Source: a virus. Taken from it: a stretch of DNA of 64,000 nt. Position 1 is the stretch's first letter, and each line of letters starts with the position of its first letter. The notes beneath the pieces are model-generated. The model searched no databases and was not told the DNA's origin. It was given only the letters and a program-made list of their open reading frames with translations. A program made the translations under genes and the position numbers. The stretch is taken from the IMG/VR virus record IMGVR_UViG_3300028394_000044, positions 98,300 to 162,299 of that record, one strand, 5' to 3'. Shown here in pieces: positions 1-64,000 of this stretch.

Positions 1-158
1 AACGAATGTTTGGCTTGCGAAGGTTAATGGAAAAAAATATCAAAGCAAGAATCTCATAAACCATATGTTTGGTGGATTATGCGTATAATTGAAATGATAA
101 CGTGTTTACATATCATAGCGGGTGTTTGGAGACATTGGTAAAAAATTTAAGAAATAAA

Positions 159-815
159 ATGAAAACTATAGCATTATTCCAAGACGATAGAAATAAAGAA
201 TCAATATCTTGTGGGGATGGTGTGATTGAAGCACTATCTTCACATTATAATATCAAAATATTTAAGAAAGAAGAATGTACATTGGAAACATTTGAGAATG
301 TTGATATGCTGGTATTTCCAGGAGGTGTTGGTGATGCTGATGATTATTTTCATATGTTTCCCAGAAAAAGAGCAAATGCAATAGTTGAATTTATTGAAAA
401 AGGTGGTGCATATCTTGGCATATGCGTGGGTGCTTATTGGGCTGGTCCAGATTATTTTGATATACTAAAAGGTGCTGAACCTGTACAATATATAAAAAGA
501 CCAACCGCAGACATTACGAGAAGTTTTAATATTGCGGCTCATTGTATATGGGAAGGAGAAGAAGAACAAATATTCTTTCGTGATGGTTGTACATTTGTAG
601 GAGACCTTAGTCATTCAGAAATAGTAAGCACATATTTTAATAGAGAACCAATGTGTATTGTTCAAGGTAAGATTGGTGTGATGGGTGCATGTTTAGATTC
701 GTTAGAGTGGTGGTATGATAACAAAAAATTAAAACAATACTGGCATGAAGGTAGGCACCACAAATTGCTTTTAGATTTTGTAGACAAATTAATTAATTAT
801 AAAGAAAGTAGATAA
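159..815 (+). CDS. BPL_N / class I glutamine amidotransferase-like protein
   Basis: Motifs VFPGG and GGAYLGICVGAY (nucleophile-elbow Cys); ATG 159 preferred over GTG 102. Confidence 0.7.
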   Translation: MKTIALFQDDRNKESISCGDGVIEALSSHYNIKIFKKEECTLETFENVDMLVFPGGVGDADDYFHMFPRKRANAIVEFIEKGGAYLGICVGAYWAGPDYFDILKGAEPVQYIKRPTADITRSFNIAAHCIWEGEEEQIFFRDGCTFVGDLSHSEIVSTYFNREPMCIVQGKIGVMGACLDSLEWWYDNKKLKQYWHEGRHHKLLLDFVDKLINYKESR

Positions 816-819
816 AGAA

Positions 820-1260
820 ATGGAAAAAATAATAACAACAATCCTATTGGCACTGTGTATCGCACCAGTATTTGCCCAAAAAGAAAAAAGTGGTGTAACT
901 TATGATGTGGTATTGACAAGGGTTATAGATGGTGATACCGTAGCGTTTCAAGCCAGCTGGTTACCTGATCCATTGAAGAAGGAACTAAGCCTTCGTGTCT
1001 TTGGTGTTGACACTCCAGAAAAAGGATTCCGTGCAAAATGTCCAAGTGAAGATGCCCGCGGTCAAGCTGCATCCACTTTCACTAAAGCACAAATTAATGC
1101 ATCACAGAAAAAACAGATTATCTTAATGGATTGGGACAAGTATGGTGGACGAGTATTGGGTGACTTGATACTTGATGGTAAGAGTTTAAGACAAATGTTA
1201 ATAGCAAATGGTTTTGCCCGTGAATATTACGGTGAAGCCAAAACTTCATGGTGCGAATAA
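820..1260 (+). CDS. Thermonuclease (SNase family) with signal peptide
   Basis: RVIDGDT, RVFGVDTPE and DKYGGRVL motifs; hydrophobic N-terminus. Confidence 0.9.
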   Translation: MEKIITTILLALCIAPVFAQKEKSGVTYDVVLTRVIDGDTVAFQASWLPDPLKKELSLRVFGVDTPEKGFRAKCPSEDARGQAASTFTKAQINASQKKQIILMDWDKYGGRVLGDLILDGKSLRQMLIANGFAREYYGEAKTSWCE

Positions 1261-1261
1261 T

Positions 1262-2254
1262 ATGATTAAAAAAATAGCTTCTAAATTAACCGATGACAGA
1301 GATGCATTTAAGCCTTTCAATTATCCATGGGCATATGATGCATGGTTAAAACATGAACAAAGTCATTGGTTACACACTGAAGTGCCGATGCTTGAAGACG
1401 TTAAAGATTGGAAGAAACGCCTAACAGTTGAAGAGAAACAATTCTTAACCCATATCTTTCGATTCTTCACACAAGGTGATATTGATGTAGCCGGTGGTTA
1501 TGTTAACAACTATCTTCCTTACTTTCCACAGCCTGAAGTTAGAATGATGTTGTTAGGTTTTGCAGCTAGAGAAGCATTACACGTAGCAGCTTATTCACAC
1601 TTGATTGAAACTCTCGGTTTGCCTGAGACCATGTACAATGAATTCTTATCATACCAAGAAATGAAAGATAAGCACGATTATGTAATGGACATATCAGATA
1701 AAAATGGCACCAAAGAAAACACAGCCCGTCATATTGCAGTTTTTAGCGCATTCACTGAAGGTATGCAGTTGTTCTCTTCATTCATTATGTTGTTAAACTT
1801 CCCACGCCATGGCAAGATGAAAGGTATGGGTCAGATTGTTACTTGGTCTATCGTTGATGAAACAATGCACGCCGAGAATATGATGAAGTTGTTTAAAACT
1901 TACATCAATGAAAATCAGGAAATATGGACTGATGATTTGAAGAGTTCAATTTACACTATTGCTGAGAAAATGGTAGCACTTGAAGATAAATTTATTGATC
2001 TAGCATTTGGTATTAATGAAGGTGAAAACCTAACAAAAGAGGACGTGAAAAAATATATTCGGTATATTGCAGATCGTAGGCTGATTGGTTTGGGCATGAA
2101 GGGCATTTTTAAAGTCAAACGTAATCCATTGCCATGGGTTGAAGAAATGATTAATGCACCGACACACACAAACTTTTTTGAGAACCGAGCTACAGATTAT
2201 GCAAAAGGTGCATTGTCTGGCACATGGGGTGATGTTTGGGGTAAAGCTGCATAA
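1262..2254 (+). CDS. nrdB: Ribonucleotide reductase class Ia beta subunit
   Basis: FFTQGD, EALHVAAYS, EGMQLFSSF, DETMH and NFFENRATDY motifs. Confidence 0.97.
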   Translation: MIKKIASKLTDDRDAFKPFNYPWAYDAWLKHEQSHWLHTEVPMLEDVKDWKKRLTVEEKQFLTHIFRFFTQGDIDVAGGYVNNYLPYFPQPEVRMMLLGFAAREALHVAAYSHLIETLGLPETMYNEFLSYQEMKDKHDYVMDISDKNGTKENTARHIAVFSAFTEGMQLFSSFIMLLNFPRHGKMKGMGQIVTWSIVDETMHAENMMKLFKTYINENQEIWTDDLKSSIYTIAEKMVALEDKFIDLAFGINEGENLTKEDVKKYIRYIADRRLIGLGMKGIFKVKRNPLPWVEEMINAPTHTNFFENRATDYAKGALSGTWGDVWGKAA

Positions 2255-2331
2255 CGGCAAACATCCAATATTCTATTGACATTTGACAGAAAGAGAGCTA
2301 TAATAAGTTCTCTTTCTTATTGGAACATACC

Positions 2332-2520
2332 ATGATTAAAATTACATTTATTTTCTTATTGATTCTTTTTGCCGTAGTATTCAGCCCACTCATATCAATT
2401 TGGTCATTGAATACAATATTCACAACAAATATTGCATATACCTTTGAAACTTGGGCAGCTACAGTTTGGTTGACTATATTAATTTTTGGTCGAATTAGCA
2501 TGAAAACCAATGAAAAGTAA
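2332..2520 (+). CDS. Small membrane protein
   Basis: Two hydrophobic segments; follows a sigma70-like promoter. Confidence 0.5.
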   Translation: MIKITFIFLLILFAVVFSPLISIWSLNTIFTTNIAYTFETWAATVWLTILIFGRISMKTNEK

Positions 2521-2788
2521 AAAACTAACAGAATTAGCCAAACAAGCAGGCTTTGTTTTCTGGGAAGAAGATGAAGGTGCACCTTGGCATGACGAGACTG
2601 ATATCGATTGGTCTAGCGACTACACCAAAGAGGTTGAACGATTATATGGTATCATCTTGCTTGAAATATTAAAAACAATCGATGAGACAAATGTAAATTC
2701 CGTAGTATTTACATCATATGATGTTGACGTATGCAAGTATGTCAAGAATTTGATACGTAAGAACGTTGCTCAAAAATTTGGAGAATAA
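2510..2788 (+). CDS. Hypothetical phage protein, distant relative of the MNERIKELA family
   Basis: Starts KLTELAKQAG and ends KFGE, like the paralogs at 11.6-12.4 kb. Confidence 0.55.
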   Translation: MKSKKLTELAKQAGFVFWEEDEGAPWHDETDIDWSSDYTKEVERLYGIILLEILKTIDETNVNSVVFTSYDVDVCKYVKNLIRKNVAQKFGE

Positions 2789-2839
2789 CAATGAGACTAA
2801 TTGATTTAATCCATTCATTTAACACAAAGGAAAATTAAA

Positions 2840-3010
2840 ATGGCAGACGAAAAAGAAAAAACATCTAAAGCAAAAGCTGTGCAAATTGCAACAGCAACCA
2901 CCAATACAGGTCAAGTTGTATTGTTTGCATTGCTTGATGATGGAACAATTCAGTCAATTCGACCAATGGCAGAGGAATCGGATTGGGTTGTAGTTAAAAA
3001 AGTAAAATGA
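2840..3010 (+). CDS. Hypothetical protein (56 aa, not in ORF track)
   Basis: AAGGA RBS; translates MADEKEKTSKAKAVQIA... Confidence 0.55.
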   Translation: MADEKEKTSKAKAVQIATATTNTGQVVLFALLDDGTIQSIRPMAEESDWVVVKKVK

Positions 3011-3154
3011 ACAAAACTCTAGTTGCATTTGGTGTTTTGTTGTATAATCTTGCCATTGTAGCCGGCACCGCATATATGTGTGCCGAATATGATTGGTCGC
3101 CTTGGACTTTTTTAGCTACATGGGTTTTTCTTATTACTTTTAAAGAGGATACGG

Positions 3155-3457
3155 ATGATAAACATTGATACTGATAGAATAGATTTTTCGATCAAACACT
3201 ATGCTATTGGTGGTAAAATGCTCATTGGTAAATATGAGTTAGCTTCAAACGAATTTGAAAACTTTAAATTTGAACCAAAATTAGTTGATTATATTAAAGA
3301 AAAACTAGCATACGAGTTGGCTAAAAAAATGATTGAAGATAGACTGATCGGATTCACCGAGTATAAAAATATAAGTACAGATTCATCAACAATAGCCTTT
3401 CGTTGCTACTTAGCCCCCGATGACCAAATCAAAATATTAAGGGCATATAATGTTTAG
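3155..3457 (+). CDS. Hypothetical protein
   Basis: ORF with GAGGA RBS, tightly packed with neighbours. Confidence 0.55.
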   Translation: MINIDTDRIDFSIKHYAIGGKMLIGKYELASNEFENFKFEPKLVDYIKEKLAYELAKKMIEDRLIGFTEYKNISTDSSTIAFRCYLAPDDQIKILRAYNV

Positions 3458-4007
3458 TAAAGCAGACAATGCTGAAATTTTATCAGTCAAAGCATTGATA
3501 AAAATTAAACTGAATACTGCATTAAAATCTTTGCCGCCAGAATTGAGTAAATTTATAAGTGATTTTGGTATCGTTTCAGGTGGTATTTCAGCATCAATTA
3601 TTCATAATGAAAAAGTCAATGATATTGATATATACCTCAAAACTGAAAAAGCTATCGATACCTTTAATCAAGCGATTTTACACGATTCGGTTAAGGATCA
3701 TATTTCTGATGTAGATGAAAATTATAGTAATGTCTTGGTAAAAGGTAAAATGGTTACATCATGTGCAGTTACTTTTGGCTGTAATATACAAGTTATTACC
3801 ATGTATGCATCAATTGCAAGAACAACTTTTGATTTTATTCATACGATGCCATACTATGATATTTCAATGGATACATATTTTATCTCGCGGGCTGAATATG
3901 ATTCTATTATTAGTAAAAAACTAATTGCAAATCCAAATGGGACAACCACACCAAAAAGAATAAAGAAATTCATAGACAGAGGATGGTCATATGATGAAAA
4001 CCAGTGA
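3450..4007 (+). CDS. Putative nucleotidyltransferase (pol-beta/CCA-adding head-like)
   Basis: hSGG...NDIDIY and TFDF motifs. Confidence 0.55.
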   Translation: MFSKADNAEILSVKALIKIKLNTALKSLPPELSKFISDFGIVSGGISASIIHNEKVNDIDIYLKTEKAIDTFNQAILHDSVKDHISDVDENYSNVLVKGKMVTSCAVTFGCNIQVITMYASIARTTFDFIHTMPYYDISMDTYFISRAEYDSIISKKLIANPNGTTTPKRIKKFIDRGWSYDENQ

Positions 4008-4331
4008 ATAAAAATAGAGCCGGCATTCTAGTAAATACTAGTGTTTATACTTAGTTTTTATTGCATTGCAGCATATATAATGTTATACTTATGCTCACTA
4101 AAGAGGTCACTATAATTTTATGTTAAAAAAACTAATCGAACTATTCAAACCAAAATCTTTCCACTGCCAAATGGAAGAGTATATCAATTCAAAAAATCCA
4201 ACGTGTGAAGCTGATGTTGAACGACTGATGCGCCAATACACATTAAGAAGAGGTTCTCTATGATTGAAATACTCCGTGAAATTTTAGAACTAATGAAAAA
4301 CCAACCAATCGCTTACCAATAAGGATAAACA

Positions 4332-4559
4332 ATGACAAATTTTACCGACACAACCAAAATCTCCGACCTTGCACTAGCTATGATTACAGCTAATGACTCT
4401 GCTACAAAATCATATATTTCCGCACTGAACCAATTTGTAGGTTCTGAATATGCTACATATACGTATGGACTAACCTACATAGCATCAGAAATTACAAAAA
4501 ATGCAAGAAAAATCGTTGAAGAATTCGCTACTCTTGCGCCAGCAGGAATTAAAGGCTAA
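4332..4559 (+). CDS. Hypothetical helical protein
   Basis: AAGGA RBS, 75 aa ORF. Confidence 0.5.
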   Translation: MTNFTDTTKISDLALAMITANDSATKSYISALNQFVGSEYATYTYGLTYIASEITKNARKIVEEFATLAPAGIKG

Positions 4560-4756
4560 TACAAAATATCATAGACCTGTTGTAAGAAACGGGTGGATCA
4601 TACAATTCTCAGTGTATAAAGACTCTGAGATTTTATTGTTTATGACCTCTCGATATACAGGTCAAACGATAGTTAGATTTTTCAGTGATGAAGATCCTGC
4701 TGTGAAGTTTATCAATATGCTGATGCATAGAGACTCAACAACAATTCAACGAATTT

Positions 4757-4779
4757 AACCCACATTCAGTGGGTTTTTT
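4757..4779 (+). terminator. Rho-independent terminator
   Basis: AACCCAC-attca-GTGGGTT followed by a T run. Confidence 0.8.
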
Positions 4780-4834
4780 CATTATTGCCTGACATAAATC
4801 TATTTTTGGTGTATAATACATTAAGGAGCAAACT

Positions 4835-5035
4835 ATGAGCATAATCCTATCGTGTCTACATGAAGTTGAAAACACATATGATGGACATACAATCATTACT
4901 AAAAATTATGATCGTAAGAGTAGGCGAGCTATATCTTACATGAGTGTATGCACAAAGTGTAAATTGCAATATGTAACGGATGATGCAATTTTTGCCAATG
5001 AAGATGAAGCTATTAACTGGATGTTTGGAGAATAA
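4835..5035 (+). CDS. Hypothetical protein with CxxC
   Basis: TTGCCT/TATAAT promoter and AAGGAG RBS upstream. Confidence 0.55.
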   Translation: MSIILSCLHEVENTYDGHTIITKNYDRKSRRAISYMSVCTKCKLQYVTDDAIFANEDEAINWMFGE

Positions 5036-5036
5036 T

Positions 5037-5282
5037 ATGACAGTATTTGAATTGATTGAACGATTGAAAGAACTTGACCAAGAAGCTATGGTCGTAGTAA
5101 ATGGCTACGAAGGTGGCGTAAACGAGGTCAAATATGCTACTGAATCAGAATTAGCATTGGATGTTAACACCGCTTGGTACTATGGCAAACACGAACTGGT
5201 GAGCCACAGTTACGAAGATATGAGTGAGTACAAAAAAATAAACTCGGTGCATCTTGGTGGACTTGGTGGATTAAGTGACTAA
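5037..5282 (+). CDS. Hypothetical phage protein
   Basis: MTVFELIERL start is common in phage ORFans; GGAG RBS. Confidence 0.6.
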   Translation: MTVFELIERLKELDQEAMVVVNGYEGGVNEVKYATESELALDVNTAWYYGKHELVSHSYEDMSEYKKINSVHLGGLGGLSD

Positions 5283-5460
5283 TTATGGATCATAAACAAT
5301 ATATCAATTTTGAAGACTGGTTTGATGAACTTGAAAGTTATAGCATGAGGTCAGAAAGATTCTTTGAAAGCCTTGGTCAATTTAAAGAAGGCCAATTATA
5401 CCAAAGAAACTTAATCTTGTGGTTAGAATCAGCATTCCAAGCTGGAAGAGAAAGCAAATA

Positions 5461-6036
5461 ATGTTTGTATTTGATGTTGAGACCTTAGGTAAAAGGTCAA
5501 GTTCCGTGATATTATCCATGGCCGCTGTATATTTTAATCCAGATGAGAAGCCGGATCACATCCAGCTAAGACAAAACTCCTTCTTTATCAAGTTTGATGT
5601 ACAAGACCAAATTAAGAGATTAAACCGTGAGGTAGGTAAATCCACCATAGATTGGTGGGCTAAACAATGCGAGAATGTCAAAAACAAATCATTTAAACCA
5701 TCATCCAATGACGTACCATTTGAAACTGGGCATGAATTAATGCGTGAATGGGCTAAGTCAAAGAACGACAACAAATGTTGGGTATGGGCTAGAGGTAATC
5801 TAGATCAATTAGTGTTGGATGATATAGAAGAACAATTAGAGATAGAACCAATATGGGAATACAATCGTTGGAGAGATGTGAGAACAGCAGTAGATTTCCT
5901 GTATGGAACAACAACAGGCTACACCGAAGTCCACCATCCAGTATTTGATTCAAAGCTACATATAACGAAACACAATCCAGTAGATGATTGTATTTTTGAT
6001 GCTATGATGTTAATGTATGGGAACAAAAATGAATGA
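5461..6036 (+). CDS. dexA: DEDDh 3'-5' exonuclease (T4 DexA-like)
   Basis: FDVETLG, WARGNLD, WRDVRT and HNPVDDC motifs. Confidence 0.8.
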   Translation: MFVFDVETLGKRSSSVILSMAAVYFNPDEKPDHIQLRQNSFFIKFDVQDQIKRLNREVGKSTIDWWAKQCENVKNKSFKPSSNDVPFETGHELMREWAKSKNDNKCWVWARGNLDQLVLDDIEEQLEIEPIWEYNRWRDVRTAVDFLYGTTTGYTEVHHPVFDSKLHITKHNPVDDCIFDAMMLMYGNKNE

Positions 6037-6225
6037 ACAAACCAAAGCCAAACTGTATGAGTTAGTAGAGTACTATATCAATGGAAAAGTCCAAGAATTC
6101 CATAGTACCTCATATTCCAGTATAACATTTAAGAACAATAGATTCCAAGAGCTACAAAAAGAACATAGTGACCTGATGAACATGGTAGATTCTATTGAGT
6201 AAATGGGTATAATAATCTAAAATAG

Positions 6226-6245
6226 TGTGGATAAGCTGTGGATAA
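6226..6245 (-). promoter_or_regulatory. Two tandem consensus DnaA boxes
   Basis: TGTGGATAA (reverse complement TTATCCACA) at 6226-6234 and 6237-6245, intergenic. Confidence 0.55.
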
Positions 6246-6291
6246 GTAAGTACTCACTAACTTGTGAACGCACTACTGAGGATTTTGCACT

Positions 6292-6606
6292 ATGAAACAA
6301 TGCCCACGATGTGGTGTTGAACACCAAAAAAGAGGTCCGTTTTGTAGCCAATCTTGCGGTAATGTCCGAGAACAACCAGCGGAGCTACGACAAGCAAAAA
6401 GCGAAAAGCTGAGAGCCTATCATGCATCACCGGAAGGTGCAGCCACGCGGTCGATATCCAGCGATTTTGCATCACGCCTTAATAAGAACAGAGCATTAGA
6501 AAGGGCTGGCGAATACGTTTTGACCGATCCAGACTGGATGCTAGACGTTCCGCTATCAGTTGACCAGATGCATACATATGACGATGATGATAACTCATGG
6601 TTATAG
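6292..6606 (+). CDS. Zinc-finger-containing hypothetical protein
   Basis: CPRC...FCSQSC; GAGGA RBS. Confidence 0.6.
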   Translation: MKQCPRCGVEHQKRGPFCSQSCGNVREQPAELRQAKSEKLRAYHASPEGAATRSISSDFASRLNKNRALERAGEYVLTDPDWMLDVPLSVDQMHTYDDDDNSWL

Positions 6607-6633
6607 GGCGATCAAAGCCCTCAAAGGATATGC

Positions 6634-6786
6634 ATGAAAACACTAAAGAACCATTGCGAGAATTGCGAAAGCACCTATAAAATCGTATATGATGAAGAAA
6701 CGATAACAGACGAACCACACTTTTGTCCAGTATGTGCTGAGTACATAACTGAAGATAGTGAGGACACGGATGAATTGGACCTATAG
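6634..6786 (+). CDS. Small zinc-ribbon protein (not in ORF track)
   Basis: CENC...FCPVC with acidic tail; AAGGA RBS. Confidence 0.65.
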   Translation: MKTLKNHCENCESTYKIVYDEETITDEPHFCPVCAEYITEDSEDTDELDL

Positions 6787-7171
6787 AGGCACAGAGATAA
6801 CGCCAGAGGTCATTGGAGATTCATATGGATTCGTATACATCATAACCAATCTTAAGACCAATCGCCGATACATTGGTCGAAAGTATTTTACTAAAGCTGG
6901 TTACAAGACAGTAAAGGGTAAGAGAAAGAAGATTAGACTTTCCTCTGGATGGGAATCCTACTATGGATCCAATAAAGTATTGCTAGAAGACGTTGCTACA
7001 CTTGGTGCAGACTATTTTGATAGGGAAATTATTCACCTGTGCCGTAACCGGTCAGAGTGTTCCTACTGGGAAACGCATTACATCTTCCAGTATGAAGCCT
7101 TACTAAGTGACAGATGGTACAATGAGTGGTGCTCATGTAAAGTGATGAAGCGGAACTTGGTGCCTAAGTAA
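6770..7171 (+). CDS. GIY-YIG family nuclease
   Basis: GFVYIITN...RYIGRK. Confidence 0.8.
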   Translation: MNWTYRGTEITPEVIGDSYGFVYIITNLKTNRRYIGRKYFTKAGYKTVKGKRKKIRLSSGWESYYGSNKVLLEDVATLGADYFDREIIHLCRNRSECSYWETHYIFQYEALLSDRWYNEWCSCKVMKRNLVPK

Positions 7172-7194
7172 ATTCTTGGTTTTTTCTTGTTATA

Positions 7195-7207
7195 AATCAA
7201 CAACTTA
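7195..7207 (+). promoter_or_regulatory. IHF-binding consensus site
   Basis: AATCAAcaacTTA matches WATCAANNNNTTR, with an upstream T-tract. Confidence 0.45.
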
Positions 7208-7344
7208 CAGCCGGGTTTTTCAGGAGTTTGCTGTTATTGCATGGGCATGTAGGGTAGAAGCTAGGCTGTGGCTTAACCTGCATTGGAGCAAGGCATTTGG
7301 TAGACGCCCACTCCCACCGTCCACCCCCACACTGTTCGACCATT

Positions 7345-7374
7345 CTATTATACCAGGTTCTAGGTAATTGTCAA
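7345..7374 (-). promoter_or_regulatory. Sigma70-type promoter driving a non-coding G-rich transcript
   Basis: Minus strand TTGACAattacctagaacctggTATAAT. Confidence 0.7.
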
Positions 7375-7388
7375 GTACAGTAAAAGTA

Positions 7389-7544
7389 CTACACGGAGTT
7401 CCACTTATCACAATAGTATTTGGCATCCCGACGAAGGTCAAAGGCATCCGTCACGAAGTCTCCGTCCATGACATACCACACCACCTTTTCTAGACCGGTC
7501 TTGGTCATGGTGTAGGCTCGTTTGATGGTATATTTTGGCGTCAT
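7389..7544 (-). CDS. Small leaderless early protein (51 aa, not in ORF track)
   Basis: MTPKYTIKRAY...; ATG lies 6 nt after the TATAAT of a TTGACA promoter at about 7551-7579. Confidence 0.6.
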   Translation of the reverse strand: MTPKYTIKRAYTMTKTGLEKVVWYVMDGDFVTDAFDLRRDAKYYCDKWNSV

Positions 7545-7598
7545 GAGTTAATTATACCATAGATACCGTGCGGTGTCAAGTCAGAAGAAAGTTCTCTT

Positions 7599-7985
7599 TT
7601 ACCACAAGACGTGGTTATCGCCCCATTCCCTTATGTGAGCACCTCGTTCCCTCATTGAATCGATGGTTTCATCCGCTTCCTTATCCAGAAGGTCTTTAAT
7701 ATAATTGACCTCAGCATAGGATAATTCGAACCATTCGCCTTTAATTTTCCTCTTAGAGTAATTCTTATGTAAATACAATTCAACGTCATATGGTTCTGGA
7801 ATTTGAGGTGAGATATATTCTATACCCAACTGCACCCAATTTCCAGTATTCAAAGTTGACAGGCGTTTGGCTACACCTTTATTGCTTTTGGAGACACCAA
7901 TTTTGAATGGCCATGTTCCAGTTCCACTAGTCCAATCTTTGTGAGGTTTGATAGGTCCAATTAAGTATACGTGTCCAATGGCCAT
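7599..7985 (-). CDS. T5orf172/MUG113-like GIY-YIG domain protein
   Basis: HVYLIG, FKIGVSK, RLSTLNTGN and GEWFEL motifs. Confidence 0.8.
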   Translation of the reverse strand: MAIGHVYLIGPIKPHKDWTSGTGTWPFKIGVSKSNKGVAKRLSTLNTGNWVQLGIEYISPQIPEPYDVELYLHKNYSKRKIKGEWFELSYAEVNYIKDLLDKEADETIDSMRERGAHIREWGDNHVLW

Positions 7986-7986
7986 A

Positions 7987-8151
7987 TCACTCCGACCAGT
8001 CGGAGATATACTCCTCAATGTTTTCAATCTCTGCACGAAGTACCTCAGGAGAAACCTTCTCCAATAGCTTTAGGATATCCGCTAGAGCATCTCCTAGGTC
8101 CATATCATACTGGTCTACCATATCAAGGTATTGTTGGGCTAATGTTTTCAT
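7987..8151 (-). CDS. Small acidic protein (54 aa, not in ORF track)
   Basis: GGAG RBS; MKTLAQQYLDMVDQ...; abuts the next gene. Confidence 0.6.
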   Translation of the reverse strand: MKTLAQQYLDMVDQYDMDLGDALADILKLLEKVSPEVLRAEIENIEEYISDWSE

Positions 8152-8239
8152 ACAGTCTCCATAAGTTCATCATTGTCCACCAGAAGGGAGGTTGCAGGCT
8201 CAGTGCGCCATGGACACCAAAGCGTCTTGGTATGGTTCT

Positions 8240-8426
8240 ATTATACCAGGTTTTTGGCAATTGTCAATAGGCAATCATTCAAATAGTTGCAAAAAAACAA
8301 CTTGACAACTTTGGACATACCAATTATAATCCATGTGTTGGGTGTTTAAATGATATTTTGTAGTAAATGGTTCTCAGTAATTTTACTATGGTATTCGTTG
8401 ACACATTGGTAAAACTCTGGTATAAT
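8240..8426. promoter_or_regulatory. Divergent sigma70 early promoter cluster
   Basis: Minus-strand TTGACA..TATAAT at about 8240-8268; plus-strand TTGACA-17-TATAAT at 8302-8330 and 8398-8426. Confidence 0.8.
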
Positions 8427-8533
8427 AGAGACATGATGAAACGAATTACTGAACTTTTTCAAGCCGCTGTAGTTGCGGTGGTGATGTTTTCACCTCTTTT
8501 TTACTACATTCTTTTTCAGATGGAACCTTAATT

Positions 8534-8782
8534 ATGCGAACTAAAAGACTCTTTGTTGGTCTTAGGAACTCCCAGCGGATCCGAGTGATTATGGATGGTA
8601 TAGGTTTTTATACCACCGTAGCCGGTACCAATGAACTTCCGTTTGTGAACCAACGGTTAGCTATCCAAATGAGCCTTATTCAGATTGGTAAAGAAAATAT
8701 AAGTGGACTTGGCACCACTTATAATTACTATGATGAAAAAATGGTATATAAAAGTATTCAAGTACAGGTGAATTTAGTATGA
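8534..8782 (+). CDS. Hypothetical early protein
   Basis: ORF downstream of early promoters. Confidence 0.55.
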   Translation: MRTKRLFVGLRNSQRIRVIMDGIGFYTTVAGTNELPFVNQRLAIQMSLIQIGKENISGLGTTYNYYDEKMVYKSIQVQVNLV

Positions 8783-8955
8783 AAAATAACGATTTAGCCA
8801 AACGGATTGGTCTTGCGGAAGACATTTTATATGAAGTTTGCTTGGAGATTGATGACCAAGCTACTGAGGAGCAATCCCGACTGATTGAGGAAGCTAAAGA
8901 AGCACTGGAAAATCTCTATTTTTCTCTCCGAGACTTAAAAATAGTCTAAAAACAC

Positions 8956-9015
8956 TTGACAATTACCCGGAATCGTGTATAATAGAATCTTAGACAGTAA
9001 AGAAAAGGTTAGAAA
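8956..9015 (+). promoter_or_regulatory. Repeated early promoter/RBS cassette
   Basis: TTGACAattacccGGAATCGTGTATAATAGA...AGAAAAGGTTAGAAAATG, shared with the copies at 9530 and 9824. Confidence 0.85.
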
Positions 9016-9288
9016 ATGTCAGAACTTACAGAATACACACTGGAAATCTACAAAGCAGATAAACGTACCAAAGAAGGTAAACGTTTGGTTGCAAAACAAG
9101 ACTTTGCTCCTAGTACTAAAGCGTATATTAATATTGTAGCCGATGGTAAGCGTAAGTTGGGTTTCAGTGTTGAAGTGTTTGAGACCTTTGTTACCCGTAA
9201 AAATATTATGTCTGGTAAAGAGTTTCAGGAACGCTATGATACTCCGTATTACTGCTCTCCGTCCAGTGAATCTTTTTGGTCAATGTAA
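9016..9288 (+). CDS. Hypothetical early protein
   Basis: Cassette-driven ORF ending TPYYCSPSSESFWSM. Confidence 0.65.
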   Translation: MSELTEYTLEIYKADKRTKEGKRLVAKQDFAPSTKAYINIVADGKRKLGFSVEVFETFVTRKNIMSGKEFQERYDTPYYCSPSSESFWSM

Positions 9289-9298
9289 AGTTTTACAA

Positions 9299-9523
9299 AT
9301 GAAATCAAAAATCTTTATTGTTCAACGTGACAACGACAAGTATTTTAAGCAGAAACTGCCTACATGGCGCAATGGTTTCTGTGAAATCGTCCGGAATGTC
9401 ACTATTGAAAAGGACCCGCACGATATTTACCAAGATGGTGAATGGGGTTACATCACGGTCTATGGCCGTAAGATTTATGTCACACGGGCAGGCACTGAAT
9501 TTGCATTTGAAATTCGTGGCTAA
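9299..9523 (+). CDS. Hypothetical early protein
   Basis: ATG 9299, just after the stop of the previous gene. Confidence 0.55.
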   Translation: MKSKIFIVQRDNDKYFKQKLPTWRNGFCEIVRNVTIEKDPHDIYQDGEWGYITVYGRKIYVTRAGTEFAFEIRG

Positions 9524-9529
9524 AAAGAC

Positions 9530-9577
9530 TTGACAAGTACCCGGAATCGTGTATAATAGAGCCATAGAGAGAAAAAA
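9530..9577 (+). promoter_or_regulatory. Repeated early promoter cassette
   Basis: TTGACAagtacccGGAATCGTGTATAATAGAGCCATAGA. Confidence 0.85.
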
Positions 9578-9796
9578 ATGAACGATTTAAATTCTATTTC
9601 AGTTGCTGATATGATGGCTGCCTTGGCTCGTTTGCCTGCGGATGCACGTTTGGTGGTTACTCATTCCGGTTATTACTGCTATGATGACTTTGCAGATATT
9701 TACGCACCTACTCCAGTGGATGCTAACGGTGACCGTGTTATGTATCCAGCGGATGCAGTTGCTTGGTCTATCGGTCATTCTCATCAGTCTTATTAA
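9578..9796 (+). CDS. Hypothetical early protein
   Basis: Cassette-driven ORF. Confidence 0.6.
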   Translation: MNDLNSISVADMMAALARLPADARLVVTHSGYYCYDDFADIYAPTPVDANGDRVMYPADAVAWSIGHSHQSY

Positions 9797-9881
9797 TACC
9801 TGACTAAACCGGTCAGGTATTTCTTGCCATGGGTACGGAATCGTGTATAATAGAGCCATAGATTAGAGAAAAGGTTAGAAA
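9795..9881 (+). promoter_or_regulatory. Palindrome plus repeated early promoter cassette
   Basis: AATACCTGAC-N7-GTCAGGTATT, then TTGCCA..GGAATCGTGTATAATAGAGCCATAGA..AGAAAAGGTTAGAAAATG. Confidence 0.85.
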
Positions 9882-10082
9882 ATGTCATTCGAGAAAAATG
9901 TCCTGGAAGTTGTAGGTAATACTGTCGGTATTGAAGTTTTTGCTAAATTTGAGTACGGTACTTTGTTCGTTGAGTGTACACCGCGTGAAGCCTCTAAGAT
10001 TGAAACTGCATTGCTCAAAGTGGTTAATTGTGGTGTTATCGTTTCACCTGTTGCTGGTGAATTTGCTTTTGATTTTACCTAA
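9882..10082 (+). CDS. Hypothetical early protein
   Basis: Cassette-driven ORF. Confidence 0.6.
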   Translation: MSFEKNVLEVVGNTVGIEVFAKFEYGTLFVECTPREASKIETALLKVVNCGVIVSPVAGEFAFDFT

Positions 10083-10410
10083 GGAATAAAATGTCCGTTA
10101 TGTCTGACCTCTACATCCAGATTCAGGAAATGCTTGAATCTGATGAAAGTTTTTATTACATCTCCAAAAAACTTGACATTCCGGTGTCATGGGTCCTGCA
10201 AGTAAACCAAGATATGCAGGAAGATTATGTCCAAGATTAAATCTCAATTTGTAACTTCCGATGGTGTTAAAATCACCATTTATAAGCCTTCTGGACCTAG
10301 AGCTGGTGAAAAGACTTGGCGTAATAATAAGTACTCAGTTTATAACCTAGGTGCTCAAGCATGTAAGACTGGGCGGCGTAGCGTTTTTGCAACACCCGGT
10401 TAAATAATTG

Positions 10411-10438
10411 TTGACTATTTCCCGGGAACGTGTATAAT
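10411..10438 (+). promoter_or_regulatory. Early promoter
   Basis: TTGACT..GGAACGTGTATAAT. Confidence 0.8.
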
Positions 10439-10578
10439 AGGTACTGTTGAGTTGATAAATTGTTTGGAGTTTTTATGTTGACCTTTGTTTTGTGTGTTTT
10501 TACTGTTTGTGTCTTGGCTGGCGCTTTTGTTGGTGGTTCAGTCAAAACTTTGGGTTAATTTTTACACAGGAGAATAAA

Positions 10579-10773
10579 ATGTCCTACTATTTTGCTATGT
10601 TTACTGATGCTGGTAATGCGGCTGTTTTAGATGTGTGCGTTTATGCTAAGACCAATGGTCTAAGTTGGAATAATGTCTGTGACCAATTAGAGGATTTGTC
10701 GAGACTTGAAGGTTTTGGTGAAGCTACGGATACAGAAGTCCGTGAATGTGTTTGGTTATATCTTGGCTACTAA
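10579..10773 (+). CDS. Hypothetical early protein
   Basis: AGGAG RBS; contains EATDTEVRE. Confidence 0.6.
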   Translation: MSYYFAMFTDAGNAAVLDVCVYAKTNGLSWNNVCDQLEDLSRLEGFGEATDTEVRECVWLYLGY

Positions 10774-10790
10774 GATAAGAGGACTCAAAA

Positions 10791-11165
10791 ATGACTACAG
10801 AATTGAAATCTTGGGATAAGTTGACAGTGTTGGAACAGGCTCATTATACCTATTGGGAAATGCACAAGGATGCATACGGTTTCCGTCCCCGTGGTATTGA
10901 TACTTCAACTTGGACCTTGGCCGAGTTTGAGGCTGAGTTCGTAGTCCTTGGCCAAGCTATTGAAGCTGGAGAAAAGGCTCGTCTAGAAGAAGAATCTCGT
11001 GCTATTGTGGAGTTTGAAAACCGTGTTACAAATTTAATGCACCCCGGTACTAACCGTGAGCGTGTTATTTCATGGTTGATGGATGCTGAAAGTGCTAACG
11101 GAGATTTTGAGTACTTTTGTTTCACACAGGGTTTACCCTATCAATACTTTCATAAGGTAGCATAA
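10791..11165 (+). CDS. Conserved hypothetical phage protein
   Basis: HKDAYGFRPRG motif seen in T4-like early proteins. Confidence 0.65.
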   Translation: MTTELKSWDKLTVLEQAHYTYWEMHKDAYGFRPRGIDTSTWTLAEFEAEFVVLGQAIEAGEKARLEEESRAIVEFENRVTNLMHPGTNRERVISWLMDAESANGDFEYFCFTQGLPYQYFHKVA

Positions 11166-11166
11166 C

Positions 11167-11195
11167 TTGCCAATAAATGGGTATTGTGCTATAAT
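11167..11195 (+). promoter_or_regulatory. Early promoter
   Basis: TTGCCA-17-TATAAT followed by the shared ATAGATTAGAGAAAA leader. Confidence 0.8.
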
Positions 11196-11226
11196 AGAAT
11201 CATAGATTAGAGAAAAAGGAATTAAG

Positions 11227-11556
11227 ATGCTTACAGATACAGACTTTCCTGCGGTACATGCTACTGCATCCATGGCCGCTAGAAAAACAACCGAAGACTT
11301 TTTAGCAAAAAATGGTGACCGTGATTGTTGCGGTTTTGCTTGGGTTAATGTGTACAAAGTGCGATCCAATAGCAAATTGGGTAAGGCTCTGGTAAAAGTT
11401 GGATTTTCAAAATCCTATGAAGGCGGTTTACAGTTGTGGAATCCAAGCGGTTCATTTACACAATGCATCACTGCTAAAGAGGAAGGCGCTAGAGCATATG
11501 CCTCCGAGTTGCGAAAATATGGTATTGAAGCCTATGCTGGTTCAAGAATGGATTAA
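11227..11556 (+). CDS. Conserved hypothetical phage protein
   Basis: CGFAWV...KEEGARAYA...YAGSRMD. Confidence 0.65.
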   Translation: MLTDTDFPAVHATASMAARKTTEDFLAKNGDRDCCGFAWVNVYKVRSNSKLGKALVKVGFSKSYEGGLQLWNPSGSFTQCITAKEEGARAYASELRKYGIEAYAGSRMD

Positions 11557-11595
11557 ATTATACAGTATGTTTAACCTGTTATAAGAAAGATCCAG

Positions 11596-11817
11596 ATGAA
11601 CGAACGAATTGAAGAACTTGCCATACAGTCTGGTTTACCAACTGCACTTGATTATCACCAAAAACGATACGAGAAGTTCGCCCACCTGTTGATGCGTGAA
11701 ATTATGAGAGTTCAAGTCTCGTATCAAACAGGCATGGACTTAGAGAATAAAAAAATGGATAACCCAGCAAGAGAATTGACTTGGGCAGTGATTGAACATT
11801 TCGGAGTTGAAGAATGA
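11596..11817 (+). CDS. MNERIxELA...FGVEE paralog 1
   Basis: N- and C-terminal motifs shared with 12020 and 12211. Confidence 0.65.
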   Translation: MNERIEELAIQSGLPTALDYHQKRYEKFAHLLMREIMRVQVSYQTGMDLENKKMDNPARELTWAVIEHFGVEE

Positions 11818-12023
11818 ACAAGCGTAAAATCACCACCCGAGTTATCCTTGACGGTGTTGTGGATAATACCTTTACACAGATGCGACAGGTTTACGTTGAC
11901 GATAAAGGTGAGTATGTAAATTGCGACCGCAATCGGTATCACATTACTAATGATAGTTTTGACATTGTTTATACTACTGGTCGAGCATTTACATTCGCAG
12001 AAGTGTTAAAGGATTTGGTATGA
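11814..12023 (+). CDS. Hypothetical protein
   Basis: ATGA overlaps at both ends. Confidence 0.6.
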   Translation: MNKRKITTRVILDGVVDNTFTQMRQVYVDDKGEYVNCDRNRYHITNDSFDIVYTTGRAFTFAEVLKDLV

Positions 12024-12214
12024 ACGAACGAATTAAAGAACTGGCTGAACAAGTGGATAAAGAGTTCAATAGTCCTTATGACAGGCATAAAGCGATTGAA
12101 AGATTCGCCCAGTTGATTGTTCGGGAATGTGCCCTTACTGCTGGTTTGATGGAACGTGAAGGTCGCATGGGTATTGGAGCACAAATATTAGATAATTTCG
12201 GAGTTGAAGAATGA
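12020..12214 (+). CDS. MNERIxELA...FGVEE paralog 2
   Basis: Shared motifs; ATGA overlaps. Confidence 0.65.
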   Translation: MNERIKELAEQVDKEFNSPYDRHKAIERFAQLIVRECALTAGLMEREGRMGIGAQILDNFGVEE

Positions 12215-12417
12215 ACGAACGAATTAAAGAACTTGCTGAACAGGCTACTACTTACATTGAGCCAACATCAAACAGTGGTGAAGGTTGGATCTTTGATAAA
12301 GAAAAGTTCGCCGAGTTGATTGTGAAAGAAACGATGCAAGTTGTTGCTAACCAATTGCCAAGCAATCAATATCTTGATGTGGCACATGCAGTAATAGAAC
12401 ATTACAAGGAACATTGA
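12211..12417 (+). CDS. MNERIxELA paralog 3
   Basis: Shared N-terminus and EKFAELIV. Confidence 0.65.
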   Translation: MNERIKELAEQATTYIEPTSNSGEGWIFDKEKFAELIVKETMQVVANQLPSNQYLDVAHAVIEHYKEH

Positions 12418-12551
12418 TGTTACTTGAAATTCTAGGATTTGTTATTGGAGTGATTGGTTTGCTTTTGCTTTTCCGTTGGGTAGACCGGGTTAGAACCGAT
12501 CCTTTAGATTACCCTCAAGATTATTATTAAGAAACATTTTGGAGTTGAAGA

Positions 12552-12740
12552 ATGATTGAATTAGATGATGAAATTGCTGATGGTATCACTAAGGCTTCCT
12601 TGAAGTGGCACCGAGACAATACAAAAGATATGGTGGAAAAACATCAAAGAGGTGAGTATGTCCATCCTGATGATGTTGTTTATAATATTGAGTTGCTAAG
12701 AGCATTGAATGTGGTTCTAGCGTATTTTGGAGAAAAATGA
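12552..12740 (+). CDS. Hypothetical protein
   Basis: Starts inside the junction repeat; overlaps the RNA ligase start. Confidence 0.6.
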   Translation: MIELDDEIADGITKASLKWHRDNTKDMVEKHQRGEYVHPDDVVYNIELLRALNVVLAYFGEK

Positions 12741-13747
12741 TGCGTAAAATGGCTACTCTACGGAAGATTGATGCATTGCTGCCTATTGAAGGAGCTGATG
12801 CTATTGAGGCTGCTGTTGTTGGTGGCTGGAAAGTTGTAGTTAAAAAAGGTGAGTTTACAGTCGGTGATTTGGCTGTGTACTGTGAAATCGATTCTTGGAT
12901 TCCTACTGAATTGGCTCCATTCCTCTCTAAAGGTAAAGAACCGCGAGAGTATGAGGGTATTAAAGGCGAAAGGCTCAAAACGGTTAAACTCCGTGGTCAA
13001 TTGTCACAAGGTCTATTGCTGAATCTTGATAATGTTTTACAGGATACTAATTCGTTCCAAGAAGGTGATGATGTTTCCGAAGTATTGAATATTGTGAAGT
13101 GGGACCGCCCTATGCCAGCACAATTAGCTGGCATGGCTAAAGGTAACTTTCCATCATTGATTCCTAAGACGGATCAGGAACGTGTTCAAAACTTGACTAA
13201 GGAAATTGAAGCGGCTAAATCATTGCGGTTCGAGGTGACTGAAAAGCTGGAAGGCTCTTCTATGACCGTATACATGATTGATGGCGAATTCGGTGTTTGC
13301 TCACGTAATATGGACTTGAAGCGGGATGAAAATAACTCATTCTGGAAAGTTGCTATTCGTGATAACATTGAATTGAAGATTCGTTCTATGGACATGGACA
13401 ATGTTGCTATTCAAGGTGAATTGATTGGTCCTGGTATTCAAGGCAATATCTATAAACTAGACTCACTGGAATTCTATGTTTTTGATATGTACAGCATTAA
13501 AGCTGGTCAGTACATTTCTCCAAAGATGCGGGAATATTATGCGAATCAACTTAGGATGAAACATGTTCCAGTGTTGATGGTGAACGAAGACCTTGGTACT
13601 GGTTCTATTGATGAACTTCTACAGTGGGCGGAAGGTAAATCTAAGTTGAACCCTAAACAGGAACGTGAAGGTATCGTTTTTAAACAGGTTGATGGTGGAA
13701 TGACTTTTAAAGCTATTTCAAACAAGTACCTTCTTGGAGAAAAGTGA
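12737..13747 (+). CDS. ATP-dependent RNA ligase, DRB0094 (Rnl5-like) family
   Basis: N-terminal IEGADAIE..VGGW..YCEIDS domain; motif I TEKLEGSS, QGELIG, FDM, EGIV and FKAIS. Confidence 0.9.
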   Translation: MMRKMATLRKIDALLPIEGADAIEAAVVGGWKVVVKKGEFTVGDLAVYCEIDSWIPTELAPFLSKGKEPREYEGIKGERLKTVKLRGQLSQGLLLNLDNVLQDTNSFQEGDDVSEVLNIVKWDRPMPAQLAGMAKGNFPSLIPKTDQERVQNLTKEIEAAKSLRFEVTEKLEGSSMTVYMIDGEFGVCSRNMDLKRDENNSFWKVAIRDNIELKIRSMDMDNVAIQGELIGPGIQGNIYKLDSLEFYVFDMYSIKAGQYISPKMREYYANQLRMKHVPVLMVNEDLGTGSIDELLQWAEGKSKLNPKQEREGIVFKQVDGGMTFKAISNKYLLGEK

Positions 13748-13819
13748 TAATACTTGACCGGAGAGTGTGAATACTTTTTACTGACTTGACAACTGGCGTG
13801 GTTGTGTTAAACTGTACCT

Positions 13820-14041
13820 ATGTTGAAAGTTATTGAGTTTGTTGGTGTTTTTTGTGGTATTCTTGGGTCATTCTTGGTGGCTCGGGGAGTACTTTCCATT
13901 GGTTTCTGTCTTTTCTTGGTCTCTTCTGTAGCATTATGTTACTCAGCTATTAAGCAAAAGAATTGGAATTTAACATTGTTGCAAAGTGCATTCTTATTTT
14001 CGAATGTACTTGGTGTTTCTAATTATGTTTTTGGAATTTAA
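13820..14041 (+). CDS. Small membrane protein (leaderless)
   Basis: Three hydrophobic segments; ATG 6 nt after the -10 (TAAACT) of the promoter at 13786. Confidence 0.6.
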   Translation: MLKVIEFVGVFCGILGSFLVARGVLSIGFCLFLVSSVALCYSAIKQKNWNLTLLQSAFLFSNVLGVSNYVFGI

Positions 14042-14043
14042 TC

Positions 14044-14598
14044 ATGTTTAAAATTGAAACTCTGAAGGTAAAAGGTAGTGTTGCGGATTTTCTTACTGAA
14101 ATTCAAAATATTATGGGTATGAAATATCTTGGTTCTGGTATTAATGGTCGTGCATTTGCAGTTGATAATACAGAAATTATCAAAGTTTTTTATAAAGATG
14201 ATGCATATCGATATTTCATTAAGAAATTATCAAAATTAAAACAAGAAAATAGTTTTGCACCACGTATCAACTATGTCTTGAAATTAAAAGGTAATTTTGA
14301 AACCTGCTACATGGTTTCTATGGAACGTTTATTAGGTGTTAATGAATTGAAGAAACCAGAACGTGAGAAATTTTATGAATTTCAGCGTTTTATTGAGAGA
14401 TATATTAGTGATGATTTGCCTTTTCCTAAAAAAATTATTGATCCAATCTTTCCAAAAGAATTGATTGATATTCTTGAGATTATCGAGACTGGTACAAAAA
14501 AACTTCGTTTTGCTTGTGATTTACATGCAGGTAATGTAATGGTCCGTGCAAATGGTGATTATGTTATTACCGATCCTATGGTTGGTGATTACGATTGA
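14044..14598 (+). CDS. Protein kinase-like enzyme
   Basis: LGSGING glycine loop, IIK lysine, MERL hinge, DLHAGNVM catalytic loop and ITDP. Confidence 0.75.
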   Translation: MFKIETLKVKGSVADFLTEIQNIMGMKYLGSGINGRAFAVDNTEIIKVFYKDDAYRYFIKKLSKLKQENSFAPRINYVLKLKGNFETCYMVSMERLLGVNELKKPEREKFYEFQRFIERYISDDLPFPKKIIDPIFPKELIDILEIIETGTKKLRFACDLHAGNVMVRANGDYVITDPMVGDYD

Positions 14599-14599
14599 T

Positions 14600-14658
14600 G
14601 TTGTATTTGTGCAACAATGCAAAAAAGTTGTTGACATGTTGGCTGGAACGTGTATAAT
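14600..14658 (+). promoter_or_regulatory. GTTG-N8-CAAC palindrome plus early promoter
   Basis: Palindrome at 14600-14615; TTGACA 14631; TATAAT 14653. Confidence 0.8.
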
Positions 14659-14687
14659 AGATTATGTTGAGTTGAAAAGGAATTGAT

Positions 14688-14939
14688 ATGACTGTTTATT
14701 GCCTCTGGTCTTCTGGTTACAGCGTTTCCGCTTCTTTAGCGGTTTCTATTGTGAAGGAATCTGATAAAGCTATTCAGTTCCAGGTTCTGGACAATGAAAA
14801 ATGTCTCTTCTGGTTGCCTAAAAAAGCGGTGAAGTTTGATACGAAAACTGAAGGTGTCATAAATCTGGCTTCTTGGTTTGCAAAAGATTCGTTTTTAGCT
14901 TCTATGTTCAATCGGTACGGCAATCACTACAAAAGGTAA
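14688..14939 (+). CDS. Hypothetical early protein
   Basis: ESDKAI..WLPKK; AAGGA RBS. Confidence 0.6.
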   Translation: MTVYCLWSSGYSVSASLAVSIVKESDKAIQFQVLDNEKCLFWLPKKAVKFDTKTEGVINLASWFAKDSFLASMFNRYGNHYKR

Positions 14940-14940
14940 T

Positions 14941-15159
14941 ATGATTCGCAAAAAAAACATTCATAGAGGTCCATTGATTATTGATTTGACTGGACCTGAA
15001 GGTAATGCATATTGTCTTATGGGTTATGCAACAAAATTTTCTAGGCAACTAGGGCTTGATTCTGAGTCTATCATTGATGAAATGAAGTCTGGCGACTATG
15101 AAAACTTAATTAAGGTTTTTGATAGTTATTTTGGTAATTATGTTATTTTGGAGAAGTGA
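14941..15159 (+). CDS. Conserved hypothetical phage protein
   Basis: IDLTGPEGNAY...MKSGDYE. Confidence 0.65.
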   Translation: MIRKKNIHRGPLIIDLTGPEGNAYCLMGYATKFSRQLGLDSESIIDEMKSGDYENLIKVFDSYFGNYVILEK

Positions 15160-15161
15160 AA

Positions 15162-15539
15162 ATGGGTACTCGTTCTTTGACTTTTGTGTATGATGATTTG
15201 TCTCCTGTTATGTGTATGTACCGTCAATTTGATGGTTATCCTTCAGGTCATGGTCGTGAGCTTGCTACATTCTTGACTGGTTTTGATGCTATCGTAAATG
15301 GTATTCCTGTTGGTGATAAACGTAAAATCGCCAATGGTATGGGTTGCCTTGCTGCTCAATTGGTTGGTAATTTTAAAGTTGGAGTTGGTGGTTTTTATTT
15401 GTATCCTACCGATACCACTGATGTTGGTGAGGAATATGTGTATCACTTGTACTCCGATAAAATTGTCGTGAAAGATGGTGATGGTGCAAAACTGTTCACT
15501 GGTACTTGGTCCGAGTTTTCTAAATACTGCCAAGAATAA
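15162..15539 (+). CDS. Conserved hypothetical phage protein
   Basis: MGTRS...YRQFDGYPSGHG...EEYVY. Confidence 0.65.
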   Translation: MGTRSLTFVYDDLSPVMCMYRQFDGYPSGHGRELATFLTGFDAIVNGIPVGDKRKIANGMGCLAAQLVGNFKVGVGGFYLYPTDTTDVGEEYVYHLYSDKIVVKDGDGAKLFTGTWSEFSKYCQE

Positions 15540-15669
15540 TATATGTGGCTAAAACTTAAAATTTTATGTTGGAAAATGTCAATACAATCCGTTCTCATAG
15601 AGTGGATTGTGCTTGTGGCATTAGGAATATTGTTGCTAACTGCAATTGCAATTTGATTGGAAAAACTAA

Positions 15670-15870
15670 ATGGCATATATTGACGTTGATTTATCTGAAT
15701 TCAGTGATGAAGAATTGATGGAAGAATTAGAAGACCGGGGTTTATATGAATCTAAAGGCATAAACGTGTCAGAATTGGTTGATAAAATTTATCAACTACG
15801 TAGATTAGGAAAAAACTTCGATAAAGAATTGGACCTATTGCTTTATGATATGACGGGTCACACTCTATAA
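15670..15870 (+). CDS. Hypothetical protein
   Basis: VDLSEFSDEELMEELEDRG. Confidence 0.6.
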   Translation: MAYIDVDLSEFSDEELMEELEDRGLYESKGINVSELVDKIYQLRRLGKNFDKELDLLLYDMTGHTL

Positions 15871-16006
15871 GGATTAAAAATGTTTAAGCCGAGGAATTTC
15901 ATAGCAAAAGATTTACGCACACCAAAATATCGAATGCGGGTAATTCCTTTGGCAAAAATGTATGACAGAAAAAAAGAAGTTGCTAAATTCATTCGAGAAT
16001 TAAAAG

Positions 16007-16366
16007 ATGGAAACTAAAATGCAAGATTATGATGGCATGATGTTTCTGCCTATGGATACTGATAATGAAGATGAGGATGCGCTTGAGTTTAAGTTCATTA
16101 CATTCAATGAAGATTTTGGTAAAAAGATAGAGGGTAATACTCTTGGTGAAAAATATCACGTGGCATTTTTTAAATGTGATGATGAAGGTGAATATACCTT
16201 CGATGAAACGTTTGAGGCTATCTTTATGGATCCTGTAGAGTATGCTAAAACATTTGTTGGTATGAATCTAGCCGGCACATTTATCAAAAAACGCGAAAAA
16301 ACAACGGAATGGTTTAAAAATTACTTGCAAGGTATCTTAGATACGTGTAAAATACAGAATGTTTAA
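16007..16366 (+). CDS. Hypothetical acidic protein
   Basis: ORF in a co-oriented run. Confidence 0.55.
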   Translation: METKMQDYDGMMFLPMDTDNEDEDALEFKFITFNEDFGKKIEGNTLGEKYHVAFFKCDDEGEYTFDETFEAIFMDPVEYAKTFVGMNLAGTFIKKREKTTEWFKNYLQGILDTCKIQNV

Positions 16367-16379
16367 TGAAAGGATTATT

Positions 16380-16670
16380 ATGAATGTTTTTTCTGATGGT
16401 GTGAATGATGTTGCTGGTCGTGAATGGTTAATTGGTGCATTGACAAAAGGCACTTTGACTGTCAAGTTTGTAAAATTGGATGGTACAGTTCGGAGTATGA
16501 CTTGTACTTTGGATCCTGCTTTACTTCCGAAATCTGTGAACACAGAAAAACCTAAAGTTGAACGAAAGAAATCACCAGATGTTCTTGCTGTGTATGATAC
16601 GATTGAACAGGGTTGGCGATCATTTCGTTGGGATTCGGTTGAGTCTGTAATTTTTGATTCTAATAATTAA
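16380..16670 (+). CDS. SH3-like/WYL_2 (DUF2693-like) protein
   Basis: FVKLDGTVRSMTCTL...GWRSFRWD. Confidence 0.75.
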   Translation: MNVFSDGVNDVAGREWLIGALTKGTLTVKFVKLDGTVRSMTCTLDPALLPKSVNTEKPKVERKKSPDVLAVYDTIEQGWRSFRWDSVESVIFDSNN

Positions 16671-16687
16671 ATTTTAAAAGGTAAAAA

Positions 16688-16975
16688 ATGAAATATATTG
16701 TGGAAACTTTGAGTTTGTTTAAGCTGTATCATGTAGTAGAAGCCGAAAATGAGGCTGATGCTATGTTGATTGCAGAAAATGCTGATGATAATTATCAAGA
16801 CTGGCTTGGTATTACTAAATGTGACATTGAAGAATGTACGGATATTAGACTTGAGAAATTAAAAGGTAAAGAATATTTTTTTGACGGTGTTTCCTTTATC
16901 AATGATGAAGGTTTTATTGCATATAAACATGCTGACGGAAATACTCGTACCATCGATAGTGTTAAAGTAAAGTAA
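16688..16975 (+). CDS. Hypothetical protein
   Basis: AAGGT RBS; VVEAENEADA. Confidence 0.6.
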   Translation: MKYIVETLSLFKLYHVVEAENEADAMLIAENADDNYQDWLGITKCDIEECTDIRLEKLKGKEYFFDGVSFINDEGFIAYKHADGNTRTIDSVKVK

Positions 16976-17030
16976 AAAATATTTTCAAAAAGTCTATTGC
17001 CAAAAGAAAAAAAGCATATATACTAGTACT

Positions 17031-17156
17031 ATGATGAATAAACATTCCTTTAAACAACCAACGCGAATTAATTCGTGGTTAGCCAACTATTGCCTTGAGG
17101 ATTCAAGAGTAATTGGTGAAAGTGGAAAAGGGGTTAGTGAAGGTCGAGACAACTAA
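17031..17156 (+). CDS. Putative leader peptide (41 aa, leaderless)
   Basis: TTGCCA-17-TATACT promoter, ATG 6 nt later; ends just before the terminator. Confidence 0.45.
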   Translation: MMNKHSFKQPTRINSWLANYCLEDSRVIGESGKGVSEGRDN

Positions 17157-17177
17157 AAGAAGTCTAAACTAATTTGC

Positions 17178-17212
17178 AAACCCCTAGAATCCAAAGTTCT
17201 AGGGGTTTTTTC
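17178..17212 (+). terminator. Intrinsic terminator (possible attenuator)
   Basis: AAACCCCTAGAA-loop-TTCTAGGGGTTTTTT. Confidence 0.85.
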
Positions 17213-17250
17213 TTATGTGTTGTTTTTTTACAGCATATTAGAAAAAAGAG

Positions 17251-17307
17251 TTGACAGTTGCATCGCCATCTGTTACAATGAGGTAGTTCTTTAAAAATTT
17301 GTAGAGT
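17251..17307 (+). promoter_or_regulatory. tRNA operon promoter P1 with boxA-like leader
   Basis: TTGACA-17-TACAAT, then GTTCTTTAAAAATTTGTAGAGT. Confidence 0.75.
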
Positions 17308-17314
17308 AATATTT

Positions 17315-17389
17315 ACCCGGTTAGCCAAGCGGAAAGGCAATGGACTTTGACTCCATGATGCGTAGGTTCGATCCCTCCACCGGGTGCCA
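17315..17389 (+). tRNA. tRNA-Gln(TTG)
   Basis: Cloverleaf; ATGGA-CT TTG AC-TCCAT; encoded CCA. Confidence 0.92.
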
Positions 17390-17427
17390 TATTAAAATTC
17401 ATTTAATGAGTGAGTTTCAGTATGTCT

Positions 17428-17519
17428 GGAAAGTAATGCAGGTGGGTTGGTCCGCCGACCAGCCTTGAAAACTGGGTTCTCAGAAATGGGATGGGGTTCG
17501 ACTCCTCTGCTTTCCGCCA
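17428..17519 (+). tRNA. tRNA-Ser(TGA)
   Basis: Long variable arm; CT TGA AA loop; GCCA end. Confidence 0.88.
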
Positions 17520-17539
17520 ATTTTTAAGGAGTGAATTAT

Positions 17540-17920
17540 ATGTTGTGTGTAAATTTTGAATCCCTATTAGGGAAAGTTTTAAAAGAAGTTGATGTTGATA
17601 ATGATAACATCAAATTTGTTACTGTTGATGGTGAAGTGTACAACATGTACCATGACCAAGATTGTTGCGAGTCTGTTTCAGTTGAGTCCGTTGTTGGTGA
17701 TGTTCAAGACCTGATCGGTGTTCCATTGCTTGTTGCTGAAGAGTCATCGAGCAATGAAAATCCAGAAGGTGCTGAAGTGCCAAATTACCAAGATTCGTTC
17801 ACATGGACATTCTACAAGCTAGCCACTATCAAAGGTTATGTTGACATTCGTTGGTATGGTGAGTCTAATGGCTACTATTCCGAAAGCGTTTCATTGCATA
17901 AAGTGGTAAAAGGAGTTTGA
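17540..17920 (+). CDS. Conserved hypothetical phage protein
   Basis: HDQDCCESV...WYGESNGYYS. Confidence 0.7.
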   Translation: MLCVNFESLLGKVLKEVDVDNDNIKFVTVDGEVYNMYHDQDCCESVSVESVVGDVQDLIGVPLLVAEESSSNENPEGAEVPNYQDSFTWTFYKLATIKGYVDIRWYGESNGYYSESVSLHKVVKGV

Positions 17921-17921
17921 T

Positions 17922-18485
17922 ATGCCATCAGTATTTCTCGTAAGTGACACACACTTTGGTCATGCCGGTGTATGTCGTTTCACAGATTCTAAAACAAATG
18001 AAAAGATTAGACCATGGACGGATCCAAATGAAATGGATGAAGAAATGGTCAAACGTTGGAATGAAACCGTTGGTCCAAAAGATAAAGTGTATCATCTGGG
18101 TGACGTTGTTATTAACCGTAAATCACTTAGCATTATGCATAGGCTGAATGGTGACAAAGTTCTCATCCGAGGTAACCATGATATTTTTCGTGATGATGAA
18201 TATCGAGTACACTTTCGGGAACTCCGTGCATATCACGTAATGAACGGAATGATTCTTTCTCATATTCCACTTCACCCTGAAAGTCTTGGTCGATTTGGAG
18301 TTAACATTCATGGACACCTTCATACAGGACGTGTTATGAAGGATGAAAAGATTGATACAAGGTACCATTGTGTATGTGTAGAACAAACTGATTTTACTCC
18401 TATTCTTTTTGAAAATGTTATCAAACGAATCAAAGAAGAAGGTGGTGAAGTAGGATTTAGGAACGGTAACGGTCCTACAATGTAA
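17922..18485 (+). CDS. Calcineurin-like metallophosphoesterase
   Basis: SDTHFGH, HLGD, GNHD and HGHLH. Confidence 0.9.
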   Translation: MPSVFLVSDTHFGHAGVCRFTDSKTNEKIRPWTDPNEMDEEMVKRWNETVGPKDKVYHLGDVVINRKSLSIMHRLNGDKVLIRGNHDIFRDDEYRVHFRELRAYHVMNGMILSHIPLHPESLGRFGVNIHGHLHTGRVMKDEKIDTRYHCVCVEQTDFTPILFENVIKRIKEEGGEVGFRNGNGPTM

Positions 18486-18488
18486 TTT

Positions 18489-18578
18489 GGAGAGTGGGCA
18501 GGACGGTAATGCAGTAGATTGCTAATCTATAGACTATAGTAATATGGTCACAGGGTTCGACTCCCTGACTCTCCACCA
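18489..18578 (+). tRNA. tRNA-Ser(GCT)
   Basis: GTAGA-TT GCT AA-TCTAT; long variable arm; CCA. Confidence 0.92.
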
Positions 18579-18584
18579 AAAAAT

Positions 18585-18660
18585 GTAGGTGTGACCCGAA
18601 AGGCTAGGGAACAGATTGCAAATCTGTTTTATGCAGGTTCGATTCCTGTCACCTACTCCA
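18585..18660 (+). tRNA. tRNA-Cys(GCA)
   Basis: ACAGA-TT GCA AA-TCTGT; TCCA end. Confidence 0.92.
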
Positions 18661-18768
18661 GTTGTTAAAAAACAACAACATGCAAATAGATGTTGACAAA
18701 ACCTCTGGTTGTGTTATACTCTATTCATGAGTTGAGAAATCAACATGTTCTTTAAAAATTTGTAGAGT
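18661..18768 (+). promoter_or_regulatory. GTTG-N8-CAAC palindrome plus tRNA operon promoter P2 with boxA-like leader
   Basis: TTGACA 18693; TATACT 18715; TGTTCTTTAAAAATTTGTAGAGT at 18746. Confidence 0.75.
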
Positions 18769-18775
18769 TTAATTT

Positions 18776-18850
18776 ACTCCGTTCGTCTATCGGTTAGGAC
18801 ACCGGGTTTTCAACCCGATAAGACCAGTTCGATTCTGGTACGGAGTACCA
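18776..18850 (+). tRNA. tRNA-Glu(TTC)
   Basis: Cloverleaf; TT TTC AA loop; CCA. Confidence 0.9.
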
Positions 18851-18967
18851 TATTAAAACATATTACAGGTTGGGCAGTATTCGCGGTGCTGCTATTTGGG
18901 TATTATGAACTAGATAATTACTAGCATCGATACTAAGATACGTAGTATGTTTTAATATGGTAGAAAT

Positions 18968-19042
18968 GCCTTGGTAGCTTAATGGTAAAGCAGGCGACTC
19001 ATAATCGCTTGAGTGGGAGTTCAATTCTCTCTCAAGGCACCA
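18968..19042 (+). tRNA. tRNA-Ile2(CAT)
   Basis: GGCGA-CT CAT AA-TCGCT anticodon arm as in bacterial lysidine tRNA-Ile2. Confidence 0.85.
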
Positions 19043-19048
19043 AGATTC

Positions 19049-19123
19049 GGGGGTATAACTTAACGGCTAAAGTATCTGGCTTTTAACCAGGTAATCCGAG
19101 TTCGATTCTCGGTACCCCTACCA
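19049..19123 (+). tRNA. tRNA-Lys(TTT)
   Basis: CT TTT AA loop; CCA. Confidence 0.92.
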
Positions 19124-19134
19124 AAACAATTTTA

Positions 19135-19216
19135 GGAGATGATGCTCTAATGGTAGGGCAGCGGACTGTAACTCCGTGGCTTCGGCAAGTAGGTTCGATT
19201 CCTACCATCTCCACCA
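19135..19216 (+). tRNA. tRNA-Tyr(GTA)
   Basis: GCGGA-CT GTA AC-TCCGT; variable arm; CCA. Confidence 0.92.
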
Positions 19217-19289
19217 AGCCGAACAGTGTAGCAATACACTCAATGTTTGTTAGTTTTAATGGGTACGTATAGAAACTATCACAAATTTA

Positions 19290-19364
19290 GGTGCGTTCAT
19301 ATAATGGTCATTATCTCGGATTGTCTATCCGAAGACGGGGGTTCGATTCCCCCACGCATCGCCA
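19290..19364 (+). tRNA. tRNA-Asp(GTC)
   Basis: TCGGA-TT GTC TA-TCCGA; GCCA. Confidence 0.92.
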
Positions 19365-19366
19365 AT

Positions 19367-19445
19367 TTTGTGGCAAGGAAAGTAAAAGGAGAATGGGCAA
19401 CGAAAAGGATTTGAAGCCTTTAGTGGATACCTCACCTGCCATAAA
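19367..19445 (+). ncRNA. Candidate small structured RNA between tRNAs
   Basis: Closing stem TTTGTGGCA/TGCCATAAA with internal hairpins. Confidence 0.35.
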
Positions 19446-19455
19446 TTTTTATTAT

Positions 19456-19531
19456 TCCCCAATAGCTCAGTTGGTAGAGCGTTCCGCTGTTAACGGAAAT
19501 GTCGGTGGGTCGGAGCCATCTTGGGGAGCCA
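19456..19531 (+). tRNA. tRNA-Asn(GTT), atypical T-loop
   Basis: TTCCG-CT GTT AA-CGGAA; T-loop reads GTCGGAG. Confidence 0.85.
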
Positions 19532-19534
19532 AAT

Positions 19535-19745
19535 TTTGTAAGTGTCAGCAAGTGAAGTCACGCTATTCAGTATTCTTCAAAGGTACTGTATAGTAGAAGG
19601 TTTTGGGTTCAACTCCCACCCGCGGGGAACTGCGGAGGTCTGTAAAGGAGACAAACTGGATGAATCCCAAGTGACGTACCGAGTCCCGGCCGGCTTAATT
19701 ACACGGGTGAATGGTTGCTATAACGATGGGGCAACAACTTACAAA
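19535..19745 (+). ncRNA. Unidentified multi-branched structured RNA (about 210 nt)
   Basis: Terminal stem TTTGTAAGT/ACTTACAAA; GTCAC/GTGAC; several GC-rich hairpins. Confidence 0.65.
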
Positions 19746-19754
19746 TTCAACATT

Positions 19755-19830
19755 GCCCCGGTGACGGAATGGTATACGTGTTGGTCTTAGAAACCAAATT
19801 TTAGGAGTTCGAGTCTCCTCTGGGGCACCA
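19755..19830 (+). tRNA. tRNA-Leu(TAG), short variable arm
   Basis: TTGGT-CT TAG AA-ACCAA; ACCA. Confidence 0.9.
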
Positions 19831-19884
19831 AATATCGCCGTGACTGGTGGCGTACAATGAGATAAGTAATCAGTTAACCAAATT

Positions 19885-19960
19885 TGGGCTGTTAGTGATA
19901 ATGGTAGCACAGTGGCTTTGCAAGCCTCGGGCAGGAGTTCGATTCTCCTACGGTCCACCA
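19885..19960 (+). tRNA. tRNA-Ala(TGC)
   Basis: G3:U70 pair; TT TGC AA loop. Confidence 0.9.
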
Positions 19961-19966
19961 AATTTA

Positions 19967-20041
19967 GCTCTTAAAGCATTGCTGGCGATGCACGGGTCTT
20001 GTAAGCCTGAGAATACAGTTCGATTCTGTATGAGAGCACCA
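19967..20041 (+). tRNA. tRNA-Thr(TGT)
   Basis: CT TGT AA loop; CCA. Confidence 0.9.
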
Positions 20042-20048
20042 AGTTTTT

Positions 20049-20122
20049 CTCCGATTAGTGAAATGGCATCACCCGTGGTTTGGGACCATGAAGCGCAAGT
20101 TCGATTCTTGCATCGGAGACCA
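20049..20122 (+). tRNA. tRNA-Pro(TGG)
   Basis: C1:G72; TT TGG GA loop; ACCA. Confidence 0.9.
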
Positions 20123-20130
20123 GTTTTTAT

Positions 20131-20201
20131 TGCGGGTATTCAGGGTATCGGTAAGTCTCATAAGCTCTACCTAGTGGGTTCGAATCCCACACCCGCTACC
20201 A
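20131..20201 (+). tRNA. Atypical initiator-like tRNA-Met(CAT)
   Basis: T1:T72 mismatch; CT CAT AA loop; good T arm; reduced D arm; 71 nt. Confidence 0.6.
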
Positions 20202-20206
20202 GTTTT

Positions 20207-20281
20207 GGTGATATAGTTCAATGGTAGAACACCACCTTCATACGGTGACTGTTGGGAGTTCAAGTCTCTCTATCACCACCA
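20207..20281 (+). tRNA. tRNA-Met(CAT), elongator
   Basis: CACC-TT CAT AC-GGTG; ACCA. Confidence 0.85.
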
Positions 20282-20286
20282 AATAT

Positions 20287-20364
20287 GCGTCCTTAGTTCA
20301 ACTGGATAGAGCACCGGGCTACGAACCCGTGAGGTTGGGAGTTCGAATCTCTCAGGACGCACCA
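20287..20364 (+). tRNA. tRNA-Arg(ACG)
   Basis: CGGG-CT ACG AA-CCCG; CCA. Confidence 0.92.
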
Positions 20365-20365
20365 A

Positions 20366-20590
20366 GACCCGTCAGAGTAACGTCTGGCTACTGTGACACG
20401 CAGGAAGTGAAGTGAGTTCGTTACTCAAGTGTGGTACTACTCTTACCGAAGTAGCGTTGGCAATACGAGAATTCTTTTTGGTTGGGAAGCGGGTGGAAGG
20501 TGTGTGTTACAAGGCGTTGAACCGAACGGGGAGCCGAAGTAACAACGGTGCGAGCTGACACACTAAATTACCGCCGCAGAAAGAAAGCAT
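20366..20590 (+). ncRNA. Unidentified structured RNA (about 225 nt)
   Basis: Nested stems GCTAC/GTAGC, TTCTTT/AAAGAA, GTGTGT/ACACAC and GTTAC/GTAAC; GC-rich. Confidence 0.6.
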
Positions 20591-20593
20591 TAT

Positions 20594-20669
20594 ACCCTAA
20601 TAGCTCAGCGGTAGCAGCACCGTCTTGATAAGGCGTAGGTCGGTGGTTCGAATCCACCTTAGGGTACCA
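20594..20669 (+). tRNA. tRNA-Ile(GAT)
   Basis: TT GAT AA loop; ACCA. Confidence 0.92.
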
Positions 20670-20701
20670 GATTGCACAGTAGTTCTCAAGACTGATGTTA
20701 T

Positions 20702-20709
20702 TATAAATA
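20702..20709 (+). promoter_or_regulatory. T4-type late promoter
   Basis: TATAAATA upstream of the HNH gene. Confidence 0.7.
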
Positions 20710-20726
20710 TCCATAAAGGAGATTGT

Positions 20727-21077
20727 ATGAAGACAATTACATCAGGAAAAAACTACCAAGGATTATTAAAGTTTAATAAGAGTAGAAAATTTCCAACAGA
20801 AGATATTCTTGTTGAAAACTCAAGTTATGCTAGACATAACTTAAAAAGAAGAATATTGGAAGAAAAATTAATTCAATATAAATGTGCATGTTGTAATCTT
20901 GATAATGAATGGAATGATAAGCCAATTGTTTTACAATTGGATCATATTAACGGTGTAAACAATGACCATAGATTGGAAAATTTAAGGTTTCTTTGTCCAA
21001 ATTGCCATTCACAACAAGACACATATGCAGCTAAAAATAGGTTTAATCCGAAAAGAAAACCTAAAAAATATGTATAA
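20727..21077 (+). CDS. HNH endonuclease (possibly homing)
   Basis: CACC..LQLDHINGVNNDHRLENLRFLCPNCH; AAGGAG RBS. Confidence 0.9.
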   Translation: MKTITSGKNYQGLLKFNKSRKFPTEDILVENSSYARHNLKRRILEEKLIQYKCACCNLDNEWNDKPIVLQLDHINGVNNDHRLENLRFLCPNCHSQQDTYAAKNRFNPKRKPKKYV

Positions 21078-21078
21078 A

Positions 21079-21152
21079 ATCTCCGTAGTGTAATGGCAGC
21101 ATAAGGATCTCCAAAATCTTTGGTGGGAGTTCGAATCTCTCCGGGGATGCCA
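21079..21152 (+). tRNA. tRNA-Trp(CCA)
   Basis: AGGAT-CT CCA AA-ATCTT; GCCA. Confidence 0.9.
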
Positions 21153-21172
21153 AGTTTTTAAAGGTTATCAAT

Positions 21173-21661
21173 ATGAAAAAATTCGATATAAACGAAGTCA
21201 AAGAATTCCTTGCAAAACAAGGACCAAACACCAAAGTATATCTTGGTGCTGACTCTGAAAGAATCAGAGTGAATGAAGTTTGGTATGCTGACTACGCTTT
21301 AGCTGTTGTAGTTCATATTGATGGATGTCATGGCTGTAAGATTTTTGGTTTTGTTGACCGTGAATTAGATTACGACCATAAGAAAAGTAAACCTGCTATG
21401 CGTCTAATGACAGAAGTGTATAAGGTTTCGGAATTGTTTCAATCATTACAAGATGTGTTGGAAGATTATCATGTTGAAGTCCATTTGGATTTAAATAAAT
21501 CAGATGAGTTCGGTAGTTCTTGTGTTGTTCAGCAAGCGATTGGTTATATCAAAGGTACATGTAACATGACACCAATGGTTAAACCTGATGCGCCTGCGGC
21601 TTCATTCTGTGCAGATCGTTTAAAACGGATTTTAGCAGAACAAGAATTAGCGACTACATAA
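21173..21661 (+). CDS. RNase H-like YkuK (DUF458) family protein
   Basis: YLGADS, EVHLDLN and KPDAPAASFCAD. Confidence 0.8.
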   Translation: MKKFDINEVKEFLAKQGPNTKVYLGADSERIRVNEVWYADYALAVVVHIDGCHGCKIFGFVDRELDYDHKKSKPAMRLMTEVYKVSELFQSLQDVLEDYHVEVHLDLNKSDEFGSSCVVQQAIGYIKGTCNMTPMVKPDAPAASFCADRLKRILAEQELATT

Positions 21662-21667
21662 TATTAT

Positions 21668-21741
21668 GCGGGATTAGTTTAGTGGTAAAACGTCATCCTT
21701 CCAAGTTGAAGTTGCGAGTTCGATTCTCGCATCCCGCTCCA
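21668..21741 (+). tRNA. tRNA-Gly(TCC)
   Basis: GCGGG acceptor; CT TCC AA loop; TCCA. Confidence 0.9.
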
Positions 21742-21821
21742 TATACAAACACATTTTGATGCCTATAAGATTGTAGATTTGATCGCCTACGATACGGTGC
21801 GTGATGAGTGTGTTTCTATAT

Positions 21822-21895
21822 GCGGGTATGATGTAAAGGTAGCCTGTGACCTTGCCAAGGTTAGTGTGAGAGTTCGATTCTCTCTACCCGCTCCA
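21822..21895 (+). tRNA. tRNA-Gly(GCC)
   Basis: TGACC-TT GCC AA-GGTTA; TCCA. Confidence 0.9.
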
Positions 21896-21916
21896 ATCAA
21901 TTAAAGGTGGTTCATT

Positions 21917-22525
21917 ATGGTTATTGTTCCTGTTTTTGCAACAAATATTTTTATGACAGAGTTAAAACCTGAAGACTATGAATTGGTCCAGGAAGAATTG
22001 CAAAGAGTGTATGATGATAATACACAAAATAAATTATTTAATGATCCGTGGAATAACGGACGTATGAGATTAAGTCACAATGCATTTGAAGGTGATATTA
22101 TAAAAAAATATGACCTCAAAAATTTCAAACGAGTTCTGACTGATGCTGTTGCTTTCTTAAATGAAGATGGTAAAGTTAGAGCGTTTAATGTTGTGAATTC
22201 TTGGATGACAAGCCTGAAAAAAGGCATGTATGCTCATAATCATCAACATATTGCCCCGTATGGTTCGCATATTTCTGGTGTCTATTACTTTAAAACGGCA
22301 GAAGACGATTCACCAATTGTTTTTGAGAATCCAAATTTGTCTAATGTTTGTTTTAGTCCAGCATTAGGTTCTGAAGAAACACTATCATGTAAACCTATTC
22401 AAGGACACTTGCTGATGTTCCCATCTTGGTTGAGACACTATATTGAAACTCAACTTGATGACCGAGAAAGAGTTAGTGTTTCTTTTACTTTAGGTCTAGA
22501 AAATCCATATCTCGATAAATGGTAA
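21917..22525 (+). CDS. 2OG-Fe(II) oxygenase (TIGR02466-like)
   Basis: HNHQH, ISGVYY, FPSWLRH and RVSVSF. Confidence 0.85.
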   Translation: MVIVPVFATNIFMTELKPEDYELVQEELQRVYDDNTQNKLFNDPWNNGRMRLSHNAFEGDIIKKYDLKNFKRVLTDAVAFLNEDGKVRAFNVVNSWMTSLKKGMYAHNHQHIAPYGSHISGVYYFKTAEDDSPIVFENPNLSNVCFSPALGSEETLSCKPIQGHLLMFPSWLRHYIETQLDDRERVSVSFTLGLENPYLDKW

Positions 22526-22529
22526 TTAT

Positions 22530-22604
22530 GGAGTTGTTAGTTTAGTGGTAAAACCGCGGGTTGTGATTCCGCTATCACGGGTTCGATTCCCGTACTTCTC
22601 CCCA
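22530..22604 (+). tRNA. tRNA-His(GTG)
   Basis: G-1:C73; TT GTG AT loop. Confidence 0.88.
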
Positions 22605-22607
22605 AGC

Positions 22608-22682
22608 GCCTTGTTAACTCAGCGGTAGAGTGTCTCCCTTACAAGGAGAAGGTCGGCGGTTCGATCCCGTCACAAGGTACCA
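22608..22682 (+). tRNA. tRNA-Val(TAC)
   Basis: TCTCC-CT TAC AA-GGAGA; ACCA. Confidence 0.92.
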
Positions 22683-22686
22683 ATTT

Positions 22687-22760
22687 GCTCCCATAGTACA
22701 GTGATAGTACACGCCCTTGGTACGGGTGAGACCTGAGTTTGATTCTCGGTGAGAGCACCA
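22687..22760 (+). tRNA. tRNA-Thr(GGT)
   Basis: CGCCC-TT GGT AC-GGGTG; ACCA. Confidence 0.88.
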
Positions 22761-22765
22761 ATTTA

Positions 22766-22841
22766 GCAACTTTAGCTGATGTGGTCATAGCGGTGGTCTG
22801 AAGAACCATTGAAGTAGGTTCGATTCCTACAGGTTGCACCA
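22766..22841 (+). tRNA. tRNA-Phe(GAA)
   Basis: GTGGT-CT GAA GA-ACCAT; ACCA. Confidence 0.9.
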
Positions 22842-22848
22842 AAATTCT

Positions 22849-22924
22849 GCGGATATAGCGCAAAGGTAGAGGCAAGGGACTTAAAATCCCTCAAGTCTGG
22901 GTTCGAATCCCAGTATCCGCACCA
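22849..22924 (+). tRNA. tRNA-Leu(TAA), short variable arm
   Basis: AGGGA-CT TAA AA-TCCCT; ACCA. Confidence 0.9.
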
Positions 22925-22927
22925 TAT

Positions 22928-23004
22928 GCCCTTGTAGCCCAATTGGTAGAGGCAATGGATTCAAAATCCATTCAGTGTCGGTTCGAATCTGACCAAGGGT
23001 ACCA
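22928..23004 (+). tRNA. tRNA-Leu(CAA), short variable arm
   Basis: ATGGA-TT CAA AA-TCCAT; ACCA. Confidence 0.9.
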
Positions 23005-23010
23005 CACAAT

Positions 23011-23085
23011 GTCTCTATAGTTCAACGGACAGAATAGGGACCTCCTAAGTCCCGGATACAGGTTCGATTCCTGTTGGAGACACCA
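23011..23085 (+). tRNA. tRNA-Arg(CCT)
   Basis: GGGAC-CT CCT AA-GTCCC; ACCA. Confidence 0.92.
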
Positions 23086-23130
23086 AATGGTAAACATGTA
23101 AATAATATATTAACTCTACAAATTTTTTAT

Positions 23131-23205
23131 CTGGCGTTCGTTCAATGGATAGGACAAGATTCTTCTAAAGTCTTTATAGAGGTTCGATTCCTCTACGCCG
23201 GACCA
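23131..23205 (+). tRNA. tRNA-Arg(TCT)
   Basis: AGATT-CT TCT AA-AGTCT; ACCA. Confidence 0.9.
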
Positions 23206-23894
23206 CCAATATAATATTTTTTTAAAACGGCATCAACTAAACTATCGATACTGTTTACGATTTGCACGCCATTACATTCGACTTCTCTAATCGCTAATGG
23301 TATCTCTGTGCAACCTAATACAATAGATTTTGCACCACGCTCTATTAAACTTTGTATTACAATCATCAATATTGAATGTGCTTGATCTATATTTCCACCC
23401 TTGATTAAATCTATTGCATGTTGAACTAGTGTGTCCATTTCTACTATAGAAGGCACAATACAATCCCATCCAAATTTATTCAACATGTATTGATACAACC
23501 CGAATTCGATTGTGCTTTGGGTTCCTATAATTCCTATGGTTGTATTACTGATGCCTATGGAATTTAATGTATCTGCAACACTATCTACAATGTGTATAAT
23601 GGGAACCTCTAATTTAATTAGTTCCTGATACCAAAAATGTGCGGTGTTACATGGTATGACTATTAAATCACAACCTGTAAATTTCAATGCTTGTACACCT
23701 TCTATCAAGTAGGGTAATGGCTCATCATTGCCTTTTCGCATACTTGTGCTACGGTCTGGAATTCTTGGTTCATTCCAAAGAACAAATGGAATATGATCTT
23801 GATCTTTATTAGCAGGAGTTTTTTTAATTAATCTAGTTATAAACTCTGCACTTGCTGCTGGACCCATTCCACCCAAAACTCCCAACTTTTTCAT
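23193..23894 (-). CDS. Aspartate/glutamate racemase family (PLP-independent)
   Basis: MKKLGVLGGMGP; both catalytic cysteines present (IPCNTAH, LGCTEIP). Confidence 0.93.
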   Translation of the reverse strand: MKKLGVLGGMGPAASAEFITRLIKKTPANKDQDHIPFVLWNEPRIPDRSTSMRKGNDEPLPYLIEGVQALKFTGCDLIVIPCNTAHFWYQELIKLEVPIIHIVDSVADTLNSIGISNTTIGIIGTQSTIEFGLYQYMLNKFGWDCIVPSIVEMDTLVQHAIDLIKGGNIDQAHSILMIVIQSLIERGAKSIVLGCTEIPLAIREVECNGVQIVNSIDSLVDAVLKKYYIGGPA

Positions 23895-23955
23895 AACAGT
23901 ACAACCAGTAAAATAATTATTATGATGACACAGAATATAACAGAAGGAAGTCTCA

Positions 23956-24564
23956 TCATTTTTTAAATAATAAACTACTAGCAACATGCATCACAGCTTG
24001 CTCATTAGCAACCTCATCTGGGTCAGGTTTTGATTTCCATCCAACTGAAATTTGTCCAATAAATGTACCGGGTTCCGCAGGTACACTTATACGACACATA
24101 TATTTTACGCCTCTTTCAACATAAACGAATCCCATAAAACTTTGAGGTGTTAGGTAATCTTGACATGGTACTTTTCCTGACATCATTGAAATCACATCAT
24201 TATTATTGTCGTAATTTTTAGTCAGTAGACCAACATCTGTGCCATAGTAATCTTTTTCAATTCCACCGCTGCGAGTAGTAAAATAAACTAGCTTGCGCGT
24301 GTTTAATATTGTATTGACTTGAAATACTGCAATCAATTCCGCTTGGCTATATTTCAATATAAAATTTGAGGCTTTTTCATACTCTCCGTTCATATGCGGT
24401 AATGCTTTTTCGGCACGATAACTTGCCATAAATGCATCTTTTTCGGAATATAAAAACCAACCACCGAATCCAAATACACATAAAATTATAACCGCAAATA
24501 GGCGAAATGGACTCTCGCCTATCCAAGTCAATAAACTAAGAAGTATTTCCTTAGCTTTGTCCAC
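23956..24564 (-). CDS. Single-TM protein with GAF-like periplasmic domain, T4 holin T-like
   Basis: Amphipathic N-terminus, one TMD, C-terminal YMCRISVP..FIGQISVGW resembling the T4 T periplasmic domain. Confidence 0.5.
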   Translation of the reverse strand: MDKAKEILLSLLTWIGESPFRLFAVIILCVFGFGGWFLYSEKDAFMASYRAEKALPHMNGEYEKASNFILKYSQAELIAVFQVNTILNTRKLVYFTTRSGGIEKDYYGTDVGLLTKNYDNNNDVISMMSGKVPCQDYLTPQSFMGFVYVERGVKYMCRISVPAEPGTFIGQISVGWKSKPDPDEVANEQAVMHVASSLLFKK

Positions 24565-25825
24565 CGATAGCTACCTCTTTATCACAGACAAATGCTGTTA
24601 CTGCAATATTACCGTGTACATGACTTGCTGTGCGAATCATATCCATTAATGGATCAACTGCAATTAGCAAAACTAATACAGCTTCACTTGGTAGTTTTAA
24701 CAAGTCACAAACAACTGCCACGGTTGCAACAGTAAGGATACCTGTTGTACCTGCACTTGCCAAACCAGCCAATATACTACCAAACAGTACTACTAACAAT
24801 CCCACAGCACCTAATGGTGAATCATAAATGTTAGCAATAAACACTGTAGCAATCGCATAATAAACAATACTGCCAATTCTGTTGACTGTAAAACTCAGCG
24901 GAACAGTTAGTTCAACACCACCTTTGTCAAAATGCAATCTGTGTAATGCTTCCTGTGCGTATGGAATACAAGCTAATGAACTGCGTGAACTAATAGCAAC
25001 AATCAATGTTTCTTTAGTTTCTTTAATAACAGTCATCAAACTCAACCCACTACGCATCCATATTACCACAGTACCTGCAATAACCACTAATACTCCACCA
25101 ACAAACTGTTGAAATACAAAATCAAACATGGTCATAAAGATGCCCACCCCAACTTTGCCAACTTGACTGCTAATCATTGCTAACAATGCGAATGGTAAGA
25201 AGTAGTTTAGGAATTTAAAGATACTGATACTTGCCTGTTGAACACTCTTTAATACTTCAACCAACATACGTTGACCTTCTGTTTGTAAATGCCCTAATGC
25301 AACACCAAAAATTAAACAGAAGATAACAATCTTCAAACTCTCACCATTGTTTAGTGTGTTGAAAATGTTTTCTGGAATAAATTTCTCTGCCATCTTACCT
25401 GCACTGATTGGAGGTGATGTTGGCATTGGCTCATGTAACGTGATGTTTAAATCAGTTCCTGTGTCCTTGTTGTTCACTAGTACACCAAATTCTGTTTTCT
25501 TTTGCGGAGTCATTTCTGTGCCTGTAACCAACACAGTTCCTACACCAATGACCGCGGCTAAGAACATACTTCCTATAAATCCAATAATAATTTTACGTAT
25601 CAGTGTTTCACTACCTTCTTTTTGTAATAGTCCTATAATACCAACTAGAATAGTTGCCAACAAGAATGGTAGCACAACTACTTTTAATAAACTGATGTAG
25701 ATACTACCAATGCTGTCAAGGTTCATACTAAACTCAGGGGTATAAACTCCACCAAGAATACCCAGTACAATTGAACCAAGAATAGTCCACGGACTAGTTA
25801 AGAAGGTTTTCAAGTGGGAGATCAT
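24551..25825 (-). CDS. Dicarboxylate/amino acid:cation symporter (DAACS family), atypical motifs
   Basis: IPENIF, SSRSSLACIP (HP1), LASAG (HP2) and DPLMDMIRT (TM8). Confidence 0.9.
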   Translation of the reverse strand: MISHLKTFLTSPWTILGSIVLGILGGVYTPEFSMNLDSIGSIYISLLKVVVLPFLLATILVGIIGLLQKEGSETLIRKIIIGFIGSMFLAAVIGVGTVLVTGTEMTPQKKTEFGVLVNNKDTGTDLNITLHEPMPTSPPISAGKMAEKFIPENIFNTLNNGESLKIVIFCLIFGVALGHLQTEGQRMLVEVLKSVQQASISIFKFLNYFLPFALLAMISSQVGKVGVGIFMTMFDFVFQQFVGGVLVVIAGTVVIWMRSGLSLMTVIKETKETLIVAISSRSSLACIPYAQEALHRLHFDKGGVELTVPLSFTVNRIGSIVYYAIATVFIANIYDSPLGAVGLLVVLFGSILAGLASAGTTGILTVATVAVVCDLLKLPSEAVLVLLIAVDPLMDMIRTASHVHGNIAVTAFVCDKEVAIGGQS

Positions 25826-26649
25826 TTTTTATCCTTTTTCTCTGCTTTATATCTGTCCATCAACTTTTTAGTGTCAATGTTGTTATATTCATTTCTAATA
25901 ACATAATTAACCATACTTAGCAATTGAATTGCTTTTGGATTAACTGCCACTGCAATATAGTCCACACTGTCAGAAATTGTAATTGTCTTGGTGCTGATTG
26001 CAGCATCTGGCTTTTCAAAACTAATTTTCTTAATTTCAAACTCGTCACGGTAAGCAGCAGCAATATCTCCACGTGTGACTCTATCAATGATTACATCCCA
26101 CTTTTCTTCAGGAAGAAATGTTGCATTAGGAAAATTAATTCGTGCAAATGTATCATAGCTGGAGTTTTTGATGAAACTTATTTTTCCATTGAAATCACGA
26201 ATCACTTGATATGTTTCTTTACCCTGACTGTTTTGACTGAGCCATAACCTGTTGATAATTAAACTCTGTCTTAGTTTGATATACGGCTCACTAAATCTAA
26301 CAACTTGTAAACGCGGACCAGTTACGGATAATTTACTAACCGCAATGTCTGCTCTACCGTCTCTAACTTGTTCCACAACCTCAGCAAAACTTTCTGCATC
26401 TCGTCTAAACTGAACAGGAACTCCAAGTAATACACCAATTCGTTGTGCAATTTCAACGTCAAGACCATGAATGTTATCTCCTTCTCCTGAAAAGAAAGGA
26501 GGAACATCTTTTTTGGTCATTGCCACAATAAGAACATTGGCTTTCTTAATTGCAGCGATATCTGGTGGCAAAGGAATAGTTGATGTGGGTAATTGTGCAT
26601 ACGTAGCCGCAATAAACAACAAAGCCAACAAAGCAAATAATTTTTTCAT
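25822..26649 (-). CDS. Periplasmic amino-acid binding protein (SBP family 3)
   Basis: Signal peptide; PPF..GLDVEIA, GRADIAVS..SVTGPR..FSEPY. Confidence 0.9.
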   Translation of the reverse strand: MKKLFALLALLFIAATYAQLPTSTIPLPPDIAAIKKANVLIVAMTKKDVPPFFSGEGDNIHGLDVEIAQRIGVLLGVPVQFRRDAESFAEVVEQVRDGRADIAVSKLSVTGPRLQVVRFSEPYIKLRQSLIINRLWLSQNSQGKETYQVIRDFNGKISFIKNSSYDTFARINFPNATFLPEEKWDVIIDRVTRGDIAAAYRDEFEIKKISFEKPDAAISTKTITISDSVDYIAVAVNPKAIQLLSMVNYVIRNEYNNIDTKKLMDRYKAEKKDKK

Positions 26650-26700
26650 TGAAAATTTCCATTAAACTTGATAAAATTGATAAAATTATCATATTTTTAG

Positions 26701-26708
26701 TATTTATA
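26701..26708 (-). promoter_or_regulatory. T4-type late promoter for the SBP-transporter-holin-racemase operon
   Basis: TATTTATA on + is TATAAATA on the minus strand, about 50 nt upstream of the SBP start. Confidence 0.7.
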
Positions 26709-26751
26709 TTCCAAATACTTGACCAAAAATGTTGAGAACTTTTTTCTTATA

Positions 26752-26779
26752 TTGACATTCTTGCAAATTTCTGTATAAT
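26752..26779 (+). promoter_or_regulatory. Early promoter
   Basis: TTGACA..TGTATAATAGG with the shared TGTTGA leader. Confidence 0.8.
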
Positions 26780-26811
26780 AGGTCTTGTTGATTGATTGAA
26801 AAGGATTTAAA

Positions 26812-27222
26812 ATGGCTTATATGAACCAAGAACGCAAAGCTAAAATTAAAGCGATGCTGGACAAAAACCTCAAAGGCACCGGCGTTAAATTTTCGTTGCG
26901 TTGCACCTCTCTTTCTATTACTTGTACAATTAAATCAGCACCAATTGATTTGATTGCTAATAGTAATGAAACTTGCTCCAAAGATTTCTATCAAGTAGCC
27001 CGTGGGTTTAAACCAAATACGACTGCATATGAACAAGTAAATCAGTATCATTATAAAAATCATTTTTCTGGTGAAGCACTAGATATTATGAATCGAATCG
27101 TAAAATCAATGTATGCCGCTGATTATTATGATAATTCGGATGCAATGACTGATTATTTTGATACTGCATACTATGTAAATATTCAAATTGGTCAATGGGA
27201 TAAACCTTTTATTGTAAAATGA
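26812..27222 (+). CDS. Early protein, LPD29-like
   Basis: KFSLR...YYDNSDAMTDYFD motif. Confidence 0.55.
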   Translation: MAYMNQERKAKIKAMLDKNLKGTGVKFSLRCTSLSITCTIKSAPIDLIANSNETCSKDFYQVARGFKPNTTAYEQVNQYHYKNHFSGEALDIMNRIVKSMYAADYYDNSDAMTDYFDTAYYVNIQIGQWDKPFIVK

Positions 27223-27482
27223 AAAGATGCATAGTTATTGCCGATAACCAAATTGTCGGCATCTTTATCGTTTTTGCTTGTGCCGAAATTTATGCCAGAG
27301 GCTTAAAAAACACTTGCATTGAAATTGTAGATATGTTATAATGGACTTATGATGAAAAATATTGAAACACTCCAAGATTTGTATGAAGATTCGCCAGCCT
27401 CTCCCGAGTTGACCGATGGTGAATTGTTAGCTATGGCTAAATATTATGGGTATGAGGATGAACCAGAATGTGAGTTTGGATA

Positions 27483-27773
27483 ATGCGCGGAATTTATATA
27501 CTAATGACTAGTGACGGTTTTCGTGTTGCTGGTATGGACAACTATGAAGATTTGTATGACGGTTATGCATGTGATATGAAACGTTACATCAATACTGAGG
27601 TATTAACAAAAACTTTTAATGATTGTGTGCCTTTATTAGAACTTGATGCCCGTGAAGTAGCAAACAATATGGCAAAAGCCTACCGCGAATTACCTGATGG
27701 CATTCGCACCGTAGTAACCTACCGTAATTATTCTTTTGAGGATTTAAAAAATGGCTCGGCTTCCAAAAATTGA
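27483..27773 (+). CDS. Hypothetical protein
   Basis: GIYILMTSDGFRVA. Confidence 0.55.
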   Translation: MRGIYILMTSDGFRVAGMDNYEDLYDGYACDMKRYINTEVLTKTFNDCVPLLELDAREVANNMAKAYRELPDGIRTVVTYRNYSFEDLKNGSASKN

Positions 27774-28797
27774 AGAACCAAAATTTGTTGGTGAAATGTC
27801 CAATATTAATTTTATGAATGCATTAAATTGGTATCATCAAAATTTTGAGAACAAAGATGCCCAAAATTTTATTTTAGAATATGCCAAGAAAAATAAAATT
27901 TCTGGTCGCATTAATACTTCCGGCAGTTATTTAACTCTCGGTTGGATTTGTCGTCTTTTGACTAATGGAAATAACATTGGTGAAAAAGGCAATTTATTTA
28001 TTACTAACCAATTAAAACAAGTATTGGTGGCTGAAGTACAGGCACCAACTGTTGTTACTGAAACAGTACCGACAATTTCAATCCAAGAACGTTTGCGTGA
28101 AAAGATTGGTGAAATTGCCGGAGAGTTAGAAGGCGCCATAGATGAGTATATTGAAAGTGATTTTAAGATTGAAAAATCGCCAATGGCTTTGATGCAAGAA
28201 AAAGCCAAAGGTATGCACGCCGCCAAATTAATTGAAATTTTCAGAAAACGCCGTATAGAATTTGATGAAGTCCTGAATACGGATGACAAACAAATAAAAG
28301 AAGGCTATAGTAATTTCACAAGACCTCAATTAAAAAAATTGATTGCTTATTGTGATAGTATTATTCTAGATGCAATGAAAATTGCAGGCGAAGCAAAGAT
28401 TAATCGTAAGCCACGTAAAGTTAAGAAAAAAACACCCGAACAATTGGTGTCTAAAATGCTTTACTTGGATAAATTTGATGAGTTGAAATTGCAGTCGATT
28501 CCAGCTAAACAAATAATTGGTGCTACGCAACTTTGGGTGTACAATACCAAATACAAAAAACTTGGTGTTTATATTGCTGAGGATGCCGGTGGATTTACCG
28601 TAAAAGGTTCATGTTTGCTTAATTACAGTGAATCAAAATCCGTACAAAAAGCAATACGTAAACCTGCGGAGATTTTACCTGAAGCCATGAAAGCTGGCAA
28701 GATTGTTCTCCGTAATTTACTTGGTAAACTTACCACCAAAGAATCTTTGTTGGGTGGTCGTATCAATCGAGATACAATCCTTCTCCGTGTGTTATAA
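27751..28797 (+). CDS. Conserved T4-like hypothetical protein (upstream of rnh)
   Basis: EGYSN..LWVYNTK..GRINRDTILL; long ORF. Confidence 0.7.
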   Translation: MARLPKIEEPKFVGEMSNINFMNALNWYHQNFENKDAQNFILEYAKKNKISGRINTSGSYLTLGWICRLLTNGNNIGEKGNLFITNQLKQVLVAEVQAPTVVTETVPTISIQERLREKIGEIAGELEGAIDEYIESDFKIEKSPMALMQEKAKGMHAAKLIEIFRKRRIEFDEVLNTDDKQIKEGYSNFTRPQLKKLIAYCDSIILDAMKIAGEAKINRKPRKVKKKTPEQLVSKMLYLDKFDELKLQSIPAKQIIGATQLWVYNTKYKKLGVYIAEDAGGFTVKGSCLLNYSESKSVQKAIRKPAEILPEAMKAGKIVLRNLLGKLTTKESLLGGRINRDTILLRVL

Positions 28798-28836
28798 TTG
28801 CCTACATTTTATACCTACCTGTGTTATACTTAACTT

Positions 28837-29676
28837 ATGATAATTTTTGATTTTAACCAGGTTGTAATTGCCAACCTCATGGAGCAAATTGGTTCCAGTA
28901 AAAATGCAGTTGAAGAATCATTGGTTCGCCATATGGTTCTCAATACAATTCGGGCTAATGTTCGTAAATTTCGAGAATATGGTGAGGTTATTATTGCATG
29001 TGATAGTAAAAATTACTGGCGCCGTGAAGTATTTCCTGCTTATAAAGGATCACGTAAGAAAAATCGTGATGCATCAGGACATAATTGGTCATCTATTTTC
29101 GATTGTATGTCCAAGATTCGTGAAGAGTTAAAAGTTAATTCACCATATAAAGTAATTGAAATTTATGGTGCCGAAGCTGATGACGTTATTGGTGTACTTA
29201 CTCAAACATATTGTCAACGAGAGAAGATTATGATTCTTTCAAGTGATAAAGATTTTGTTCAGCTACAAACCAATTCAAATGTTTTTCAATATTCTCCAAG
29301 TATGAAAAAGAATATTGGGACAGATGATGCCAAAAAACAACTTCTTGAATTGATTATTCGTGGAGATAGTGGTGATGGTGTTCCTAATGTATTATCGCCA
29401 GATAATTGTTTGATAGAAGGCATTCGGCAAAAACCTATTACTGAGAAGGCTATGAATACTATTATGGAACAAGTCCATGGTGAAATGTCGGAAAGTCTCA
29501 AACGCAATTGGTCACGCAATAAACAGTTGATTGATCTTTCATGCATTCCAAAAAATCTTTCCAAAAGCATCATAGATACATACGTAGAGATGAAGCCAGC
29601 TAATCGCCAACAATTTATGAATTATATGATTATAAATAAGCTAACAAATTTATTGGCTGTTATTGATGAATTTTAA
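28837..29676 (+). CDS. rnh: T4-like RNase H (5'-3' exonuclease)
   Basis: YWRR..YKGSR, EADDVIG, SSDKDF and GDSGDGVPN. Confidence 0.93.
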   Translation: MIIFDFNQVVIANLMEQIGSSKNAVEESLVRHMVLNTIRANVRKFREYGEVIIACDSKNYWRREVFPAYKGSRKKNRDASGHNWSSIFDCMSKIREELKVNSPYKVIEIYGAEADDVIGVLTQTYCQREKIMILSSDKDFVQLQTNSNVFQYSPSMKKNIGTDDAKKQLLELIIRGDSGDGVPNVLSPDNCLIEGIRQKPITEKAMNTIMEQVHGEMSESLKRNWSRNKQLIDLSCIPKNLSKSIIDTYVEMKPANRQQFMNYMIINKLTNLLAVIDEF

Positions 29677-29687
29677 AATGGAAATAT

Positions 29688-30122
29688 ATGAATAATTTAA
29701 TGTATCATGAGATTTTTGATCTGTTTGAGAGAACAGAAAAACGAGTCGATAAAATTGAGGTATTGCGTAAAAATGCAGACAATAATTTTATTCAATTTTT
29801 AATTATGGCATTCAATCCGAATGTGAAATTTGATGTTGAAATTCCTGAATATAAATCATCGGTTGATCCTGCAGGACTAAATATTTTATATTTACACAAT
29901 GAGGTTACAAAAATGTATCGTTTCATTGTGAATCATCCACGCCGGGCAGTAGGATTAACCTCAGAAAAACAAAAGAGTCTTCTAATTTCTGTTTTAGAAG
30001 CACTTCATAAAGATGAGGCTAATTTAATGGTTCGTTGCATTCAAAAAGATTTAAAAATTCCTTTCCTCACAAAGAAACTTATTGGTGAGGCTTTTCCCGA
30101 TATTGACTTGGGAGAAAAATAA
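29688..30122 (+). CDS. Conserved T4-like hypothetical protein
   Basis: LEALHKDEA..EAFP; typical downstream of rnh. Confidence 0.65.
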   Translation: MNNLMYHEIFDLFERTEKRVDKIEVLRKNADNNFIQFLIMAFNPNVKFDVEIPEYKSSVDPAGLNILYLHNEVTKMYRFIVNHPRRAVGLTSEKQKSLLISVLEALHKDEANLMVRCIQKDLKIPFLTKKLIGEAFPDIDLGEK

Positions 30123-30337
30123 TGAGTGACGGTGGAAAAGGAAGTAAGCCAAGACCATACAGTGTAACACATGCAGAATATGAAAGCCGGTGGGATGCAA
30201 TTTTTGGTCGTGATAAATTCTCCGAGATTACAGAAAAAGCCAACCGTGAACGTGCATTGGATAAGATGGTGCGTGTTAACCAAGAATTAGGATTATATGA
30301 TGAAAGTAGCGATAGTAACACCGACAATCGGAACTAA
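30122..30337 (+). CDS. Hypothetical protein
   Basis: GGKGSKPRP..WDAIF small phage family. Confidence 0.6.
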   Translation: MSDGGKGSKPRPYSVTHAEYESRWDAIFGRDKFSEITEKANRERALDKMVRVNQELGLYDESSDSNTDNRN

Positions 30338-31013
30338 ACATCTTTCCAAATGCATAGAATCGGTAGACAAACAAAGCTACCAAAACTTAACGCATTATTT
30401 GTTTGTTGATGGAAGAGATTCATTCACCGCTGTTCTACAGCAGAGCGAAGGTTCAACTAAAACAAAAATAAATTTATTGGAAGAGAATATTGGTAAAGGT
30501 TGGTATGGACACCGTGTTTATGCTGCATGTTCTTTTCTGGTAAATGCTGATGCTATCATCTATTTGGATGAAGATAATTGGATTGATGAAAACCATGTGC
30601 AAGATATGGTTGAGGTTTTACATAGAGGTAATGATTGGGCTTACTCGCTAAGGAAAATTTATGATAAAAATGGCAAAATGTTATGTGAAGACAATTGCGA
30701 ATCTCTGGGAAAATGGCCTGTATTCTTTGATGAAAAAGTCCATCATATTGATACCTCTTGTTTTGCCATTCGGCGTGATATTGCTGTTCGTATTGGCCAT
30801 GCTTGGTATGGTAAATGGGGAGCTGACCGACAGTTTTATCAAGCACTATCCACCCATTTTCCCAATTACGACTGCACAAAATCACATAGTCTATGTTATC
30901 GTTTAGATGGTAATGATAATTCGGTAAAATTTGAATTTTTCGAATCTGGTAATGCTATACAAGCAACAAAATATTTCGGTAAATTTCCTTGGTCTAAAAT
31001 AACAAATATCTAA
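30297..31013 (+). CDS. Glycosyltransferase family 2
   Basis: VAIVTPT..SVDKQSY..YLDEDN. Confidence 0.85.
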   Translation: MMKVAIVTPTIGTKHLSKCIESVDKQSYQNLTHYLFVDGRDSFTAVLQQSEGSTKTKINLLEENIGKGWYGHRVYAACSFLVNADAIIYLDEDNWIDENHVQDMVEVLHRGNDWAYSLRKIYDKNGKMLCEDNCESLGKWPVFFDEKVHHIDTSCFAIRRDIAVRIGHAWYGKWGADRQFYQALSTHFPNYDCTKSHSLCYRLDGNDNSVKFEFFESGNAIQATKYFGKFPWSKITNI

Positions 31014-31015
31014 AT

Positions 31016-31636
31016 ATGATTAAACATATACCGTATCGCACAGCAAAAATTCGTAGTAGAGAAGACCTTGTGACAGAAAAAGAAATGATTTTTAGTATAC
31101 AAGACCGCATGGAAAATGTTTTCTTGGACAACCATATTCACTTTTTGTATGGTGATATTGTAGAAGAAAACGTTCAGAGAGCTATCGAATGGATCATTTA
31201 TGAAAATTCCATGGAATGTAGTAAAGAAACTGTTCTCCAATTGCATGTAAATTCTATTGGCGGTGATCTTTATCAAGCACTCGGTTTAATTGATGTTATG
31301 AGACTAAGTAAAATTCCTATTCGTACCATAGGACTCGGTGCAGTTATGTCCGCAGGCTTTCTTATTTTTGCATCGGGCACTCCTGGACAAAGATATATTA
31401 CTAAAAATTGTGGTATCATGTGTCACCAATATTCAGACACATATGAAGGTAAACACCACGATTTAAAATCTTTTACTAAAGAAGCTGAATTAACCAATAG
31501 GCGTATGCTTCAAATTCTTCAAGATGCCAGTGGCATGACAGCTAAAGCCGTCAAAACTAAATTATTATCACCCAGTGACGTTTGGTTAACTGCGGAAGAA
31601 TTAGTAAGTTTAGGTGTTGCGGATCAAATTCTTTAA
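31016..31636 (+). CDS. clpP: ClpP-like serine protease subunit
   Basis: VNSIGG, AVMSAG (Ser), MCHQ (His) and DVWLTAEE..GVAD. Confidence 0.88.
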   Translation: MIKHIPYRTAKIRSREDLVTEKEMIFSIQDRMENVFLDNHIHFLYGDIVEENVQRAIEWIIYENSMECSKETVLQLHVNSIGGDLYQALGLIDVMRLSKIPIRTIGLGAVMSAGFLIFASGTPGQRYITKNCGIMCHQYSDTYEGKHHDLKSFTKEAELTNRRMLQILQDASGMTAKAVKTKLLSPSDVWLTAEELVSLGVADQIL

Positions 31637-31659
31637 CGGAGGTTTATTTAAAAACAGAT

Positions 31660-31839
31660 ATGATTGGTGCAATTAAAATTGAGCGAACCGCGAAAACGAA
31701 GTTTCGAAAAAATAATGATGGTAATCGTGAACAACAAAACAAACAAAAACATCACGACAGGTCCTTTTATAGATTAATGAAAGAGGAACAAGAATATGCA
31801 AATGATCCAAAAAATTCAAAAAGAGATACGAGAGATTGA
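31660..31839 (+). CDS. Hypothetical basic protein
   Basis: Short ORF in a co-oriented run. Confidence 0.45.
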   Translation: MIGAIKIERTAKTKFRKNNDGNREQQNKQKHHDRSFYRLMKEEQEYANDPKNSKRDTRD

Positions 31840-32037
31840 AGAACGAATCTCCGGAGAAAAAGGCGACCTCGATCAGTTGAAACGTTTATTGGAACGTTTG
31901 AAAATGCAAGAATTTGAGGAAGACCTTAGAGAATCCGACAATAGGCAATTACTCAAAGGTTAGTTGTTTTTTAACAACAAAATGGTTGCACAATCCTTTC
32001 ATTGTGTTATAATAGAATTATCAATTCAGGAGATTTT

Positions 32038-32265
32038 ATGAATGACTGGGATAAAGACAATTTAAATTTCATTATGTCGACCGATAAAAATACTTATATG
32101 GAATGGGTATTATCGTTGGATGAAGATGGTTTAGATTATGCAATTAAATTGGTTCACACATATAGAGCCACATTAATTGAACAGGATTTGGATTGGATGG
32201 AAAATGATTTAGAAGATTTCTCCGAATCATATTTTATTTTGAGTAAGTTTACATTAAAAGGTTGA
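32038..32265 (+). CDS. Hypothetical protein
   Basis: Promoter at 31986-32013 and AGGAG RBS. Confidence 0.6.
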   Translation: MNDWDKDNLNFIMSTDKNTYMEWVLSLDEDGLDYAIKLVHTYRATLIEQDLDWMENDLEDFSESYFILSKFTLKG

Positions 32266-32571
32266 TTATGGATTCGTTTGCTATGATGGTTGATTATCTT
32301 GAGAAAAGATATATGCGGGTGTTTGATAATATTAATTACAACGATGAACAAATTGAAAATTCATCATTAGCATTGGTTGAAAGTGTGTTATTGAATGGCT
32401 ACACGATTAATGATTGTGCTCAATATAAACCAATGAATAAAATTGTAAGAGTTAATTAAATATGACAGAGTTTTATTTTTATCTCGATGCGTGGAATTAT
32501 TGTCAAAAAAATAATATTCCATTAAATTTTATTAGTCGTAGAGACTGGAAAACTTGGCAAATAGAAATTAT

Positions 32572-32925
32572 ATGATGATATATTGTCGTGATAAGGGCAA
32601 ACGTAAAAACCCTACACAAAAACAAAAATCGGAATATCAGGCTTGGTTAGATTCGGTTAATAATATGCCAAACATATCTGGTCGTAAATTCAATTCGGTT
32701 AAACCAAAATCTGTTGCTGTTATTCCAGCATTAACTACACCAGCTGGTCGTATAACTACAAAGTATTCAAGTTTCTCAACTCCTGGCGGTCTTTGCACCA
32801 AACCAGTTGAAACTAAAGTCTACACAGGAACTGCCATGAAAGGCATCGGCACGCTACACAAAAGCAATGCTGTTCCAATATTCTCAGATGAAGAGGCCAG
32901 GGACCAGGCGATGATGCGGAGATAA
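32572..32925 (+). CDS. Conserved T4-like hypothetical protein
   Basis: YTGTAMKGIGTLHKSNAVPIF. Confidence 0.65.
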   Translation: MMIYCRDKGKRKNPTQKQKSEYQAWLDSVNNMPNISGRKFNSVKPKSVAVIPALTTPAGRITTKYSSFSTPGGLCTKPVETKVYTGTAMKGIGTLHKSNAVPIFSDEEARDQAMMRR

Positions 32926-33056
32926 CATGTTACTTACCCTATCAACAGATACAATTTTCGTCCTAGGCGCGTTCCTAGGCGCTTTGGTGGGCAGAACTTT
33001 TACATTCTTTTTAATGTCCATTTGGCTCATATGTTTTTTAATACTAAAGTACTAGT

Positions 33057-33114
33057 GTTGTATTTTTGCACCTCTTGAAAAAAGTGTTGACTTTATTGCC
33101 TATTCGTGTATAAT
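33057..33114 (+). promoter_or_regulatory. GTTG-N8-CACC element plus early promoter
   Basis: TTGACT 33087; CGTGTATAAT. Confidence 0.75.
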
Positions 33115-33140
33115 AGGTATTGTTGAGTTAATAAAGAGGT

Positions 33141-33896
33141 ATGAAAATGAAATTACTTTCCACTGGTAACCCCAAAATTCTTAAAGGTATTAGTCAAGGC
33201 TTTAATACTTACATCTTACATCTTGCGCCCGCAAATGTGTCTGGTTATGAAACATGTCCAAAACGTACCGCTGGTTGTACGGCGGCATGTTTGAATACAG
33301 CCGGTCGTGGTGGTATGTTTAAGCGTGGAGAATCTACTAACGTTATCCAAGAGGCACGTAAACGTAAAACCCGTATGTTTTTTCAAAATCGTACCGAGTT
33401 TATGGCTCTATTGGTCAAAGATATCGAATTGGGTATTAAACAATCGGCTCGATTGAATTTAGTTCCTGTGTTTCGTTTGAATGGCACTTCCGATTTGTCG
33501 TTTGAAAAATATGAAGTAATTCGTAATGGCGTTACTTATTTTAATATTTTTCAAGCATTTCCTGAAGTTCAATTTTATGATTACACCAAGGTTCTTGGTC
33601 GTAAAGTAAAAAATATTTCAAATTATCAATTAACATTCTCCGCGGCTGATGGTAATGATGCGGATGTTTTCCGTGCTATTTCTGAAGGTTTGAATGTTGC
33701 TACTGTGTTTGGTTTGAAAAAAACTGAACCAATGCCTACAAAATATCTGGGTCGCCCAGTGTTTAACGGCGATGAATCCGACTTGCGTTTTCTTGATCCA
33801 AAAGGCGTTATTGTTGGTCTCTATGCAAAAGGTAAAGCTAAAAAAGATACTAGCGGTTTTGTTAAGTATCCTACCTTGTTATTGCTAGCCGCATGA
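33141..33896 (+). CDS. GP88-like phage protein
   Basis: CPK..GCTAACL, RLNGTSD, FYDYTK and GDESDLRF. Confidence 0.7.
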   Translation: MKMKLLSTGNPKILKGISQGFNTYILHLAPANVSGYETCPKRTAGCTAACLNTAGRGGMFKRGESTNVIQEARKRKTRMFFQNRTEFMALLVKDIELGIKQSARLNLVPVFRLNGTSDLSFEKYEVIRNGVTYFNIFQAFPEVQFYDYTKVLGRKVKNISNYQLTFSAADGNDADVFRAISEGLNVATVFGLKKTEPMPTKYLGRPVFNGDESDLRFLDPKGVIVGLYAKGKAKKDTSGFVKYPTLLLLAA

Positions 33897-33969
33897 TTGC
33901 CGCTAAATGGTTGCCAAAAACCATTATTCATGTTACAATTGTTTATGTTTAATTTGATAGGAATTTACT

Positions 33970-34335
33970 ATGGCTAAAGTCATTTCACCAGCTAAAATTA
34001 CAAAAATCAAACCCTTTGAAAAAGTTTTGAATGTTTTGTTAACTGGCAAACCCACATCCAGAGAAGAAATTGATGCCTTGGTAGGCAAAGAAATCTATAT
34101 GTATAGAATTTCCAATTATATCTATTGTTGCAAAATATTTGCTGATGCTGTCATTCGTGTGAATAAATCTGGACGAAAAGTTTCAAGCTATCAGCTAATG
34201 AATGTTGATACTGCTAAAAAATATTTGATTATGATGAATGCTCTCTTAGAACAATCAGTTGTTGCTAAACTTACAGACTTGGGCGCCGAACCTGGGGTGG
34301 TCGAAAACTGCTATGCAGAATCGGAAACCGCTTAA
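33970..34335 (+). CDS. Hypothetical protein
   Basis: ORF between a promoter and a terminator. Confidence 0.6.
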   Translation: MAKVISPAKITKIKPFEKVLNVLLTGKPTSREEIDALVGKEIYMYRISNYIYCCKIFADAVIRVNKSGRKVSSYQLMNVDTAKKYLIMMNALLEQSVVAKLTDLGAEPGVVENCYAESETA

Positions 34336-34353
34336 TTTTTAATTCCTTTAATC

Positions 34354-34376
34354 TAGCCTGATTCGTCAGGCTTTTT
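34354..34376 (+). terminator. Rho-independent terminator
   Basis: AGCCTGA-ttcg-TCAGGCT-TTTT. Confidence 0.8.
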
Positions 34377-34381
34377 GTGCT

Positions 34382-34921
34382 ATGAATATTTTTTATCTCG
34401 ACCATGATGTGCAAAAATGTGCAGAAATGCACAACGATAAACATGTTGTTAAAATGATCCTTGAATATGCTCAATTACTTTCTACTGCTCATCGGTATCT
34501 TGATGGTACTGAATCTGTTGGCCTCTCTAAAACTGGTCGAAAACAAACTCGATATGTTCTTCCTGACGGCCGTGAATCTAATTTGTATTTTGCTACTCAT
34601 ATCAACCATCCTTCCTCTGTTTGGGTAAGACAATCGCAAGCTAATTATGTTTGGCTTTATGAATTGTTTGGATGGCTATGTAATGAATACGCCTATCGTT
34701 ATGGTAAACACCATGCAACCATACGATTAGATTCAGAATTAATGATTCCTCCAAAAAATATTCCAATTGGAGAATTTACCGAACCTACTCCTGCAATGCC
34801 CAATGAAGTGAAAATTCCTGGTAATTCTATTGCATCATATCGGAATTACTACATAAACAACAAAGCACATCTTGCAAATTGGAAAAAACGTCCAATTCCA
34901 GAATGGTTTTCGACTAAATAA
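34382..34921 (+). CDS. Pyrimidine-dimer DNA glycosylase-like (DenV family) protein
   Basis: MNIFYLD..DKHVVKMILEYAQLLSTAH..HINHP. Confidence 0.75.
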   Translation: MNIFYLDHDVQKCAEMHNDKHVVKMILEYAQLLSTAHRYLDGTESVGLSKTGRKQTRYVLPDGRESNLYFATHINHPSSVWVRQSQANYVWLYELFGWLCNEYAYRYGKHHATIRLDSELMIPPKNIPIGEFTEPTPAMPNEVKIPGNSIASYRNYYINNKAHLANWKKRPIPEWFSTK

Positions 34922-34929
34922 GAGTATAC

Positions 34930-35247
34930 ATGCCAACATATGATTTTCTCAATAGTGAGACTGGCGAAGTATTTGAAACGTTTATGAAAATTTCAGAACG
35001 TGAAGAATATCTGAAAACCAATTCTCACATTCAACCTGTTATGACTGCACCTGCTATTGTGTCTGGTGTATCCACTTCAACTCAAACCAAAGTACCCACC
35101 GGCTTCCAAGAGGTTCTCTCTAAGGTAGCAGAGGCACATCCAGCAAGCACCGTAGGCGATAGATACGGTAAAAAGTCCATTAAACAAGTCAGAACCGAAC
35201 AGGTTGTTAAGAAGCATGTAGAAAGGGTTACTGGCGTAAAAACTTAA
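34930..35247 (+). CDS. FmdB-like small protein
   Basis: MPTYDF..TGEVFE; typical upstream of phage phoH. Confidence 0.6.
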   Translation: MPTYDFLNSETGEVFETFMKISEREEYLKTNSHIQPVMTAPAIVSGVSTSTQTKVPTGFQEVLSKVAEAHPASTVGDRYGKKSIKQVRTEQVVKKHVERVTGVKT

Positions 35248-35259
35248 TGGAAGTTCCTC

Positions 35260-36015
35260 ATGGCAAGAAAAACTGCAAACACCAAAATTAGAATTGTTGA
35301 TGAAACTGATATCCAAATTCGTCCTACAAACGGATTAAAAATTAGAATAGATGATCTAAAAACTTTTGATCCTTTGACACAAAATCAAAAAATATTTTTT
35401 GATGCGTATAAGAGGGGAGATTATTTTGTAGCATTACATGGTGTTGCTGGCACAGGTAAAACCTTTTGTGCAGTATACAAAGCATTAGAAGAAGTTTTGG
35501 ATAAAAATAATCCGTTCAAAAAAATTATCATTGTTCGTTCCGCTGTTCAATCCCGTGAAATTGGACATTTGCCTGGTGACGTAACAGAAAAAATGGAGAT
35601 TTATCAACAACCTTATATTCAAATTTGCGATACACTTTTCGGAAGAAAAGATGCATATCAAAGACTTGAAGAGCAAGGTTACATAGAATTTATTTCCACG
35701 TCCTTCATTCGCGGTATGAGTTTTGATGATGCTATCATTATTGTTGATGAAATGCAAAATTTGACATTTGAAGAAATTGATACAGTTATGACTCGTGTAG
35801 GTTATCGTTCTAAAATTCTATGGTGTGGTGATTATCGCCAGACTGACCTGAATAAGAAACGTAATGACATGAGTGGTATCTTGAAATTCTTTGATATTGC
35901 CGAAAGAATGGGAGCATTCACTAAAATTGAATTTACTCCTGATGACATTGTGAGAAGTTCTTTGGTGAGAGATTACATTCTTGCCAAACTTGAATATGAA
36001 GATGAGATTAATTGA
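35260..36015 (+). CDS. phoH: PhoH-like ATPase
   Basis: GVAGTGKT, RGMSF, DEMQN, GDYRQTD and DIVRS. Confidence 0.95.
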   Translation: MARKTANTKIRIVDETDIQIRPTNGLKIRIDDLKTFDPLTQNQKIFFDAYKRGDYFVALHGVAGTGKTFCAVYKALEEVLDKNNPFKKIIIVRSAVQSREIGHLPGDVTEKMEIYQQPYIQICDTLFGRKDAYQRLEEQGYIEFISTSFIRGMSFDDAIIIVDEMQNLTFEEIDTVMTRVGYRSKILWCGDYRQTDLNKKRNDMSGILKFFDIAERMGAFTKIEFTPDDIVRSSLVRDYILAKLEYEDEIN

Positions 36016-36683
36016 TGTTCGAATTCGTAAAACTACCCGAGTTAGATTTCGATATGAAAGCCGTGACTACATACTTGGGTAGAGTTTACGTCACACCTTC
36101 TGGATTTAAATATCCTTCTGTAACAACGGTGCTATCACCATACGGAAAGAAGGCTCTATTTGAATGGAGAGAACGTGTGGGTGCGGAAGAAGCTAATCGT
36201 GTGGCTGCCAAGGCATCACGCCGTGGAACTGCATTGCATAAAGTTTGTGAAAAATACTTATTGAATGAAATGTCTAGCACAAAACTTGCTAGTATGCTTC
36301 CAACAACAAAAGAGCTATTCTACAAAATAAAACCACATATTGATACCAGTATTGGTAAAATTTATTCTCTTGAACAAGCATTGTATTCTGATGGTCTACG
36401 TATTGCTGGTCGTGTGGATTGTATTGCTGAATGGAATGGAAAACTATCCATCATCGACTTTAAATCTTCTACCCGACAAAAAGAAAAAAATGGAATAGCC
36501 AACTATTTTATGCAGTGTACAGCATATGCAGTTATGTTTGAAGAGTTGACTGGTAAGCCTATTGAACAAATTGTGGTTTTAATTGGCACAGAAAACGGAC
36601 CAGGTCAGGTGTTCATTGAGGAAAAGACTAAATATTATGAGGAACTGAAGAGATATATCTCAAACCATTACTCAAAGCTATGA
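36012..36683 (+). CDS. PD-(D/E)XK (Cas4-like) exonuclease
   Basis: YPSVTTVL, RGTALH, GRVD..IIDFKS and QCTAY. Confidence 0.88.
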   Translation: MMFEFVKLPELDFDMKAVTTYLGRVYVTPSGFKYPSVTTVLSPYGKKALFEWRERVGAEEANRVAAKASRRGTALHKVCEKYLLNEMSSTKLASMLPTTKELFYKIKPHIDTSIGKIYSLEQALYSDGLRIAGRVDCIAEWNGKLSIIDFKSSTRQKEKNGIANYFMQCTAYAVMFEELTGKPIEQIVVLIGTENGPGQVFIEEKTKYYEELKRYISNHYSKL

Positions 36684-37462
36684 TAGAAAATAAAAAATAT
36701 CGCTCTATCTTTATTTCTGATGTACACCTTGGAACTAAAGATAGTCAAGCAGAAAAGTTAAATAATTTTCTTAAACACAATTCTTGTGATACTTTGTATC
36801 TTATAGGTGACATTATTGATGCATGGCGCATACAGCAAAATAAATGGCGATGGAAACAAAGTCATACCAATGTTGTCCGTAGAGTATTAGGTCATGCTAA
36901 ACGTGGGACAAAAGTTATATACATAGCAGGCAATCATGATGAGTTTTTGAGACCAATGATACCGTATGGTTTTAGTTTTGGTTTAGTAGAAATACACAAT
37001 CAGATAGAACACATAGGTGCTGACGGTAAACACTATCTCGTTGTGCATGGTGACCTATTTGATGGAATTACAAGACTAGCGCCATGGTTAAGTTTTTTAG
37101 GAGACAAAGCATATGATTTCATTTTATCTCTTAATAGCAAATTCAATTGGGTACGCCATCGCATGGGTTTTGGGTACTTTAGTCTTAGCCAATATCTTAA
37201 AAGAAAAGTAAAAAAAGCAGTAGACTTCATTTTTCATTTTGAAAAAAATTTAGCGGCTTATTGTAAGAAGCGTGGATTTGATGGTGTCATTTGTGGTCAT
37301 ATTCATCATGCTGAAATTAAAGAAATTGATGGAGTTGTTTACATGAATGACGGCGATTGGGTAGAGTCCTGCACAGCATTAGTTGAACATCATGATGGTC
37401 GTTGGGAAATCATAACTTGGACTAAAGATAATGACAAAGACAATATTAATAATAACGGATAA
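36680..37462 (+). CDS. plcP: PlcP-type phospholipase C (LpxH-like metallophosphoesterase)
   Basis: RSIFISDVHLG, GDIIDAW, GNHDEFLR, HGDLFD, LGDKAYD, CGHIH and NDGDWVESCTA. Confidence 0.8.
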   Translation: MIENKKYRSIFISDVHLGTKDSQAEKLNNFLKHNSCDTLYLIGDIIDAWRIQQNKWRWKQSHTNVVRRVLGHAKRGTKVIYIAGNHDEFLRPMIPYGFSFGLVEIHNQIEHIGADGKHYLVVHGDLFDGITRLAPWLSFLGDKAYDFILSLNSKFNWVRHRMGFGYFSLSQYLKRKVKKAVDFIFHFEKNLAAYCKKRGFDGVICGHIHHAEIKEIDGVVYMNDGDWVESCTALVEHHDGRWEIITWTKDNDKDNINNNG

Positions 37463-38450
37463 CTTACCGGATCAAATTAATGGTGTGGTCACAACATATC
37501 AAAATATTGAGGCTTGTGCGATTCTGGATGGTTATAAGTTTGTGGTGTTGCATCCCGGGAGGTTCAGCTACATTGATTGCCCTCGCTACAACGAAGTCAA
37601 GATTGCCTATCCCCGGAACTTGGGCAAGAAGATTAAGGAGATCAATCCGGATTATATCCATATCGCCACAGAAGGTCCTTTGGGTTTGTGGGCTAGAAAG
37701 TATTTGTCATTATATAATATTAGGCACAATACCGCTTATCATACTAAGTTTCCTGAAGGGTTAAAAAAGCTGTTTGGCATTCCAGAATTTATAACTTGGA
37801 AATTTGTTAAGTGGTTTCACAAACATAGTGGAAAAGTTTTAACCACAACTGATAGTATGGTTAAGGAATTACAAGCACACGGTTTTGAAGGTGAAGTTGT
37901 TCCTTGGACACGTGGTGTTGACCGTGAAATTTTTAAACCTGACCTTAGAGAAGACACAACTGCTAAGTATCTTTTATGTGTTTCCCGTGTCAGTAAAGAA
38001 AAAAATCTAGAAGCATTTTTTGAGTTAGACTATCCTGGTTATCAAAAAATTATGGTGGGCGATGGTCCTATGCTTGAAACTTATAAGAAGAAATATCCAG
38101 AAGTAACATTTACAGGATTTAAGACAGGTATAAATTTGGCACGATACTATGCAAATGCAGAAGTATTTGTTTTCCCTAGCCGTTGGGAAACATTTGGACT
38201 TGTTATGATAGAAGCAATGGCTTGTGGAACTCCTGTTGCGGCTTATCCTTGTCAAGGACCAGAAGATGTAATTGAACAAGGTGTAACAGGATTTATGCAT
38301 ACAGATTTAAAGATTGCAGTAACGAATGCGCTAAATATGGATCGACAAAAAGTTTTAGAAGGTAGCAAACGCTGGACTTGGGAAGCCGCATGGCAAATAT
38401 TTAAAAATAATCTTGTCTCTGTCACATCACTGTCACACAATTTATCATAA
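37431..38450 (+). CDS. GT4 glycosyltransferase (Agt-like diacylglycerol glycosyltransferase)
   Basis: ILIITD..QINGVV, HIATEGPLG, AYHTKFPE and ETFGLVMIEAMACG; coupled to plcP. Confidence 0.85.
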   Translation: MTKTILIITDNLPDQINGVVTTYQNIEACAILDGYKFVVLHPGRFSYIDCPRYNEVKIAYPRNLGKKIKEINPDYIHIATEGPLGLWARKYLSLYNIRHNTAYHTKFPEGLKKLFGIPEFITWKFVKWFHKHSGKVLTTTDSMVKELQAHGFEGEVVPWTRGVDREIFKPDLREDTTAKYLLCVSRVSKEKNLEAFFELDYPGYQKIMVGDGPMLETYKKKYPEVTFTGFKTGINLARYYANAEVFVFPSRWETFGLVMIEAMACGTPVAAYPCQGPEDVIEQGVTGFMHTDLKIAVTNALNMDRQKVLEGSKRWTWEAAWQIFKNNLVSVTSLSHNLS

Positions 38451-38493
38451 ATAAGTATGTGCCAATTGGCATATAACCCCCAAGGAGTGATTT

Positions 38494-39141
38494 ATGAGAT
38501 TAGAAGACCTAGCCGTAAGATTAGTAGCAGTTGAAGCTAAGTTAGCATCCATAACTGGTACTACAGTTGATACAAACAGTGCCACAAGCATTGAAGAAAT
38601 GGATGCAAGATTGTCGGTTGTTGAGGTGCAAGTTGACCAATTGATTGCTGAGAAAACTGCCAACCATATTGATTCTATTATTATTGCCGCAGCAAATGAT
38701 GCTCCAGTTGACGTTTCCGAAGTTGTTGCTTTGTCCGCAAGTGTTTACAATGAAGAAGCTGCCAGCATCGTTGCTGATGTTGTAATAGCACAAACTGAAG
38801 CAGAAGCAATTGTTAATCCAGAAGTTGCAGATATTGTATCTGCTGCGGTTATGGCAGTTGTTACAGCCGAGCCAGAAGTTGTTTTAGATGCAGTAGCAAT
38901 TACTGCCGCTATTACAGACGCAGTTGCTGAAATGCCAGTGCCATCACCAGAAGTTGCTGAACAAGTAGCTACCGCCATTGCGGAAGTAATTGCTACAGCT
39001 ACAGGTGTTGATACAGTTTCTCCAGAAGTTCAACAACAAGTAGTTGATGCTGTCGCCGCGCCTTCTGATACTGCATTAGATAGTATTGAGAGTCGCCTAG
39101 ATGTTGCTGAGGCGAAGGTTGATTTTTTGTTGGGAAAGTAA
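38494..39141 (+). CDS. Ala/Val-rich acidic protein with repeated RLxxVEA motif
   Basis: AAGGAG RBS; CATAAATA late-like promoter upstream. Confidence 0.7.
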   Translation: MRLEDLAVRLVAVEAKLASITGTTVDTNSATSIEEMDARLSVVEVQVDQLIAEKTANHIDSIIIAAANDAPVDVSEVVALSASVYNEEAASIVADVVIAQTEAEAIVNPEVADIVSAAVMAVVTAEPEVVLDAVAITAAITDAVAEMPVPSPEVAEQVATAIAEVIATATGVDTVSPEVQQQVVDAVAAPSDTALDSIESRLDVAEAKVDFLLGK

Positions 39142-39194
39142 TATCTGGCGTTAAACGCTGGTTCTCAAAACTTTTTTGAATAAAAGAAGGCAAT

Positions 39195-39218
39195 AAAGAG
39201 GTCGCAAGACCTCTTTTT
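39195..39218 (+). terminator. Rho-independent terminator
   Basis: AAAGAGGTC-gcaa-GACCTCTTTTT. Confidence 0.85.
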
Positions 39219-39255
39219 CATTGACAAATTGGTCAAATAAATATATAATGTAAGT

Positions 39256-39601
39256 TATTGCTGTATGAAGCGATGTAAAATAAGTTCAAGACGCGGGGGC
39301 AGTGCCCGCCAGGTCCACCATAAAATACATTGGAGAACATAGGCAGACCTATGGGGTCCTGAGCAAAAACTCAGGAGCGTGGTTTATCGTAAAACGCTAG
39401 TGTATTTTATAATGGGCCTGACACAGGATCGATTGGGCAAAGAGTAACAAAGTGGACAGCACGGGAAAGCAGAACCTGTAGGATTGGGGTAACTCGATCA
39501 TAGAAGCAAAAAAAGTAAATGCAAACGACTCACGTTTCTTGATGGTAGCGTAAGCACCATCGGAGTTTTGCAAGTTGAACTTAGCAACAGAATCAACTTG
39601 C
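39256..39601 (+). ncRNA. ssrA: Circularly permuted (two-piece) tmRNA, tag ANDSRFLMVA
   Basis: Acceptor piece ends CAGGTCC-A-CCA at 39320; coding piece starts GGGCCTG at 39414 (G3:U70); resume codon GCA at 39521; promoter at 39221-39249. Confidence 0.88.
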
Positions 39602-39622
39602 TTTTTTAACCTAGGAGAAAAT

Positions 39623-40066
39623 ATGAAAAAATTAATTATCGCTATTGCAGCATTTACAATTGCATCTTTTGCATCTGCTATTGAAATTGATGTGTCCAAA
39701 GCTCACGATTTTAAAGCAAAGGCCGATGGTGTACGAGTTGAAGCACAAGTTGATGTATTCAAAGTACCGGTAACGGCATCTTATACTACGATTGATAAGA
39801 AATATAATCGTTATGCAGTTGGCGCAGAATATGGTGTTGCTAAAATTGGACCTGTTGCTCTTGCAGTAACCGGTAGTGTTGTTTATCAAGATACATATCT
39901 TTCAACTAGTAAAGATGGATATGGTTTAACCGCTGGCGCAATTGCAACACTTCCGCTTGTAAAAAATATTAGTTTATTCGCAAGCACTGAAGTATTCGCT
40001 GGCCAGAAACGTATTAATGCATTTAATGGTAACACCGGAACTATTGGTCTAACGGCCAAGTTCTAA
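39623..40066 (+). CDS. Outer-membrane beta-barrel protein
   Basis: Signal peptide, alternating beta-strand pattern, C-terminal Phe. Confidence 0.7.
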   Translation: MKKLIIAIAAFTIASFASAIEIDVSKAHDFKAKADGVRVEAQVDVFKVPVTASYTTIDKKYNRYAVGAEYGVAKIGPVALAVTGSVVYQDTYLSTSKDGYGLTAGAIATLPLVKNISLFASTEVFAGQKRINAFNGNTGTIGLTAKF

Positions 40067-40084
40067 TCTTTTGAAGGAACAGTA

Positions 40085-40516
40085 ATGAATCGCTTATTAG
40101 CTTCACTATTTTTATTGAACGTATTGGTAGGTTGCGGCGGAGGTACTTCAACAGACGTATCAACACCACAAGTAGTAAAATTATCAACACAGTCACTTGC
40201 CGACATGCCTGCACCGTTTGTGGTTGGCCCACAACCACAAACACCCACTACGCCTCAGTTTGTTGTTGGACCTAGCGGAACTGTTCCCAGCCAGGTAGTT
40301 GTTGGACCTACACCACCTACTGTGACATTTGTAACAGGACCAGTAGTAGGACCAACGGTTACTATATCTCCGCCTGTAGTAATTGGACCCAGTGTTGTTC
40401 CACAACCTGTGATCAATTACTGCAGGGACGGTTTTATTGTTGGACCATGCACACCTTTGCCTACAACTTGTAGACCGGATGCCGGTGGGTTTGTAACGGG
40501 TCCATGCACACCGTAA
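40085..40516 (+). CDS. Pro-rich lipoprotein with (F/V)VVGP repeats
   Basis: Lipobox LVGC; about 8-9 VxGP repeats. Confidence 0.7.
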   Translation: MNRLLASLFLLNVLVGCGGGTSTDVSTPQVVKLSTQSLADMPAPFVVGPQPQTPTTPQFVVGPSGTVPSQVVVGPTPPTVTFVTGPVVGPTVTISPPVVIGPSVVPQPVINYCRDGFIVGPCTPLPTTCRPDAGGFVTGPCTP

Positions 40517-40591
40517 TAAATTTGACCACAAAGTTCTAATCACATGAGTTTGGTGGTTCTCACAAAACCATCACAGATAAAAAGGAGAAAA

Positions 40592-41146
40592 ATGCGAAGT
40601 AAACTTATACTTCTCAGTTTAGTACTCTCTTCCCTCATAGTAGGTCTTGGTATGGTAAATATTAGTCCACCTAAATTACCGTACAAAATTTCTTATGCCG
40701 ACCTCAATAAAGATAAACAGAAGCAAATTACTTGTTTAGCTGAAAATATTTATTTTGAAGCGGCACATGAGCCATTAGAGGGAAAGAAAGCGGTAGCATT
40801 TGTTACCATTAACCGAGTACAAACAGGCAACTATGCAAATACTATTTGTGAAGTTGTACAACAGAAAACGGGTACAGTATGTCAATTTTCTTGGTACTGT
40901 GTGAAAACAATTGCCGATAAACGCTTGACAATTAGAGACACTTCATTGTATAATAGCATCAGGCAGTTAGCAACAGACATAGTTGTTAATTATGAGTTCA
41001 TGGTAGATGTGACAAACGGTTCAACATATTACCATGCAGATTATGTAAATCCTCATTGGAACTTAAAGAAGATTCACCAGATTGGTCAACATATCTTCTA
41101 CAAGAACCACAAGGATAAAATTGATAAAACTAAGGAATTTATATGA
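40592..41146 (+). CDS. Cell wall hydrolase, SleB/Hydrolase_2 family
   Basis: CLAENIYFEA, AVAFVTINRV, QFSW, YHADY and IGQHIFY; N-terminal TM/signal. Confidence 0.9.
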   Translation: MRSKLILLSLVLSSLIVGLGMVNISPPKLPYKISYADLNKDKQKQITCLAENIYFEAAHEPLEGKKAVAFVTINRVQTGNYANTICEVVQQKTGTVCQFSWYCVKTIADKRLTIRDTSLYNSIRQLATDIVVNYEFMVDVTNGSTYYHADYVNPHWNLKKIHQIGQHIFYKNHKDKIDKTKEFI

Positions 41147-41364
41147 CTAAGAACTATGAAATCGTAACATTGATTATATGTTTATCAGTGATTATTGCGG
41201 GTTTAATTGCCGGCACTTTCATCTACAATATCAATGATAGAAACAACATGGCACAAAATATGGAATCGGCAATCGCAAAAGGTATTGATCCACTTTCAAT
41301 CAAGTGTGCATATGAGACCAATGCCAATCCAGTTTGTATCACCATGGCAGCTTCACGCAAATGA
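41143..41364 (+). CDS. Small membrane-anchored protein
   Basis: N-terminal TM; overlaps the hydrolase stop. Confidence 0.6.
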   Translation: MTKNYEIVTLIICLSVIIAGLIAGTFIYNINDRNNMAQNMESAIAKGIDPLSIKCAYETNANPVCITMAASRK

Positions 41365-42506
41365 GCAAAAATATAGATAGTCTTTTAGCCAGTCTAGGGG
41401 TATCTAGGCCAATTAGAACAATTAGAACGGTTGCTCGCGCAAGCCGTAGATCGAAAAAACAGTTTAAATCTTGGACATACGATTCGAGTGAAATTAATAA
41501 TAAACTTATGAATAACGAAAAAATCTTTATTGGCGCATCCGATTATGGAGATTACATCTTTTCACAATTGATGGACCTCCGTACAACAAATGAAAAATCT
41601 ACATTCAACCGTGAGGTAAAAATGTTGGGAAACAGAAATGTTTGGCAAACATTTATTGAATCTGATTTTCAAGATGAACATCTTATTGAATTTAATGAAT
41701 CGACTGGCATCATCATTACAAATGAAGAAAACTTCATTCGGTATGATGTAAATTCAAATTCTATTACAGCAAGACTTTATGGTGATAAAGAATTTGTAGA
41801 GAAATTTTCCGAATACTTGTTGAATAAATTTGAAGAAGTTAAATCTTATATTGAATGGGTTTATTCAAGTGATGGTAATTCTGTAAATGTTCCTTTGAAC
41901 ACCGAAAGACTTCCTCTGGATGAAATGTATCCATTTTTAGGTACAGAGAAGTTGACCGAATACTATGACCGCTACCTTGCATCAAATGCAAATATTTTAC
42001 TATTGATTGGACCACCAGGAACAGGAAAAACTACTTTTATTCGTGGTTTACTTGCACATAGTAATTCCTCTGCAATGGTTACATATGATGCAGCCATTCT
42101 AGAAAAAGACTACTTATTTGCTCGTTTTATTGAAGATGAAACTGGTGTAATGGTGCTGGAAGACTCTGATAACTTTCTAAAGGCTCGGAGTGATGGTAAT
42201 ACTATGATGCATCGTTTCCTGAACGTTGGAGACGGTTTGGTGACTACTAAAGGAAAAAAACTAATCTTCTCTACAAATCTTCCATCTATTCGTGATGTTG
42301 ATCCTGCATTAATTCGACCTGGTCGTTGTTTTGATGTATTATCGTTTGACCAATTGAATGGTGAACAGGCAACTAAACTAGCCGAAAAACTTGGTGTTTC
42401 ATATGAAACAAAAAATTCAGGCAAGTATAGCATTGCTGAAATTTTCAACAAAAAACTTGATGCCGATAATCCAAGAAAATTCGGTAGCAAAATGGGATTT
42501 ATTTAA
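41361..42506 (+). CDS. AAA family ATPase
   Basis: GPPGTGKT, VLEDSD and STN..DPALIRPGRCFD. Confidence 0.9.
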   Translation: MSKNIDSLLASLGVSRPIRTIRTVARASRRSKKQFKSWTYDSSEINNKLMNNEKIFIGASDYGDYIFSQLMDLRTTNEKSTFNREVKMLGNRNVWQTFIESDFQDEHLIEFNESTGIIITNEENFIRYDVNSNSITARLYGDKEFVEKFSEYLLNKFEEVKSYIEWVYSSDGNSVNVPLNTERLPLDEMYPFLGTEKLTEYYDRYLASNANILLLIGPPGTGKTTFIRGLLAHSNSSAMVTYDAAILEKDYLFARFIEDETGVMVLEDSDNFLKARSDGNTMMHRFLNVGDGLVTTKGKKLIFSTNLPSIRDVDPALIRPGRCFDVLSFDQLNGEQATKLAEKLGVSYETKNSGKYSIAEIFNKKLDADNPRKFGSKMGFI

Positions 42507-42516
42507 GGAGTATATT

Positions 42517-42789
42517 ATGGCTGTGCAACAATTTTCAATCAATCAAATTTCAAATGAAGCTGACCGCAAGAAATTGCTAGATGCTATCAAAGAATGTTCC
42601 AATTCCATGGTCCGCATGGAAGGAGAAAAAGACTTTATTAAAGAAGCTATTAAGGCTGTATGTGAAGACTTGAAATTGCCTAAACGGATTGTGAATCGTT
42701 TAGTGAAAGTTTATCACAAACAAAATTATGATGAAGAAGTGGCAACACATGAACAGTTTGAACAACTGTATGAAACGATTGTTAAGTGA
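42517..42789 (+). CDS. dsbA: T4 DsbA-like dsDNA-binding protein
   Basis: IKECSNSM..VYHKQN; synteny with genes 33, 59 and 32. Confidence 0.75.
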   Translation: MAVQQFSINQISNEADRKKLLDAIKECSNSMVRMEGEKDFIKEAIKAVCEDLKLPKRIVNRLVKVYHKQNYDEEVATHEQFEQLYETIVK

Positions 42790-43010
42790 TGCCAACCAAA
42801 GATGAAATGTATAAGTTTCAGATAGCAATTGAAGACCTTGTTATAGAAACATCTTTCAACTACATGGAAGCTATTTTGGAATATTGTGATAGAACTGGTA
42901 TGGAAATTGAATTAGCTTCTTCTTTGGTAAATAAAGATTTGAAGGCAAAAATTCAAATCAACGCTCAGGAATTGAACATGTTACCAAAAACTACTCGACT
43001 TCCTATTTGA
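42786..43010 (+). CDS. 33: Late transcription co-activator gp33
   Basis: YMEAILEYC..LKAKIQ..LNMLPK. Confidence 0.85.
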   Translation: MMPTKDEMYKFQIAIEDLVIETSFNYMEAILEYCDRTGMEIELASSLVNKDLKAKIQINAQELNMLPKTTRLPI

Positions 43011-43029
43011 TTTGTAATACAATTATATA

Positions 43030-43611
43030 ATGACAGGATACGAAGCATTTTCAAATTATCATGTGCTTAAATTGCACTTTACAACCAGCTATGATTATTT
43101 CAAATATGGTGGTAAGTGCAATATCAACATTGAGTCTTTTGAAAAACGTAGAGACAAATACCACTTCTATAAATTATCACGTAAATATGAACTTGATGAA
43201 TACCGAGAATTTGTAATTTCAAGTTTACTTACCAATGATAATTGTTGGGCAGGTACTTTGTTAGAAGATGATTCTCAATTAGCTCACACTAAAAGAATGT
43301 CCATCTTACAATCTCTTGGGTATAATTTCAAAAATGACTGTGTAATAATTTCTGATGCTGGCAATTTAAATTCACTATTGAAAACTGAAGGCTCTTATCC
43401 AACACTTTTAACAATGACGTTGCAGAAAGTATTAAACATTGAAACATTGTGCATACTGAATGCATTAATGAATTTTTTACCGATGTGGGAAAGAAAAATA
43501 AATGATGATATTCGATGGCCAAACATACACCGAAAAATTGTGAAGTACAGTCCGTTCATACAATTTCCCAAAGATATATTCCGCAAACACGCAATTGAGA
43601 TTTTAAAATGA
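43030..43611 (+). CDS. 59: Helicase loader gp59
   Basis: LKLHFT..YDYFKY..FEKRRDKY. Confidence 0.88.
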   Translation: MTGYEAFSNYHVLKLHFTTSYDYFKYGGKCNINIESFEKRRDKYHFYKLSRKYELDEYREFVISSLLTNDNCWAGTLLEDDSQLAHTKRMSILQSLGYNFKNDCVIISDAGNLNSLLKTEGSYPTLLTMTLQKVLNIETLCILNALMNFLPMWERKINDDIRWPNIHRKIVKYSPFIQFPKDIFRKHAIEILK

Positions 43612-44090
43612 TTGAAAAACTATATTTGGATATGGATGGCGTTCTCTGTAATTTTGAGCGCCGATACTTTGAACTGTATGGTGAATTGCCCGGTTCAATG
43701 CGAGATAGGAAAGAATTCTCGTTACATTGGGAAGATTTCATTATGACCAAACAGTTTGAAACTCTCGATATGTGGCCTGGTGGTGAAACATTAATTCTGT
43801 ATGCAGAATCACTTAGCATTCCTGTTGAGATTCTTACATCTTCTGGTGGAAACAAACACCATGACAAAGTAGCTGAACAAAAAATGGTTTGGCTAAAAAC
43901 AAAAGGAATTGAATTTCCTTGCAATGTGGTATCTGGTCGTAAGAACAAAGCGAACTATGCTACATCTAAAACTATTCTGGTTGATGATACTGCTGATGTT
44001 ATTCAGGCATTTAATGCCGCTGGCGGAATAGGTATTCTTCATAAAGAAGCCGGCAATACTTTGATGATGCTGGAAAAGCTCTTGACTTGA
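43608..44090 (+). CDS. HAD-family 5'(3')-deoxyribonucleotidase
   Basis: YLDMDGVL, ILTS and ILVDD. Confidence 0.85.
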   Translation: MIEKLYLDMDGVLCNFERRYFELYGELPGSMRDRKEFSLHWEDFIMTKQFETLDMWPGGETLILYAESLSIPVEILTSSGGNKHHDKVAEQKMVWLKTKGIEFPCNVVSGRKNKANYATSKTILVDDTADVIQAFNAAGGIGILHKEAGNTLMMLEKLLT

Positions 44091-44163
44091 GCATATATAC
44101 ATGATATAATGCATATTGTGGATAAAAATATACAACGTAATACAACTTATACAAGGAAAAACT

Positions 44164-45048
44164 ATGTCTTTCGCAAATCTAAAGCGTAACCGCGACAGCC
44201 TCGATAAACTAACGAAGGCTATTGAGAGCACCTCACAAAATGCTGAAGCTGGCTCTAAAGATGATACTAGATTCTGGCAAGCAACTGTAGACAAATCAGG
44301 TAACGGGATGGCTACTATTCGCTTTCTGCCCGCTCCAAGTATCGATGGTGAAGATGGTCTCCCATGGGTTCGAAAATTCGACCACGGTTTCCAGGGGCCC
44401 GGTGGTTGGTTCATTGACAACTGCTTAACAACTCTTGGTGAGAAGTGTCCAGTATGTGAGCACAACAGCACACTATGGAATTCAGGTGTTGAAGCTAATA
44501 AAGAAATCGTTCGTAAACAAAAGCGCCGTTTGAGTTATATCGCAAACATTTATGTCGTTTCAGATTCTGCAAATTCTGAAAATGAAGGTACGGTTCGTCT
44601 ATTCAAATTCGGTAAGAAAATCTTTGATAAAATTATTGAAGCAATGAATCCAGAATTTGCTGATGAAACACCATTGAATCCATTTGACTTTTGGGAAGGC
44701 GCTAACTTCAAATTGAAGATTCGTAATGTTGAAGGTTATCGCAACTATGATAAATCTGAGTTTGCTGGTATTTCAGCCCTATTTGATGATGATGCAAAAT
44801 TGGAGAAAATTTACTCCGAGGAACACTCACTGAAAGAATTCACTGATAAGAAGAATTTCAAGCCATACGAACAATTGAAGGCTCGCCTAGATAAAGTTCT
44901 TGGCTTTGAAGGTGATATTGTTCCTGCAACACGGGCTGAAGATGTTGAATTGCCAACACCTGTTGCGAGAAGCGTAAAACCAACCGCACCTGTTGCGGCT
45001 AGTACTGATGATGACTTGGATTATTTCAAGTCTCTAGCAGAAGAGTAA
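44164..45048 (+). CDS. 32: Single-stranded DNA binding protein gp32
   Basis: IRFLPA, HGFQGPGGW, CPVCE, NYDKSEF and acidic tail. Confidence 0.96.
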   Translation: MSFANLKRNRDSLDKLTKAIESTSQNAEAGSKDDTRFWQATVDKSGNGMATIRFLPAPSIDGEDGLPWVRKFDHGFQGPGGWFIDNCLTTLGEKCPVCEHNSTLWNSGVEANKEIVRKQKRRLSYIANIYVVSDSANSENEGTVRLFKFGKKIFDKIIEAMNPEFADETPLNPFDFWEGANFKLKIRNVEGYRNYDKSEFAGISALFDDDAKLEKIYSEEHSLKEFTDKKNFKPYEQLKARLDKVLGFEGDIVPATRAEDVELPTPVARSVKPTAPVAASTDDDLDYFKSLAEE

Positions 45049-45054
45049 AATAAG

Positions 45055-45079
45055 AAACCCACCTTTCGGTGGGTTTTTG
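45055..45079. terminator. Terminator between convergent genes
   Basis: AAACCCACC-tttc-GGTGGGTTTTT. Confidence 0.85.
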
Positions 45080-47458
45080 TTACATAATAAAAGTTCTACT
45101 CATTACCTTTATGAATTCAGAATCAGAAGTATCCGCAAGTGCTATAGGAACACCAGAATTTTGTTTATTAACACCTTGTTGCACTGGTGTTTGAACAACT
45201 ACAGTTTCCGGTTTTTTAGCTAGTACAGAATCTCTCGTACTTCTAACATCATTTGATGCTGTAGTTAGCGTTTGGCCTTTATTACTTGGTGTATTAGCAA
45301 AGTCTGCAATTTTTTTATCTGTGGAATTTGCAGGAGTCCTCATACGTTCTTCCATTAGAGGTATAAAATCTTTAACTTTTGTTTTGAAAAGTTCTGGATT
45401 ATCTTTTTCGCGTCCAACAGAAAGTCGAGCGGCTTTTACTGCATCAGCAACTATCATATCTGGCGTGTTCTTAGCTGCTCTAAGAACAGCCATTGCTCCA
45501 CCCGCACCAAGATAATGTGCCATCTTTAAATTTCCCGGCGTCAATTCAAAACCAGCCTTGGTTAAAGATTTTTTATTATCACCAAGCAACATATCCTGAA
45601 GTCTCTCTTGTATTTTTGGATCAAATTTAGTAGTTTCAGGATTTAATGTTGTATCTTCTTTTAGTAATCGTGGTACTAGTCCTGGTTTATTTGGATATCC
45701 AAATAATGTTTCATTTGTAACTTGATATTTACCGACCGCGCTCGGGATACTGTTTTTTAATCTTCCTTCTTGATATTTCCGAACTTCTTCTAGTGTCATG
45801 TCGGTAAGAGATTTTCCTGTTGCAGTTGCTGCCTGATTTATGTACTTACCTTTATCTTTACCTTCTGTAATACGATAATCTCCATAAGATACATTATAAT
45901 TACCCGCAGATTCTGTCATAGCGATTCTTTGATTTTCATCTGAAACTTTTGGTATAGCTATAGGAGCCGGTGCCGTTGGTTTTGAAACGGGTGCTGAAAT
46001 TGGTGCTGGTGCAGGAACTGCCGTTGGTTTTGAAACGGGTGCTGGCGCATTGGATGGTGCTGGCGCATTGGATGGTGCTGGCGCAGAGGATCCATCGTCC
46101 CAATCACTGCCAGAGCCGGCGTCAAATCCGCCCAAGTCTGGGGCAGCTGGCGCATTGGATGGCGCTGGCGCATTGGATGGTGCTGGTGCAGGAACTGCCG
46201 GTGGTTTTGAAGCTGGCGGTGAGGCTGTGGCTTGCGATTCTCTATATGCAGCAAGTTCTTCTGCTGTTGCACCTCCCTGTCCACCTCTTCCACTTCCTTC
46301 ACCTAGTACGGGTGGCGAAATTACCATCTCTTTAGTTGGTTCTTTTTCGCCAGCAGCAACTGCTTTTAATTGCTTTTCTGTATATCCTTCTTCTTCATAA
46401 ACTGCTGGGCCCTTAACAAGAAGCTCTTCTGCATACTTTTTAGTCAGTTGCTTTTTTGATTCTTCTCTTTGTTCTTGGGCTATTTTTTCTGTTGATGGTT
46501 TATCGGTTCTTAATACATTTTTTATTGGATCATAACCCGTTTCATTTATAGTTGCAGAACGTATAGCCGGATTATTCAATTTTTTTAATCTTTCTTCTTC
46601 TTCTTTAGATAATGATCCTGTGGCTTTTTTCTTTTCGGCTAAGGCCTGATATTCTTTTTTATCTTCATCATAGCTGCCGCGCATGTAAGATAACATTGCA
46701 GCTGCCGTTCCTAGTGCGAGTAAGCCTAAGAATACAGGATTTGCAACAACTAGGGCAGCAACTCTAAAAATTCCAGATAAAGCATTTGAAGCAATACCCA
46801 TAACTGACATAATATTTTTAATGCTAAAAATTTCGGTAATAGATTTAAGAGCGCCACTAAGAATAGAACCTAACATATCTGGAATTTTTGATATTATGCC
46901 TTTTAGACCAGCAAATAAGATAGTTCCATATTCTAACAATTTACCAATAAAACCTTTTTTATCTTTTTCATCATTTGGTTTTTCACCAATTTTTGTAGGC
47001 TTATTTTTCTCCATAGCACTCTCATATTGTGCTTCACGTTCTTTAGCTTTACTAAAAAACATATCGGCTTTAGTGGATGGAGTGCCACCTTGCAACTTTA
47101 CCAATTTAACAATATTTTGGCGCATCACATTCATATCACGGCTCATCATAGGAATACCCATAGTATTCTTGGCGGTGATGGTTGCGTTTTGGTTAATGGA
47201 TTCTAATATTGTATTGTCAACAGCAGGTGTGGGTGTTACGGAAGCAGTTTGATTTGAGCTTAAATTTTTTGAAGGAGTAGCGGAATATCCTTTACCGAAC
47301 ACTTTTTGTCCAATAATAGAGCCAAGACCAGAACCACCAAACAACGCATTACGTATGTCTAGTTTTTCCCGTACTTTCTTGCCAATAGCACTGGCTGCAC
47401 CGGAAACAAGTCCTTTGGATTTATACTCGTTTTTTAAGATATCTGCTAATTTACTCAT
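45080..47458 (-). CDS. Baseplate hub/tail-associated protein with lysozyme-like domain
   Basis: Follows gp51; TESAGNYN..MTLEEV..AVGKYQ..HYLGAGGA. Confidence 0.65.
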   Translation of the reverse strand: MSKLADILKNEYKSKGLVSGAASAIGKKVREKLDIRNALFGGSGLGSIIGQKVFGKGYSATPSKNLSSNQTASVTPTPAVDNTILESINQNATITAKNTMGIPMMSRDMNVMRQNIVKLVKLQGGTPSTKADMFFSKAKEREAQYESAMEKNKPTKIGEKPNDEKDKKGFIGKLLEYGTILFAGLKGIISKIPDMLGSILSGALKSITEIFSIKNIMSVMGIASNALSGIFRVAALVVANPVFLGLLALGTAAAMLSYMRGSYDEDKKEYQALAEKKKATGSLSKEEEERLKKLNNPAIRSATINETGYDPIKNVLRTDKPSTEKIAQEQREESKKQLTKKYAEELLVKGPAVYEEEGYTEKQLKAVAAGEKEPTKEMVISPPVLGEGSGRGGQGGATAEELAAYRESQATASPPASKPPAVPAPAPSNAPAPSNAPAAPDLGGFDAGSGSDWDDGSSAPAPSNAPAPSNAPAPVSKPTAVPAPAPISAPVSKPTAPAPIAIPKVSDENQRIAMTESAGNYNVSYGDYRITEGKDKGKYINQAATATGKSLTDMTLEEVRKYQEGRLKNSIPSAVGKYQVTNETLFGYPNKPGLVPRLLKEDTTLNPETTKFDPKIQERLQDMLLGDNKKSLTKAGFELTPGNLKMAHYLGAGGAMAVLRAAKNTPDMIVADAVKAARLSVGREKDNPELFKTKVKDFIPLMEERMRTPANSTDKKIADFANTPSNKGQTLTTASNDVRSTRDSVLAKKPETVVVQTPVQQGVNKQNSGVPIALADTSDSEFIKVMSRTFIM
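45968..46215 (-). repeat. In-frame Pro/Ala linker repeats (APSNAP, SKPTA)
   Basis: 18-bp unit GCTGGCGCATTGGATGGY in two tandem blocks. Confidence 0.85.
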
Positions 47459-47640
47459 TTTGTCCTCTGCATTGCTTTTATACGTTCTCGTTCTTCTTCA
47501 AGATGCCTCAGTAACATATTTACATAAAGCTCTTTTTCCCACGGTATCATGGTTTCCAGTTCTGTCAGACTATACTTGTGGTGTTGCATTAATGCAAAGT
47601 TAGTCTGGTAATGATTTCCCAGATTATCGTGACAGAACAT
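47455..47640 (-). CDS. 51: Baseplate hub assembly protein gp51
   Basis: MQHHKYSLTELETMIPWEKELY. Confidence 0.85.
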   Translation of the reverse strand: MFCHDNLGNHYQTNFALMQHHKYSLTELETMIPWEKELYVNMLLRHLEEERERIKAMQRTK

Positions 47641-48377
47641 TACCCGAAAAAATTTTGAATTCCTTCTAACTCAATTTTATCTTCATGTTGGCATTTAAAA
47701 CATTTGAAATCCAAGGTCTTTTTTAATTTTGGCATTGTGTCAAAGAATTGTTTTATTTTTTCAATGTCACTCATTTGTAACTGTTCAATAAAATCTTGCA
47801 ATTCTTCATCGGAGAAATCTTTTGCATAGTAGACATTTTCAGCATCATAAACATAGTCAATACATTTAATCGTTATGTTCAATATTGCAGAAATATCATC
47901 TTTTGAATTGGCACTGTTCATTATAGTCAAGTCTGGATACTTCATAACAACACCAAATTTGTCAGTAATTTGAATTTTCTTATCGTGTTCTGATTCAAAC
48001 TCTGGCTCAATCTCAGTCAACTTCAAATCAATTTCGACTACATTTCCACAAGTTTTGGTTTCTTGGTTTTCATCCATAACTTGATTATTGCATTTGTATT
48101 TTAGATTGACAACTTCTCCAACAGACACGGCTCTCAAATTTAAAAATAAATATTCAATATCAAACAGTGGTAATTTGTCAACGTCAAAACCTTCAGTCAA
48201 AACACAATTATTTAAAATCTGTTTAATGGTGTTGATAACCGCTTCAATGTCTTCACTTTCATTTGCCATTAGGAATAGTTTTTCCTCTTTGACAGTGAAA
48301 GGACGATATTTCAATTTTTGACCATTTGATTTTAAGGTAATCGTGTAGGTCGGCACATCAATTCTTGGTAATCCCAT
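47640..48377 (-). CDS. 26: Baseplate hub subunit gp26
   Basis: YRPFTVKEEK..LRAVSVGE..FFDTMP. Confidence 0.9.
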   Translation of the reverse strand: MGLPRIDVPTYTITLKSNGQKLKYRPFTVKEEKLFLMANESEDIEAVINTIKQILNNCVLTEGFDVDKLPLFDIEYLFLNLRAVSVGEVVNLKYKCNNQVMDENQETKTCGNVVEIDLKLTEIEPEFESEHDKKIQITDKFGVVMKYPDLTIMNSANSKDDISAILNITIKCIDYVYDAENVYYAKDFSDEELQDFIEQLQMSDIEKIKQFFDTMPKLKKTLDFKCFKCQHEDKIELEGIQNFFG

Positions 48378-48392
48378 AATAACTCCAGTAAA

Positions 48393-49157
48393 TTATAAAA
48401 GTATGTTTTTCAATGTCAAACTAGCAATCTGATTTTTCAATACACCTAAAGGTATTCCGTTGAGTAATGCTTCAGCAAGAACTGCATCAGCATTATAAAC
48501 ACCTTCATAAATTGTTCTATATTTTTTGTATGTAAATTGTACAGTTAATCTATGAAAATTGTCTTCACTCCAACTCAAAGGTTGTGGAGATATACTAATT
48601 GGATAAGCATCAATCAATTCAATTGCATAAATCTGTTTAATAAATTCATCGTATTGAATAATTTTAATATTGGTCAAATAACGAGTTGCATCATCATCGG
48701 GATAACGTAGGTTATTCGTATCGGTTGGCATAATTGATTCTAACCAACGATCAAACAATTTTCTCTCATAGAAATCATTTGTACAGAGAAATGTTAAATT
48801 GGTTCCTTCACCGTATTGTGTTTGATAAGGAACTTTATATATTGGTCCATAAACTTTAGCGTCATGTGTTATTAAAGATTTTCCTGGTAATTCGGCCGCT
48901 TCACACTGCAAAGATAGATATCTTGAAATCGAAGGATTACTGGTCTTTGATTGTTCATCAGTAACATCACGGTTAAAAACATCAGTAATATCTGAAATGA
49001 ATGTATTTTTTATATTGACTAATTGTTCAAGAAAAGATTGTCCAATAAACTTATTGATATAAGTTGGAATAGGCAATATAACTTGGAAACGGTTAGGTTT
49101 AGCCAGACCATTTTTTGCATTGATATTGGAAATAAACGATTGAGGTAAAAATGGCAT
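48393..49157 (-). CDS. 54: Tail tube initiator gp54-like
   Basis: GLAKPNRF..CEAAELPG..DAYPISI..LTVQF. Confidence 0.75.
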   Translation of the reverse strand: MPFLPQSFISNINAKNGLAKPNRFQVILPIPTYINKFIGQSFLEQLVNIKNTFISDITDVFNRDVTDEQSKTSNPSISRYLSLQCEAAELPGKSLITHDAKVYGPIYKVPYQTQYGEGTNLTFLCTNDFYERKLFDRWLESIMPTDTNNLRYPDDDATRYLTNIKIIQYDEFIKQIYAIELIDAYPISISPQPLSWSEDNFHRLTVQFTYKKYRTIYEGVYNADAVLAEALLNGIPLGVLKNQIASLTLKNILL

Positions 49158-49735
49158 TAGAATTTCTTTCTGGAGTCTGCCCAGACTTTTCCTGTGCTTG
49201 CTTTTTGAAATTGTTCAACGGGTAACAAAGCAGCAATGTCCCATTCATCAGCAAAAATTTCAACAAATCTTGACTTTACATGAGAACCGAGATATCTTTT
49301 GATACATGGAGTTGCTTCAAATGCTTTTGAGAACGCAGCAAGCATCTGATAATTCAGTCTAAGTCTTGTCTGCATATCAAATCTATTGTCTGTTGCATGT
49401 TCGCTCAATTTATCCAAAAGAATGATTCGTTGTTTTGGATGAATATAATGTAAATTTAATCCTAAAAATCCATCAGGATATGGTTGAATTGGTATTACCA
49501 ATGGAAATCTATCATAGTATGGCAAATTATCTTTTGTTTTTGGATCATAGTAGAAAAAGTACATATGACCAACGAAATGAGAATCTGTTTGTCGTTCTTT
49601 ATCGCGCATTATTTTTTGAGGAGTTGGGTTTAAATCCCCCATTTTTAAACGTAACCAGTCTCTAGCTTGGCGAGTACGTGCCTCGTAGCCAGTTTTAGTT
49701 AACTGTTGATTGATTCTGTCCATTAGATAAGCCAT
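49157..49735 (-). CDS. 2: DNA end protector gp2
   Basis: YDPKTKDNLPYYDRFPL..GLNLHY. Confidence 0.92.
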   Translation of the reverse strand: MAYLMDRINQQLTKTGYEARTRQARDWLRLKMGDLNPTPQKIMRDKERQTDSHFVGHMYFFYYDPKTKDNLPYYDRFPLVIPIQPYPDGFLGLNLHYIHPKQRIILLDKLSEHATDNRFDMQTRLRLNYQMLAAFSKAFEATPCIKRYLGSHVKSRFVEIFADEWDIAALLPVEQFQKASTGKVWADSRKKF

Positions 49736-49767
49736 GATCTATTTATTACCTTTTTTGTGTTAAGTTT

Positions 49768-50220
49768 TCATTTAATGCCTAATTCCTTTTCCGTTAGTAT
49801 TTGGAATTTCCAGCCGTGGGTATGACAGAACTCCTCGGCTGCTCTCCATTTCATTTGATTGACAGCATAAGTTTTAACTTCTGTTAAGAATCTTTGTGTT
49901 CTTCTTTTACCCTGTATTGGTTTCTGTGTCTGGGCAAACGGTTTAACCTCGATAACATAAGTCATTACAGTATCATCTTTACGTTTAACTTTAATTATGA
50001 AATCTGGGAAGTATCTATGCCTCTTGTTATCAACTGGACTAATGTAAGGAATTGCTAATTCCTCTGAAGACCACCAGATAATTCCTGGATGTCCATCAAA
50101 GTATTTCATACAACGTAATTCCCAAGATGACCGAAAAACTATATTTTCAGCATTTCCGTTGTATTTTTCTGGATGAACTGGTTTAAACCAGCCCTTATAG
50201 GTATTCTTGCCATAACTCAT
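49768..50220 (-). CDS. 4: Head completion protein gp4
   Basis: RSSWE..SSEE..HRYFPDF..EVKP. Confidence 0.92.
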   Translation of the reverse strand: MSYGKNTYKGWFKPVHPEKYNGNAENIVFRSSWELRCMKYFDGHPGIIWWSSEELAIPYISPVDNKRHRYFPDFIIKVKRKDDTVMTYVIEVKPFAQTQKPIQGKRRTQRFLTEVKTYAVNQMKWRAAEEFCHTHGWKFQILTEKELGIK

Positions 50221-50227
50221 ATAAATA
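50220..50227 (+). promoter_or_regulatory. T4-type late promoter
   Basis: TATAAATA about 20 nt upstream of gene 48. Confidence 0.75.
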
Positions 50228-50248
50228 TGTAGTCAATCAAGGATCAAC

Positions 50249-51391
50249 ATGGCACTATTTAACCTAACAGACATTGAAATAAAACCTTTTTCTAGAACTG
50301 GAGTATATGATTCCCAGTCTAGAGTTTCGGGCACAAATAATGATGAAAAATACAATTTAAATCAACATCGTTATCCTTCTGATTTGGGTCAAATGGATAA
50401 AGGTCATTATATGATGATCTTCATTAATGAACAAGTACATACACAAGTTAATTTAGTCGATGCAATGTTGGATGATCCTACGGTTATTGCTAATGCCAAA
50501 GAATATGGAATAAGAAAACTTAATCAAGCAATCGGAGATACTTTAACTCCCATCGTTAATGCTGGAGCTAATCTAGTATCGACAATAGCATCTTCAGAAA
50601 AAGTAGCTGAAGCTGTAAAAATAACAAAAGATGCGTTTAAAAGGATAACAGACACGGTTGGTGTTCGCACAATCCGTAGAACCGCAGAAACTATTGCACT
50701 TTATATGCCAGATAGTTTGGTTTTTAGTCAACAACAAGGATATTCAGACTTGGAACTCGTTGGTGATTTAACAAAACTTGCTTCAGGAACTGCATCTGTA
50801 GTAGATGGAATGAAACGAGGAATAGATACAACAGAAAGCCTTAAAAATGGTGCAGTGAACTTATCACCTTTTCTTGCAAGTATGTTACCTGGTAAATTAG
50901 GACAGGCTGCATTTGCTGTAGGATTTGGTTTGGTTAATAATCCAATGTTAGAATTACTATACTCGGCTCCAGTATTAAGAGAATTTAATTTTGACTTTAT
51001 GTTCTATCCTCGTTCAGAAAAAGAAGGTAAAGAAGTTCAACAAATCTTAAAAACTCTAAAATTTCACCAAGCTCCGGAAATAAGAAAAGACAGTTATTCC
51101 AATTTTTTGATTCCACCTTCCGAATTCGATATAAAATTTTACTATAACGGATATGAAAATCCAAATATTCCTGAAATTTCAACTTGTATTCTAACTAGTA
51201 TCGATGTTAATTATGCTCCAAATGGATTTTCTACTTATGAAGTTCCTCGTGATTTTAAACCAAAGTCTGGTGGAACTGGTATGCCAGTTGCTATTGGTTT
51301 ATCTCTAAAATTTAGAGAAACAGAATTTATGACTAAAGATCATTATACTGACAAAAAGGAAAAAGGAATAGATTTTTATGGCGTCTATTAA
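50249..51391 (+). CDS. 48: Baseplate tail tube cap gp48
   Basis: IALYMP, NPMLELLY..REFNFDF and FRETE. Confidence 0.88.
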   Translation: MALFNLTDIEIKPFSRTGVYDSQSRVSGTNNDEKYNLNQHRYPSDLGQMDKGHYMMIFINEQVHTQVNLVDAMLDDPTVIANAKEYGIRKLNQAIGDTLTPIVNAGANLVSTIASSEKVAEAVKITKDAFKRITDTVGVRTIRRTAETIALYMPDSLVFSQQQGYSDLELVGDLTKLASGTASVVDGMKRGIDTTESLKNGAVNLSPFLASMLPGKLGQAAFAVGFGLVNNPMLELLYSAPVLREFNFDFMFYPRSEKEGKEVQQILKTLKFHQAPEIRKDSYSNFLIPPSEFDIKFYYNGYENPNIPEISTCILTSIDVNYAPNGFSTYEVPRDFKPKSGGTGMPVAIGLSLKFRETEFMTKDHYTDKKEKGIDFYGVY

Positions 51392-51429
51392 TCTGTTTAT
51401 GATACTAACACTTTAAATACCAATAAACA

Positions 51430-52065
51430 ATGTCAAAATATTTTAACTATTTCAACCAAGTCTTTTATGACATTTCTGGTGACAACAAAACGTATGACAC
51501 CATTACTAATCTGACAACTAAATTCTCCTTTAGTTCCGCAATAAAAGATAACTCCGTGCTTTTCTATAAATATTCAGTAATTGATGGAGAGACTCCAGAA
51601 GTTTTAGCTCATAAATTATATGGATCATCCGAAAAACATTGGATTTTATTATCTGTCAATAATATTACCGATCCAAGATTAGAATGGCCAATTGAACAAA
51701 GAAGTCTTATAGACTTGATAGAAAAAAATTATGTACAATATGCAGCTAACGGTCAATCCGGTTTGCAATGGGCGCAATCAAATATTCATTCTCGTTATAT
51801 TGTAGAAAAACAATTAAATCCAATAACTTCAGATATTACATCACGAACATATACGGTTGATTCCAATACATATAACACCACAGAAATTAGTACAACAAAT
51901 ATAAACTTGCCAGGTAGTGGCTTTGTAACGAACTCGACCGAAAAATTTACACAAACTTTTTATGAATATGAAGTTGAAAAAAATGATGATAAAAGAATAA
52001 TTAAAATTTTAAAACCTGAATATGCTCCTGCACTTGAGCAAGAATTTAGAAATATTTTTAAATAA
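51430..52065 (+). CDS. 53: Baseplate wedge gp53
   Basis: GETPEVLAHKLYG..HWILL..YEYE..N..KR. Confidence 0.9.
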   Translation: MSKYFNYFNQVFYDISGDNKTYDTITNLTTKFSFSSAIKDNSVLFYKYSVIDGETPEVLAHKLYGSSEKHWILLSVNNITDPRLEWPIEQRSLIDLIEKNYVQYAANGQSGLQWAQSNIHSRYIVEKQLNPITSDITSRTYTVDSNTYNTTEISTTNINLPGSGFVTNSTEKFTQTFYEYEVEKNDDKRIIKILKPEYAPALEQEFRNIFK

Positions 52066-53396
52066 TGAATACACCAACACTTGGCTTTGAAATAGTAAGT
52101 CTCACACTTGAGACCATAGATGGTAAAGGTGGAATAGACATTCGTAATATTTACGATGAGATAAACATCTTTGAAAATATAATGTTACCTTGCATGTCCG
52201 GAAATATTTTAATTCGTGATGCTATAGGTTTAGCAAATAAATTAAATTTTGATGGCAGTGAATATATCCGTGTAAATATCATTAAAGACTCAAAACTTTT
52301 AGATGCAGACTTTCAGATGAGTTTTAATAGAAGATTTGTAATCTATAAGATGAGTAATCGTAGCTCTGTTACTCAAAACTCAGAAACATATGTTTTACAT
52401 TTTGTATCAGAAGAATTTTTACTTTCACAACAAAAGAAAGTTAGAATAAACTTCAAAGGCACTCATTCGGATATGGTTGTTTCCATATTAAAAGATTATT
52501 TGGGATTAGAATATACCACTCCACAAATTGGTTCTATTCAACCTTCCACTGGAGTTTATGAATGGGTAAGTCCTAATATTTCACCATTTGAAGCAATCGA
52601 TTATTTGACAACAAGAGCAATCAGTACGGATGGTTTATCCGACTATGTTTTTTGGCAATCTCCGATAGGATATAATTTTAGACCACTTTCAGAATTGATG
52701 AAACAAGATGGGTATGTCAATATTACATTTGGTGCAAAAAATTTACCAGAAAATAGTTATGATTCCAGCAAAAGCAGGTATGTTTCAGAACTTTATGGCG
52801 CTAGAGATTTAAAAATTGTTTCACAGTTTAATCATTCTGAAAATATTCGTTCAGGAGTTTATGCTGGAAAATTTATTGGATTTGATACTCTGACTCGTAC
52901 TATACACAATCGTAAAATTAATTATAGCGACATTTATAAATTAAGTTCCGACCATGCTAATAAATTTCCTAACAACTATAAAATTCTAAACAAAGAATAT
53001 AATACATCAGATCAACAGTATGATTCCAGAATTACTTTATATCCATTTGAAACACCTAGGGCAAATAATCAATATTTAAAAAGCTCAAATGATTCTGAAA
53101 CAACAAATTATATTGATGATACTGAAAATTACATTTTACAGCGTAGATTGATATTTGCAAATTTAATGCAAAAGCGACTTAAAATTTCAATGCCAGGCAA
53201 TTTTCAGTATAGTGTAGGAATGATGTTAAATTTGAATATACCAAAAAATAATAATATTGATAATTTACAAACTGGTGGAGATAAAACTTTAAATGGTAAA
53301 TATATTTTGATTTCTTTGAGGCATGTTATCAGATTTGATAGACATGAAACTCTATTGGAAGTTGCAACAGATTCTACAAATTATGGAGCAAATTAA
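52065..53396 (+). CDS. Baseplate hub protein (gp27-like)
   Basis: Lies between 53 and 5; IFENI..SGNILIRD..GKYILISLRH. Confidence 0.65.
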   Translation: MNTPTLGFEIVSLTLETIDGKGGIDIRNIYDEINIFENIMLPCMSGNILIRDAIGLANKLNFDGSEYIRVNIIKDSKLLDADFQMSFNRRFVIYKMSNRSSVTQNSETYVLHFVSEEFLLSQQKKVRINFKGTHSDMVVSILKDYLGLEYTTPQIGSIQPSTGVYEWVSPNISPFEAIDYLTTRAISTDGLSDYVFWQSPIGYNFRPLSELMKQDGYVNITFGAKNLPENSYDSSKSRYVSELYGARDLKIVSQFNHSENIRSGVYAGKFIGFDTLTRTIHNRKINYSDIYKLSSDHANKFPNNYKILNKEYNTSDQQYDSRITLYPFETPRANNQYLKSSNDSETTNYIDDTENYILQRRLIFANLMQKRLKISMPGNFQYSVGMMLNLNIPKNNNIDNLQTGGDKTLNGKYILISLRHVIRFDRHETLLEVATDSTNYGAN

Positions 53397-54463
53397 TGCA
53401 AGAAGATTTCGCAGGTAAAAACGGTTTTGTTTGGTTCACGGGCGTAATAATGGCAAGAGATGATTCGGCAAAAGTCGGACGCTTACGTGTACGTATTTTA
53501 GGTTGGCATGATTCGGACGCTAAAATTGAAGATTTGCCTTTAGCTGAAGTATTGCTTCCAGTTAATGCATCTAGAACATTTTCTCTTCCTGCTGAAGGTG
53601 AATGGGTCCACGGTTTCTTCAAGGACGGAGAAAAAGGACAATATCCTGTGATTATGGGTGTTTATCCGGGTATTATTCCATCATCAGAAGTTACATATGT
53701 TGATAAAGGTTATCAAGACTGTAGAGCACCAAAAGACAAACTGAACGATCCAAAAACTCCTGTGGGTGTAGTTACTACGGAAGCTGGAAAACCAAACATT
53801 CCATTCTTATCCCAAGAAAGTATTTCACAAACTGGCATTGACATAATGAATTCTATTCGTTCACATAAATGTCCAGATTCAGATTACGTCAGAAGAAGTA
53901 TGGGTTATGCTAAAGGATTAACTTTACAGATTGCAACAGCAATTAGAACAGGCATTCAAGCATTATTGAAAGCTCTTGGTATTGCACCAGCAGCCGGAGG
54001 TATGGCTGCAATGATTAAAAGTTTAGCTCAACAAATTAAGAAAATTACAAAATTTATTAAAGATATTAATGATGCTATTGGTGTTTTTGTTACGTATGTT
54101 GCTAAAATTAAAGCTGTCATACAGTTTCTGTTAAATTTGCCTAAAGACCTTTTGGCGATGTTAAAAGATTGTTTGAAAAAAGCATATGCAGAATTGGCCG
54201 CAGGATTTATGGAAATTGCAAAAGATTTTAATTTGGATGGTGTTATAGATAATACTTCCGAAATCGTTAATAATGCAAAAAATGCACTTAATGATGTTAA
54301 AGCATTAGCAGTTGAAACAGGAAATTTATTGACTTCTCCCGGTAAAGTTTTAAATGCTGTTGCGAATCCCTCCAAATTAACTGAAACACAAGCTGCAACA
54401 CTTGTACAGGATTTTTTTCCTGGTGCTAAAAAATATGATCCTAAAGATTCAGAAAGACCTTAA
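53396..54463 (+). CDS. 5: gp5 N-terminal OB-fold part with helical extension
   Basis: WFTGV..GRLRVRILGWH..VHGFFKDG..PVIMG. Confidence 0.8.
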   Translation: MQEDFAGKNGFVWFTGVIMARDDSAKVGRLRVRILGWHDSDAKIEDLPLAEVLLPVNASRTFSLPAEGEWVHGFFKDGEKGQYPVIMGVYPGIIPSSEVTYVDKGYQDCRAPKDKLNDPKTPVGVVTTEAGKPNIPFLSQESISQTGIDIMNSIRSHKCPDSDYVRRSMGYAKGLTLQIATAIRTGIQALLKALGIAPAAGGMAAMIKSLAQQIKKITKFIKDINDAIGVFVTYVAKIKAVIQFLLNLPKDLLAMLKDCLKKAYAELAAGFMEIAKDFNLDGVIDNTSEIVNNAKNALNDVKALAVETGNLLTSPGKVLNAVANPSKLTETQAATLVQDFFPGAKKYDPKDSERP

Positions 54464-54465
54464 TT

Positions 54466-55278
54466 ATGGCTAAAGTAGAAGTTCCTAGCGATGCAATGTG
54501 GATAGAACCGGAATCGGACTATAAAGCACAGTATCCTTATAATCAAGTTATGCAATCGGAATCCGGACATTTTCTGGAATTCGATGATACACTAGATGCT
54601 GAAAGAGTTAGATTACAGCATAGAACCGGTACATTCACCGAATTACAATCTGATGGTTCTCGCATCAACAAGATTATGGGTGATAATTATGAAATTGTTG
54701 CAAAAGACAATAATGTAATTATAAGTGGTCAATGTAATATAACGGTTCAAGGCAATTCATATCTAACTGTAAATGGTGATTGTGTACAAAGAATTAGTGG
54801 AGACTTTTTACAAGAAGTTGAAGGTAATTATCAACAAGTTGTAAAAGGTGACATTTCAATTAGTGGAGCAAATGATATTGATATTAATGCTGGCTCAACA
54901 TTAGGTTCAGTAAATATTACTGCACCAATGGTAATTCAACTTAACAGTGATGTAGAAATTGATGGTGGTGTAGCCGCAGAATCTGTTTTATCTAGAGGTG
55001 AAGTTACTGCTGGTACAGGCATTCATGCTGGTCTTTTGGGTTCAGTTAATCCTATGGCAGGTATTTCTACTCTTGGTGGTGTTTCTGCTGGATTTCCCGC
55101 TGCAACTGCCCCAGGTATAATTACTGGTCTTGTTTTAGCACAAGCGCCATTAGTGCAAGGCATTGTTGTCCAAGATATTTTGGGATCAATGATGATGATG
55201 AGATTGCAGTATGACTTACATACTCACATACACGTTGGCCTTTTTGGTATCACTTCCATGCCATTGATTTTGATGTAA
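54466..55278 (+). CDS. 5: gp5 C-terminal beta-helix spike part
   Basis: YPYNQV..ESGHFLEFDDT..ERV..HRTGT, VxG repeats and terminal HTH. Confidence 0.8.
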   Translation: MAKVEVPSDAMWIEPESDYKAQYPYNQVMQSESGHFLEFDDTLDAERVRLQHRTGTFTELQSDGSRINKIMGDNYEIVAKDNNVIISGQCNITVQGNSYLTVNGDCVQRISGDFLQEVEGNYQQVVKGDISISGANDIDINAGSTLGSVNITAPMVIQLNSDVEIDGGVAAESVLSRGEVTAGTGIHAGLLGSVNPMAGISTLGGVSAGFPAATAPGIITGLVLAQAPLVQGIVVQDILGSMMMMRLQYDLHTHIHVGLFGITSMPLILM

Positions 55279-55310
55279 ATAAATATGACAATATACATGG
55301 AGCTTATATT

Positions 55311-56249
55311 ATGACACAAAACGTTTTTAGTAGATTACAATACAGTTTTGACACCACAAAATTTGGTGATGCGGTAAACTTAAATCCTAAGGTTCTCAAA
55401 TTTCTAGAACAAGCTGCTATGCCTGTTCCAGAATGGCAGGCTAAAGATTTAAATGATAATGTTATTGCACCTAGCCGATATTATAAAAATCCTGCGGCTA
55501 ATATAGTGACTTCTCTCATCTCTAACGCTTCTAGTATTTCAGGAAGCACTAGCTCACCAAATGTATTTACCTATGCTTCCACTGAAGCTGCACAATTGAG
55601 TGCTGCGGTTGGAGGGTTTATTATTGAATTGGGCCATTTTAGAAGACACACAGATAATATGTCAGGTCTTGGAATTATGGGCACAGATGCTAATATTCCA
55701 AGTTTAGATATTGCAACTGCGGTAGGCAATAAAGTGTTGGAAGTGGTGTACAAAACAGATTATGCTGTACCACCAACACAAGTAGCTACATCAGGTACAA
55801 TTTTTGACCCAGCTAACAACGTAATAACGACAGCAAATACTCCGAAACCAAATGCAACAGCCATGTTAGGATCTTTTACCAGTTTATATGTTGTTCCAGA
55901 TTTAACTTATTACGATTCAATCATTACACCAAGCGCATATGCAATAGCAAATTCTTTAACATATGTTTCTGGTGGCGAAGGTTTTCCTGATTATTATGTT
56001 TCAAACGTTGCATTGAGTTTTGTAACTTCTGCATTGAGTGCAGTAACTGCGGCAAATACTTTGATTGCAACCCGAAGAACTCACGATTGGAATTTTTTCA
56101 AAAAATCTAAAAAGCTAATTGAAGATAATAACTATCTTGGAAGATTTAATGCTATGGGTAATACACAAAAATCTCTAGTTAACACACTAATTGGTACCGA
56201 CCTATTGAAGAATAATTTAGCTAATGTGGCAAACTCTACTTCTGGGTAA
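55311..56249 (+). CDS. Hypothetical virion protein
   Basis: Within the baseplate module; late-like AATAAATA upstream. Confidence 0.6.
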   Translation: MTQNVFSRLQYSFDTTKFGDAVNLNPKVLKFLEQAAMPVPEWQAKDLNDNVIAPSRYYKNPAANIVTSLISNASSISGSTSSPNVFTYASTEAAQLSAAVGGFIIELGHFRRHTDNMSGLGIMGTDANIPSLDIATAVGNKVLEVVYKTDYAVPPTQVATSGTIFDPANNVITTANTPKPNATAMLGSFTSLYVVPDLTYYDSIITPSAYAIANSLTYVSGGEGFPDYYVSNVALSFVTSALSAVTAANTLIATRRTHDWNFFKKSKKLIEDNNYLGRFNAMGNTQKSLVNTLIGTDLLKNNLANVANSTSG

Positions 56250-56260
56250 ATAAATAAACA

Positions 56261-56665
56261 ATGGCAACAGTAATAGCAAATCTACAAAGAAGATATACGG
56301 ACCTCGACTTGAATTTTATGCCACATCCAGTAAAAAAAGATGTGAATAAAGTTGTTGATGAGATGGCAGTAATCAATTCAGTCAAAAACCTGATTTTGAC
56401 GAACCACTATGAGCGACTGTTCCATCCTGAAATTGGCTCAAATGTACAAAAGTTATTGTTCGATAACATGGATAGCATAACTTCCGCAACTTTGGAACGT
56501 GAAATAACTGATGTTATTCGAAATTTTGAACCTAGAATTTCTGTAGACTACATTAATATTTCACCAGATTTTGATGATAATACATATCAAATTTCCATGC
56601 AGTTCAGAATATTGAATAAAACTGAACCAGTATCAATTAAATTTTTCTTAAATCGAGCAAGATAA
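56261..56665 (+). CDS. 25: Baseplate wedge gp25
   Basis: YTDLDL..ERLFHPEIGS..FEPRI. Confidence 0.92.
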   Translation: MATVIANLQRRYTDLDLNFMPHPVKKDVNKVVDEMAVINSVKNLILTNHYERLFHPEIGSNVQKLLFDNMDSITSATLEREITDVIRNFEPRISVDYINISPDFDDNTYQISMQFRILNKTEPVSIKFFLNRAR

Positions 56666-56666
56666 T

Positions 56667-58712
56667 ATGGCTAACCGTTTAAATGTAACCGAATTGGATT
56701 TTGATGCAATCAAAACCAACCTAAAGGACTTTTTGAGACAACAAACGGAGTTTCAAGATTATGATTTTGAAGGTTCTGGCATGAATATCCTGATGGATGT
56801 TCTCGCATACAACACTCATTACAATGCATATTACTTGAACATGGTTGCGAATGAATCGTTTTTAGAATCCGCATCTCTACGAAACTCAGTAGTTTCTCAT
56901 GCAAAATCTTTAGGATATACTCCCAGATCAGTTACTGCTCCACAAGCAGTGGTGAATTTAACTGTTCTTACAGGAAATTCTAATTCCGAAACATTGACAC
57001 TTCCAAAAGGATTTATTTTTGTTTGTGAGCAAATTAATAATCGTGCATACACCTTTGTGAATTTAGAATCTTACACCGTAAGTAAAGTTGGAACAAATTT
57101 TACATTTAATGGTGTAAAGATTTATGAGGGTAAATCATTAACATACACATACACACATAGTACAGCATCTAATCCTAAACAAATCTTTACTATTCCAGAT
57201 GCATTCATTGATACCACAACTTTAGTAGTTACTGTAAAAAGTTCTTCTGGTTCCACAGATACCGCAGTTTATTCCAAAAGTGGAACAGACCTTACAATAA
57301 ATTCTTTATCTGAAATTTATTTCCTACAAGAAGGTATTGCCGGAAATTATCAAATTTATTTTGGTGATGGAGTTTTAGGTAAAAAATTACCTGATGGTGC
57401 TATTGTAACTGTTTCTTATTTGGTCACAGGTTATACCCAAGCTAATGGAGCGAGCCAATTTAGAATCAATTCTGCTATTGGAGGATATACTAATATTACA
57501 GTATCCACAGTTTCATCCGCATCTAGAGGCGCTGATAGAGAATCTATTGATGAGATTAAGTTTGGTGCACCATTGAATTTGCTTTCTCAAAATCGTGCAG
57601 TTACAAAAAATGATTATATTCGTCTTATTCAACAAAAGTATCCTTCATTTCAAGCTGTAAACGTTTGGGGCGGAGAAGAAAATGATCCACCAGTTTATGG
57701 CAAAGTATATATCTCTGCAAAACCAAGATTAGGATTTGAAGTTAGTGATACAGAAAAAGAATATGTAAAGACCAATATTTTAAAACCTATTAGTATGTTG
57801 ACTGTATCTCCTGAAATTGTAGATGTTGACTATAATTATTTAAAAATTTCATCTAGTGTTTTTTATGATAAAGCTAAAACAACTTTGGCTGATGCAGAAT
57901 TGAAAGCAAATATACGAACAGTAATTGCAAACTATTGTGACACCAATCTAAATCAATTTAATAGTTACTTTAAATATTCTGGACTTGAAACTGCAATCGA
58001 TTCGTACAGTAGAGGTATTATCTCAAATGAAATTTCTTTATTTGTTGGTAAAAAATTTAGGCCATCGCTAAATGTTTCTGACAACTATACATTAGATTTT
58101 GGATTTGAACTTGTTCGCGGAACAACTAATGATAATTTCTATTCATCACCCACATTTAGAGTTCCGGGTGCAGGAACAAAAGAATGTAATTTTGAAGAAA
58201 TACCATCTTCATTCACTGGTGTAGAAAGTATCACTGTGTTAACTGGTGGATATGGTTATAAGAGTACTCCGACTGTATTAATAAATGGAGATGGAACTGG
58301 TGCTACAGCAAATGCGGTGATTGTTAATGGAAAATTATCCGAAATTATTGTAACGAATCCCGGATTCGGTTATACTTCAGCATCTATATCGATTGTCAAA
58401 GTATCAACAGATACTGGCGTTGGTGCTACGGCTGAAGCAGTTCTTCAGGGTCGTTATGGCAAATTGAGAATTGCATATTATGATGATAACAGTACAAAAG
58501 TCATTATCAATTCCGATATTGGAGTTATTGATTATAAGTTAGGAAAAATTACACTGACAAAATTCCAACCAACCTTTATCAATAATGATTTTGGTGATAT
58601 CACTTTACACATGAAACCCACAATAAATATTATCCAATCAAAATTGAATAAAATGTTGGTCCTTGATGCTAATGATCCTACTAGTATTATTGTTAAAACT
58701 ACACAAATATAA
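56667..58712 (+). CDS. 6: Baseplate wedge gp6
   Basis: LDFDAIK..DYDFEGS..QNRAVTKNDY..WGGEE. Confidence 0.95.
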   Translation: MANRLNVTELDFDAIKTNLKDFLRQQTEFQDYDFEGSGMNILMDVLAYNTHYNAYYLNMVANESFLESASLRNSVVSHAKSLGYTPRSVTAPQAVVNLTVLTGNSNSETLTLPKGFIFVCEQINNRAYTFVNLESYTVSKVGTNFTFNGVKIYEGKSLTYTYTHSTASNPKQIFTIPDAFIDTTTLVVTVKSSSGSTDTAVYSKSGTDLTINSLSEIYFLQEGIAGNYQIYFGDGVLGKKLPDGAIVTVSYLVTGYTQANGASQFRINSAIGGYTNITVSTVSSASRGADRESIDEIKFGAPLNLLSQNRAVTKNDYIRLIQQKYPSFQAVNVWGGEENDPPVYGKVYISAKPRLGFEVSDTEKEYVKTNILKPISMLTVSPEIVDVDYNYLKISSSVFYDKAKTTLADAELKANIRTVIANYCDTNLNQFNSYFKYSGLETAIDSYSRGIISNEISLFVGKKFRPSLNVSDNYTLDFGFELVRGTTNDNFYSSPTFRVPGAGTKECNFEEIPSSFTGVESITVLTGGYGYKSTPTVLINGDGTGATANAVIVNGKLSEIIVTNPGFGYTSASISIVKVSTDTGVGATAEAVLQGRYGKLRIAYYDDNSTKVIINSDIGVIDYKLGKITLTKFQPTFINNDFGDITLHMKPTINIIQSKLNKMLVLDANDPTSIIVKTTQI

Positions 58713-61504
58713 TGGAAAAAGTTTTAAATTCCAGTCTAATACGAAATCAAGTTCCTGATTTTGTACGTAGCGAATATCCAAAATTTGTAACATTCTTAGA
58801 GAAATATTATGAATGGTTGGAAACCACAGATATGGTTTCTGACGGGTTGTATCAAATTAAAAATTCTTATGATATTGACAATGCGGACGAATATTACTTA
58901 GAACAACTCAAACGACAATTACTGCCATATTTTCCAAATGAAATCGTAGCAGACAAAAGATTATTTCTAAAATTAGTTGCTGAGTTTTATCGCACCAATG
59001 GCACCCAACAGTCAATTAAATTTTTATTCAAAGCACTTTTTAATGAAAATATTGACATTTATTATCCCAAAGATGATATCTTAAAAACTTCCGATGGCAA
59101 ATGGGTTCTGCCTCTTGCACTAAGAATTGATACGGCAGACTCAAATATTATGAATATTGAGAAAACTCTATTAACGGGTCAAACTTCAAAAGCTACAGCG
59201 GTGGTTGAAAAAGTTTTACGTTCAGTTGACCGTCAATTGGGTATCACGTACACAGAAGTTTATATTTCAAATATTACCAGATTGTTTACTACGGGCGAAA
59301 CGGTCACTGCAACTTATAATAATGGAACAAATAATGTAACAGTTTCTGGTCGTTTAGTTGGCGCTTTATCAGAAATTAAAATTGATTCTTCTAATAGAGG
59401 TTTATATTACAATGGTTATGATACAACAACTGGTTATTCTGGCGATCCATTAACTATAGTTGGAGGTTTAAATCCTCTTGCTAACAATCCAATCGGCGCT
59501 ATAGCATATGTTGGACAAACAACAACTGGTGGCATTACAGACATTGCGGTCGATAATGGTGGGTTTGGTTTTAGAAAACAAGACGTTTCACCAAATAGTG
59601 TAATTTTAGATTTTACTGGTGGTTTTGAAGGTGCAGCCTTTGGAACAGAAGCTAAAGCTGAATTGTTATTGCTTGATGAAAATACACCCAGAACAATTAA
59701 TGTGTCTAATCTATCAATTGCAACATTAAATACTCTATATGCAAATATCGCAGTTGTAGAAAATAATGTAATTCGTACAATTTCAACAAGCACTTCATTT
59801 AATGTTTATCCAATGGCATTTGTAACTCTAACCGGTTCTGGTGGTGGTTATAGAAATAAACCCATATTAAATGCTTATAGCTTATACAATGAGAATAAGG
59901 ATGATACTCTAGTTTCTTCATCCGTAAACATTGTTAAAAACACCAGGATAATAACAGATAATACAATAAATTTTGGCTACTTTTTCCAAAACGGAGATTA
60001 TGTCAGATTGTTTCTAAACAACCGATATGAACAAATTTTGGTAATTGAAGATGTGTCAACGAACACTCTTAGATTTGCTGATTTATTTCCCAATGACATT
60101 TCCGGTGTTTCTATCTATAAATTAAATCGTAATGATTTATATAATATTGGATCTATTGGCAGAATAAATGTTATCAATGGTGGTAATGGATATGCATTGA
60201 ATGATATTATCATATTCCAAGGTGGTTCTGGTTATGGAGCTAACGCGGTTGTGTCTCAGTTATATACAGGAAATAATGGAATTAAAAAAGTCACAGTAAA
60301 TAATCATTCGTCTGGTGCATATATTATTGGTGGTGAAGGATATATGAGAGATTCTTTGCCTACACTAAGTGTACAATCGGTTTCTGGTGCAAATGCTTCT
60401 TTGATAGTGAGTGAAGTTACTGGTGACGGCGAGCAGTTCAGTTTAGACACCTCAAGAATTGGTGCAATTTCTAGTATAAGAGTTTTTAGTTATGGTTATG
60501 ATTATGTTTCGTCTCCTACTATTTCTTTACGTAATGCTGATATTATATTGAGTAATGTTACTACGGGACAACTTTTTGTTTCAAACACTGTAATATATCA
60601 AGGATCATCAAACGTATCAACAACATTTAAAGCAACAGTTGATGCATTTAATCCTGCAACTGGTTTGTTAAGAGTATTTAATTATAGAGGGACAGTTACT
60701 ATTGGACAATCATTAAAATCAGATGATAATTCTATATCTTCAATTGTAAATTCAGTAACATATTATGGTGATGGTCGTGCTAAAGCTACCGCGAAATTTG
60801 AGAATGGATTGATTCGTTATCCTGGAATTTATTTAAATACTGACGGACAAATTAGTGCAGACAAAAAACTTCAAGACGGTGAAAAATATCACAACTTCTC
60901 TTACATTATTAAAACAAAAACTGACTATGTTAAGTTCAAGAAGCCATTGAATGATATTTCGCACCCTATAGGTACAAAGAGTTTTATTACCAGAATTGAT
61001 GACAATCGAGAAAATATAAATTTCATCAACAGTCTGATTGATACAAGCAGTCTATTCCCATTGAATTACACATACAGTATAGCAAATGGTGCTAATACAA
61101 TTTATACCTCCAATGTTTCTGCTAATCTTGCAGCCTCAGTTAATGTTGCAGATTTCGTTATTGTTTATGGTGTTAATAAACGCCTTGCAAATACTGTAAA
61201 TGTAGTTTCTGGGTCAAATGTCTTGTTTGGTTCTTCAAATAGCGTCAACTTTATTAATGACCTGTTGGAAGGTGATACGATCTATCTTTCAACAGGAAAT
61301 ACAGTTTCAATTAAAGAAGTCAGTAATTCTTACTATGCAGTCTTAAACACGACAATAAATGTAACTTCAACTTCAGCAACCATAAATGTTGTATATGACT
61401 TGATTAAAAAAGTTGTTTCAGTAAATGCTAATACAATTATTGTAGATACTAATTTTAAACAAAATGGTAGTTCTTTATTGGCAACCGTTCAAAAAAGTAG
61501 ATAA
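58712..61504 (+). CDS. 7: Baseplate wedge gp7-like
   Basis: QVPDFV..FLEKYYE, SDGKW, YHNFSY..HPIG; synteny 6-7-8. Confidence 0.8.
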   Translation: MEKVLNSSLIRNQVPDFVRSEYPKFVTFLEKYYEWLETTDMVSDGLYQIKNSYDIDNADEYYLEQLKRQLLPYFPNEIVADKRLFLKLVAEFYRTNGTQQSIKFLFKALFNENIDIYYPKDDILKTSDGKWVLPLALRIDTADSNIMNIEKTLLTGQTSKATAVVEKVLRSVDRQLGITYTEVYISNITRLFTTGETVTATYNNGTNNVTVSGRLVGALSEIKIDSSNRGLYYNGYDTTTGYSGDPLTIVGGLNPLANNPIGAIAYVGQTTTGGITDIAVDNGGFGFRKQDVSPNSVILDFTGGFEGAAFGTEAKAELLLLDENTPRTINVSNLSIATLNTLYANIAVVENNVIRTISTSTSFNVYPMAFVTLTGSGGGYRNKPILNAYSLYNENKDDTLVSSSVNIVKNTRIITDNTINFGYFFQNGDYVRLFLNNRYEQILVIEDVSTNTLRFADLFPNDISGVSIYKLNRNDLYNIGSIGRINVINGGNGYALNDIIIFQGGSGYGANAVVSQLYTGNNGIKKVTVNNHSSGAYIIGGEGYMRDSLPTLSVQSVSGANASLIVSEVTGDGEQFSLDTSRIGAISSIRVFSYGYDYVSSPTISLRNADIILSNVTTGQLFVSNTVIYQGSSNVSTTFKATVDAFNPATGLLRVFNYRGTVTIGQSLKSDDNSISSIVNSVTYYGDGRAKATAKFENGLIRYPGIYLNTDGQISADKKLQDGEKYHNFSYIIKTKTDYVKFKKPLNDISHPIGTKSFITRIDDNRENINFINSLIDTSSLFPLNYTYSIANGANTIYTSNVSANLAASVNVADFVIVYGVNKRLANTVNVVSGSNVLFGSSNSVNFINDLLEGDTIYLSTGNTVSIKEVSNSYYAVLNTTINVTSTSATINVVYDLIKKVVSVNANTIIVDTNFKQNGSSLLATVQKSR

Positions 61505-61512
61505 ATAGAATT

Positions 61513-62841
61513 ATGTCAGCATTACTTACAAAAAATTTCAAAATCTTGATGGCTAAACAGGTATACGATTTGCTTGATTTAACATCAAATTCTTACTTGC
61601 CAGATGCGAAAAAAACATATATCTATGCTACTATCGGCAAACCTCTTCCATGGAACTCCGGTGCTGAAATTCCTCCTACTCCAAAAGAAGATGATGGAGC
61701 TATAAATGAATATTATAGAAGAGGAATTTACGCCAAACAGTTATCTTTGGAGAATGCATCACTTGTTGTTCCAAGAATAAATTGGGTAGCAAATACTGTA
61801 TACTCCACATATCTTTCTACAGGAAACTTTTATGTTCTAAACAAGAGTGACCAAGTTTTTAAATGTTTATCTAACGTTTCTTCAAATGTTGCATCCACTG
61901 TAGAACCAACATTGACATTATCCACAACTTCACTAGAAGAGCCATACATTCTAACTTCCGATAATTATAAGTGGAAGTATATGAACACACTAACTTCACT
62001 ACAAAAACAAAAATTTCTGAGTGATGAATGGATGCCGGTAACTTACAATAAATTTGTTCGTGCTGCTGCGGTTGGTGGTTCGATTGATATTGTTAAAATT
62101 ACCAACGCGGGTAATAACTATACTAATGGAACAGTACAAAGTATTATTTCAGTTACTGGTGACGGTACCGGAGCTATTTTAAAAGCTAACGTTTCTAGTG
62201 GGCATATACAAGACATAATTATTCAAAATAGAGGTTTCGATTATACATATGCTAATGTTGCATTTACTGATGTAACTGGTGGTGTTGGCACAGGTGCAAC
62301 CGCTACAATTTCAATTGCTCCACATGATGGACATGGTTATGATCCAGTCTATGAATTGGGAGCATCAACAATCATTTTTAACGTAGAATTTACTGGTGAT
62401 GAATCTGGTAAATTGCCTACAGAAAATGATTTTAGAGAAATCACACTGTTACAAAATCCTTTCAATCGAGGAACTACTACACTAGCCACAGATACATTTT
62501 ACACAATGTATACACGTATCAAAACTTCTCCTGGTGTAGGTGACTATAATAATGATGAGACCGTTTTTCAAGGCACAACATTTGCAGATGCAACTTTTAC
62601 TGCTGAAGTTATTTCTTTTGATGAAGTACAAAATTATCTGTATCTAAATAACATACGTGGTACCTTACAGAATAATCAAGCGATTAAAGGACTCAACTCA
62701 GGATCAATAAGAGTTGTAAACTCAATCGTTCAACCAACACTGGATCTTTTCTCTGGAAAAATTTTATATGTAGCAGATAAGCTACCAATTGCAAGAGATC
62801 CCTCACAAACGGAAAGAATCCGTTTCATAATGAGTTTCTAA
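61513..62841 (+). CDS. 8: Baseplate wedge gp8
   Basis: VPRINW, VFKCLSN, YKWKYM and GHGYDP. Confidence 0.9.
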   Translation: MSALLTKNFKILMAKQVYDLLDLTSNSYLPDAKKTYIYATIGKPLPWNSGAEIPPTPKEDDGAINEYYRRGIYAKQLSLENASLVVPRINWVANTVYSTYLSTGNFYVLNKSDQVFKCLSNVSSNVASTVEPTLTLSTTSLEEPYILTSDNYKWKYMNTLTSLQKQKFLSDEWMPVTYNKFVRAAAVGGSIDIVKITNAGNNYTNGTVQSIISVTGDGTGAILKANVSSGHIQDIIIQNRGFDYTYANVAFTDVTGGVGTGATATISIAPHDGHGYDPVYELGASTIIFNVEFTGDESGKLPTENDFREITLLQNPFNRGTTTLATDTFYTMYTRIKTSPGVGDYNNDETVFQGTTFADATFTAEVISFDEVQNYLYLNNIRGTLQNNQAIKGLNSGSIRVVNSIVQPTLDLFSGKILYVADKLPIARDPSQTERIRFIMSF

Positions 62842-62852
62842 AAGAGGAATAA

Positions 62853-64000
62853 ATGACAACGCTTTTTAATTACGATCCATATTACGATGACTTTGATGAA
62901 GACAAAAACTTTTTGCGAGTTTTGTTTCGTCCAGGCTATTCGGTCCAAGCTAGAGAACTAACGCAATTACAGACAATTTTCGCTAATCAAGTTCAGAAAT
63001 TTGGTAACAATATTTTTAAGAATGGTAGTCCTGTTCTTGGAGGTAGAGTTTCTTTAGATGACAAAGCAAATTATGTCATTTTAGAGCCACAATATGGAAA
63101 TCAAGATATTTCCGTTACTGACTTCCTCAATCAAATTGTTATTACGTATGATCCTAATAATATTACAGGAAAAGAAGTTGTCGCTAAAGTTATTGCCGTA
63201 GATACAACATCGGGTAATCCAGTACTTGTTTTGAAATATCAAAGTGGTGATAGATTTGCTGAAGGCGAAACATTACAAATTACAGGTAAAAATACATTTG
63301 CGACTGCGGTAGCAACTAATGCAACCGGCGGTTCTTATGTTGCTTACATTCAAGAAGGTGTTTATTATTTCAAAGGACAATTTGTTAAAGTTGTTCCTCA
63401 GTATGGTATCGTTGAACTATTTTATCGTTTAGGTAGTAGCGCCACAATCAATAAACTTCCATCATATAAAATTGGTTTGGAATTTACTGAAAATATTATT
63501 GATGAAATTGACGATACTTCACTATTGGATCCAGCACAAGGCGCATTTAACTATCAAGCTCCAGGCGCAAACCGTTACCAAATTGTACCATCATTAGCAA
63601 CAAGAACACTTGATTCCGCTGATGTTTCTTCGTTCTTTGAAATTGTACGTTTGGTTAATGGTATTCGCACAAAGGAAATTAATTATCCTATTTACAGCGA
63701 AATTGAGACTATGTTGGCTCGCCGTACATATGATGAATCTGGTAACTATACAGTTAATCCATTTATCATAACGTTGGAAGAAGGTGATAGTGCTAATGGA
63801 TTGTTTAATGTTGTTCTTGATCCTGGTAAAGCATACATTAATGGTTATGAATTTGAAACTATTGCTCCAACTACAATTGAATTGAATAGAGGTAGAGAAT
63901 ATTCGGCAGTTTCCGATTATGATCTTCCAACAAACTATGATAGTTCATTGATTTTGGATAGCGTAAGAGGAACTTTGAATATTACAACTTTTCCTAGTTT
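62853..64000 (+). CDS. DUF4815 virion structural protein (runs off the window end)
   Basis: PYYDDFDE..LFRPGYSVQARELTQLQ; GAGG RBS; apparently open to the end. Confidence 0.85.
   Translation, partial: MTTLFNYDPYYDDFDEDKNFLRVLFRPGYSVQARELTQLQTIFANQVQKFGNNIFKNGSPVLGGRVSLDDKANYVILEPQYGNQDISVTDFLNQIVITYDPNNITGKEVVAKVIAVDTTSGNPVLVLKYQSGDRFAEGETLQITGKNTFATAVATNATGGSYVAYIQEGVYYFKGQFVKVVPQYGIVELFYRLGSSATINKLPSYKIGLEFTENIIDEIDDTSLLDPAQGAFNYQAPGANRYQIVPSLATRTLDSADVSSFFEIVRLVNGIRTKEINYPIYSEIETMLARRTYDESGNYTVNPFIITLEEGDSANGLFNVVLDPGKAYINGYEFETIAPTTIELNRGREYSAVSDYDLPTNYDSSLILDSVRGTLNITTFPS

Follow-up and report, generated by a model that had tools for sequence, protein, structure and literature searches.

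Arrays of tRNA genes are common in large phages, and their precursors, 2-9 kb of structured and largely untranslated RNA, must somehow escape Rho and be matured. How this might be achieved is the question raised by the ~6-kb tRNA operon of an uncultured T4-like lake phage (162-kb genome), which lies within the 64,000-nt stretch of DNA that we analysed (here called the window). A sequence-only reading had claimed that a segment just before the last tRNA is the exact reverse complement of a segment in both leaders, and had inferred from this that the operon mimics an rRNA (rrn) operon with its boxA and processing stalk. The complementarity was confirmed by exact matches: AAAAATTTGTAGAGT is found on the plus strand at 17293-17307 and 18754-18768 and on the minus strand at 23113-23127, and the two leaders share 22 nt, GTTCTTTAAAAATTTGTAGAGT, starting at 17286 and 18747 (Table 1).

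Table 1. Features of the tRNA operon and its flanks, in window coordinates.
Feature	Position	Strand	Remarks
Intrinsic terminator-like hairpin	17178..17208	+	13-bp stem with 5 GC pairs, then a T-run; ends the upstream unit, directly before P1
Promoter P1	17251..17279	+	TTGACA-17-TACAAT, extended -10 TG; 11/12 matches
boxA copy 1	17286..17297	+	GTTCTTTAAAAA
5' helix strand, leader 1	17293..17307	+	pairing runs on to about 17312 past a 1-nt bulge; duplex -19.6 kcal/mol
Enclosed cargo	17315..23085	+	26 tRNA genes, small ORFs and structured spacers; all tRNAs on the + strand
Promoter P2	18693..18720	+	TTGACA-16-TATACT, extended -10 TG; 11/12 matches
boxB-like hairpin	18731..18744	+	GTTGA-GAAA-TCAAC, immediately 5' of boxA copy 2; read from sequence
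boxA copy 2	18747..18758	+	GTTCTTTAAAAA
5' helix strand, leader 2	18754..18769	+	16 nt, pairs with 23112-23127; duplex -18.6 kcal/mol
Trailer (3' helix strand)	23112..23127	+	AACTCTACAAATTTTT; with leader 1, pairing reaches back to 23106
tRNA-Arg(tct)	23131..23205	+	last tRNA, the sole tRNA outside the helix

P1 and P2 are the two best sigma70-like promoters of the region, one ahead of each leader, and related phages also have a promoter at the place of P1, with the exception of the L048 group, in which none was seen before leader 1. A boxA starts 7 nt past the -10 of P1 and 27 nt past that of P2, an arrangement that most relatives share. Exact copies of this boxA, GTTCTTTAAAAA, occur only twice in the entire phage genome; its letters are the same as those of the boxA in both the 16S leader and the 16S-23S spacer of Burkholderiales rrn operons, and it resembles the form in the E. 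coli spacer (GCTCTTTAAAAA). Two sequence-level marks of an rrn-type boxA are present, namely the consensus of the rrn element and a place in the leader, close behind the promoter from which a long and mostly untranslated RNA starts. The trailer is located between tRNA-Arg(cct) and tRNA-Arg(tct), 3 nt before the latter and 4.4 or 5.8 kb downstream of the leaders, and no strong plus-strand terminator was found in the cargo between the leader and trailer strands. There is no rRNA inside the helix, only the tRNA genes and small ORFs, and in that respect it does not do what an rrn stalk does.

Taken alone, the length of the inverted pair proves nothing, because about 5.6 inverted pairs of at least 15 nt are expected by chance in a 64-kb window of the same composition. 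The number of reverse-complement matches expected within the operon to any 15-mer of the shared leader is far smaller (4.6e-4), and the arrangement is that of a leader-trailer helix, with complementary strands flanking structural RNA on one transcript (15-16 contiguous pairs, both strands on plus). Within the window's transcript, moreover, neither leader has a better RNA partner than the trailer, the duplex energies given in Table 1 comparing with -15.0 and -13.5 kcal/mol, respectively, for the next best. The window helix is AU-rich, and its 15-16 contiguous pairs place it at the low end for a classical RNase III substrate, which counts against a processing function.

That the complementarity is not due to chance follows from its conservation in related phages. 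About 30 related contigs have retained the trailer, at distances of 2.1-9.1 kb downstream of the leader, and the trailer core is conserved in all 20 of those that span the 3' end, despite baseplate wedge proteins that are only 39-48% identical (where tested) and flanks that have been randomised (conservation of at least 0.9 over 13 nt versus 0.3-0.6 in the flanks). The phages show three leader variants, each with its own matching trailer, the two variable core positions being found in the states TG/CA, TA/TA and CG/CG: leaders TTTATAGAGT and TTCGTAGAGT are accompanied by trailers ACTCTATAAA (G432-G434) and ACTCTACGAA, and in G430 and G431 leader TTCGTAGAGT and trailer ACTCTACGAATT form a perfect 19-bp helix across 9.08 kb. 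Past the core, the pairing is extended by lineage-specific segments (ATTCGTA, TATTAT, CAA, TAAT) that are complementary within each genome and are not conserved in sequence; the matched extensions average 4.46 contiguous pairs, versus 2.56 +/- 0.30 when trailers are permuted, and 0 of 10,000 permutations reach the observed value (a count that is not a probability, the trailers having been permuted among phylogenetically related genomes). Compensatory change in relatives, which had been proposed as a test of the sequence-only reading, was thus found, both in the matched leader/trailer variants and in the matched extensions, and one outcome that would have refuted it, a trailer absent or not covarying, did not materialise. 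Independent covariation events among the phages are few: three states at two positions of the core, and the extension.

Overall, the 39 unique phage pairs allow helices of 11-22 contiguous pairs (median 16; duplex -14 to -31 kcal/mol), and G.U-compatible trailer variants exist (ACTCTACAAGTTTTT). The exceptions are G002, whose helix has a U-U mismatch or bulge, and G004, which is missing the four outermost pairs. In principle, inverted repeats of 15-22 bp that bracket 2-9 kb could also be the crossover sites of an invertible segment, flipping the tRNA array relative to its promoters; we regard this as scarcely credible, given that the tRNAs are co-oriented with the leaders in every one of the ~30 related records, with no flipped array seen, and that the repeats of the host rrn operons are clearly RNA elements.

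The surroundings of the trailer vary much more than its pairing does. In one group it overlaps the -35 and spacer of a promoter, in another it lies just past a -10, and in a third, the L048 group, it fills a 20-nt spacer between two tRNAs; complementarity is the only thing that is constant across these contexts. The inverted copies might nevertheless act as double-stranded DNA sites, as an operator for a regulator from phage or host or as a promoter element, bound at the +1 of P1 and P2 and over a promoter (P3) close to the end of the array, possibly with DNA looping. About half of the relatives do embed the trailer in a near-consensus promoter (TTGACTCTACAAATTTTT-N4/5-TATAAT), group C has it directly after TTGACA-17-TATAAT, and one protein binding identical inverted sites would likewise give concerted changes. 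Sigma70 hexamers at 16-18 bp are, however, present around the trailer only in groups A and C: the window has TTAACT and no -10, because the tRNA starts 3 nt after the trailer, and the L048 group has no -10 after its trailer either. The register of the trailer relative to P3 differs between groups, the extensions covary genome by genome without being conserved as sequence, G.U-type variants are tolerated, and in the hosts this pair of sequences encloses 23S rRNA as a covarying RNA helix, G.U intermediates included. We therefore consider a DNA site very unlikely as the general explanation. In the two groups whose trailer coincides with a promoter, a role at the DNA level is not excluded.

The host counterpart is precise. 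A search of 185,579 bacterial species located the 21-mer GTTCTTTAAAAATTTGTAGAG exactly at five loci in four genomes, all of them Burkholderiales, and the final T was also confirmed in four Burkholderiales genomes, so that the full 22-mer, GTTCTTTAAAAATTTGTAGAGT, is present. Its place is the 16S-23S spacer, where tRNA-Ile and tRNA-Ala precede it and 23S follows at a distance of 180-240 nt; there it comprises the spacer boxA and the 5' strand of the pre-23S leader-trailer helix. The 3' strand lies between 23S and 5S, as ACTCTACAAATT or a G.U-compatible variant in three of the four genomes and as the 10-nt ACTCTACAAA in the fourth (L068); in L070 the pairing is perfect over 21 bp. Spacer boxA and pre-23S helix were seen directly in Curvibacter, Leptothrix, Caldimonas and related Burkholderiales, and the element is carried by 145 of 401 sampled genomes of the host family, at rrn-like copy numbers. 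The host strands covary as well: AATTCATAGAGT pairs with ACTCTATGAATT, AATTCGTAGAGT with ACTCTACGAATT (with one G.U variant, ACTCTGCGAATT, in L074), and AATTTATAGAGT with CTCTATAAATT in L076 and L078 or, through a G.U pair, with TTCTATAAATT in L083, which makes three double changes plus G.U states across species. Pairing is thereby supported by compensatory change in hosts and phages alike. In the hosts this helix is no more than the bottom part of a longer stalk, with 180-240 nt between it and the start of 23S, and it may or may not coincide with the RNase III site.

Between phage and host the leader is identical at 22 of 22 positions and the trailer core at 12 of 12, which establishes homology to an rrn stalk. 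Such identity could also mean that an ancestral phage once picked up host rrn DNA of which a functionless relic is left, or could even be accidental, since a 64-kb stretch is expected to contain some exact inverted pair of 15 nt. Yet the similarity is confined to precisely the 22 nt and 12 nt that are functional, with unrelated flanks on either side, and neither the persistence of the element across such divergent phages, nor the compensatory changes, nor the small expectation for a leader match within the operon fits a relic or an accident, so that we hold this highly improbable.

Since a host boxA with one stalk strand stands at the start of the operon and the other strand near its end, the tRNA precursor is probably made and closed in the manner of an rRNA precursor. 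It seems likely to us, and we say so with good confidence, that the operon is an rrn-like transcription and processing unit modelled on the 23S part of the host rRNA operon, in which Nus loading, closing of the helix during transcription and RNase III cleavage are inferred. The earlier inference of rrn mimicry gains comparative support from the 22-nt host identity, the host covariation and the compensatory change in phages; judged by its letters, the likeness exceeds mimicry, the leader being letter for letter the host spacer boxA plus 5' strand and the trailer being the 3' strand. The phage helix is rrn-stalk-like, derived from such a stalk or mimicking one, and is not part of an rrn operon.

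The proposed course of events is as follows. The spacer boxA GTTCTTTAAAAA after each strong promoter would load host NusB/NusE and the remaining rRNA antitermination complex onto the polymerase, and this complex would keep it transcribing across some 6 kb of RNA that is highly structured and for the most part untranslated. AAAAAUUUGUAGAGU, overlapping and following the end of boxA, would provide the 5' strand of a long-range helix, and the 3' strand, ACUCUACAAAUUUUU, would follow after another 4.4 or 5.8 kb of transcription, immediately ahead of the last tRNA. With the leader kept near the RNA exit channel by the boxA-bound complex, a helix of 15-20 bp could form as the trailer emerges—closing the 26-tRNA array into a loop, as the pre-23S leader-trailer helix does. 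The helix would most likely be cut by host RNase III (a gene for which is encoded by candidate hosts and was not found in the phage), after which RNase P and 3' trimming would act on an array detached from both the leader and the distal tRNA. The phage itself is predicted to infect a Burkholderiales bacterium.

It is possible, though in our judgment unlikely, that the helix does form but mainly serves a purpose other than RNase III processing. One such purpose might be to shield both ends of the long precursor, against exonucleases and against 5'-end-dependent RNase E; another, to signal that the antiterminated unit is over by pulling the leader off the polymerase-bound Nus complex. Alternatively, the phage strands, being identical to host stalk strands, might target host pre-23S rRNA in trans or titrate some host factor. 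The E. coli leader-trailer helix has an essential role that does not depend on RNase III (PMC10250234), the helix in the phage is a short one, rich in A-U pairs, and the 22-nt host identity, in which phages vary at the two positions that also vary among hosts, suggests recognition beyond pairing; in G014 the trailer complements nearly all of boxA, over 21 nt. We have no direct evidence against such functions, yet the 8-nt boxA core stays outside the helix in most phages, and the copied host element belongs to a class known as RNase III substrates in E. coli. Doubtful to a slightly greater degree is the proposal that the element does more than close the precursor, recruiting a sequence-specific host rRNA-maturation factor or pairing in trans with host pre-23S strands. 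If it were true, rRNA machinery would be diverted to a phage "tRNA factory" and host 50S biogenesis disturbed, and the 22-mer would be a host-range determinant as well as a sequence-based host predictor, each lineage carrying the variant of its presumed host. The 22-nt identity does exceed what pairing needs, and the rrn-like unit that we prefer makes no provision for a sequence-specific factor or for a role in trans.

No published account of an rrn-like boxA plus leader-trailer helix on a phage tRNA operon was found in the literature searched. In phage T4, the tRNA cluster is processed by way of dimeric precursors, RNase P, 3' trimming and CCA repair, and the present phage is alike in being T4-like, with clustered tRNA genes, polycistronic precursors and maturation by host enzymes. 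We know of no rrn-type boxA or end-to-end helix described for T4, and the literature searched revealed none. The nearest relative is the bacterial rrn operon, which carries a second boxB/A/C set before 23S, with leader-trailer helices that are RNase III substrates and a boxC that overlaps the RNase III site (PMC10250234), and in which Nus factors and SuhB loop boxA to the polymerase (PMC4807359). Phage and host share the identical leader and trailer core, the covariation of the two, a helix beginning directly behind the 8-nt boxA core, the closing of several kilobases of structured RNA over a long range, and a few small RNA genes left outside (5S in the host, 1-3 tRNAs in the phages). They differ in cargo (a tRNA array and small ORFs versus 23S rRNA), in position (right after the element's own promoters, in a virus genome, versus an internal spacer), and in the helix itself, which in the phage is a single stem of 13-22 bp that extends into the boxA A-run and has two alternative leaders for one trailer, whereas in the host it is the base of a multi-helix stalk. 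Lambda nut sites (boxA-boxB plus N) and HK022 put RNA also use a phage signal, with host Nus factors for the boxA type, to make polymerase termination-resistant (PMC2800207), but the lambda boxA is off the rrn consensus, requires N protein on boxB, serves mRNA operons and has no trailer strand, whereas here boxA is the host rrn sequence itself and is joined to a leader-trailer helix. Outside rrn, boxA heads suhB and other genes (PMC5725501) and carries polymerase through long CRISPR arrays (PMC7862264); these too are non-rRNA transcripts, the CRISPR array being a long untranslated small-RNA repeat array threatened by Rho, but they lack a complementary trailer and a copied processing-stalk strand.

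A host-specific boxA with a covarying helix would be a concrete answer to the problem posed by long tRNA precursors, the phage borrowing the rRNA transcription and processing system of its host. It would also offer a natural test case in which rrn leader-trailer logic is separated from ribosome assembly, useful for studying the roles of the Nus loop and the helix. Because the phage lineages differ in the 22-mer exactly at the positions at which host species differ, the 22-mer may serve as a host-prediction marker for uncultured freshwater phages.

Two smaller features of the locus echo the host operon. The last tRNA, tRNA-Arg(tct), occupies the position that 5S rRNA has in the host operon; in relatives, 0-3 tRNAs of varying identity follow the trailer, and most have 1-3 outside the helix. 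The boxB-like hairpin segment ahead of boxA copy 2 is also kept in relatives L057, L061 and L063, and any function for it is inferred only. Host spacers likewise have a hairpin immediately 5' of boxA.

The exact reverse complementarity between leader and trailer claimed in the sequence-only reading is present in the window: the 15-mer AAAAATTTGTAGAGT occurs once in each of the two leaders, and its reverse complement stands near the end of the tRNA array (coordinates are collected in the table), with complementarity between the trailer and the second leader reaching 16 nt. Both copies form the 3' part of a 22-mer, GTTCTTTAAAAATTTGTAGAGT, common to the two leaders, and each 22-mer follows one of the region's two best sigma70-like promoters, both with an extended -10 (P1, TTGACA-17-TACAAT; P2, TTGACA-16-TATACT). 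The only two exact boxA copies in the phage genome are those in the leaders, one in each. The trailer lies between tRNA 26, Arg(cct), and tRNA 27, Arg(tct), 3 nt 5' of the latter. By chance, about 5.6 exact inverted pairs of 15 nt are expected anywhere in the window; for a match to a leader 15-mer within the operon the expectation is 4.6e-4. When the whole transcript was scanned for RNA duplexes, the trailer was the best partner of both leaders (-19.6 and -18.6 kcal/mol, vs. -15.0 and -13.5 kcal/mol for the runners-up). An Rfam search of the operon returned tRNAs only, with no match at leader or trailer.

Coordinates of leader, trailer and neighboring features (window positions unless a contig is named)
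Feature	Position	Strand	Description
Leader 1, 15-mer	17293-17307	+	exact copy of AAAAATTTGTAGAGT
Leader 2, 15-mer	18754-18768	+	exact copy of AAAAATTTGTAGAGT
Trailer	23113-23127		reverse complement of AAAAATTTGTAGAGT
tRNA genes	17315-23205	+	27 genes, all on this strand (ARAGORN)
tRNA-like element	17428-17515		between tRNA-Gln and first ORF; T-arm, CCA-like end
Hairpin	18731-18744		GTTGA-GAAA-TCAAC, directly 5' of second boxA
Inverted repeat	18846-18866 / 18942-18962		21 nt, 95% complementary; begins on tRNA-Glu CCA end
Convergent gene	23193-23987	-	first of minus-strand unit; predicted end inside 3' end of last tRNA
Stretch after trailer, related contig L054	6487-6810		faced by trailer-overlapping promoter; no tRNA follows trailer

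The leader sequence is also found in bacterial ribosomal RNA (rrn) operons. A scan of the 21-mer GTTCTTTAAAAATTTGTAGAG against one genome per species (185,579 species) gave five exact matches in four genomes, all Burkholderiales (Curvibacter, Leptothrix, Caldimonas and an uncultured betaproteobacterium), and the final T that completes the 22-mer was confirmed there. The host motif stands in the 16S-23S spacer, 3' of tRNA-Ile and tRNA-Ala and 180-240 nt 5' of 23S (Rfam); its nucleotides 1-12 are the same boxA that also stands before 16S in those genomes, and the continuation with TTTGTAGAGT after boxA is found in the spacer copy only. In three of the four genomes, the stretch that separates the 23S 3' end from 5S holds the complement ACTCTACAAATT or a variant compatible with it through G.U, with perfect pairing over 21 bp in Leptothrix; the fourth, Curvibacter, has the 10-nt ACTCTACAAA at this place. 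Of 401 genomes sampled from the same family, 145 contain the 22-mer with no more than two changes, in copy numbers like those of rrn; most of the changes affect two positions (TTYRTAGAGT) and a single boxA position.

In 12 variant host operons that we fetched, the strand 3' of 23S changes in step with the leader strand, with a single exception. Leader AATTCATAGAGT is matched by trailer ACTCTATGAATT, leader AATTCGTAGAGT by ACTCTACGAATT (or, in locus L074, by the G.U variant ACTCTGCGAATT), and leader AATTTATAGAGT by CTCTATAAATT (L076, L078) or, through G.U, by TTCTATAAATT (L083); in the exception, L079, the leader diverges after GTAGAGT and no such trailer was seen. Since the strands on either side of 23S covary, the host element is a genuine long-range RNA helix, which begins directly after boxA and forms the base of the leader-trailer stalk of pre-23S. 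Its placement is the same as in the arrangement described for E. coli rrn, where a second boxB/A/C set stands before 23S and the leader-trailer helices are RNase III substrates (PMC10250234).

The virus record measures 162,299 bp and carries direct terminal repeats, and the window is its final 64 kb. The baseplate proteins of this phage are T4-like; the nearest isolates, at ~40% identity in the baseplate wedge protein, are Pelagibacter, Methylophilales and cyanobacterial myophages. A near-identity DNA search with the operon turned up no close relative among isolated phages, the matches being confined to scattered tRNAs. Relatives were gathered by exact-motif scans of viral contigs, which yielded 44, and then 10 more, that carry this leader or a host-type variant; in the five tested, the baseplate wedge protein is only 39-48% identical to that of the window's phage. 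Every one of the 20 records that extend across the array's 3' end has the trailer core on the tRNA strand, at 2.1-9.1 kb from the leader over all pairs, and 24 unique trailers show conservation of at least 0.9 over 13 nt, with 0.3-0.6 in the flanks. Such conservation across deep divergence, with unrelated flanks, contradicts the view that leader and trailer are merely a relic of captured rrn DNA.

The surroundings of the trailer vary from phage to phage. The tRNAs 3' of it may be none, Arg(tct), Arg(tct) and Met, Gly(tcc) and Met, Met alone, Gly(gcc), Thr and Gly(tcc), or Val(gac) and Leu(caa). In one group the trailer makes up the -35 end and spacer of a near-consensus promoter (TTGACTCTACAAATTTTT-N4/5-TATAAT) and in a second it lies immediately 3' of TTGACA-17-TATAAT, contexts that fit the suggestion that leader and trailer are a DNA operator or promoter element; this leaves unexplained the window, where no -10 follows the trailer, and the L048 group of relatives, where the trailer fills a 20-nt gap between two tRNAs. 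Promoter activity alone was rejected as the common function of the trailer, since the promoter register varies by group and these two have no promoter there. Complementarity to the leader and a place near the array end are all that stays constant. Two further candidates were rejected: an invertible segment (array orientation is constant and no flipped copies were found) and a boxA leader of a minus-strand transcript (the minus-strand GTTCTTT core is missing in all relatives except contig G014).

Compensatory change in related phages, which the sequence-only reading had proposed as a check, was found, and variant leaders carry matching trailers. Leader GTTCTTTAAAAATTTATAGAGT is paired with trailer ACTCTATAAATTT (contigs G432, G433 and G434), and leader GTTCTTTAAAAATTCGTAGAGT with ACTCTACGAATT, 9.08 kb downstream, which together with its own extension ATTCGTA gives a perfect 19-bp helix (G430, G431); trailer variants ACTCTACAAGTTTTT keep the pairing via G.U. 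The bases that follow GAGT in the leader and precede ACTC in the trailer are lineage-specific (CAA, TAATA, TTAT, TATTAT, ATTCGTA) and match within each genome: contiguous extra pairs average 4.46, vs. 2.56 +/- 0.30 with trailers permuted among genomes, an average as high as the real one arising in 0 of 10,000 permutations. One relative lost the four pairs nearest to boxA, and with 5 added pairs at the distal side a 16-bp helix persists; over 39 unique pairs the contiguous helix measures 11-22 bp (median 16). Pairs were counted by script; leader and trailer are too distant for one alignment row. Because only a few of the events are independent and the sequences share ancestry, we regard these counts as supportive, without a formal probability. 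If leader and trailer were a DNA operator or promoter, this would explain neither the G.U variants nor extensions that are matched yet not conserved, nor the homology to the host. The phage leader variants (TTTG-, TTTA- and TTCG-TAGAGT) are those by which species within one Burkholderiales family differ in their rrn spacers, and the 22-mer could thus be a marker for host prediction.

The most economical reading is that, in this phage, the tRNA array takes the place that 23S rRNA has in an rrn operon. The rrn-like architecture (boxA plus stalk) that had been proposed is borne out by the observed sequence relationship to the host, conservation and covariation; the inferred steps are Nus loading, looping and cleavage. 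The leader boxA would assemble the host Nus/SuhB complex, which in reporter assays and in vitro resists Rho where the RNA is untranslated, and which holds boxA tethered to the polymerase (PMC4807359). This tether, which raises co-transcriptional RNase III cleavage (bioRxiv 10.64898/2026.03.17.712431), would favor closure of the leader-trailer helix as the trailer emerges. No RNase III gene was found in the phage, and one is present in candidate hosts. The 8-nt boxA core is unpaired in nearly all phages, with the helix starting at the A-run. Since pairing alone would permit drift, the keeping of the exact host stalk sequence and the tracking of host-type variants hint at a sequence-specific factor, possibly like boxC, which overlaps an RNase III site (PMC10250234), or at action in trans on host pre-rRNA. 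Our literature search on boxA in connection with RNase III or with tRNA operons or arrays of phages gave work on rrn, lambda, suhB and CRISPR and nothing that describes such a layout for the tRNA arrays of phages; we class it as the boxA and leader-trailer system of rrn put to use on the tRNA array of a virus.

Some relatives show peculiarities of their own. In L054, L056, L059 and L063, where no tRNA follows the trailer, the promoter that overlaps it faces ~300 nt without an ORF or an Rfam match; part of this stretch is conserved (ttttaggtaaggttcagca), and it may encode an unknown small RNA. In L048, L055, L062, L064 and L066 (the L048 group), no promoter precedes leader 1; a hairpin that resembles a terminator, with a T-run, and a tRNA-Met lie 5' of it, and the boxA of this leader may act on read-through transcripts. 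Contig L029 has two trailer-like elements 3' of the leaders, ACTCTACAAATGG... and ACTCTACAAGTTTTT, each better suited to one leader.

Within the window's operon, a scan for intrinsic terminators between the tRNA genes and the convergent minus-strand unit found none. With Rfam tRNA-Sec the tRNA-like element reaches 33 bits, short of the threshold of 47 bits, and it is not called by ARAGORN; the inverted repeat would form a long hairpin in the spacer 5' of tRNA-Met. The segment with the hairpin before the second boxA is kept in relatives L057, L061 and L063, host spacers also have a hairpin immediately 5' of boxA, and the phage hairpin may be the equivalent of boxB.

Follow-up and report, generated by a model that had tools for sequence, protein, structure and literature searches.

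A probable aspartate/cysteate uptake and racemization module in one predicted late transcription unit with a holin T-like gene of a T4-like freshwater phage

Analysis of a 64-kb window, the right-hand part of a complete 162-kb T4-like freshwater phage genome with terminal repeats and with baseplate wedge and T4_baseplate matches attesting its phage identity, revealed a compact minus-strand gene cluster that we interpret as probably representing a captured operon for aspartate/cysteate uptake and racemization, which the phage employs as an auxiliary metabolic module and transcribes late in infection together with an embedded T-type lysis gene. The initial annotation had reported four genes at 23193-26708, encoding a periplasmic binding protein (SBP), a DAACS transporter, a holin T-like membrane protein and a racemase, and all four were found there with the families claimed for them; its list was nevertheless incomplete, in that a fifth gene, a hydrophobic micro-ORF of 19-22 aa across loci, had been overlooked (Table 1). 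Both catalytic cysteines of the racemase were likewise found as described, but not the start at 23987, as translation almost certainly begins at the internal ATG 23894 (MKKLGVLGG...), which is the start in all relatives.

Table 1. Positions in the window of the late unit and of the separate candidate lysis genes
Feature	Position	Strand	Evidence or remark
T4-type late-promoter-like motif TATAAATA	26701..26708	-	52 nt upstream of SBP start
Periplasmic family-3 SBP, 275 aa	25822..26649	-	Pfam SBP_bac_3, 60.3 bits
Divergent DAACS/SDF transporter, 424 aa	24551..25825	-	Pfam SDF (PF00375), 219.8 bits
T4 holin T-like membrane protein, 202 aa	23956..24564	-	Fold and profile comparison
Micro-ORF, 22 aa, MMRLPSV plus hydrophobic tail	23891..23959	-	Conserved in 23 related loci
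PLP-independent two-Cys racemase, 233 aa, aspartate/cysteate type	23193..23894	-	Asp_Glu_race, 134.8 bits
Separate putative lysis cluster	40085..41364	+	Pfam Hydrolase_2, 75.8 bits, and translations

The five genes would be translationally coupled and form a single late transcription unit behind a [CT]ATAAATA promoter. The transporter gene overlaps the SBP gene by 4 nt (ATGA), and the T-like gene, which has a GTG start with AGAGG 9 nt upstream, overlaps the transporter gene by 14 nt. The micro-ORF is joined by ATGA at both ends, its ATG overlapping the T-like stop and its TGA the racemase ATG, and the 3' end of the racemase gene overlaps a tRNA-Arg(tct) gene on the opposite strand by 13 nt. 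The late promoter motif TATAAATA named in the initial annotation is present, and 27 of 31 unique related loci have [CT]ATAAATA in the 70 nt preceding the SBP start, usually at -13 to -16, where chance would give 0.011 per 70 nt. Within the window TATAAATA is not enriched (5 occurrences seen, 7.8 expected), and support for the promoter therefore comes from the comparison among related loci.

The order SBP-SDF-T-racemase is kept in every one of the 47 related viral loci whose flanking sequence sufficed, with 61-99% identity of the T-like protein and with differing flanks, which answers in the affirmative the question raised by the initial annotation of whether the four genes stay together across phages, and the promoter-driven, coupled unit that it had described is retained across dozens of phages. 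The micro-ORF is found in 23 of these 47 loci besides the window, encoding 19-22 aa with the motif MRLP[ST]V and preserving the same two ATGA overlaps, and is cleanly missing from 18 others in which the racemase gene directly adjoins the T-like gene. In three loci (L024, L040 and L042) unrelated genes are placed between the T-like and racemase genes, a second T-like paralogue lies immediately 3' of the racemase gene in one relative (L044/L045), and another locus (L031) encodes a 65%-identical T-like relative without the SBP-DAACS-racemase trio. A Peptidase_S11 D-Ala-D-Ala carboxypeptidase gene lies near the cassette in one relative. When phage records were searched with the cassette at the DNA level, a tRNA was the only match.

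The SBP, transporter and racemase genes correspond to a bacterial operon type. Among ~700 Pseudomonadota genomes, seven harbor this SDF subfamily, in every case with an SBP gene upstream; SBP-DAACS pairs are present in G001, G345 and G416, while in four genomes (G037, G393, G362 and G669) a racemase gene follows 30-85 nt downstream of the SDF gene, a spacing too short to accommodate a T-like gene in the bacterial operons. An SBP and SDF pair from a Burkholderiales MAG, located beside T6SS and cox genes, is 65 and 64% identical to the phage proteins, and the SBP, SDF and racemase of G037 are 37, 35 and 36% identical. The bacterial operons thus share with the phage the same three families, their order and tight spacing at 35-65% identity, but lack the T-like gene and the micro-ORF, stand in chromosomal contexts and range in GC content from 37% (G001) to 69%, versus 36% in the phage. 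That the cluster might be an ordinary bacterial operon acquired recently had been put forward in the initial annotation as grounds for rejecting its own reading; the trio does correspond to a bacterial operon type, but identities of 35-65% between the bacterial and phage proteins indicate that the capture was not recent. The bacterial prototype operon lies beside an apparent LysR-type regulator gene, assigned by eye from its translation, and looks catabolic. A 215-aa ORF following the G001 pair was considered as a T-like relative and proved unrelated to the T-like protein, and a scan of bacterial contigs with the single T-like protein, which reaches close relatives only, detected no relative.

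The SBP has a Sec-type signal peptide, its hydrophobic N-terminus ending in AYA|Q, and matches amino acid binding proteins in the PDB (best 4I62, E 1e-14). No ABC permease (BPD_transp_1) was found in the whole 162-kb genome, and ABC_tran gave sub-threshold P-loop matches only, so that the earlier observation of a binding protein without an ABC permease or ATPase partner is borne out genome-wide; the orthologous SBP of the bacterial operons likewise has a DAACS gene as its partner. Binding-protein-dependent secondary transporters are known in the TRAP and TTT classes. In the phage, the SDF match spans residues 13-413 of the transporter, which aligns with the aspartate transporter 9BGZ (E 1.6e-29) and keeps its substrate-binding Asp/Arg pair, while the cation-site motifs are altered, NMDG in TM7 reading NRIG and RTxxNVxGD in TM8 reading RTASHVHGN. 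The altered motifs are invariant in 13 phage homologues, and the SDF proteins of the bacterial prototype likewise lack the NMDG-type cation motif. No paper on SBP-dependent DAACS carriers was found in the literature, and the bacterial operons appear to be uncharacterized. A tblastn search of 50,697 phage records with the transporter revealed no genuine phage DAACS, the matches being bacterial DNA under phage names. Cyanophage PstS, a host-derived phage-encoded periplasmic binding protein that boosts uptake during infection, resembles the SBP in being a phage-borne periplasmic binding protein, but PstS uses the host ABC transporter, whereas this phage brings a secondary carrier and a downstream enzyme.

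The racemase aligns with the Pyrococcus horikoshii aspartate racemase 1JFL (E 1.5e-42), including both catalytic cysteines (IPCNTAH and GCTEIP), and matches the NCBIfam model for the cysteate racemase CuyB with 217.1 bits against a cut-off of 190; related racemases score 222-231 bits on this model, and the bacterial and phage racemases all exceed the cut-off. In Bilophila wadsworthia, the partner of CuyB is the D-cysteate sulfo-lyase CuyA (PMC11193023). The phage enzyme is, like B. wadsworthia CuyB, a two-Cys PLP-independent racemase of PF01177, but aspartate racemases such as 1JFL are almost as close, and the phage, unlike B. wadsworthia, is without a PALP-family enzyme. A CuyA-type lyase of that family was sought in the phage genome and not found, and any benefit from cysteate would consequently depend on the host, which is probably a proteobacterium.

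The replaced Na+-site residues make export or exchange by the transporter conceivable and allow a reading in which the module remodels the wall before lysis: the racemase would make D-Asp or D-Glu and the cation-uncoupled carrier would export it, and its incorporation into or release from peptidoglycan would weaken the wall or alter receptors in step with holin action. Late expression and the Peptidase_S11 gene near one relative's cassette fit such a scheme. We consider it very unlikely, since a periplasmic binding protein implies uptake rather than export, the bacterial prototype with the same altered motifs looks catabolic where it adjoins the LysR-type gene called by eye, and peptidoglycan containing D-Asp is characteristic of Gram-positive bacteria, at odds with the probable proteobacterial host.

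The T-like protein consists of an N-terminal helix, one TM helix (residues 19-40) and a GAF-like C-terminal domain (residues 57-202), in a predicted structure with pLDDT 96; C134 is invariant and C157 is present in at least 90% of sequences. Comparison by hhalign of 63 T-like family members with 26 T-family members gave a probability of 95.6% (E 1.1e-8) over 189 aligned columns including the TM helix (7-203 of 217 against 32-238 of 241), with C157 aligned to C175 of T and a different partner cysteine; the T-family alignment was needed for this result, as the profile reached only 27% probability against the single T4 T sequence. The top PDB fold match is nominally the periplasmic domain of T, with generic GAF domains tying within 1 Z unit, and the protein has the arrangement of a single N-terminal TM helix followed by a C-terminal domain of ~150 aa whose predicted fold is that of the T periplasmic domain. 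Neither the T-like protein nor the whole genome matches PF11031 at E<=1, a search that as a control recovers T4 t at 1.3e-119, and Pfam scans of the 63 family members likewise gave no PF11031 match. No Pfam, NCBIfam or PDB phmmer match was obtained for the T-like protein, and this, with the near equality of generic GAF domains, is a counter-point to the favored reading. Positive-inside counting gave no topology signal for the T-like protein, nor for the T family itself.

A word-based search put the family at 593 proteins (E<=0.001), and an exhaustive search returned 97 cluster representatives. Five of eight distant relatives examined are encoded near lysis genes: a GH108 endolysin gene adjacent, a lysozyme gene two genes away, a GH19 gene five genes away, a GTA_holin_3TM gene adjacent and a LysC-like gene adjacent, respectively. 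ICP1 TeaA was considered as an analogue and dropped, being a GTA_holin_3TM protein of a kind missing from this genome. The "holin-T-like" designation of the initial annotation is upheld by the full-length profile match, the place of T among the top fold matches and the lysis-gene neighbors, which support, at the level of sequence profiles and a structural model, the T-like protein as a distant homologue of T4 holin T.

The two proteins are alike in length (near 200-218 aa), in having a short N-terminal segment, one TM helix and a GAF-like alpha/beta C-terminal domain, in their collinear full-length profile match with retention of the cysteine equivalent to T C175, and in being encoded behind a late promoter in a T4-like genome by a gene away from the endolysin gene. 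They differ in that the T-like protein is ~15% identical and without a PF11031 match, that its second cysteine is C134 rather than one at the C207 equivalent, that its gene lies inside a transporter/racemase operon whereas T4 t follows tail-fiber genes, and that no RI homologue was identified for it. T itself is controlled through its periplasmic domain by a periplasmic protein, as seen in its structures with the antiholin RI (6PSK, 6PX4 and 6PXE).

A second set of candidate lysis genes lies elsewhere in the window and consists of genes for a 143-aa lipoprotein with an LVGC lipobox, a SleB-like Hydrolase_2 protein (40544-41146) with a hydrophobic anchor at its N-terminus and a 73-aa single-TM protein, the gene of which overlaps the stop of the hydrolase gene; lysis roles of the lipoprotein and of the TM protein are suggested by features of their sequences. 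With this set at 40.1-41.4 kb, the T-like protein may regulate lysis and not form the hole itself. It could also be a membrane-anchored GAF sensor that, perhaps with the micropeptide, assists or regulates the transporter as one of its subunits, with lysis left to this second set of candidate genes. The 14-nt overlap would provide translational coupling to the transporter, and small membrane peptides often modulate transporters, but bacterial transporter operons manage without such a subunit, the homology of the T-like family to holin T extends along the entire protein, and the family's distant members reside in lysis cassettes and not beside transporters, making a transporter subunit quite unlikely.

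The initial annotation had proposed D-amino-acid-dependent lysis timing or phage-phage communication. In such a ligand-gated lysis clock, timing would depend on an acidic (D-)amino acid outside the cell, with the ligand-loaded SBP, the cation-uncoupled DAACS transporter or the micropeptide acting RI-like on the holin, or the racemized amino acid itself acting on the GAF-like domain, such that a D- or L-amino acid from lysed neighbors delays or advances lysis. Overlapping codons lock the T-like gene between transporter and racemase genes in essentially every related locus while the flanks vary, T is controlled by a periplasmic protein via the same domain (6PSK/6PX4), binding of small ligands is common among GAF domains, no homologue of RI was recognized in this phage, and the paralogue in L044/L045 places a second T-like gene beside a racemase gene. 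Yet gene order is the only pointer found to a regulatory link from amino acid to lysis, and there is no residue-level sign of any interaction. The proposal fared poorly in that the three metabolic genes form a self-standing bacterial operon type without a T-like gene, the T-like family occurs in phages without the trio (including the 65%-identical L031), unrelated genes intervene before the racemase gene in L024, L040 and L042, and a separate putative lysis cluster exists; we regard the proposal as unlikely.

The late nutrient scavenging that the initial annotation offered as its alternative fits better than sensing. In the auxiliary-module reading that we prefer, the SBP, transporter and racemase would go back to the capture of a bacterial operon type. 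The SBP would pass its ligand, an acidic amino acid such as aspartate or cysteate, to the DAACS carrier; in the cytoplasm the racemase would convert the L and D forms into each other and thereby open host metabolism to either enantiomer, the phage running the module as auxiliary metabolism late in infection. The T-like protein would be the phage's own, a holin or holin regulator in lysis timing with its GAF-like domain in the periplasm, followed in about half of the lineage by a membrane peptide of ~20 aa, and would be co-expressed with the module rather than coupled to it by a signal. Against this reading, late in infection is not when precursor scavenging would be expected, the carrier with its altered cation sites may work in another mode or even in the other direction, and the invariant 14-nt and 4-nt overlaps of the T-like gene may have been selected for reasons beyond co-expression.

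For a phage, a full secondary uptake system, with both binding protein and carrier, in company with a racemase is an unusual auxiliary module, and if, as the bacterial prototype suggests, SBP_bac_3 proteins do serve DAACS carriers lacking the Na+ site, these would constitute a further transporter class beside TRAP and TTT. Should lysis, against our expectation, respond to the amino acid, abundant freshwater phages would possess a lysis clock gated by a small molecule. The T-like proteins, a large phage-only family without a Pfam model, would represent a new remote branch of holin T that carries the T family well beyond enterobacterial phages and may supply a candidate lysis-timing gene for many uncultured T4-like and other phages.

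The four minus-strand reading frames that the initial annotation had placed at 23193-26708 were all recovered, and Pfam assigned SBP_bac_3 (60 bits), SDF (220 bits) and Asp_Glu_race (135 bits) domains to the binding protein, the DAACS transporter and the racemase. Both overlaps claimed for this unit are present, namely the ATGA common to the binding-protein stop and the transporter start, and the 14 nt shared by the transporter gene and the gene of the T-like membrane protein, which starts with GTG and has AGAGG 9 nt ahead. The mechanically called racemase frame (264 aa) is too long; in all relatives the start is an internal MKKLG..., here at 23894. The ATG of a micro-ORF overlaps the TGA of the T-like gene, and its own TGA overlaps the racemase ATG. 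Because a micro-ORF of this kind (19-22 aa, MRLP[ST]V, both overlaps kept) is found in 23 loci related to the window and is cleanly missing from 18 others in which the racemase directly adjoins the T-like gene, the evidence argues for a real but dispensable gene. Could its hydrophobic peptide have the holin or the transporter as partner?

Features of the window and its cassette
Feature	Coordinates	Strand	Remarks
T5orf172/MUG113 (GIY-YIG-like) homing-endonuclease-type ORF	7599-8036	-	strand opposite to neighbours
tRNA array	17315-23205	+	27 genes
RNaseH-like gene	21173-21661		breaks up tRNA array
2OG-Fe(II) oxygenase gene	21917-22525		breaks up tRNA array
Micro-ORF	23891-23959	-	22 aa, MMRLPSV and hydrophobic tail; fills 61 nt between T-like gene and racemase start
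T-like membrane protein	23956-24564	-	202 aa
DAACS transporter	24551-25825	-
Lipoprotein, SleB-like Hydrolase_2 and 73-aa single-TM protein	40085-41364	+

The sequence TATAAATA, proposed as a late promoter, shows no enrichment in the window (5 occurrences against 7.8 expected), but the motif is recurrent in relatives: 27 of 31 unique upstream regions have [CT]ATAAATA at most 70 nt ahead of the binding-protein start (0.011 expected), mostly at -13 to -16, so that the cassette is very probably a late operon of T4 type. The virus record is complete at 162,299 bp and has terminal repeats; the window, its bases 98300-162299, encodes T4-type baseplate proteins. The GC content of the phage is ~36%. 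The final tRNA-Arg(tct) of the tRNA array and the 3' end of the racemase gene overlap by 13 nt on opposite strands.

A search at E<=0.001 returned 593 metagenomic homologues of the T-like protein, and 47 IMG/VR loci with copies 61-99% identical were fetched. The order binding protein, transporter, T-like protein, racemase is retained in every locus with enough flank, except for L031, whose T-like gene is solitary, and for L024, L040 and L042, in which the T-like gene and the racemase are separated by unrelated glycine-rich ORFs; the flanks of the cassette vary from lineage to lineage. The inserted ORFs (L024 6629-7537, L040 6197-7241, L042 6613-8748) carry repeated SIGPGW-type motifs and belong to three lineages, and the junction is thus tolerant of insertions. 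Some relatives harbor a second T-like paralogue, 25-26% identical, just downstream of the racemase (L044 4268-4837, L045 7479-8048), raising the question of a holin/antiholin pair. L011 and L032 derive from one viral contig, IMGVR_UViG_3300027749_002876 (524,565 bp), with two differing cassette copies ~190 kb apart (T-like identities of 76% and 64%); the contig is probably chimeric or concatenated, assembled from related phages of ~170 kb.

The T-like protein has no Pfam match. The AlphaFold model built on 63 aligned, diverse family members (mean pLDDT 96) predicts an N-terminal helix, a transmembrane helix (19-40) and an alpha/beta domain (57-202). For this fold Foldseek returned the periplasmic domain of T4 holin T as well as GAF domains, and the viral models that match it include annotated T-type holins from phages of Proteus and Serratia. 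The family profile gave only 27% against the single T4 T sequence, while hhalign against 26 PF11031 proteins bore out the likeness to holin T (95.6% probability, E 1.1e-8, 189 columns), taking in the transmembrane helix with all of the C-terminal domain and aligning the conserved C157 with C175 of T. PF11031 itself was found neither in the phage genome nor in Cronobacter phage S13, a carrier of the family, in a search that recovered T4 t at 1e-119. The phage genome encodes one copy, and a scan of 185,579 bacterial and archaeal species genomes turned up no close relative. Of the distant family members, one comes straight after a GH108 endolysin, a second precedes a lysozyme by two genes, a third precedes a GH19 enzyme by five, a fourth follows a LysC-like gene, and that of L067 (262-1274) comes straight after a GTA_holin_3TM gene; in two T4-like phages the gene is near capsid genes. 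These contexts point to lysis, and we conclude that this membrane protein is probably distantly homologous to holin T and acts in lysis timing, as either hole-former or regulator. The arrangement in L067 suggests that in some phages the T-like protein may regulate another holin; GTA_holin_3TM is the family of the ICP1 holin TeaA. At 40 kb, a lipoprotein with an LVGC lipobox and a proline-rich body, a Hydrolase_2 with an N-terminal hydrophobic anchor (possibly SAR-like?) and a 73-aa TM protein whose gene overlaps that of the hydrolase look like a self-contained putative lysis set.

The transporter aligns with aspartate transporters and keeps the substrate-site Asp and Arg, which in GltPh hold the amino and side-chain acid groups of the substrate, but has NRIG for NMDG and RTASHVHGN for RTxxNVxGD, invariant across the phage clade; an acidic amino acid is therefore the likely substrate and Na+ coupling doubtful. 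The binding protein is an ordinary family-3 amino-acid binder and, as the initial annotation held, has no ABC partner, the phage genome containing no ABC permease. The racemase aligns over its full length with the aspartate racemase of P. horikoshii, both catalytic cysteines being present as claimed, and scores 217 bits (cut-off 190) on the NCBIfam equivalog model of the cysteate racemase CuyB (PMC11193023); no PALP enzyme as a possible CuyA lyase was found in the phage genome.

Bacterial genomes were scanned with the transporter alignment. In a Burkholderiales MAG a transporter gene (64% identity) immediately follows a binding-protein gene (65%); type VI secretion and cox genes lie alongside, and the pair has neither a T-like gene nor a racemase. 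Freshwater sample names mark related viral contigs and both bacterial MAG matches. This pair, the closest bacterial one, is on contig 29 of the MAG (G001; loci L059 and L065). Its neighbours are two further SDF paralogues of great divergence (identities of 27% and 24%), a second binding-protein fragment and an MscS-cNMP channel, and the whole group follows closely on a type VI secretion cluster (VgrG, MORN protein). The transporter subfamily occurs in 7 of ~700 sampled Pseudomonadota genomes, with a binding-protein gene immediately upstream in all seven and a racemase 30-85 nt downstream in four. The trio of one of them, G037, is 37% (binding protein), 35% (transporter) and 36% (racemase) identical to the phage proteins, and its racemase reaches 231 bits against the CuyB model. 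Throughout the subfamily (phage transporter, L059, L075-L080) the usual Na+-site residues are replaced, NMDG becoming NRIG or similar. The constant upstream binding-protein gene suggests that DAACS carriers dependent on a binding protein form an undescribed class, and the trio, found in Pseudomonadota without a T-like gene, is thus a bacterial operon type working without any holin-like protein.

The amino-acid-sensing lysis-timing or phage-phage communication system proposed initially has gene order as its sole support. Bacteria have the trio with no T, and phages, L031 among them, have T with no trio; this independence argues against an obligatory link, an argument that does not reach a modulatory one. 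In the best-supported account, the phage lineage would have captured the bacterial trio, the phage's own T-like gene lying inside it, and the cassette would be an acquired module for taking up and racemising aspartate or cysteate, used late in infection and transcribed together with an embedded T-type lysis gene. Literature searches found nothing on a binding-protein/DAACS/racemase operon in its phage or bacterial version, and the bacterial counterpart likewise seems undescribed. The T-like family adds a new branch to a known holin family, and its setting, a phage-borne binding-protein/DAACS/racemase operon around a T-type gene, is unusual.

Follow-up and report, generated by a model that had tools for sequence, protein, structure and literature searches.

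A run of four phage genes raises the question of whether a lytic T4-like phage carries the means to take phosphorus from the membrane of its host. The window analysed here is a stretch of 64,000 nucleotides (positions 98,300 to 162,299 of IMG/VR record IMGVR_UViG_3300028394_000044). Within it, phoH, a PD-(D/E)XK exonuclease gene, an LpxH-like metallophosphoesterase gene and a GT4 glycosyltransferase gene form four translationally coupled genes on the plus strand (35260-38450). We consider it probable, at about 0.7, that the last two genes, termed plcP and agt, represent the bacterial PlcP-Agt lipid-renovation pathway in a copy carried by the phage, with a predicted release of membrane phosphorus.

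The phoH gene (35260-36015, plus strand) encodes a PhoH-like ATPase (PF02562 PhoH, 153.6 bits; phrog_170, 282.6 bits). It is followed by a Cas4/RecB-like PD-(D/E)XK exonuclease gene (36015-36683, plus strand; PF12705, 38.8 bits; phrog_298, 239 bits), whose likely start is the ATG at 36015, overlapping the phoH stop codon as TGATG, in place of the TTG at 36012 given in the list of open reading frames. The plcP gene (36680-37462, plus strand; P0001) has a start codon overlapping the exonuclease stop (ATGA) and encodes a 260-aa LpxH-like metallophosphoesterase of the PlcP family (Pfam Metallophos, 50.5 bits), a predicted phospholipase C releasing diacylglycerol. It overlaps by 32 nt with agt (37431-38450, plus strand; P0002), which encodes a 339-aa Agt-type GT4 enzyme (Glycos_transf_1, 88.7 bits; Glyco_transf_4, 51.2 bits), a predicted diacylglycerol glycosyltransferase. 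The initial annotation had described the same four overlapping genes, and both their reading frames and the Pfam and PHROG matches agree with it.

The source record is a complete virus genome of 162,299 bp with terminal repeats, and the same genome holds a T4-type gp23 capsid gene (460 bits); plcP and agt are therefore phage-encoded and do not belong to a host flank. The source is an uncultured T4-like lake phage. Its capsid protein was considered as a pointer to the host and set aside, since it has no close cultured relative and shows 62-65% identity to phages of Stenotrophomonas, Pelagibacter, cyanobacteria, Methylophilales and Sinorhizobium alike. The tmRNA, being of alpha type, suggests an alphaproteobacterial host. 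Neither pstS nor a UDP-glucose dehydrogenase gene was found in this phage genome.

Family assignment of the phosphoesterase and the glycosyltransferase

The known bacterial PlcP-Agt set comprises PA3219/PA3218 of P. aeruginosa (PMC8528852), SMc00171 of S. meliloti, the systems of Phaeobacter MED193 and SAR11 HTCC7211 (PB7211_983/PB7211_960; PMC4796936), and GTcp (PMC8231724); of these, our comparisons cover the P. aeruginosa pair, the S. meliloti SMc00171 orthologue and the GTcp residues. The window phosphoesterase shares 56% identity with P. aeruginosa PlcP and 49% with the S. meliloti SMc00171 orthologue, and characterised PlcPs are only 46-47% identical to one another (PMC8528852).

Homologues of this protein are labelled LpxH by JGI, GenBank and PGAP, and its best NCBIfam and PDB sequence matches are to LpxH. 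However, the two LpxH equivalog models score it at 47.4 bits (NF003743, cut-off 134) and 37.1 bits (TIGR01854, cut-off 190.35), some 90-150 bits short of membership. Four genomes hold a real LpxH in addition to a PlcP-like paralogue; there the LpxH model gives 281-339 bits for the former and 28-42 bits for the latter, which the phage gene resembles. A search of four alphaproteobacterial genomes with the LpxH model matched nothing but the PlcP-like gene, at a score far under the cut-off.

The residues follow the same division. The window protein has the calcineurin-like motifs DxH, GD, GNH(D/E), H, GH and GHxH, and its metal-binding residues D14, H16, D44, N85-H86-D87, H123, H207 and H209 are invariant (51-sequence alignment; 52-row PlcP clade). 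At six signature columns it carries H86 (GNHD), G18, D47, D128, C205/I208 and N223-D224, all of PlcP type, whereas all five LpxH sequences have R (GNRD), D/S/C, E, C, H/T and V-L in these columns. Among solved structures, LpxH comes nearest to the predicted fold (TM about 0.56), at 17-23% sequence identity, and the cap region is modelled at low confidence (pLDDT 46-61). With LpxH (PDB 5B49, 5K8K, 6PH9, 8QK2), the source of its database name, the phage enzyme shares a calcineurin-like core into which a helical lipid-binding cap is inserted; PlcP itself is a calcineurin-like phosphoesterase of the Mn type whose helical cap resembles that of LpxH.

The initial annotation had argued from the motifs for PlcP over LpxH, a preference that the signature columns and model scores bear out, and had proposed phylogeny as a check, with a grouping with LpxH as the refuting result. 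The tree did not give that result: true LpxH, including E. coli lpxH, is split off as a separate clade on a very long branch (SH-aLRT 98), and the window protein falls in a 54-row clade with the S. meliloti and P. aeruginosa PlcPs. The phage clade lies beside, not within, the subclade holding these two characterised enzymes, and an AU test did not reject a grouping of LpxH plus the phage clade (p 0.40), so that the phage proteins are possibly the deepest PlcP-like branch. This outcome concerns the root of the PlcP group only and gives no sign that the gene is LpxH. By sequence, we assign the 260-aa enzyme to the PlcP family.

The adjacent GT4 enzyme shares 40% identity with P. aeruginosa Agt1 over 335 aa (E 8e-81). 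Its best match in each of five bacterial genomes is the plcP-adjacent GT4 (232-247 bits, against at most 114 for paralogues), and about 25 cellular loci have a GT4 gene directly after plcP, an order also seen in P. aeruginosa. Thus, the 339-aa enzyme is classed within the plcP-linked Agt group of GT4 as a predicted orthologue, and the initial annotation, which had taken it for the Agt partner, holds on this point. His104, Arg186, Lys191, Thr254, Phe255, Gly256 and Glu261 are kept together with the NGVV motif; mutation of the residues matching these seven abolishes the activity of GTcp (PMC8231724).

Agt and GTcp are further characterised by the motifs GRVAxEKN and FPSxTDTFG, a Gly-rich motif and a His-Asp dyad (PMC8231724). 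The window Agt has SRVSKEKN and FPSRWETFG instead; the Glu that replaces the dyad Asp creates a canonical EX7E, and Trp takes the place of the Thr before it. FPSxWETFG sets phage Agt apart from the cellular enzymes: Trp-Glu occurs in 21 of 22 phage Agt copies, and of 50 rows drawn from bacterial records 48-49 have Thr-Asp, the sole exception being a duplicate of the phage contig L006. Because Trp-Glu replaces Thr-Asp, whose Asp makes up one half of the proposed dyad, the donor or product of phage Agt may differ from that of cellular Agt.

Distribution and putative regulation of the cassette

The phosphoesterase is present on at least 596 IMG/VR contigs, and metagenome proteins 85-92% identical to the window protein number in the thousands. 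A 359-kb metagenome contig is itself an IMG/VR record. Among the 80 closest contigs, the gene after plcP always encodes a glycosyltransferase, a GT4 of the Agt type or a small GT2; most sister phages, unlike the bacterial operon, carry a 237-aa GT2/GT21-like enzyme in place of Agt, and no homologue of this small GT2 was found beside plcP in the cellular loci compared. The phosphoesterase is under strong purifying selection (dN/dS 0.04-0.08; agt gives 0.10-0.19; synonymous sites are close to saturated in these estimates).

Homologues were found in 109 of 301 alphaproteobacterial genomes, a tally that includes an unpublished genome (G245) and bears on no other claim made here, and identity to true cellular homologues tops out at about 60%. 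The 85-92% identities had suggested a very recent transfer from SAR11, which was rejected: the closest "genome" matches come from phage contigs that had been placed in MAGs of unrelated bacteria (labelled Haliscomenobacter, Polynucleobacter, Fischerella and Bacteroidia).

Two cultured T4-like phages also carry a PlcP-clade gene, Mosig EXVC030M (Mosig_00120, 49% identity) and Synechococcus phage S-SRM01 (QPX48289, 36%). Both genes are annotated as LpxH and, unlike the window gene, have no adjacent glycosyltransferase. In the Pelagibacter phage Mosig the gene adjoins pstS. Its host, HTCC1062, lacks plcP (PMC4796936); the Mosig announcement paper does not use the term diacylglucosamine. In the literature we found no paper describing a phage plcP, and virus surveys count the gene under "lpxH, LPS biosynthesis" (PMC9611531, PMC10653327).

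The phage pair resembles the bacterial PlcP-Agt operon in its two protein families, the order plcP-agt, the overlapping frames, the conserved metal-binding residues and, outside the altered motif positions, the UDP-sugar-binding residues. It differs in being fused into a phoH-exonuclease operon of a lytic T4-like phage, and a search ahead of phoH, the exonuclease gene and plcP found no Pho-box-like site here. Many sister phages have the cassette as a unit by itself, preceded by a Pho-box-like site, a point of likeness to the bacterial operon that the present phage does not share; such a repeat precedes plcP in 29 of the 80 related contigs, against about 0.3 expected. When the window was scanned with the E. 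coli Pho-box consensus, matches were no commoner than chance, and only a degenerate 11-bp-phased pattern was informative. Since cellular plcP loci seldom match the strict pattern (three of 62 with one mismatch, while the P. aeruginosa site requires two), the reading of these sites as PhoB targets is drawn from their likeness to the consensus.

The one exact YTGTMAY-N4-YTGTMAY repeat of the 162-kb genome, against 0.07 expected by chance, is the Pho-box-like direct repeat CTGTCAC-ATCA-CTGTCAC at 38419-38436 (plus strand), inside the 3' end of agt and 58 nt before orf215. This gene (38494-39141, plus strand; P0242) encodes an Ala/Val/Glu-rich protein with no Pfam or PHROG match. Its relatives follow plcP-GT2 or plcP-GT4 in 13 loci, and repeats homologous to 38419-38436 precede them, the upstream repeat being conserved. 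It is a tentative candidate member of the plcP-agt system.

The motif ATAAATA, which precedes plcP in relatives, was rejected as a -10 box: in this phage it stands before many structural-region genes with Shine-Dalgarno leaders and is better read as a putative T4-type late promoter. No late promoter was found ahead of the cassette genes in this phage. Lacking a Pho box and a late promoter of its own, the pair probably shows constitutive expression along with phoH and the exonuclease, as early or middle genes.

Proposed role and competing interpretations

During infection, PlcP would cut the phospho-head group off host glycerophospholipids, leaving diacylglycerol in the membrane, and Agt would then move a sugar from a UDP-sugar onto the diacylglycerol. 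The bilayer would be preserved and phosphorus freed, and the cell surface may change as well, as the initial annotation had suggested. The products of PlcP are phospho-alcohols, not free phosphate; their phosphorus would feed phage DNA synthesis after dephosphorylation by some other phosphatase. By a rough estimate, the membrane phospholipid pool of a small host cell holds several phage genomes' worth of phosphorus. The phage can thus probably draw phosphorus from the host membrane, as far as the gene content indicates.

T4-like cyanophages carry the Pho-regulon auxiliary genes pstS, phoA and phoH. The plcP-agt pair is comparable to such cyanophage and pelagiphage genes as a phage-borne answer to phosphate scarcity, with Pho-box-like control in its relatives and the pairing of plcP with pstS in Mosig. 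However, those genes raise uptake from outside, whereas plcP-agt would mobilise phosphorus within the host membrane.

The enzymes might also act as proposed while the benefit lies in a changed cell envelope, glycolipid-rich membranes blocking superinfecting phages or stabilising the dying cell and phosphorus release being a by-product. We regard this as unlikely. It would suit the missing Pho box ahead of the genes in this phage and the phage-specific Trp-Glu variant of Agt, which suggests a product of its own; glycosyltransferases of pelagimyophages have been interpreted as surface modifiers (PMC7029224), and lipid renovation in bacteria reportedly changes phage susceptibility (PMC9804370, PMC9938194). 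Against it stand the Pho-box-like sites before the cassette in sister phages, the neighbouring pstS in Mosig, the coupling to phoH here and the fact that bacteria deploy the homologous pathway in response to phosphate starvation (PMC4796936, PMC8528852).

It is less probable still that the substrates are not lipids; in that case the phosphoesterase would process nucleic acids or nucleotides in concert with phoH and the exonuclease, and LPS, protein or DNA would be decorated by the GT4. The operon shared with phoH and a PD-(D/E)XK nuclease would fit such a role, as would weak PHROG matches to SbcD-like and DNA-repair phosphoesterases and a 30-bit match to the Pfam "GT4-conflict" family. Yet in 76 of the 80 related contigs the phosphoesterase adjoins neither phoH nor the exonuclease, while the glycosyltransferase is always adjacent. 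Moreover, sequence, signature columns and fold place the phosphoesterase on the lipid-directed LpxH/PlcP branch, not with Mre11/SbcD, and the GT4 is orthologous to plcP-linked lipid glycosyltransferases. That the enzyme is a true LpxH, a UDP-2,3-diacylglucosamine diphosphatase boosting or altering host lipid A synthesis, is very improbable in view of the model scores, signature columns and paralogues given above, despite its database name and nearest solved fold.

We therefore retain the PlcP-Agt reading. A broader picture can be drawn tentatively, in which a whole lineage of T4-like phages from lakes and oceans would carry a mobile cassette, often apparently under Pho control, that combines PlcP with an interchangeable glycosyltransferase (the phage-only Trp-Glu GT4 or the small GT2/GT21-like enzyme). 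It would turn host membrane phospholipid into phage DNA precursors, even in hosts without plcP, and might yield a glycolipid foreign to the host.

As the genes are short and assays exist, the idea is directly testable. The PlcP assignment would mend a systematic annotation error, the database label being that of the lipid A gene lpxH. If the proposed role is true, phages of phosphorus-poor lakes and oceans would reprogram their hosts in a different way, by tapping phosphorus bound in the host rather than in the water, and viruses might account for part of the non-phosphorus glycolipids seen in field measurements.

The phoH-linked gene run and its metallophosphoesterase

The window forms the 3'-terminal 64 kb of an IMG/VR virus record that is complete (162,299 bp, with direct terminal repeats) and encodes a T4-type gp23 capsid protein (460 bits). 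The closest cultured capsids, those of Stenotrophomonas, Pelagibacter, cyanobacterial, Methylophilales and Sinorhizobium myophages, are just 62–65% identical, so the phage belongs to an uncultured T4-like lineage. The overlapping phoH, exonuclease, metallophosphoesterase and GT4 genes described in the initial annotation are present at 35260–38450 as four plus-strand genes without gaps. The run opens with phoH (35260–36015), whose stop overlaps the start of a PD-(D/E)XK exonuclease gene (ATG at 36015), followed through an ATGA overlap by a calcineurin-like metallophosphoesterase gene (plcP, encoding P0001; 36680–37462) and, with a 32-nt overlap, by a GT4 glycosyltransferase gene (agt, encoding P0002; 37431–38450).

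Relatives of P0001 are named LpxH in databases, and its top NCBIfam and PDB sequence matches also belong to this lipid A-pathway paralogue. We rate this best match as far too weak, since the scores against the LpxH models (47.4 and 37.1 bits) lie far below the curated cut-offs (134 and 190); solved LpxH chains match with E-values of about 5e-5. In a maximum-likelihood tree of 60 rows, comprising P0001 and phage, bacterial and LpxH sequences, E. coli LpxH and four other true LpxH proteins (281–339 bits on the LpxH model) were separated by a very long branch (SH-aLRT 98). The opposite side holds P0001 together with seven copies from phages, the two characterised PlcPs and another 44 homologues, mostly alphaproteobacterial, one of which is on a phage-looking contig. 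Six alignment columns fully split the two clades, and P0001 has the PlcP state in all six, as expected from the claim that its motifs fit PlcP better than LpxH; for example, GNHD occurs in 52/52 PlcP-clade rows versus GNRD in 5/5 LpxH rows. In four gammaproteobacterial genomes a true LpxH coexists with a PlcP-like paralogue, the latter being the look-alike of the phage gene, and in four alphaproteobacterial genomes the P0001 homologue was the sole match in a search with the LpxH model (41–55 bits).

The P. aeruginosa PlcP reference, PA3219, was taken as the gene between azoR3 and cyaB, where PA3218 (Agt1) comes next with an overlapping start. The S. meliloti reference, the SMc00171 orthologue, adjoins genes for a LuxR-type regulator and an acyl-homoserine-lactone synthase, which we take to be sinR and sinI. 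The PLSDB record CP090106.1 (3.72 Mb), whose title is 'S. meliloti plasmid pSymB', has an apparently chromosomal sinR-sinI-SMc00171 neighbourhood, and its replicon label looks wrong. P0001 is 56% identical to PA3219 and 49% to the SMc00171 orthologue; the gene roles of PA3219 and PA3218 follow a study in which the characterised PlcPs are only 46–47% identical to each other (PMC8528852). The phage clade sits beside the subclade of these two PlcPs, not within it, and its placement as the deepest PlcP-like branch was not rejected by the AU test (p 0.40), a result that bears on the root of the PlcP-like family and not on LpxH identity. The nearest full-length structures to the AlphaFold model of P0001 (mean pLDDT 80) are those of LpxH (TM about 0.56, 17–23% identity). 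The predicted metal-binding core carries a long helical insertion of low confidence (residues 124–197) at what we presume to be the site of the LpxH lipid-holding cap, and the model fits a lipid-directed paralogue of LpxH.

The adjacent glycosyltransferase

Homologues of P0002 (37–42% identity) are encoded directly 3' of a PlcP homologue in about 25 cellular loci, including those of Roseomonas, Kordiimonas, Emcibacter, Azospirillum, Acetobacteraceae and Sphingomonadales, and this gene order is the previously described 'type 2' layout (PMC4796936). Among the GT4 paralogues of five whole genomes rich in such enzymes, the top match to P0002 was always the plcP neighbour (232–247 bits, full length), the runner-up reaching at most 114 bits. 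P0002 is also 40% identical (E 8e-81) to P. aeruginosa Agt1, which produces monoglucosyl-diacylglycerol when expressed in E. coli (PMC8528852). Synteny, best matches and Agt1 identity support the proposed plcP-adjacent Agt at the family level. Residues whose mutation abolishes the activity of SAR11 GTcp (PMC8231724) are kept in P0002, one systematic difference apart. Cellular Agt proteins have FPSxTDTFG, with the Asp half of a proposed His-Asp dyad, whereas 21 of 22 phage copies have FPSxWETFG, a change that brings back the EX7E motif canonical for GT4 enzymes. Given this replacement of Thr-Asp by Trp-Glu, the phage Agt may differ from its cellular counterparts in sugar donor or product.

Distribution and predicted regulation of the cassette

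The phosphoesterase gene was found on at least 596 contigs of the viral collection, and the comparisons below use the 80 closest contigs among the matches listed. Their proteins are 86–94% identical despite near-saturated synonymous sites, and dN/dS is low (0.04–0.08 for plcP, 0.10–0.19 for agt), which indicates old, strong purifying selection rather than recent spread. The flanks are highly variable, yet the gene after plcP nearly always encodes a glycosyltransferase, either a GT4 (20–22 loci) or a 237-aa GT2 (56–58 loci, e.g., L096:6755–7468; others among L093–L172, L004, L005 and L008). The unit thus acts as PlcP plus a swappable glycosyltransferase, which argues for diacylglycerol glycosylation as its selected function. 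The 237-aa protein matches Pfam GT2 (70 bits) and passes the GT21 cut-off (24 versus 21.7 bits); no homologue adjoins plcP in the cellular loci compared, and the gene is absent from the window phage genome. In two contigs sharing neighbours with the window (L100 and L106), the plcP-GT2 cassette and a chitinase-like gene lie between phoH and the exonuclease gene, whereas the window plcP-agt pair follows the latter; insertions seem to have occurred repeatedly at the phoH-exonuclease junction. Genes encoding proteins 71–89% identical to P0001 also occur in MAGs assigned to Haliscomenobacter (L004, L006), Polynucleobacter (L005), Fischerella (L007) and Bacteroidia (L009). These MAGs span four unrelated phyla, and their plcP genes adjoin the phage GT2 or GT4; the contigs appear to be of phage origin and to have been binned with bacterial sequences, in which case the GTDB species representatives carry phage contamination at these contigs.

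In 29 of the 80 relatives, an 11-bp-phased direct repeat (YTGTMAY-N4-YTGTMAY, e.g., TTGTCACATATTTGTCAC and CTGTAATCATACTGTAAT) is located 10–11 nt 5' of an ATAAATA motif, which lies 6–9 nt 5' of the plcP ATG; about 0.3 such loci are expected by chance from the background of the window genome. The repeat, often found directly after a terminator, resembles the proteobacterial Pho box (CTGTCAT-N4-CTGTCAT) and may be bound by PhoB. ATAAATA precedes many structural-region genes of the window phage and was therefore assigned as its late-promoter motif. Several genes start just 4–9 nt after ATAAATA without a Shine-Dalgarno sequence (whole-genome positions 45088, 148045, 154549 and 159800, and plcP starts of relatives), so this phage group may produce some late transcripts with no leader or almost none.

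The window plcP-agt pair lacks both a Pho box and a late promoter of its own, and sigma-70-like promoters are located 5' of it at 33087 and 33911; the pair is thus probably expressed constitutively along with phoH, as early or middle genes. The sole exact repeat copy in the window phage genome (38419–38436; 0.07 expected) lies after agt and before orf215, followed by TATCAT (38419–38448 in all). Homologous repeats in differing versions precede orf215 relatives in five loci (L093, L096, L111, L133 and L147), so orf215 (38494–39141) may be phosphate-regulated. Its Ala/Val/Glu-rich 215-aa product has similar coiled-coil-like ends and no family match.

Predicted host and proposed phosphorus supply

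A permuted (two-piece) tmRNA is encoded on the plus strand at 39217–39602, with Rfam scores of 92.6 bits for tmRNA_permuted and 73.7 bits for alpha_tmRNA (gathering score 50), both above gathering; ARAGORN made no call of a permuted tmRNA there. A perfect TTGACA-17-TATAAT is located at 39221–39249. The alpha-type tmRNA and the proteobacterial-type Pho boxes of relatives point to an alphaproteobacterial lake host, for which freshwater SAR11 (LD12) is no more than a candidate. Mosig, a Pelagibacter phage in culture, has a PlcP-clade gene divergent from pstS, and their shared promoter region (L001:4857–5010) contains 11-bp-phased TTTAACA/CTTAACA repeats, with AATAAATA located 6 nt 5' of the plcP ATG. 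The lake phages share this layout but have another heptamer; that of Mosig is nearer the cyanobacterial type of Pho box. The Mosig host, HTCC1062, lacks plcP (PMC4796936), so a phage could bring the predicted activity to a host without it.

In the literature covered, which was that outside subscription journals, no paper was found that links plcP to auxiliary genes encoded by phages or other viruses. Phage glycosyltransferases were interpreted as LPS modifiers in a pelagimyophage survey (PMC7029224), and 'lpxH' was filed under LPS biosynthesis in two virome studies (PMC9611531, PMC10653327). The plcP-agt reading is supported at the gene-family level, from which we infer, on good grounds, the enzymology and a phosphorus-mining role. 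PlcP would release phospho-alcohols, so a phosphatase would still be needed to free phosphate; neither pstS nor a UDP-glucose dehydrogenase gene was found in the window phage genome. One such genome contains 324,598 phosphates, and by a rough estimate from assumed areas the two membranes of a small cell hold a few million phospholipids, equal to the phosphate of several phage genomes. This membrane pool would matter at a myophage burst size of about 9 (PMC7029224). Set against the published literature, the pathway is familiar from bacteria and the viral setting is new. Features particular to the latter are the exchangeable glycosyltransferase, the Trp-Glu form of Agt and, in the window genome, fusion to the phoH operon.
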